A program made the translations under genes and the position numbers. A DNA stretch of 22,965 nucleotides from a virus (taxonomy: Duplodnaviria > Heunggongvirae > Uroviricota > Caudoviricetes), in the IMG/VR virus record IMGVR_UViG_3300024341_000001; one strand, 5' to 3'. Positions within the stretch are counted from its first letter, which is position 1; each line of letters begins with the position of its first letter. Of this stretch, positions 1 to 22,965 are shown one piece after another. Under the pieces are notes generated by a model. The model saw only the letters and a list, made by a program, of their open reading frames with translations. It did no database searches and was not told the DNA's origin.

Positions 1-1434
1 TTAAACGTAATACAAAAAAGTTTATCTTCAGAAAAACCACGTTTTAATACATCATTACTGAGGCAAGTAATTTATAATATCGACGTAGCTATTGGAATTA
101 TAACCGGGGATCGATCACGCAAATTAGGACAAAAGTTTTTTAACGATATACTTACAAAAAAGAAAAGTGTCGGACAGGCCTTTAAAGATGTTATATTAGA
201 AGGTGTAGTTGCTGAGCATATAATGCTGGCTGAAGCATATATTTGGCATCTAACACAATTAGCAATCATAACCTCTGGCGCAAGTATCCTTGGTGTTGAA
301 ATAAAAGGTATCGATTTAACATTTGGGAAGTCCATCCCCGGCGTTGCAAAAGACCGCAATACAATATTAATACAACGACAACAACAATACAACACGTTAA
401 AAACACAATGGAGTAAAGATATACCGAAAGAAAATTCATTTTTGCAAACTTTATCTTGGATCGATACAAATAAGGGATTGGTTGCCACTCACGCTGTAAT
501 AAAAAAGCAGGTGGAATTAATTAAAAATTGGACGCTCAATTGGTCAACACTAAAGACTTCTGCTAAAGTACTATGGTATTCTTTGAGTCCAGCCAAGTCA
601 ATAATCGAAGAAGTAGAAGCTAGTGTTGCAAAACATCTGAAAGAAGTAGGAGATAGTGCTGCGGCAGGAACACTAACAAACGCCATTGCCAAACCAGTTT
701 TATTTAAAGCATGGACAGTTACTAAATTAGAAGGTGCAAAACAATTATTAGCACAACAAACCGAAGCGGGCGAAGCTTTTAACGCGGTGGCCAGTGATTT
801 CTATATAATAGAAAAAATACAAACATATTTAAATTCCACTGCGTATCAAAAGTATGATGAGGAAGCTATAGATAGCTTGTTAAAGCTCTCATTAGTTATT
901 ACAGGATTCGCTGTCACTGCACCGTTAAATAAAGCAGTATTACGTAGAGCTGTTGTGTTATTTACTGAAGTGCGGGCATTATTGTTACGCGCTATCGCCG
1001 AAGATACATATCTATTGTCTTTGTTAAAACAATTAAATATATTAAATAATCCGCTGGTTTCTGCGGTTACAAAAGCATTATCACAATTAGCACAGCAAAG
1101 TCCATTTGGCGCCGCGTTAGTAACTGGTTTGGTATCCGGCCAAACTGCTAATCTGGCAAATACATTAAGTAGCGTTGCAACGGCTATGATTGAAACGGCG
1201 TCCGGTGCAATAAATAATGTAAACAATCTATTTAAAAAAATAACTGGTGATTGTAATCATGCTAATAATAAATCTGGGCTAACAAATGCTAAAGTTGACG
1301 AAGAAGCGAAGATTCAAGGTAAACAAGTTGAACAAACAGCCAAGGCTGACGAAAACAAACCGCCAGATACCGCGCCTTGGTGGGAAGGAACTGGCGACGC
1401 AACATCAGACTTTTTTATGGGGCTGGCTTTATGA
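1..1434 (+). CDS. 5'-truncated ORF (open from window position 1; >=477 codons visible). Alpha-helical, Ala/Leu/Thr/Gln-rich, tail-associated protein of unknown function. It could be the C-terminal part of a tape-measure-like or baseplate-hub-associated protein.
   Basis: Frame 1 has no stop from nt 1 to the TGA at 1432-1434. The track's M at 223 is only the first internal Met. The composition is Ala/Leu/Gln-rich, low-complexity and helical (e.g. AAAGTLTNAIAKPVLFKAW, LLAQQTEAGEAFNAV). It sits immediately upstream of, and is translationally coupled by an ATGA overlap to, a gp25-like gene. The product call is inference from position and composition only. Confidence 0.55.
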   Translation, partial: LNVIQKSLSSEKPRFNTSLLRQVIYNIDVAIGIITGDRSRKLGQKFFNDILTKKKSVGQAFKDVILEGVVAEHIMLAEAYIWHLTQLAIITSGASILGVEIKGIDLTFGKSIPGVAKDRNTILIQRQQQYNTLKTQWSKDIPKENSFLQTLSWIDTNKGLVATHAVIKKQVELIKNWTLNWSTLKTSAKVLWYSLSPAKSIIEEVEASVAKHLKEVGDSAAAGTLTNAIAKPVLFKAWTVTKLEGAKQLLAQQTEAGEAFNAVASDFYIIEKIQTYLNSTAYQKYDEEAIDSLLKLSLVITGFAVTAPLNKAVLRRAVVLFTEVRALLLRAIAEDTYLLSLLKQLNILNNPLVSAVTKALSQLAQQSPFGAALVTGLVSGQTANLANTLSSVATAMIETASGAINNVNNLFKKITGDCNHANNKSGLTNAKVDEEAKIQGKQVEQTAKADENKPPDTAPWWEGTGDATSDFFMGLAL

Positions 1435-1931
1435 GTGCATATAATGAAATTTTTAAATCATCTGACACTGGACTAACTTTTGAATTAACTGAGAATTTAC
1501 CAACCTCGACCAAAGGTGTAAGTATGTCCATAGTCAGTGTCGATGAAAATACAGGTGAAATTTCGTTGACTTTTGGTGCGGCACCGAAAAAATCTACTGG
1601 TGTGCAAGTTTTATTAGATAAAATAACTCTTGCACTACTTACGACTTTTGGGGAAAGCTTATTTAATCCTGGTATGGGCTCTTTAATTACGCAGATAAAA
1701 GTCCAAAATACTTCTGATACATTAGAACTACATGTTCGAGTGACATCAGCGTTAGCATCGGTAAAAAAACAAATATTAGAAGCACAAGCCGGTCAAACAT
1801 TAGCAGCTAATCAACTACTAGTAGATTTACAATTAAGTGATATCTATTTAGATCCAACAGATAGTACAACAGTGCTGGTTGAGGTCATTGTGGTAACAGA
1901 AAGTAATGAAGAATATATATTAACGGTGTAA
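1431..1931 (+). CDS. Baseplate wedge protein, gp25 / GPW (PF04965-like) family, 166 aa
   Basis: The start is ATG 1431, overlapping the upstream stop (ATGA). The track's earlier TTG at 1377 is probably not the real start. The protein carries the family signature of T4 gp25 / P2 gpW proteins, read directly from the translation: 'KITLALLTTFGESLFNPGMGSLI'. This matches the L-L-T-x-x-G-E-x-x-x-x-P-x-x-G-S-x-L/I core. It sits immediately upstream of a Baseplate_J-like gene, the conserved W->J order. Confidence 0.65.
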   Translation: MSAYNEIFKSSDTGLTFELTENLPTSTKGVSMSIVSVDENTGEISLTFGAAPKKSTGVQVLLDKITLALLTTFGESLFNPGMGSLITQIKVQNTSDTLELHVRVTSALASVKKQILEAQAGQTLAANQLLVDLQLSDIYLDPTDSTTVLVEVIVVTESNEEYILTV

Positions 1932-1932
1932 T

Positions 1933-3285
1933 ATGTTAACAACAAGAGAATACATAAAAATAATTTTAAAAGCTAAACTGCCAAATCTAGATGTATCAGA
2001 TAATTCTCCACTGTCTGAATTATTTGTGAATCCAGCTGCGGCCATGATGGACCCGGTACTTACTCAATTAAAATATTTATTAGATAATTTGGGATTGAAA
2101 GACCCAGAGAAGATCAACCCCGACGAACTAGATGCTATCGGCAGTAATTTTTTAGTTTACCGCAGACAAGCGATTCCATCCACTGGTTATGTAGAAATGT
2201 TTTATGATATCGCACAAAACATATCGATCCCAATTGGTACAACTTTTACTGCATTGGATAGTCGTATATATGCAACGACAAAAACATTTACTATATCTGA
2301 AGGAACCATGAATGCCAATTTATGGCGATTCCCCTTATATTCCACTGGATTGATTCCCGTAGTAGCTACATATGACACATTGGGAACACCACTTGATCCA
2401 AATTCTATTACATCAACTGATTTTGCTATTGAACCGTCGCAGATAACGAACCCAGTAGCGTTTGCCGCCGGGATATTAGCAGAGACAAATACTGAATATG
2501 CCGAAAGATTAATAAACGCCGTAATGAACCGAAGTCTTGCCAGCGAACAGAGTTTTAATAATCTTATTACTGAAAATTTTCCGTCAGTATATGAAACAGT
2601 AGTTATTGGTGCAGGCGATGATCGTATGGTACGTGACTTACATTATTCAGGGGTTGAATCATTGGAAAATTATTATTTGGTTGACTATAGGGGAAAGATC
2701 AGCGTCACAGATTTTTATATTTCTGCCTCTGGAGGATATTACATAAGAACAAGCGGTTTGTTTGATTCGGTACCATCATTTGATGAATATCCGTATACTC
2801 AAAGTAAAGCATATTGGACGTTATTTTATGATGACCCCACCACGTCAGGATTAGTACCCGATATGCCTATACCAGATGAATATATAACACAATTTACTAC
2901 TGCGCAGTATGCAAATATTTATTATTTAAAAGATGCTTATAAGACAACCTTACAGACAACATTATTATTGCAAGATCCTTTTGTTGGCGGAGCTTTGGAT
3001 CCGAAGTGGATTGCGGGAGACGCATATGTTGGCACAAGCTCGTTGTGGAATGCTTATGAAATTGCTGCCACTGATGATGGTGTAAGACTTGGATACATTC
3101 CAGCTGCGGCGGTTTTAGAACAAACTCCTATCCCTGTTAGCAAACGATTTATGACTTTGATAAAAAATGTTATTAATTTGGCACTTACTCAAAATCCATC
3201 TTATGCATCAATGATAGATCAAAACGCATTATCTACCAATTTACTAGATGCGTTGGGAATAGAAAATAAATTCACAGAGGATTAA
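1933..3285 (+). CDS. Baseplate J-like protein (T4 gp6 / P2 gpJ / XkdT family), 450 aa
   Basis: The N-terminal region 'SPLSELFVNPAAAMMDPVLTQLKYLLDNL...LDAIGSNFLVYRRQAIPSTGYVEMFY' resembles the Baseplate_J (PF04865) N-terminal consensus, which has the form ...L...A.el.el...ld.....f..tA.g..Ld.l....G..R..a..A.G.v.f. Position directly after a gp25-like gene also fits. There is 1-nt spacing from the upstream stop (TAA 1929-1931, ATG 1933). Confidence 0.6.
   Translation: MLTTREYIKIILKAKLPNLDVSDNSPLSELFVNPAAAMMDPVLTQLKYLLDNLGLKDPEKINPDELDAIGSNFLVYRRQAIPSTGYVEMFYDIAQNISIPIGTTFTALDSRIYATTKTFTISEGTMNANLWRFPLYSTGLIPVVATYDTLGTPLDPNSITSTDFAIEPSQITNPVAFAAGILAETNTEYAERLINAVMNRSLASEQSFNNLITENFPSVYETVVIGAGDDRMVRDLHYSGVESLENYYLVDYRGKISVTDFYISASGGYYIRTSGLFDSVPSFDEYPYTQSKAYWTLFYDDPTTSGLVPDMPIPDEYITQFTTAQYANIYYLKDAYKTTLQTTLLLQDPFVGGALDPKWIAGDAYVGTSSLWNAYEIAATDDGVRLGYIPAAAVLEQTPIPVSKRFMTLIKNVINLALTQNPSYASMIDQNALSTNLLDALGIENKFTED
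3275..3280 (+). promoter_or_regulatory. Shine-Dalgarno AGAGGA, 7 nt upstream of ATG 3288
   Basis: cacAGAGGAttaaatATG. Confidence 0.5.
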
Positions 3286-3287
3286 AT

Positions 3288-4931
3288 ATGCAAGAACAAT
3301 TACAATTAATACAGGATACAATTTCAAATATTAACACTATGTTAAGTACACCAAAAGCGGAAAATTATTTGCCGATATTACACACGCCGCTAACTGTACA
3401 TAATGGAATTAGCGTCACTGGTAATTTTAAAACAAGTGATATCAATAGAAAACTAAGTTATATAACTGTGTTAAGACAAGAAAATTCTATTGCCCCCTCC
3501 GATGGATTAGGTTTTGCGTGGTACTCGGCTGGTGGAACTGAATACAATGTATATCTGGTAGATAGTAATCCATTAACCGATGATATAATGTTTACAGATA
3601 AGTTTGTATTACAAAATGTTGGGGAGAATTCGTTTCTTGCTGCGGCATCTGGGATTATTAATCCAAATACAAAATATTCGTTTAGAATGGATATCGGTCA
3701 AAATTATTCTTTAGATGTCTGGATTTGGGACTTTGCATTAGGCGGTTTCAATGAATCTTTACCAAATATGATACATGTGTCGCACGGAGGCTTTGTTCCA
3801 AGATCGAATGGGACACATTTTGGTATAGCAGTATTAGAAACTAATGGGGCTGAATGGTATTATGATGATCTTCAAATCGCTAGTTTGAATTCGCTACATA
3901 CAGTGGCGATGTTTGAACTAAAGGCGGAACCTTCTAAATTTCCTAATGGAACCACAGCAACAATAAAATATCATGGATATGGAATGGATGGTACTACTGC
4001 CGGCATCAACGGATATATCTGGAATAGATTATTAGAAGAATGGGAATTATTTGGAACACATTCATATAATAGCACAATTTCTCCAGAGTTGGCAGTGTTA
4101 AGCACTACTATAACATTATCAAGTACTTATAGAGATACGGATAACTTTGTACGTATTTGTGTAACTACACCAACTGCCGAAATAGATGTAAGTAATGTTA
4201 CTACTTATTATGTAAGCATCGAAAACACATCACCGTCGGGAATACATGTTGGAGGAAAGTCTGATATATATGTATATGATCCTGAGAAAATAATGGAAGG
4301 AACACAGACTTTATCAACTAGCGATGGTCGTATAAATCTGACTAATGTCGAAGGTGTAGTATTGCCTTTATTTAATGTCGCAAAAATAATCACGACTGTG
4401 CAACAAACTGAGTTGGTCGAGGGTACCGACTGGAACTTGTTTAGTGAAAATGTAGGAAATGCTTATTCCACTAGAGACGTTCCATACTTAGCAATATCGC
4501 CTGATTATTTAGATATTGATCTAGATATAACATATAGATATTATAGCGATGGAGTGGGTTTACAAGCCTTACTAGATGCTCCAGAAAATCGATTTATTGG
4601 AACAGATAGTCTAGGCAAAATAATGCCTCCGGCATTACTATTTGTGAATACCTTGGTATACAGCGGATCGTTGACATTGGATAAAGCATACAAAACCATA
4701 AAAGATTATGTGATAGGTACGAAAACTATAACAATATCCGAAATAATATCTAAATTAATGGCGGCAGGTGCCACATATATAGATGTCTCTACAATAGATA
4801 TTTCAATTCGAGAGTGGAATGAGCAGAGAACACTTACTCGTGAAGTAGATATTGTAACAAGTTATACAGTTCCGTCTTTACATGGACTATATGCTGACGA
4901 ATACACAATGACTGGATTAACAAAACAATGA
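3288..4931 (+). CDS. Baseplate/tail structural protein, 547 aa. It is possibly a gp7-like wedge component or the distal part of a split baseplate-J, and has a beta-rich (lectin/jelly-roll-like) N-terminal half.
   Basis: A long uninterrupted ORF in AT-rich DNA. The ribosome-binding site AGAGGA lies at 3275-3280, 7 nt before ATG 3288. The product is beta-rich (many Y/T/S/G/N). Function is inferred only from its position between the J-like gene and the fibre genes. Confidence 0.5.
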   Translation: MQEQLQLIQDTISNINTMLSTPKAENYLPILHTPLTVHNGISVTGNFKTSDINRKLSYITVLRQENSIAPSDGLGFAWYSAGGTEYNVYLVDSNPLTDDIMFTDKFVLQNVGENSFLAAASGIINPNTKYSFRMDIGQNYSLDVWIWDFALGGFNESLPNMIHVSHGGFVPRSNGTHFGIAVLETNGAEWYYDDLQIASLNSLHTVAMFELKAEPSKFPNGTTATIKYHGYGMDGTTAGINGYIWNRLLEEWELFGTHSYNSTISPELAVLSTTITLSSTYRDTDNFVRICVTTPTAEIDVSNVTTYYVSIENTSPSGIHVGGKSDIYVYDPEKIMEGTQTLSTSDGRINLTNVEGVVLPLFNVAKIITTVQQTELVEGTDWNLFSENVGNAYSTRDVPYLAISPDYLDIDLDITYRYYSDGVGLQALLDAPENRFIGTDSLGKIMPPALLFVNTLVYSGSLTLDKAYKTIKDYVIGTKTITISEIISKLMAAGATYIDVSTIDISIREWNEQRTLTREVDIVTSYTVPSLHGLYADEYTMTGLTKQ

Positions 4932-5956
4932 TAACAGTAAATCGCAATGCTCAAGATTTATGGAATTACTTAAGCGATGCTTGGTCAAAGGTTGTAGACA
5001 AAACCAATGTAGAAGCTGAGTGGGAAACATTGTCTAGCGGTATAGAGCGTTTGTCCACATTTATGATGGATGTTCAAAATTCTAGATCACTGGAATATTT
5101 GCCCCCAATTATAGAGGAAGGTCCATTAACTTATACATTTGTATGCTCAGGGATTGAAGACTTAATTAATGTAATGGAGGATCCTACTGTAATATTTAAG
5201 TATTATCTGGATGACTGGATTTTAACTATTCCAACGATGGAACAAAGATATAGTTATCTGGCTAGCGGAGTAGATCACGTTTATATCGAAGGAGTAGATT
5301 ATTCAATATCTGGAATGAATACTTTGTATTGGCTAAGAGATCCGTTTTGGGATGAACGTTACACAAACTTAGAAGTATTCACTGTTTCGGTACCATTAGT
5401 ATATAGAGTTAATCCTGTCTTGCTCGGAACTTGGGCCCGTATGGTAAATATTGATATTGAAAAATTTAATTCATATAATATTTATAAGACAAATACTTCA
5501 GAAAATAAGTATAAACATTTGAAATTTTTAATATGGGCGTTATTGAATAAACAGTTAGAAAAGCCTACGATTAAAATATTACAGGATGGTTTATCTATAG
5601 CGCTGGGGTTACCTTTTGCGTATGAAGGTGGTACAGTTGAATACGTATATAGCGAAGGCATATATACAGTTACAGTTGGTAATGAACAATATTTAATACC
5701 CTCTGGTTTTAACATTGTCGCCTCAGGTACAGAACTTGATCAATTTGATTTATTGGTTTCCGGAATAAATGTATGGGATTATTATAATAATCCAACAAAA
5801 ATAGGACAGTATACTAACGCGTTAACACAATATAACACGTTACTAATAGAAAATAATATTGAAAACTTAACATATAATGTGACATTTTACGAGGACTATC
5901 GTGATAAATTGTTACCTATACATTTCCATAAAATATATTTAGGATTCGAGGAATAA
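4928..5956 (+). CDS. Baseplate-associated protein, 342 aa. It is possibly a P2 gpI / XkdU-like wedge protein, but the assignment is weak.
   Basis: The start overlaps the upstream stop (ATGA at 4928-4931), indicating translational coupling. Its position after the J-like protein, where gpI-like genes usually sit, is the only functional clue. I cannot point to a diagnostic motif. Confidence 0.45.
   Translation: MITVNRNAQDLWNYLSDAWSKVVDKTNVEAEWETLSSGIERLSTFMMDVQNSRSLEYLPPIIEEGPLTYTFVCSGIEDLINVMEDPTVIFKYYLDDWILTIPTMEQRYSYLASGVDHVYIEGVDYSISGMNTLYWLRDPFWDERYTNLEVFTVSVPLVYRVNPVLLGTWARMVNIDIEKFNSYNIYKTNTSENKYKHLKFLIWALLNKQLEKPTIKILQDGLSIALGLPFAYEGGTVEYVYSEGIYTVTVGNEQYLIPSGFNIVASGTELDQFDLLVSGINVWDYYNNPTKIGQYTNALTQYNTLLIENNIENLTYNVTFYEDYRDKLLPIHFHKIYLGFEE
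5948..5953 (+). promoter_or_regulatory. Shine-Dalgarno GAGGAA, 4 nt upstream of ATG 5958
   Basis: ggattcGAGGAAtaatATG. Confidence 0.55.
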
Positions 5957-5957
5957 T

Positions 5958-8828
5958 ATGAATAAAGTATTAGCAAAAAATGGTGCACGTCATAATTTAG
6001 AACAATTATTTACTGATTTACAAACTTATATAAAAAATGGTATAGCCAATTCATTAGGAGCATTTATAGAGACTTTTGGTATTATAGCCGAACGTGCACA
6101 AGATGGTACGGTTGCTGCAGCTGATACCACGTTAAAGGCATCTTACACAACACCTGGGTTTATAAATATAGCCGCAGGTACGGCCTTGACCGAGAATCTC
6201 GAGTTCTTAGATGTTGAGTCGCCACAAACGTTTGCTCTACCCGGCACCAACGGTGTGCATACGTTATACATTTATAGCAGTCCAGATAATTCTGGATATA
6301 CTGCGGTGATGAATGGTTTTAAATATACTGCGGGAGAAAACTTAACACCAACCAGAGAAATTGATGGATATGATTTCGCTTGGGATACGGTAACATCTGG
6401 ATTATTAATAGCAGATATTACAGTTTCCGGCGTAGTAGTAACGGCTATAGATGACCGAAGGGATGAGAATTTATTCGTATTAAAAACTGATCCGTTACCA
6501 GGTTATGTCGTACGTACAGATTTTACTGACAGACAAACAATAAGCGGTCCTGTTACAGTTACCACATCTTTAAAAGTTGGGGGCTCAGAGGTATTGACTG
6601 AAGGTACAGCTCCGACCAAACCAGAATTATTTGTAATTAAGGACGTTTTACCGGCAGAAATAATTGAGCACATAGACACTACTATGGACGCATTTTTGCC
6701 AATAGATACAAAGAAAGCAATGGCTAGTACTAACGTTACAGTAAAATTAGCTTGGGGTATAGTAAATGCCACAGCAACTGACGGCGGCGGTGGTGGTATA
6801 CTGACTATTCCACAGTTATCATATATATCAACAGTTCCTTATTCGGCTGCAAATGCATTGGTAGGATTGCACTTATATCATCATACATGGAACAAAGACT
6901 ATGAAATAACAGTTAGTTCATACGCTACTAATACATATACAATTACGATACGTAATTTAGATGGTAGTACCCCATCAGAAAATTTAGCTGGTACTGTCAC
7001 GATACACGATGATGCAGAATTTTATGAGATTGTTGCAATACCATATGATACTGGACAACAAGATCGACAGCAGATTCGAGAATGGTCGATAAAATATACA
7101 ATTACAGATGTTAATGGTAATTTAGTTGTATTTCCGGAGGCGACAGTTGATTTACCGTTAGGACAAAAATATTCCATATCCGTTAGAAGTTGTACGCAGT
7201 TTATGAAATCGGCGTATCAACAATTAAACTCCAACTGTTCTTATACTAAAGAAGAGGAGCCTTTAAAATATGAAAATTCTGGTGTGGTTAGTTACACAAT
7301 TCCATATATAACAAAAATTGCATTATTGAATAATTCTAATGCATCTGTTACTGCCACTCCTACATACGCAGGCTTTAAAGTTGCTATAAATCCTGGTACC
7401 ACCAGTTCAGCTGGTTGGACTCTAGCAACCGCATATGAAGTGTTGTACACATCGGCAACAGGTGGTGTAAATTTAACTACACCAAATTATCAACGTGTGG
7501 TGACTAATCACACTGAAGTAGAAATTTCTACCCCCGGTAGATATACTTATGGAATCACTGTTAGACCATTAGTAGGCGGACAAGTTGCAGTATCGACCGG
7601 ACTATCTACTACTGTAGTATCAGGCGGAGGTGGTGCTGCACCTAATGATAGTATTATAGTGCAAACACCTATTAACTTTCGAACGTTTCAGGGTATCATA
7701 GATGCTACGATTTATGGCGGTACTGGTTACGGTGGTGGGAGCGAACACTATAGTGTGGTCAGAGTTAAAGATGTAGTTACTCCTGCCTATAGTGGATTAG
7801 TATCTGAAAGTGTATCAGTAGTAAACGGTACGTTCGGTTCCAACATTGCTGGATGGACAAACTTCTTTGGATATGATATGACCAGCGGTCATGGAAATAC
7901 AGCATGGGTGAACGCAGCAGACTGGGGTGGTATTACCGGCGGTCACGTAAAAATGGGTGTAAATAGCACTGCCGATCCAATGCAGGCTGCAATATGTCAG
8001 GAATTTGTAATACCGTCAGGAGTTAGTTCGATTGAGATGAGTTTTGAGGTATCATATGAAGGCTCGACGCCACAACATACTTTGGGAGTAATGTTGCGAC
8101 AATCTATTGCAGGCACTGCTGCGCCTTGCGCGGCAACAAATTTATATCAAGGCACAATACCAGCAAATTTCTCTGCGAAGACGACAAAAACAATTTCTGC
8201 ATCAATACCGACAGGGACAGTTGGAAAAACTATCTATTTAGTGATTTACGCTACGGGCGGGCAATCAGGATATTTTCATATAGATAATGTAACCGGCACA
8301 TGGACAAGGGACACGAATACATCTAGAACGGTATTGACCAGAGAAATAATAGGCGAGGTATTTTCGGATGAAACGTCAGGACGAACATATATAGTAGCGG
8401 ATATTTTAGATCAAAATGATCAAGGCACTACTATGGTGTTACGTGCGATGAACGGGTCTACCGCCGATCCTACGGTAAATAGTATATTCCGTATTGGTAC
8501 AACAGAACGCGGCCGAACTGTGTACGTGGCGAAAGGGTTATTAATTGATTACGAAATAACCAAAGCATATTTTGATTGTGATGTTCTTGTTGGACGCAAA
8601 TGTCGTATGCGTTGGTATCAAGAAGGAGTAACTGGTAAAGCGCTGGCAGATTCACTGCTGATTACCGGGAGCGACGTAGGTTTCGTACAAACTAGCGACG
8701 TTGTTATAAAAGAAGATTATGGAGACCGTAACATAATTGTGGATCTTTATGATGATGGAACAGATCCAGATAATTATTCAGGAGTAACAGGAACTATAGT
8801 GATATTTGGGCGACCGGCACTAAATTAA
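5958..8828 (+). CDS. Tail-fibre / fibre-adaptor protein, 956 aa. It contains poly-Gly hinges and a C-terminal CBM4/9-like carbohydrate-binding beta-sandwich.
   Basis: The ribosome-binding site GAGGAA lies at 5948-5953 before ATG 5958. Two Gly runs act as flexible linkers: 'TDGGGGGILTIP' at about 6781-6798 and 'VSGGGGAAPNDS' at about 7621-7640. The C-terminal segment 'GSNIAGWTNFFGYDMTSGHGNTAW...GYFHIDNVTG' (about 7821-8300) has the G-W...G...ending h-hDNV pattern of CBM_4_9 / galactose-binding-like domains. The same fold recurs in the giant ORF downstream. Confidence 0.55.
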   Translation: MNKVLAKNGARHNLEQLFTDLQTYIKNGIANSLGAFIETFGIIAERAQDGTVAAADTTLKASYTTPGFINIAAGTALTENLEFLDVESPQTFALPGTNGVHTLYIYSSPDNSGYTAVMNGFKYTAGENLTPTREIDGYDFAWDTVTSGLLIADITVSGVVVTAIDDRRDENLFVLKTDPLPGYVVRTDFTDRQTISGPVTVTTSLKVGGSEVLTEGTAPTKPELFVIKDVLPAEIIEHIDTTMDAFLPIDTKKAMASTNVTVKLAWGIVNATATDGGGGGILTIPQLSYISTVPYSAANALVGLHLYHHTWNKDYEITVSSYATNTYTITIRNLDGSTPSENLAGTVTIHDDAEFYEIVAIPYDTGQQDRQQIREWSIKYTITDVNGNLVVFPEATVDLPLGQKYSISVRSCTQFMKSAYQQLNSNCSYTKEEEPLKYENSGVVSYTIPYITKIALLNNSNASVTATPTYAGFKVAINPGTTSSAGWTLATAYEVLYTSATGGVNLTTPNYQRVVTNHTEVEISTPGRYTYGITVRPLVGGQVAVSTGLSTTVVSGGGGAAPNDSIIVQTPINFRTFQGIIDATIYGGTGYGGGSEHYSVVRVKDVVTPAYSGLVSESVSVVNGTFGSNIAGWTNFFGYDMTSGHGNTAWVNAADWGGITGGHVKMGVNSTADPMQAAICQEFVIPSGVSSIEMSFEVSYEGSTPQHTLGVMLRQSIAGTAAPCAATNLYQGTIPANFSAKTTKTISASIPTGTVGKTIYLVIYATGGQSGYFHIDNVTGTWTRDTNTSRTVLTREIIGEVFSDETSGRTYIVADILDQNDQGTTMVLRAMNGSTADPTVNSIFRIGTTERGRTVYVAKGLLIDYEITKAYFDCDVLVGRKCRMRWYQEGVTGKALADSLLITGSDVGFVQTSDVVIKEDYGDRNIIVDLYDDGTDPDNYSGVTGTIVIFGRPALN
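7821..8300 (+). other. CBM4/9-like (galactose-binding-like) beta-sandwich domain, C-terminus of the 956-aa protein
   Basis: Pattern N-G-x-F......GW.......G......ending in 'GYFHIDNVT', read from the translation. Confidence 0.4.
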
Positions 8829-8832
8829 GAGG
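8827..8832 (+). promoter_or_regulatory. Shine-Dalgarno AAGAGG for the giant ORF. It overlaps the TAA stop of the 956-aa gene, with a 5-nt spacer to ATG 8838.
   Basis: Read directly: ...cta aat TAA GAGGTT TAA ATG... Confidence 0.6.
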
Positions 8833-8837
8833 TTTAA

Positions 8838-9075
8838 ATGGCAACATCTTACAAAATAGAAAATCATCGAATAACAATTGAAGGCAAAAAATTCCATACC
8901 AACGGAAATCCAGTAATTGGTGTCTATATTCAATTACTACGAGCAGATACACAAGAAATCATTGGTTATACCACAACAGATGAAGATGGTTACTGGAGTA
9001 TAACGAAAGACGAAAGTGAAATTCCATCCGGACGGTATCATATAAAATTTATTGGTAGCGGAATGATTCAAGCGA
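8838..9075 (+). other. N-terminal transthyretin / carboxypeptidase-regulatory-like (CarbopepD_reg-like) beta-sandwich domain of the giant ORF
   Basis: 'HRITIEGKKFHTNGNPVIGVYIQLLRADTQEIIGYTTTDEDGYWSI...GRYHIKFIGSG' follows the G-x-V-x-D...G.p..gA.V.l......tTd.dG.f.f..l..G.Y.l pattern typical of this fold. The fold is common at N-termini of phage fibre and spike proteins. Confidence 0.4.
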
Positions 9076-12000
9076 TGACACCAAATGGCGATTGGGAATG
9101 GATCGACATAATGGGGGATGATATGCTTGATCCTATACAACCAGCCGATATACAAGGATTGTTACGTGAAACTATTACTATTATTGATGATTCAACTGTA
9201 TTAGTAGAGTATGCTGTTGCTATAAATGCCACACGAGTATCCATATCAAATGTGGGTACTGCAACTGTATCTGGGCTTGAAATAACATTAATACAACAAC
9301 ATAAAAATCCAATTATTACAACGCCGGATTTTGACACCGCATACAACTTAACTGACTGGAATGCCACACCGGCCGATCCATGTAATCTTGCTGTTGGTGA
9401 AACTATTATATATGATCTTACAACATCATTGATAAGTGCTGCTTATAAAGTAAAGATCATTGGTGCACATGTTGGTAATTCTAATCTCAAAATAAAAATT
9501 ACAAGTCGTTTAGCGGCCGACGAAATCGATGCCGGACGTATTCGGGTCGAAAAAGGGATTAGCATCTCTGATGGTGGTGCTTCTGGTTTCATAATCGATA
9601 CTGCAAGTATCCGAGGAATTGATGAACTCGGTCAGACAGTGGTAGCGTTATATAATGATGGTCAAACTGTTGGAACATTGACAGATATCTATGCAAAGAT
9701 CGGCGGATGGGCAATTACCGAAACCAGCCTAGTACGCGAAGTTTCAGGAAGCAAGATAGAGGTGGTTGGTACAAATACTCCATACATAGGTGTTGGTAAC
9801 GGTGTCACCGAATATGCTAGAATGGGTTATCTATCTAGTGATGTAAATGGTATTTGGGCAACTGTTGGTGGATTTGGCGGCACATCGTATGATAACGCAA
9901 AAGTATTTATTAATAGCTCTGGACTATATATTAATGATGACTATAGCGCCCCCATAACATATATTACTGGTGATACTGATTGGCGTTCTATTGATACGAC
10001 AGTTGTAGAAAACGCTACCTTTGCTTCCAGCGCAGAAGGTTGGGATGTGACAAATGGCTTCTCTTGGATAACTAACTATATTAAAGCAACAGCGGGGTCT
10101 GGAAAATCAACTTATAAAAGTTTAGGGGCCGGAGTTGCAAATAAAACTTATACTTTAAGAATAGAACATAATTGCGCTAATGCTCCTTCAGATATTACTA
10201 TTCGCATTGCACATAGCGGAAGTTATACCGATTATACTGTAACCGTTCCTCCATATACAAATAGTACGTGGCAAAAAACTTTCACCACTACCACTAATGG
10301 TATAATTACTGTTACTATATCAGGCACAGTTGTGTATGAATATTATCTCTCAACAGTACGTCTGGAATATTCGTCGTCGTTTTCGGAGTTAAGCGCAGCA
10401 GGACTCTTCCTTGTAAACAATGCAAATTCATATATCAAATTCGGCAAGGGAATAGCAGAGATAAAAGGAAGTGGTTTTGAAGTAGAAGACTTAACCATCT
10501 ATGGTAATTTTAATCAGTATGGTACTTGGCATCAATATGGTTCAGTAGTTATTTCAGCTCCGATACAGGTCTTGAATTATAATGCCGCATTACCAAGTTA
10601 TGGTGGAATTGAAGTAGATAACACTAGCGGTGATAATCAATTACTAACATATTCATCTGGAGATTCAGCGTGGATAGTTGCAAAACGAACTGGAACTGGT
10701 GCAGGTGGGCAGACCGGAATAACTAAAAACGGAGTAATATTGCACGGTGGGGCAAGTTTCAATTATGAGACTGACGCGACATATGATATTGGAAGTATAA
10801 ACACCGGACGACCACGTGATGTACATATTGGAAGAGATATATACATTGCCGGAAATATATATTTAACTGGGGATATTGATGAAGTAGATATTTCAGTTCT
10901 TAAAGTAGCCGACAAGCAAATTTCAATGGCTGTTAGTACAAATCCAACCGATGCATTGGCAGACGGTGGTGGTATTATTTTGAAGGGCACTACTGATAAG
11001 ACTATCTTATGGGATCTGTCAAACACTAATTGGACATCAACTGAACACTGGAATCTCGCATCAGGCAAAACTTACAAAATAAATAATGTATCAGTAGTCG
11101 AAGGCGCGAATCCGGTATTATCATCTAGTTCACCGACTTTTGTTGCGTTAACATTAGGCACATCAGTAAAACTACCTACATTGTTTACAACGACTAAGCA
11201 CTATACAGGATTTCCAAATCGTGCTGATACAGCATTGTCATTTAATAATACAAACCGTCGTATGACTATTACAGGTACAAATTTTAAAGTTTATCTGAAC
11301 GGTTCTGAATATACATTAAATACATCATATGTAACAATTACAGATTCAACTAATTTTTACTGGATATATTATAGTTTAGTTGATAATGTACCCACATTAA
11401 CTGCAAGCAGTTCATATCCTGGTTTCGATCAATGCTTAGTAGCCGGTGTTTATTGGAATTCAACTACTGGTGTAGGAATACTTTCAGACGAACGTCACTG
11501 GATGGGGCGCGATCAATGGACGCATGAATACTTACATGAAACTGTAGGAACTCGTTATGCATCTGGTTTAGCAGGTACATTTGGTAATAGCAGTATTACG
11601 ATTGCTGCGGGAGAAATATATGATGAAGATATTGAACATGAAATTACGCAACAAACTTCATGTATGGTATTATATCACGATGGATCCTCAGCCTACAAGT
11701 CAATAGCAGGATCGGCCGTTCCTTATTATGAAGTAAGTAGTAATATTCAATATAATAATAGCACAACACTAACAGCTGTGCCGGCGAATAATTATGTGGC
11801 CTACTGGGTATTTGCGTCGAATAATACATCTTATCCTATTATGGTGTTGATGGGACAAAGAGTCGATGCTAATATAGCAAATGCACGCGCAAACAATGTT
11901 CCCGAAAATCTAATATACGATACATTACCGGTAGCAGAGATGAAATTATTGTATCGAATAATTTATCGTAATACTGGAAGCCCTCCAACGTATATCGAAG

Positions 12001-15000
12001 CGGCAGATTACCGCGCAGTTACTCCGTTGCCGACATCGAATTATATAGCTACAGATCACCACGCATTATCGAATTTAACAACAGGTGATGATCATACACA
12101 ATATTTGTATCTTGCCGGACGTGGTGGACAAACGATTTCAGACGCCTTAACACTAAGCAGCACATTAACATTGCCCAACTCGAATACATTAACCGGTAGT
12201 TCTGGATTAGTAGAATTTAGCGCTGGTGCCTCATTAACTGGTAATTTATATGTTAAGGGTGGTAATCTTTATACAGACACAGGGGTAAATTTAAACATCG
12301 CTCCTGGCGGAGATATAATACTTGATCCTACCGGAAATGATATTTTACCCGCAAGTAATTACGATTTAAATCTTGGTTCATTAAGTAAAAAATATCTTAC
12401 CTTACATGCCGCTGAACTTATAGTTGAGACATTAGTAGCACAAGATACATTAGCAACAATTGGCGGCCGCGTATTGGTAGGACCTACCACAGTACTAACG
12501 TCGGATTTGGCTGCAAGCGAATCTGCCACTACAATATATACAAAACATAATAATTTGGTTGTTGGTGATATTGTATATTTAGAAGCAAATGCAGTAATTG
12601 AATTTATGAAAATTGAATCCGGTCCATCAGGAGTAGGACCTTACACATACGTAGTGGATAGAAACATCGAAGAACATGCAGCTCATGCATGGTACGCCGG
12701 CGACGCAATATTTAATACTGGGGTCACAGGAGATGGTTTTATCGATTTATATTCGTTGCGTAGTGTTAAAAGTGCGGCACAATATGGACCTACGATCGTT
12801 GGAAATGTCCGTGATAATGATGTAACTTATAATGCTTGGACTGAACATTGGGCAATTGGTAATTTAAATGGCATATACGGTTATTCGTCAAACGTTTATG
12901 GCTTCGCTGCCGGTAAATACGCCAATTCATACTCATTTGTTACTGTAGATTCAACAAACGGTGTTCGACTGCTTTATCGTTCTGGTGGAAATGATTATAC
13001 TCGTATTTCATTAGCAACAAATGGTTCTGGATATTTGGCAAGTAGTAATATCGCATGGACATCTGCTGGAGTTATAACTGTCGGTGGCTGGACAATCAAT
13101 GCTAATACAATTGAAAATATTAGTTCTGGTACCGGTGTTATTATGAGTGTAGCTGATAGTCATCCTTATGTAATGGCCGAATACAGTTCTTCAGAGAAAG
13201 CACGTTTAGGATATTTAACAACTAACACATACGGACTATGGGGAACAGTAGGAGGATTTGGCGGTACAAGTTATGCTACAGCTAAAGTACTTATTGATAG
13301 TTATGGTTTGTATATAAACGATATTAATAGTATACCAATCACATATATGACTGGAAATACATCATGGCGCTCAATTACTTCCAGTGGATTAGATACTACT
13401 GATTTTGAATCTAGTGCAAATGGTTGGAGTACAAGTACTGGATTTGCTCGATCTACATCTAAAGCACATACCGGCACTTATAGTTTTTTGGGAACAGGTG
13501 CGTCTGAACGTGATTGGATGTGTTGGACCTCAAAAAATCTTGGTGCAGCCGTTCCAGGACATTCTACTTCAATTACACTTTGGTATTGGCCTATGGAAGG
13601 CACTGTAGGAGTATATGCAAATTATGATGATACTGAACATGAACTTTTAAATTATGATTCTGGTCAGGGCGGTCTTTATGACTGGTCTGAATTTGTAGCG
13701 ACTTTTACACCGCAAACTGATAGCGATATAACAATAACGATATCTGGTAATAATCAAGTAGGTTTGTATATAGATGATATCGAAATTAAATCGACTACAC
13801 CATTTTCTGAATTAAACGCTAAAGGATTATATGTAGTAAATAGTGAAAGTCAGTATTTAAAATTTGGGTCTGGTGTGGCGGAATTAAAAGGATTTACCGC
13901 CGAAATAGACTCACTGACCGTTTATAATTCATTTATTTCATATGGAACCTGGACTAATTATGGTACAGTTATCATTGCTAATCCATTTCAAGTAGTTAAT
14001 AATGACGCAGCAATTCCTAATTATGCTGGATTCGAAATCGATAGTGGAACCGGCGGAACAAATAGATTAATATACTGGGATACTACTAATACCAAATGGG
14101 CGTTAGGAACCAGAGCACATGTTGCTAAGGGCTCACAAACGGCTCCTACTTTAGGAGCAAACTTTAGTATAGGTACTGGTAGCTTTACAGTAGGTGCTAT
14201 AATGAGTAGTGGGAAACTCACTGTTACTACTTCAACAAGTCCAGGAATTGAAATTGTTAAAGACAACTCTGTTGATAATCGTTATCTGCGTTTTACTGCA
14301 TCAAACACAGATGGAAAGCAAGTAGATATAATAAATTCAGGGACATCTACATCAAGTCTAATTGGCTTTTATAATCATTCAAATAGCTATTGGTTAAGTT
14401 ATTGGGATATTACAACAGGTAATTTTTCTAATTTGGGCACAATACAGGGATCTGTATTAATTACACAAAATGCATCTAATCCGTACGTTTACTTCAATAA
14501 AACTGGTTCAACTGCCAGGTCGGCTTATATCGAAATAACAGGTGATACTTTTCGTCTGTATTATGAGGGGGCAGCAGCATTAAGTTTTGATACGTCACGC
14601 AATGCTACATTTGCATCAACAATTAATTCTGGTGCTATAACGAGTAGCGGTAATATTACAATTGATAAAGTTCCAATTAATATTAGTTATCCCACTCCCG
14701 GATTGACTTCGCAATGTGGATTGCATTTTGAGCCTACTAATGATGTCAGCTATTATGATTATTCACAAGGTATAACTTGGGGTATTCCGAATCCCAGTTA
14801 CGCTGACAAAACACATGCCGGTATATATGTGCAATCAAGTGGTACTTATGGTAGCAAGATGTATTTTGCCACATCGAATAATTGGGCTGTTGGTGCTATA
14901 GCTCACATGCAGATTAACCATTATGGTGAAGTATCAATTAGCAAGCAAGGTGTTTTTGCAAATGCCGGATATTCGAGTTTGAGTATATTTGATACGACTG

Positions 15001-18000
15001 AGGGGTCAAGTGCTAACAGATTAGTTGATATAACAAATGGCGTCGATATGAATTTTAATATTTATATTACCAATGCTGGTAAGACATTTAAGTACGCCGA
15101 ACTCGCCTCTTATTCAACTTTGCCATTAATATTAAATGCCACTTCTGGAGGTTCTATTATTCTTGGTGGTAATCTTGCCACTGACTATAATAGCAAATTG
15201 CAGATATATCAAAATTGGTTTGATACCAGTTCAAATCCTGAAGGTTGGGGTGGAGGAATTAAACTTGTAGGTGACGCGCCTACATTAGCATTCTGTGAAA
15301 CAGATCAGTCTAACGTTGGTTGGATGTGGCACGTAAGTGGTGATAAAATGAATCTTTACCGTCGTGCTGTTGGAGGTAGTTGGCAGCGACCATTTTATGT
15401 TCATGAAAGTATGCGGGCCTATTTTACAAGTATAGTTTCTACCGACGACTGGTTTTACGTTACGACTAATAAAACAGGATTATATAATGAAGTTCAAACT
15501 ACGCATTGGTATTGTGACGGTCTAAACTTTTGGAACATTTCTTCTGGAGGAAGTCCTACTTCTGGCGGTATTAGAATGAGGACGAATCACGATAGCACTA
15601 TTAAAGGATATTTATATTGGGATTCTTCTGGAATTGGTTTGTTAAACGATCAGAGTGGTTGGAGTGTCCGTTGTAATCAAGGCAGCGGTTATGGTGGGTA
15701 TCTTTTTGGTAGTTGGATAACGATAGGAGATCTAAGAACTTCGGGGGTCTTACTCCATCAAAGTAATATAAGAGTTCTAAATAAAGCCGAATCAGATTGG
15801 GTTACATGGGCTACAAGAAATACTTCTGGTTCTGAAACTGTTATTGATTTGAGCAATATCGGTAGTATTGAGTTTGTTTCTGGTACGCCTTCATTAAGTA
15901 AGCGTTTTTCTGGTTCTCAAGTTTTTAGCTATACAGAGGATTCCCAAATTCGCAAAGTTCTCCAGTTTACTAATCCAGATACAGGATACAAGTCTGGGGT
16001 TTTATTTGGAACAGTTACTTTAGTTTTTTCTGGAATGGAGACAGGTAATGCCAATCCTGTTTTTTTGGTTCGCAGATATACTGTAAGAGTAAGAGATTGG
16101 TATGCAGGTGGTGAATATAATATGACGGCGTATATTGCGTCGGATTATGAAGAAGGGGTATCTAATTCGATCACTTTAGATGTTGATACCGCTTCTTCAT
16201 CAACCTTAGTGATGAAGGTTAAGGTTTACCAGAATAATGGTTTATTTGATTCTGGGTCTAAATTAACAGTTTCATATGATTTTACAAGTACTGCTGTTCA
16301 TTTAGGTAATTTTATAACACCGAGTTTTGCTGATGGTACGACGACTACAGGCAATCCTTCTTCTCAGGGTGCTGTAGTTTTGGCTTCTTCAATTGGATCT
16401 GTGGTTGTTGGAGGGAATGATCCAACCATAAATGGATATTATACTTCACGATTTACAATTGTAGCAGGTTCGCAATCTACAGGATTGGGGGTAGCTTATA
16501 ATTCTTCTACCCCAGCATTCGCCCTTAATCCTCTAAGTAATTCTGCATGGACGCTATATGATTGGTATGGTAGCTCTTGGCACGCTGGAATAACCCAGCG
16601 CAATGGTTATATCGGTGTTGAAACAGCAACTCCATTTACATCTATAACATTACCAAGCGCTACAGATGGTAAATATGTGGCTTGGGATTATAAATCTGGA
16701 GCATCTGACTCAAGACGTTGGTGGTTAGGTAACGATCAATACGCTTATGGTGATTTCGCAATCAGGACAGAATCATCACAAGGATTAAGTGCGCCTGATT
16801 TAGTAAGATTGTTAATAGATAAAAATGGATTTGTAGGCATTCCAGTAATAGGTAATGGTAGATTATCTGTTCGTGGTACTGGAACAAGTTCGAGTACATA
16901 CAGTTTTGAAGCATCCAACTCAAGTGGAAGTACACGATTTCTTGTGCGCGATGATGTCTGGTCGGCATTTTACGGCTCTGATGATGCTTTAACATTAACG
17001 CTTGGAGCTGATCATGTAGCTACATTTGCTAATGCTGTAATAAGCAACGGAATGTACAATTCAACGACTTACACAGAAAGTTGGGAAGCGGGTAGCGATC
17101 CTGTCTGGCTAAAATTATTCACATTTGGAGGTGAATATGGTTATGCTACTGTTAAAGGATATATTAGTTCTACAGACAATGAGCAGCCTTTTGAAATAAA
17201 AGTAATGACAACATATTATACTCCTGATTCGTATTCTCCTATGTTGGAAATTGAGCATCATTCTTACAATCCTCGACTGTTGGCTGTGCGTTTGGAGGGA
17301 GTAAATGGAGGAGCAAAGTCTGTTTACGTTAAACTAAATCCAGTAACTTACGGAGTAAATATAAATTGGAGGTTATTAAATTGTTTTACAGTAAATCCAA
17401 CTATTAATAATTCCAAAACTACTCCCGTTGGTGAATATTATGTTGAGCATACAAGTTATGGCTATTCAGCTCACATTAGCAATAGTTCTTGGATGTTCAA
17501 GGAGAACATATATTTACAGCCAATTACCAATAAATATTTTGTTTTAAATCGTCCTGCAAACACAAACTATCTCGGACTATCTTATCGAACTAATGGAGCC
17601 GGAGAATGGTTTGTTGGTCAAAGAGAGCTTAGTAATAGTAATTTGTATATTTACAACGAAAGTGGTACAAATACAGTAATTTTTGATAAGACTACTAACG
17701 CTGTTACATTTGCAAATAACATTACTTTAACGAATGGTTATATAACAACCAATTATGATTATTATGGACTAATTGTAAATATTACTGCTGCTGGAAGTCA
17801 GACACCATTTAGGATAAAACGATCTGATTCAGTGGTTTGGGATGTTAATTTAATTGAGACAACAAATGATTTGGGGTTTTATTCGTATGGCGTTGGCTAT
17901 GCACTTAGATTAAATAAGAGTACGCTCGGTGTTGGTATAGGGTCAACACCATTATACATAACAGATTCTTATTTTGGTTATAGTGGTGCTTATCGAGTAT

Positions 18001-21000
18001 TGCAATTAGGCACTTGTGAAGCAACAAGAGCCGTTGCTATTGGAGTTAATTTAACTTCTTACACAAGCGGTCAATTTCAAGGTAATGAAATTGTTATACC
18101 AAATAATATATGTGTCATAGCACCTCAATCAAATACATCAGCAGCATTTATAGGAGTCTTAAAGCGTACAGACAGCTATTTGTATCTGGGCGGCGATAAT
18201 TATGCTTTAGCTAATTCAATCACGATTGACAATTCTGGGAATGTGGTAGTTCCAAGTAATCTTACTTTGTCCAATGGAAATGTGACTATTGCTACGGGTA
18301 AAGGATACATGCTTGGTGTTGGGACAAATACGTATATATCAAGAGAAACAAGTGGAGGGGCAAGATTTGCTGTTACAGTTGCCGGTGTTGAAGCACTACG
18401 TATTTTAGAAAGTGACGACTCTGCTACATTTGCTGGCAATGTAATAATGGCAAACGCAAAAGCTATCTATTCAACTACCTATTCTGTAAGTGATCCATAT
18501 ACTGGATATTATTTAACACAAGTTGGCTCTGTGTTTGGAAAACTAACTGTCAATGAGATGCATGCAAAATCATTTATTACTGATATTGAACAAGCATTAG
18601 TTGGTGGACAAATTATTTGTAAATCTGCTGCTAAATTATATCAAGATTTTGTATGTGGTACTGATACTTATTTGTATGTAGAAGAAATCACTGGCTATAC
18701 AGGTCAGGTTTTTGCTGACGGAGATTATGTTCGCATTAAGAATATTTCGATGGGCGCGTTTCATTTGGATATTACTGAAGCGTGGTTGACTGTAACATAT
18801 TATGATAGAGATACCACAAATAAATATCAGCGTTACACATATACAAAACAGTCTGGTACATCTACTACTTATACAAAAGGAACTATTGCTTTAGACTATG
18901 GAGTATCGGGGAACGGTATTTTAGAAAGATGTGCGCTGAATGAAGTAGGTAATCGTCCGTATGATCGCATAGCGACATGGACGACTGCTCCACAGACCGA
19001 TTTAATAACTCGTTCTCAAATTGGCGATTTAAGTGGAGTCAATACACTAACATATGGAGCATTAGCATCAAGCACGTTTGGAGTTTATACAAGAGATTTG
19101 TATGCGGAAGGTAATGCAAATATTGTTGGAACACTTGCTGTAGGTGGAGGTTCTACCATAGGTAATACTTTCTACGTTGGTAAGATACATACTAACTTAC
19201 TTACAGGTGTATCCGATGATTGTTTTTATGGGCGATCTGGTGGTGGTGTCGGTACAGATATTACTGGTAATGTAACTGCGCCAGATGGAAGTACAGTATT
19301 ATATCATAAATCTGATGATGCAACTGATTTATGGTATTATCTGAATTTGACCGGAGCGTTATCCAGTGGAACATACACTACATCGGTTTGGGTTTGGACT
19401 GATACAAACGGTACAGTTAATAGCGATATTTGGGGAGTGTTTGGAACTATCTACGCTGATACTTGGACACGATTAAGTGTTGTAAGAACAAGTTTTACTG
19501 GTTATCAGTCGGGGATGGACTGGGTATTGCGTCATAGTGGTGGAGCAACTAAGAAACTTGCCTTCTGGGGATTGCAAGTTGAAAGCGGTAGTATAACTAC
19601 TGTTTATCAAAAAACAGATGGAAGTAATACTGGGTCAGGTTACGGTATGTGGGCAATAGCAGGAGGATTTGGTGGAAGTATTCAAAATCCAACAATATCT
19701 CTATCTTCTGCTGGGATGAGAGTTCTTGATGCTGGAACATCAACAGCTATTGCAGCAGCAGGAACATACATTGGACGTTATACCGTTGATGGTTATCAAG
19801 CCGTTGTTATTAATTCATCCGGCATATCTGGATATACTGGTTCTGGAACAACAAAAAATTTCTATTTACCTACAAGTGGGACAGCAACAATTTCTGGATT
19901 TAGTTTTGATGCAAATAGAATGACATTAGGGTCTATTCTTCAAATAGGTAATTATCTTAGTGCCGGTATAGGAGAAGCTAATAACTCTGCCGGATTCGGA
20001 TTTTGGGATAATGGATCAAGACCAATTTTTTGGCTAAGAGGTTCTTCTGGCGTTCTGATGGAGATGGGCGTTATTGGAACTATAACCTATTTAGGATTTC
20101 ATGATGGATCAAGATGGAATTTACGTCTTGGTTCTCTTAAAGCTTTTGATTCTGGTAGTGATGTTGTTGGTTTTGAGCTATTAAATTCATCTGGAACATC
20201 TATAATGCGTGTTGATTCCGGTGGAACAGCTCATATTGCCAATTGGGGAATAAATCAATACGCTTTTTATAAAAATGCTGGTGATAGTCGAACACAATCT
20301 GTGGCACTTTATCAAGATGCTGGTGGCGCTGCTTTAACTATTGTTAACGGTGCTGCTTATTCAACAACAAGTGTTGCTCGAATAACGGTTGGTCGAATAT
20401 TAACAACAGCATGGGGTTGGTCTACCAAATTTGGTATAAATGCTTATGATGCTTCTGGAAATGAATTGTTTTTCTTAACTGCTGATGCCACTAATACAAG
20501 TCATATTGCCGGTTGGTCTTTCGACCCTACGGTTTTTGCTAAAGATTCCTTATCTGATGCAGTAGATGAAAAATACTGGCAAGGAACTGGAGTTCGTTTA
20601 GCTTCAAAAGCAGGTAGATTTGAAGATTATGCAGCGAGAGATTATACGGCGGGTTTGACAATAGGTAATCATAATGGCGGTTCTGATACTTTTAAATTAT
20701 TTGTTGGACGGGTAGCAGATGTTGATCCCGGAGGCACTTGGAGTGGGGTATCTAAATGGACGGCAACAGGAAATAATGTACGTTATGGGATTCAATTTGT
20801 TCAATGGAATCTTGGCAACTTATTTGAGATATCGTGTGATAAGAATGATAATAGTTCTTCATTTAGAGCGCATATTGCGGGCTGGCGATTTAATAATAAA
20901 GCTTTGTGGCATGATCACGGTCAAGATTATGTTTATATTCTCTCGGATGCGACCCAATTCAGCGGCGCTTATACTAAGCCTTCAATTATTATGCGTGGCG

Positions 21001-22965
21001 GTTCATCAGGTCCGTTTATTTGTATTGGAAATGTTTATCGTGAATCAAGTATGCGTGATGAATTTGGATTTACTTTAGCTGCCGACTATAATACAGCCCC
21101 AGTATTTGAAATGACAACTCGTCAGTATCAGATTGCCGGTTGGAATTTTACAGATTCTGCTTTATATAAAACATCAGGTGATAATTACTCTACATTATAT
21201 TCTATTGCTAACTCAGTAGCTTCATCGTTGTTTATGAGGAATACAAGTTCTAAGATAGGTGTTAATGTAGGGCTTCTGTATTATAGCAGTGATTGGCAGA
21301 ATGAATTTGGATTCTCATTATCTCCAGATTATACCAGCACTCCCTATGTTCAATTCTCTAAAAATTTATCTACAGGAGTACTCACGGCACGAATAGCGAG
21401 TTGGGTTATTGGTTCTGATGCTCTAACATACAATGACTCAAATAATGTATACTTGAATCTACTAGCCAATTCAACCAATCCTTCTATGTATGTAGGCAAG
21501 TATATAAATTCACAATGGATGTGGGCTTTTGTGGGCAGAAACTATTGGGGTTCTACACCTGATTGGAAAAATGGATATGGTTTCTGTGCATCTTGGGAGT
21601 CTGAGGCGTATCCAGTTTTTGCCGCAGCTAAAACCACCGGAAATGTAACAATGCCGTGGGGAACTATAGGAGCTAATAATACCTATTTTTATGTTGGTAA
21701 AGGTGATGGTTCTGTTTATATAGGTTATGATACTTCTAATAATGTGATGCGGTTAGTAGGCAGTTTTACTTCAACTGCAACAATTACTGGTGGAACAATT
21801 TCTGGTGGAACAATTTCTGGTGGAACTCTTAATGTTGGAGGTTTGTATGCATCTTCCACTGGACAAGGAGGAGACGTTTCAGTAACAGCAGAGAATGTTA
21901 CTTTTTTATTAAATGGTAGTAATACATGTCTAATGGTACTTTATGGTGGTGGTGATATAATATCTTATTCTGGAACAAGTCAAAATGCTAACTATTGTCT
22001 ATACTACATAGGAATTTATGCTGGCCCTTCTTTTAATAAAAAGGGAATAGGATTTGGTGAAGGTACTGGTGATCCTATCGACGTTTGGCTATATAGAGAT
22101 AGTGCAGCGGTATTAAAGACGGCAGCAGCATTTCAATGTGGAACAGTAAATGGACAAACTATTTCAAGTTCTGCCAGTTTTACTGGCACTTTAGCAGTAG
22201 CAAGCACTATTAACGGACAGACTATTTCAAGTTCTGCGAACTTTACAGGAACTATAACTTTACCCAATACTAATGTACTTACTGGAAACACAAATTCATT
22301 ATCCATTAGTAAAGGATTACATGTAGGAGGTACATCAGATGTAGCTGATAACAACTTACTTGTAGATGGGAATATCTATGTAGGTGCTTCTGATGTTTAC
22401 TTTGAAAAATATACAGCCACTTATAATGGCCTAAAGATTTACACATATAATGGTCTGGCTATGACTATTGATCCATCAGCAAATGTTACTATTGCCAACT
22501 CCCTAACTGCCGGTGCAGCTACCCTTGCTGGCACACTCAACATTACTTATAACGGAAACAGTAGTTTAATTATTTCTCGTTCGGGCGGTTCTACACTCAA
22601 TATCTATAGCGGTGGTTCTTCTTCGCATCAATGGGACATTTACACAAGTGGTACAGGATTACGATTCAGTGATAACACAGGTGGAGGTAATGTAAGAATA
22701 GATGGTGGAGTAGATATTTATGGAGCAATAACGAGTAGTAGCACATTCACACTTCCAAATACCAACGTATTCACAGGTAACGCCAACTCCGTGTCCATCT
22801 CTAAAGGTTTACACGTTGGAGGTGCAAGTGATGTTGCAGACAACAACTTACTTGTAGATGGGAATATCTATGTAGGTGCTTCTGATGTTTACTTTGAAAA
22901 ATATACAGCCACTTATAATGGCCTAAAGATTTACACATATAATGGTCTGGCTATGACTATTGATC
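8838..22965 (+). CDS. Giant tail-fibre / adhesin-like protein, 3'-incomplete. At least 4709 codons (14.1 kb) lie inside the window and the ORF continues past the window end.
   Basis: ATG 8838 is preceded by AAGAGG (8827-8832) with a 5-nt spacer. I translated frame 0 by hand over most of 8838-11100, 12000-13450, 14200-17100 and 18480-22965 and found no stop. The track shows no frame-0 + ORF in this interval, which is consistent with one ORF lacking a stop in the window. No minus-strand ORF exceeds 101 aa anywhere in 9.4-23 kb. The product is beta-rich (T/S/G/N/Y), repeat-built, and contains lectin-like domains and phage-fibre motifs (see findings). Confidence 0.85.
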   Translation, partial: MATSYKIENHRITIEGKKFHTNGNPVIGVYIQLLRADTQEIIGYTTTDEDGYWSITKDESEIPSGRYHIKFIGSGMIQAMTPNGDWEWIDIMGDDMLDPIQPADIQGLLRETITIIDDSTVLVEYAVAINATRVSISNVGTATVSGLEITLIQQHKNPIITTPDFDTAYNLTDWNATPADPCNLAVGETIIYDLTTSLISAAYKVKIIGAHVGNSNLKIKITSRLAADEIDAGRIRVEKGISISDGGASGFIIDTASIRGIDELGQTVVALYNDGQTVGTLTDIYAKIGGWAITETSLVREVSGSKIEVVGTNTPYIGVGNGVTEYARMGYLSSDVNGIWATVGGFGGTSYDNAKVFINSSGLYINDDYSAPITYITGDTDWRSIDTTVVENATFASSAEGWDVTNGFSWITNYIKATAGSGKSTYKSLGAGVANKTYTLRIEHNCANAPSDITIRIAHSGSYTDYTVTVPPYTNSTWQKTFTTTTNGIITVTISGTVVYEYYLSTVRLEYSSSFSELSAAGLFLVNNANSYIKFGKGIAEIKGSGFEVEDLTIYGNFNQYGTWHQYGSVVISAPIQVLNYNAALPSYGGIEVDNTSGDNQLLTYSSGDSAWIVAKRTGTGAGGQTGITKNGVILHGGASFNYETDATYDIGSINTGRPRDVHIGRDIYIAGNIYLTGDIDEVDISVLKVADKQISMAVSTNPTDALADGGGIILKGTTDKTILWDLSNTNWTSTEHWNLASGKTYKINNVSVVEGANPVLSSSSPTFVALTLGTSVKLPTLFTTTKHYTGFPNRADTALSFNNTNRRMTITGTNFKVYLNGSEYTLNTSYVTITDSTNFYWIYYSLVDNVPTLTASSSYPGFDQCLVAGVYWNSTTGVGILSDERHWMGRDQWTHEYLHETVGTRYASGLAGTFGNSSITIAAGEIYDEDIEHEITQQTSCMVLYHDGSSAYKSIAGSAVPYYEVSSNIQYNNSTTLTAVPANNYVAYWVFASNNTSYPIMVLMGQRVDANIANARANNVPENLIYDTLPVAEMKLLYRIIYRNTGSPPTYIEAADYRAVTPLPTSNYIATDHHALSNLTTGDDHTQYLYLAGRGGQTISDALTLSSTLTLPNSNTLTGSSGLVEFSAGASLTGNLYVKGGNLYTDTGVNLNIAPGGDIILDPTGNDILPASNYDLNLGSLSKKYLTLHAAELIVETLVAQDTLATIGGRVLVGPTTVLTSDLAASESATTIYTKHNNLVVGDIVYLEANAVIEFMKIESGPSGVGPYTYVVDRNIEEHAAHAWYAGDAIFNTGVTGDGFIDLYSLRSVKSAAQYGPTIVGNVRDNDVTYNAWTEHWAIGNLNGIYGYSSNVYGFAAGKYANSYSFVTVDSTNGVRLLYRSGGNDYTRISLATNGSGYLASSNIAWTSAGVITVGGWTINANTIENISSGTGVIMSVADSHPYVMAEYSSSEKARLGYLTTNTYGLWGTVGGFGGTSYATAKVLIDSYGLYINDINSIPITYMTGNTSWRSITSSGLDTTDFESSANGWSTSTGFARSTSKAHTGTYSFLGTGASERDWMCWTSKNLGAAVPGHSTSITLWYWPMEGTVGVYANYDDTEHELLNYDSGQGGLYDWSEFVATFTPQTDSDITITISGNNQVGLYIDDIEIKSTTPFSELNAKGLYVVNSESQYLKFGSGVAELKGFTAEIDSLTVYNSFISYGTWTNYGTVIIANPFQVVNNDAAIPNYAGFEIDSGTGGTNRLIYWDTTNTKWALGTRAHVAKGSQTAPTLGANFSIGTGSFTVGAIMSSGKLTVTTSTSPGIEIVKDNSVDNRYLRFTASNTDGKQVDIINSGTSTSSLIGFYNHSNSYWLSYWDITTGNFSNLGTIQGSVLITQNASNPYVYFNKTGSTARSAYIEITGDTFRLYYEGAAALSFDTSRNATFASTINSGAITSSGNITIDKVPINISYPTPGLTSQCGLHFEPTNDVSYYDYSQGITWGIPNPSYADKTHAGIYVQSSGTYGSKMYFATSNNWAVGAIAHMQINHYGEVSISKQGVFANAGYSSLSIFDTTEGSSANRLVDITNGVDMNFNIYITNAGKTFKYAELASYSTLPLILNATSGGSIILGGNLATDYNSKLQIYQNWFDTSSNPEGWGGGIKLVGDAPTLAFCETDQSNVGWMWHVSGDKMNLYRRAVGGSWQRPFYVHESMRAYFTSIVSTDDWFYVTTNKTGLYNEVQTTHWYCDGLNFWNISSGGSPTSGGIRMRTNHDSTIKGYLYWDSSGIGLLNDQSGWSVRCNQGSGYGGYLFGSWITIGDLRTSGVLLHQSNIRVLNKAESDWVTWATRNTSGSETVIDLSNIGSIEFVSGTPSLSKRFSGSQVFSYTEDSQIRKVLQFTNPDTGYKSGVLFGTVTLVFSGMETGNANPVFLVRRYTVRVRDWYAGGEYNMTAYIASDYEEGVSNSITLDVDTASSSTLVMKVKVYQNNGLFDSGSKLTVSYDFTSTAVHLGNFITPSFADGTTTTGNPSSQGAVVLASSIGSVVVGGNDPTINGYYTSRFTIVAGSQSTGLGVAYNSSTPAFALNPLSNSAWTLYDWYGSSWHAGITQRNGYIGVETATPFTSITLPSATDGKYVAWDYKSGASDSRRWWLGNDQYAYGDFAIRTESSQGLSAPDLVRLLIDKNGFVGIPVIGNGRLSVRGTGTSSSTYSFEASNSSGSTRFLVRDDVWSAFYGSDDALTLTLGADHVATFANAVISNGMYNSTTYTESWEAGSDPVWLKLFTFGGEYGYATVKGYISSTDNEQPFEIKVMTTYYTPDSYSPMLEIEHHSYNPRLLAVRLEGVNGGAKSVYVKLNPVTYGVNINWRLLNCFTVNPTINNSKTTPVGEYYVEHTSYGYSAHISNSSWMFKENIYLQPITNKYFVLNRPANTNYLGLSYRTNGAGEWFVGQRELSNSNLYIYNESGTNTVIFDKTTNAVTFANNITLTNGYITTNYDYYGLIVNITAAGSQTPFRIKRSDSVVWDVNLIETTNDLGFYSYGVGYALRLNKSTLGVGIGSTPLYITDSYFGYSGAYRVLQLGTCEATRAVAIGVNLTSYTSGQFQGNEIVIPNNICVIAPQSNTSAAFIGVLKRTDSYLYLGGDNYALANSITIDNSGNVVVPSNLTLSNGNVTIATGKGYMLGVGTNTYISRETSGGARFAVTVAGVEALRILESDDSATFAGNVIMANAKAIYSTTYSVSDPYTGYYLTQVGSVFGKLTVNEMHAKSFITDIEQALVGGQIICKSAAKLYQDFVCGTDTYLYVEEITGYTGQVFADGDYVRIKNISMGAFHLDITEAWLTVTYYDRDTTNKYQRYTYTKQSGTSTTYTKGTIALDYGVSGNGILERCALNEVGNRPYDRIATWTTAPQTDLITRSQIGDLSGVNTLTYGALASSTFGVYTRDLYAEGNANIVGTLAVGGGSTIGNTFYVGKIHTNLLTGVSDDCFYGRSGGGVGTDITGNVTAPDGSTVLYHKSDDATDLWYYLNLTGALSSGTYTTSVWVWTDTNGTVNSDIWGVFGTIYADTWTRLSVVRTSFTGYQSGMDWVLRHSGGATKKLAFWGLQVESGSITTVYQKTDGSNTGSGYGMWAIAGGFGGSIQNPTISLSSAGMRVLDAGTSTAIAAAGTYIGRYTVDGYQAVVINSSGISGYTGSGTTKNFYLPTSGTATISGFSFDANRMTLGSILQIGNYLSAGIGEANNSAGFGFWDNGSRPIFWLRGSSGVLMEMGVIGTITYLGFHDGSRWNLRLGSLKAFDSGSDVVGFELLNSSGTSIMRVDSGGTAHIANWGINQYAFYKNAGDSRTQSVALYQDAGGAALTIVNGAAYSTTSVARITVGRILTTAWGWSTKFGINAYDASGNELFFLTADATNTSHIAGWSFDPTVFAKDSLSDAVDEKYWQGTGVRLASKAGRFEDYAARDYTAGLTIGNHNGGSDTFKLFVGRVADVDPGGTWSGVSKWTATGNNVRYGIQFVQWNLGNLFEISCDKNDNSSSFRAHIAGWRFNNKALWHDHGQDYVYILSDATQFSGAYTKPSIIMRGGSSGPFICIGNVYRESSMRDEFGFTLAADYNTAPVFEMTTRQYQIAGWNFTDSALYKTSGDNYSTLYSIANSVASSLFMRNTSSKIGVNVGLLYYSSDWQNEFGFSLSPDYTSTPYVQFSKNLSTGVLTARIASWVIGSDALTYNDSNNVYLNLLANSTNPSMYVGKYINSQWMWAFVGRNYWGSTPDWKNGYGFCASWESEAYPVFAAAKTTGNVTMPWGTIGANNTYFYVGKGDGSVYIGYDTSNNVMRLVGSFTSTATITGGTISGGTISGGTLNVGGLYASSTGQGGDVSVTAENVTFLLNGSNTCLMVLYGGGDIISYSGTSQNANYCLYYIGIYAGPSFNKKGIGFGEGTGDPIDVWLYRDSAAVLKTAAAFQCGTVNGQTISSSASFTGTLAVASTINGQTISSSANFTGTITLPNTNVLTGNTNSLSISKGLHVGGTSDVADNNLLVDGNIYVGASDVYFEKYTATYNGLKIYTYNGLAMTIDPSANVTIANSLTAGAATLAGTLNITYNGNSSLIISRSGGSTLNIYSGGSSSHQWDIYTSGTGLRFSDNTGGGNVRIDGGVDIYGAITSSSTFTLPNTNVFTGNANSVSISKGLHVGGASDVADNNLLVDGNIYVGASDVYFEKYTATYNGLKIYTYNGLAMTID
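9600..10720 (+). repeat. Segmental duplication, copy A. It is a ~370-aa protein module homologous to 13000-14140.
   Basis: A: '...MGYLSSDVNGIWATVGGFGGTSYDNAKVFINSSGLYINDDYSAPITYITGDTDWRSI...' aligns with B: '...LGYLTTNTYGLWGTVGGFGGTSYATAKVLIDSYGLYINDINSIPITYMTGNTSWRSI...'. A: 'FSELSAAGLFLVNNANSYIKFGKGIAEIKGSGFEVEDLTIYGNFNQYGTW' aligns with B: 'FSELNAKGLYVVNSESQYLKFGSGVAELKGFTAEIDSLTVYNSFISYGTW'. Roughly 50-60% aa identity, DNA clearly diverged. Confidence 0.7.
10005..10372 (+). other. CBM4/9-like beta-sandwich domain, copy A in the giant ORF
   Basis: 'VENATFASSAEGWDVTNGFSWITNYIKATAGSGKSTYKSLGAG...TVVYEYYLSTVRLEY'. Confidence 0.4.
13000..14140 (+). repeat. Segmental duplication, copy B (see 9600-10720)
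   Basis: As above. The offset is about 3.38 kb (about 1127 aa). Confidence 0.7.
13396..13790 (+). other. CBM4/9-like beta-sandwich domain, copy B in the giant ORF
   Basis: 'TDFESSANGWSTSTGFARSTSKAHTGTYSFLGTGAS...NNQVGLYIDDIEIKS' has the classic CBM_4_9 layout (F-E-s...GW....G........a.tG.ys........v.hyhDDh.h). Confidence 0.45.
19230..19600 (+). other. Third lectin / CBM-like (or Laminin-G/ConA-like) beta-sandwich domain in the giant ORF
   Basis: 'GTYTTSVWVWTDTNGTVNSDIWGVFGTIYADTWTRLSVVRTSFTG...KKLAFWGLQVESGS'. Confidence 0.3.
20500..21440 (+). repeat. Degenerate in-frame tandem repeats, about 4 units of 86-123 aa, anchored by an 'EFGF(T/S)L..DY...P...IAGW.F..ALY' motif
   Basis: The anchors are 'HIAGWSFDPTVFAKDS' (~20504), 'HIAGWRFNNKALWHD' (~20873), 'QIAGWNFTDSALYKTS' (~21131) and 'RIASWVIGSDALTYNDS' (~21393). 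'RDEFGFTLAADYNTAPVFEM' (~21055) pairs with 'QNEFGFSLSPDYTSTPYVQF' (~21298), and this pair is also recognisably similar at DNA level. Confidence 0.6.
21789..21827 (+). repeat. 15-bp perfect tandem repeat, 2.6 copies, (ggtggaacaatttct)n, encoding (GGTIS)n
   Basis: Read directly: ggtggaacaatttct ggtggaacaatttct ggtggaact. The translation is TGGTISGGTISGGTL. Confidence 0.85.
22149..22274 (+). repeat. 63-bp (21-aa) in-frame tandem repeat, 2 copies ('NGQTISSSA(S/N)FTGT...')
   Basis: aatggacaaactatttcaagttctgccagttttactggcact at 22149 pairs with aacggacagactatttcaagttctgcgaactttacaggaact at 22212. It is also mirrored in the spurious antisense ORF 22133-22354, which shows the repeat 'AKVPVKLAELEIVCP' twice. 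Confidence 0.8.
22308..22965 (+). repeat. 492-bp (164-aa) in-frame tandem repeat, 1.34 copies visible. The last 123 bp of each copy (22351-22473 and 22843-22965) are 100% identical, while the flanking parts of the unit are diverged. The repeat runs off the window end.
   Basis: The sequence 'acaacttacttgtagatgggaatatctatgtaggtgcttctgatgtttactttgaaaaatatacagccacttataatggcctaaagatttacacatataatggtctggctatgactattgatc' occurs at 22351 and again at 22843, reaching the last base of the window. The upstream 90 bp of the two copies differ at many synonymous third positions (e.g. tta/ctt, ccc/cca, act/acc, gga/ggt, tta/gtg). Confidence 0.9.

What the first reader, a model, noticed from the sequence alone, without database searches (positions are those of the whole stretch)
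22308..22965. 492-bp tandem repeat whose last 123 bp are 100% identical between copies, where the rest of the unit is diverged; the repeat runs off the window edge
Within one repeat unit the identity jumps abruptly. The 5' part of the unit is diverged, with many synonymous third-position differences (about 70% identity by eye). The 3' part, from 'acaacttacttgtagatggg...', is a perfect match through to the final base of the window. A sharp boundary like this is the signature of a recent gene-conversion or unequal-crossover tract inside a coding tandem array. Alternatively the array is longer in reality and partly collapsed by short-read assembly.

Either way the C-terminal region of the giant fibre is likely a variable-copy-number repeat array encoding 'SKGLHVGG.SDVADNNLLVDGNIYVGASDVYFEKYTATYNGLKIYTYNGLAMTID'. 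That is a plausible mechanism for fibre-length or host-range variation. The window ends inside the identical block, so the number of further copies is unknown.
Basis: seen in the sequence. Interest (0 to 1): 0.6.

Follow-up and report, generated by a model that had tools for sequence, protein, structure and literature searches.

The report
Exact repeat ending giant phage fibre
Near the far end of a phage tail-fibre gene of more than 4,700 codons, a 124-base stretch recurs letter for letter 492 bases later; it is a real, recent recombination scar that starts inside a widespread fibre "joint" motif and stops short-read assemblies, but nothing yet shows a variable-copy array.

Summary
The sequence pattern is real. 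Window 22350-22473 equals 22842-22965 exactly (124 nt, to the last base). The 90 nt before each copy are only 69% identical, and most differences are synonymous.

It is not a demonstrated 492-bp tandem array. Only 211 of 492 nt are seen twice, and there is no 492 periodicity upstream.

The "diverged 5' part" is two old copies of a widespread fibre motif (LPN..TGN.NS.SISKGLHVGG.SDVADNNLLVDG). These two copies differ from each other as much as from copies in unrelated phages, where unrelated sequence follows the motif. The switch to 100% identity falls inside this motif.

Two other assemblies of the same phage stop where a repeat starting at 22350 predicts: a k=31 contig at 22379 and a k=141 contig at 22490. 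So the repeat is real, the identical tract is probably at least 141 nt, and the window most likely ends there because of the repeat.

My best reading is a recent, motif-guided, in-register recombination, probably a 492-nt (164-codon) tandem duplication. This is ordinary mosaic evolution of a tail fibre. Copy-number variation and effects on host range remain untested. I could not obtain sequence beyond the window. Interest is low to moderate.

The parts
8838..22965 (+). Giant fibre-like structural ORF (starts MATSYKIENH). It is open at the window end, so more than 4,709 codons are seen.
   Evidence: Translation has no stop. It sits downstream of a baseplate-wedge homologue (phrog_6). Structural-protein PHROG hits fall at residues 659-814. 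The N-terminal 617 aa are 38-45% identical to 760-1075-aa proteins at the same position in related large phage contigs.
22260..22370 (+). Motif copy M1: LPNTNVLTGNTNSLSISKGLHVGGTSDVADNNLLVDG
   Evidence: Regex and alignment. The same 37-aa motif occurs in L012, P0002/L019 and P0003, each followed by different sequence.
22752..22862 (+). Motif copy M2: LPNTNVFTGNANSVSISKGLHVGGASDVADNNLLVDG
   Evidence: Its 5' 90 nt are 68.9% identical to M1 and 73-76% identical to the motif in other phages. Its F/A/V/A variant residues are shared with P0003.
22350..22473 (+). Exact block, copy 1 (NNLLVDGNIYVGASDVYFEKYTATYNGLKIYTYNGLAMTID). Its left edge lies inside motif M1, between SDVAD and NNLLVDG.
   Evidence: The Logan k=31 contig ends at 22379 and the MEGAHIT k=141 contig at 22490, as expected if the first shared k-mer starts at 22350.
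22842..22965 (+). Exact block, copy 2, cut by the end of the window
22474..22751 (+). Module between the two copies (PSANVTIANSL...SRSGGSTLNIYSGGSSSHQWDIYTSGTGLRFSDNTGGGNVRIDGG...). It is seen once.
   Evidence: Homologous modules (..THQWDIYLNSTNLRIGDNTGGG..) occur in many distant fibre-like proteins, and twice in P0005.
22149..22272 (+). Two 63-nt (21-aa) repeats, NGQTISSSA.FTGT.., directly upstream of M1
   Evidence: family D3, 75% identity. The same 21-aa repeat occurs three times in P0001 and also in P0005 and P0011.

Best explanation
The distal part of a giant phage fibre gene carries two old copies, 492 nt apart, of a conserved 37-residue joint motif.

A recent recombination event joined the 5' part of the downstream copy (M2), in register, to the 3' part of the upstream copy (M1). 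The joint lies between codons SDVAD and NNLLVDG. Everything to the right of that joint is therefore a fresh, still error-free copy of what follows M1.

The simplest single event is an unequal, motif-guided crossover between M1 and M2 on two genome copies. That would give a tandem duplication of the 492-nt (164-codon) segment 22350-22841. It predicts that the identity continues for 492 nt beyond 22841, followed by the original 3' part of M2 and the ancestral distal end of the fibre.

Because the exact tract is longer than assembler k-mers and probably longer than reads, de Bruijn assemblers stop at it. That is why the window ends 124 nt into copy 2.

Shown: the repeat, the position of the joint inside the motif, the age of the two motif copies, and the break points of other assemblies.
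Inferred: the type of event (duplication rather than conversion) and the extent of the tract.
For: 1. The sharp switch from 69% to 100% identity falls inside the motif.
2. M1 and M2 are as diverged from each other as from the motif in unrelated phage contigs L012 and L019. In those contigs similarity stops at ..VDG and unrelated C-terminal domains follow. So the motif is a module boundary in the gene pool.
3. The 19-aa core GLHVGG.SD..DNNLLVDG is present in 23 of 58 distant relatives, 19 of them with 2-3 copies, and different sequence follows each copy.
4. The repeat is real in other data sets of the same phage (99.99-100% identical over the shared parts):
   - Logan contig SRR7617176_40687 (k=31) is 20,394 nt and starts at window 1986. 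It therefore ends at 22379, so its last 31-mer is 22349-22379, the last one not wholly inside the block. Its cut fibre product of 4,514 aa fits exactly. Logan contigs hold every 31-mer only once (PMC12424806).
   - ENA ERZ27250193 k141_197835 (214,504 nt) ends at window 22490. Its last 141-mer is 22350-22490 and its cut product is 4,551 aa. This implies at least 141 shared nt.
5. No complete fibre protein of this phage is in the 5.8-billion-protein collection, only a nonsense-truncated 664-aa form. Yet 13-17 contigs carry the neighbouring genes, 7-8 of them longer than 200 kb.
6. The fibre has grown by module duplication before: residues about 288-617 and 1415-1760 are 38% identical (E = 3e-73).
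7. Conserved motifs acting as recombination hot spots in tail-fibre adhesin genes are established for T-even phages (Tetart et al. 1998, Trojet et al. 2011, as cited in PMC12032242).
Against: - The sequence beyond 22965 was never seen, so the tract length (492 nt predicted) and the number of copies are unknown.
- Duplication versus conversion cannot be told apart from the window.
- The contig end positions in the other assemblies are computed from contig lengths and product lengths. They were not read directly, because loci were fetched only up to window 18828 or 14931.
- If k=141 coverage was very low, the MEGAHIT end at 22490 could be a roughly 1-in-27 coincidence.
- The samples carry nearly the same strain, so they are independent assemblies but not independent evolutionary lineages.
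- The protein collection may exclude cut or very long proteins for technical reasons. Cut products are indeed absent.
Confidence: 0.45

Rival explanations
1. Gene-conversion or module-replacement patch. The two motif copies were each followed by related but different modules. A conversion tract of 141 nt or more, but much less than 492 nt, copied the sequence after M1 over the sequence after M2. There are just two dispersed copies and no duplication of the whole 492-nt segment.
For: The sharp left boundary lies inside a conserved motif. Serial related modules are common in such fibres, for example twice in P0005. All assembly break points fit this equally well.
Against: It needs two joints instead of one. 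The left flank is only 69% identical, which is a poor substrate for homologous conversion. There is no evidence that the ancestral module after M2 resembled the one after M1.
Confidence: 0.22
2. The fibre ends in a homogenised tandem array of three or more 164-residue units. Copy number varies between genomes and tunes fibre length or host range. Short-read assembly has collapsed the array.
For: The repeat is in frame and exact. Every assembly I could reach stops at it. The k=141 break implies at least 141 identical nt. Perfect tandem repeats recombine readily (general knowledge).
Against: Only 1.43 periods are seen, and there is no upstream periodicity at DNA or protein level. No read depth, junction counts or alternative contigs are available. 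No relative with such an array was found in IMG/VR, JGI metagenomes or GTDB genomes.
Confidence: 0.15
3. Assembly artefact. The last 124 nt were appended by a wrong walk through the assembly graph, and the real second copy is diverged throughout.
For: The identical tract runs exactly to the contig end. Its length of 124 looks like an assembler k value; by my own recollection this is the maximum k of IDBA-UD, which I did not verify.
Against: A k=31 contig from another sample and a k=141 contig from a third stop exactly where a second predecessor of the k-mer starting at 22350 predicts. The path 22350-22965 is unbranched in this contig, so any molecule carrying the 22841|22842 junction also carries the upstream copy.
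Confidence: 0.07
4. Identity is maintained by a nucleotide-level function, such as the template and variable repeat of a diversity-generating retroelement, an RNA element or a recombinase site.
For: The tract length is in the range of DGR repeats, and fibres are typical DGR targets. A relative (L024) encodes a reverse transcriptase elsewhere in its genome.
Against: There are zero mismatches rather than adenine-specific ones, and no A-only-mismatch repeat pair in window 16000 to the end. Both copies are in frame in one ORF. The RNA fold z-score is only -1.25 and there is no Rfam hit. No reverse transcriptase is encoded in the window.
Confidence: 0.02

Closest known systems
Mosaic distal tail-fibre and adhesin genes of T-even phages (gp37/gp38). 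Recombination between conserved motifs (His boxes, glycine-rich motifs) swaps variable segments. Sources: Tetart et al. 1998 and Trojet et al. 2011, as cited in PMC12032242.
   Same: A short conserved motif punctuates variable segments of a fibre gene. The motif is shared between otherwise unrelated fibres. The recombination joint lies inside the motif, in register.
   Different: There is no sequence homology to gp37 or gp38 (no Pfam, PHROG or PDB hit on the distal part). Here the partners are two motif copies within one gene, and the result is a duplicated module rather than a swapped adhesin. Recombination was inferred, not observed.
Uncharacterised fibre-like proteins built around repeated GLHVGG.SDPGDNNLLVDG motifs, found in metagenomes (P0009, P0017, P0018, P0028, P0032, P0045 and others)
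   Same: They share the 19-aa core, usually have 2-3 copies per protein, and carry variable segments after ..VDG. P0028 even continues ..VDGTIYVGG.., like ..VDGNIYVGA.. here.
   Different: Those copies are diverged from one another. None shows an exact nucleotide-level duplicate, and none belongs to a protein of more than 4,700 aa.
Variable-number tandem repeats in phage receptor-binding genes, for example the collagen-like repeats flanking the host-range region of Streptococcus thermophilus phages (Duplessis and Moineau 2001; own knowledge, not checked here)
   Same: In-frame repeats in a fibre gene that can recombine.
   Different: Those are short units in many copies with documented length polymorphism. 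Here there is one long unit seen 1.43 times, with no polymorphism data.
Diversity-generating retroelement TR/VR pairs
   Same: Direct repeats of about 100-150 nt associated with the distal end of a fibre gene.
   Different: There are no adenine-specific differences, both copies are coding and in frame in the same ORF, and no reverse transcriptase is in view.

Membership tests
Tandem repeat array (VNTR) in a coding region | At least two complete head-to-tail units | tested here: inconclusive
   1.43 periods are visible and the window ends in copy 2. TRF reports no array with this period. Only 211 of 492 nt are seen twice.
Tandem repeat array (VNTR) in a coding region | Periodicity extends over neighbouring sequence (further units, even if diverged) | tested here: not met
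   Offset-492 identity upstream of 22250 is 20-43%. BLASTP of the upstream 221 aa against the unit gives E = 0.1. The core motif occurs only twice in 4,709 aa.
Tandem repeat array (VNTR) in a coding region | Copy number differs between genomes or samples | not testable with these tools
   No reads are available, and no contig crossing the region could be fetched.
Motif-guided mosaic recombination in tail-fibre genes (T-even gp37/gp38 paradigm) | A conserved motif shared by different phages and flanked by unrelated sequence | tested here: met
   L012, L019/P0002 and P0003 carry the 37-aa motif followed by three different continuations. The 19-aa core is in 23 of 58 distant hits.
Motif-guided mosaic recombination in tail-fibre genes (T-even gp37/gp38 paradigm) | An abrupt change of nucleotide identity located inside the motif | tested here: met
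   Identity is 68.9% over the 5' 90 nt of the motif, then 100% from its last 21 nt onwards.
Motif-guided mosaic recombination in tail-fibre genes (T-even gp37/gp38 paradigm) | The gene encodes a tail fibre or receptor-binding protein | tested here: inconclusive
   Context and weak homologies support this: baseplate wedge phrog_6 upstream, structural PHROGs, and relatives with tail-fibre or tailspike PHROG hits. The distal part itself has no Pfam or PDB match, and the AF2 model is unusable (pLDDT 45.5).
Diversity-generating retroelement (TR/VR) | Repeat copies differ at adenines of the template | tested here: not met
   There are 0 differences in 124 nt and no A-only-mismatch repeat pairs in window 16000 to the end.
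Diversity-generating retroelement (TR/VR) | A reverse transcriptase gene next to the template repeat | not testable with these tools
   The ORF list and family scans of the window show nothing suggesting one. The sequence downstream of 22965 is unavailable.
Assembly artefact or chimeric contig end | The repeat junction is absent from independent data sets | tested here: not met
   Contigs from two other samples and assemblers end at 22379 (k=31) and 22490 (k=141), exactly as a real second copy starting at 22350 predicts.

The most novel reading that the evidence does not exclude
The distal end of this fibre of more than 4,700 residues is a perfectly homogenised tandem array of 164-residue modules. 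Copy number varies within the phage population, giving a built-in, recombination-driven way to vary fibre length or reach. That would explain why no short-read assembly closes the gene.
Probability: 0.12. Interest if true: 0.55.

Novelty: new member of a known kind. Interest (0 to 1): 0.25.

Why it matters
- Practical: the gene model of this giant fibre is truncated, and the roughly 215-kb phage assembly is unresolved exactly here. Any annotation of the fibre's receptor-binding tip from short-read contigs will be missing or wrong.
- Biological: this is a clean, datable example of how very large fibre genes grow. A widespread 37-residue joint motif guides an in-register duplication of a whole module. 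It is the youngest event in a protein that also holds an older 350-residue duplication.
- If copy number turned out to vary, it would be a simple mechanism of fibre-length variation. Nothing here shows that yet.

Tried and rejected
1. Getting sequence beyond 22965 failed by every route:
   - An exact 46-mer of the block in IMG/VR gave 0 hits.
   - Protein-pattern scans with the last 234 aa gave no relative in IMG/VR and none in GTDB genomes. JGI metagenomes gave only an unrelated contig sharing the motif (L012).
   - Megablast and tblastn against GenBank phages found nothing.
   - Cut fibre products are not in the protein collection.
   - Homology searches with the last 599 aa and the first 800 aa returned no full-length fibre.
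   - I tried a synteny route. I took the conserved 616-aa head-module protein downstream of the fibre in relative L021, which has a weak portal PHROG hit, hoping to find this phage's orthologue near the start of the 214.5-kb contig. The 120 listed hits did not include a protein from that contig. The closest large contig, L024 (215,066 nt), is a different phage, about 67-77% nt identical in the matched segments, with only a 95-aa gene where the giant fibre sits.
2. Several contigs longer than 200 kb that carry the neighbouring genes are collapsed as 'similar places'. Apart from ERZ27250193 they were never shown.
3. AlphaFold2 on the last 275 aa without an alignment gave mean pLDDT 45.5 and pTM 0.21, which is unusable, so I ran no fold search.
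4. Pfam, PHROGs and PDB gave no hits on the distal 1,100 aa.
5. An RNA element is rejected: fold z-score -1.25 and no Rfam hit.
6. A DGR is rejected for the part in view. No DGR-like repeats lie near the reverse transcriptase of relative L024 either.
7. A third, diverged unit upstream is rejected (E = 0.1).
8. I tried to infer the window's assembler from the 124-nt tail and from window position 1 mapping to position 192,015 of the MEGAHIT contig. This was suggestive but internally inconsistent (k = 124 from one end, 127 from the other), so I did not use it.

Full report
**1. The observation**

The window contains one long exact repeat. Positions 22350-22473 equal 22842-22965, which is 124 nt running to the last base of the window. 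The only other exact repeat of 20 nt or more is 25 nt inside a small 15-nt tandem.

The repeat-finder extends the pair to 211 nt (22263-22473 vs 22755-22965) at 88% identity with spacing 492. Codon by codon, the stretch 22257-22349 has 19 codons with only synonymous differences, 4 with amino-acid changes and 8 identical. From 22350 on there are no differences at all. At about 72% identity, 124 consecutive matches have probability about 2e-18.

A 492-bp tandem repeat is not established:
- Only 1.43 periods are visible, and 22474-22754 is seen once.
- Tandem Repeats Finder finds no array with this period.
- Upstream of about 22250, identity at offset 492 is at random level.
- The upstream 221 residues are not significantly similar to the unit (E = 0.1).

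**2. Setting**

The repeat lies in an ORF that starts at 8838 (MATSYKIENH) and is still open at 22965, at least 4,709 codons.

- Upstream genes include a baseplate-wedge homologue (phrog_6).
- Residues 659-814 of the ORF hit structural-protein PHROGs.
- Its first 617 residues are 38-45% identical to proteins of 760-1075 aa. These sit at the same place, after the same run of genes, in related large phage contigs L020, L021 and L022.
- Relative L024, a 215,066-nt contig, has only a 95-aa gene there.

So this is an expanded, mosaic fibre-like virion protein. It already contains an old internal duplication: residues about 288-617 and 1415-1760 are 38% identical (E = 3e-73).

**3. What the 'diverged part' is**

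The 37 residues LPN.N..TGN.NS.SISKGLH.GG.SDV.DN.L.VDG occur twice in the window, at 22260-22370 (M1) and 22752-22862 (M2). The same motif is found in three other places:
- a JGI contig (L012);
- a 697-aa protein in a different phage context with a lysozyme downstream (P0002/L019);
- the fragment P0003.

In each case a different, unrelated sequence follows ..VDG.

At the DNA level, the 5' 90 nt of M1 and M2 are 68.9% identical to each other. They are 69-76% identical to L012 and L019, and those two are 79% identical to each other. M1 and M2 are therefore old, independent copies of a conserved joint, not the decayed head of a young tandem unit.

The 19-residue core GLHVGG.SD..DNNLLVDG is widespread. 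It is in 23 of the 58 distant relatives found by an exhaustive HMMER search, and 19 of these have two or three copies. Different sequence follows each copy.

The segment between the two copies here (..SRSGGSTLNIYSGGSSSHQWDIYTSGTGLRFSDNTGGG..) is likewise a common fibre module, present twice in P0005.

The switch to 100% identity falls inside the motif, between SDVAD and NNLLVDG.

**4. Is the repeat real or an assembly product?**

The same phage was found in other public assemblies. The parts I could compare are 99.99-100% identical. Contig L006 is 99.91% identical, and its differences look like errors.

- **Logan contig SRR7617176_40687.** It is 20,394 nt and begins at window 1986, so it ends at 22379. 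Its cut fibre product of 4,514 aa fits exactly. Logan contigs are built at k=31 and hold each 31-mer once (PMC12424806). Position 22379 is the end of the 31-mer starting at 22349, the last one not wholly inside the block.
- **MEGAHIT contig ERZ27250193 k141_197835.** It is 214,504 nt and ends at window 22490, with a cut product of 4,551 aa. Its terminal 141-mer is exactly 22350-22490.

Both ends are what a de Bruijn graph gives if the k-mer starting at 22350 has a second predecessor. The k=141 case also requires that the two copies stay identical for at least 141 nt, that is, beyond the end of the window.

These positions are computed from contig and product lengths. The loci themselves were fetched only to window 18828 and 14931.

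Within the present contig the path from 22350 to 22965 is unbranched. Any molecule carrying the 22841|22842 junction therefore also carries the upstream copy.

No full-length fibre protein of this phage exists in the 5.8-billion-protein collection, only a 664-aa nonsense-truncated form. Yet 13-17 contigs carry the neighbouring genes, 7-8 of them longer than 200 kb.

I conclude that the repeat is real, that its 124-nt visible length is a lower bound, and that the window ends there because assemblers stop at the repeat.

**5. Mechanism**

The joint reconstitutes an intact motif in register, from the 5' part of M2 and the 3' part of M1. I think the most likely cause is a single unequal, motif-guided crossover between M1 and M2 on two genome copies. 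This would produce a tandem duplication of 22350-22841 (492 nt, 164 codons). It needs one joint only. It predicts that identity runs for 492 nt past 22841 and is then followed by the original 3' part of M2 and the ancestral fibre tip.

A conversion patch of limited length is the main rival. It needs two joints, and the left flank offers only 69% identity.

An RNA element or a DGR is rejected for the part in view: fold z-score -1.25, no Rfam hit, no adenine-specific mismatch repeats, and both copies in frame.

**6. Comparison with what is known**

This works like the motif-guided mosaicism described for T-even distal fibre and adhesin genes, where conserved motifs act as recombination hot spots between variable segments (Tetart 1998 and Trojet 2011, cited in PMC12032242). 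There is no sequence homology to those proteins. Here the exchange is between two motif copies in one gene and duplicates a module. It is a new instance of a known kind of event.

**7. Limits**

I could not obtain any sequence beyond 22965. The following gave nothing that crosses the repeat:
- IMG/VR, JGI metagenomes, GTDB genomes and GenBank phages;
- a synteny route through a conserved downstream gene of relative L021.

A single-sequence AlphaFold2 model of the last 275 residues was unusable (pLDDT 45.5).

Read mapping, the start of the 214.5-kb MEGAHIT contig, or long reads would settle the tract length and copy number.

**Verdict**

The recombination reading is supported. Copy-number and host-range claims are untested. 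The feature is ordinary for tail-fibre genes, and interest is 0.25.

Noticed in passing
window 8838-22965: A single ORF of more than 4,709 codons sits after the baseplate genes. Related large phage contigs have 760-1075-aa proteins at this position (L020, L021, L022), and one has only a 95-aa gene (L024). L022 splits homologous modules over several genes (760 + 55 + 1489 + 487 or more aa). The giant ORF therefore looks like a fusion and expansion of fibre modules.
   Followed up: partly
window 9699-10688 vs 13080-14117 (fibre residues about 288-617 vs 1415-1760): An old internal duplication of a module of about 350 residues, 38% identical (E = 3e-73). The N-terminal domains of relatives match both places.
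   Followed up: yes
window 21779-21826: A 15-nt tandem repeat of 3.2 copies (AACAATTTCTGGTGG) encoding GGTISGGTISGGT, 96% matches. It is a possible slippage-prone tract inside the fibre ORF.
   Followed up: no
L006 (ENA ERZ27250200 k141_534757), window-equivalent 9556-11135: This assembly of the same phage has 10 differences from the window, mostly G>T, C>A and G>A. They include two nonsense codons in the fibre (codons 665 and 742) near its contig end, which yield the 664-aa 'fibre' P0059. They look like low-coverage or damage errors rather than a real truncated allele.
   Followed up: partly
window 16957: T>G (fibre V2707G) is shared by two Logan samples (SRR7617176, SRR7617220). It is the only difference from the window in about 16 kb, so the population is nearly clonal across samples.
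   Followed up: no
window position 1: Window position 1 corresponds to position 192,015 of the 214,504-nt MEGAHIT contig, that is 192,000 + 15. If windows are tiles of a round size, the source contig would be about 214,965 nt and would start about 14 nt after the MEGAHIT contig. Both assemblies would then break at the same two places, as expected for a circular genome of about 215 kb broken only at this repeat. This is speculative.
   Followed up: partly
L022 / P0060, P0085: The closest named relatives of the fibre N-terminus and of the conserved 616-aa protein are annotated in NCBI as from a 'Candidatus Paceibacterota bacterium' MAG (locus tags WC666_03265 and WC666_04195). This is either a binning artefact or a hint at the host lineage of this phage group.
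   Followed up: no
L024 14618-17071 (-) and 19343-20254 (-): The related 215-kb contig (NCBI GCA_043956695.1) encodes an 817-aa protein with MVP_shoulder/Vault_3 hits and a 303-aa RVT_1 reverse transcriptase. I found no DGR-like repeats in the fetched region.
   Followed up: partly
P0078, P0082, P0083, P0089 and others (family of L021 18293-20143): The conserved 616-aa head-module protein (weak portal PHROG hit) forms a large family of 489 hits. Several members are about 1,000 aa with LAGLIDADG_3 (PF14528) insertions, which suggests inteins or homing endonucleases.
   Followed up: no
L005 5530-6240 (upstream of the window in the same phage): A 236-aa protein with a weak Sigma70_r3 hit lies three genes upstream of the baseplate-wedge gene and is conserved in relative L022.
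   Followed up: no
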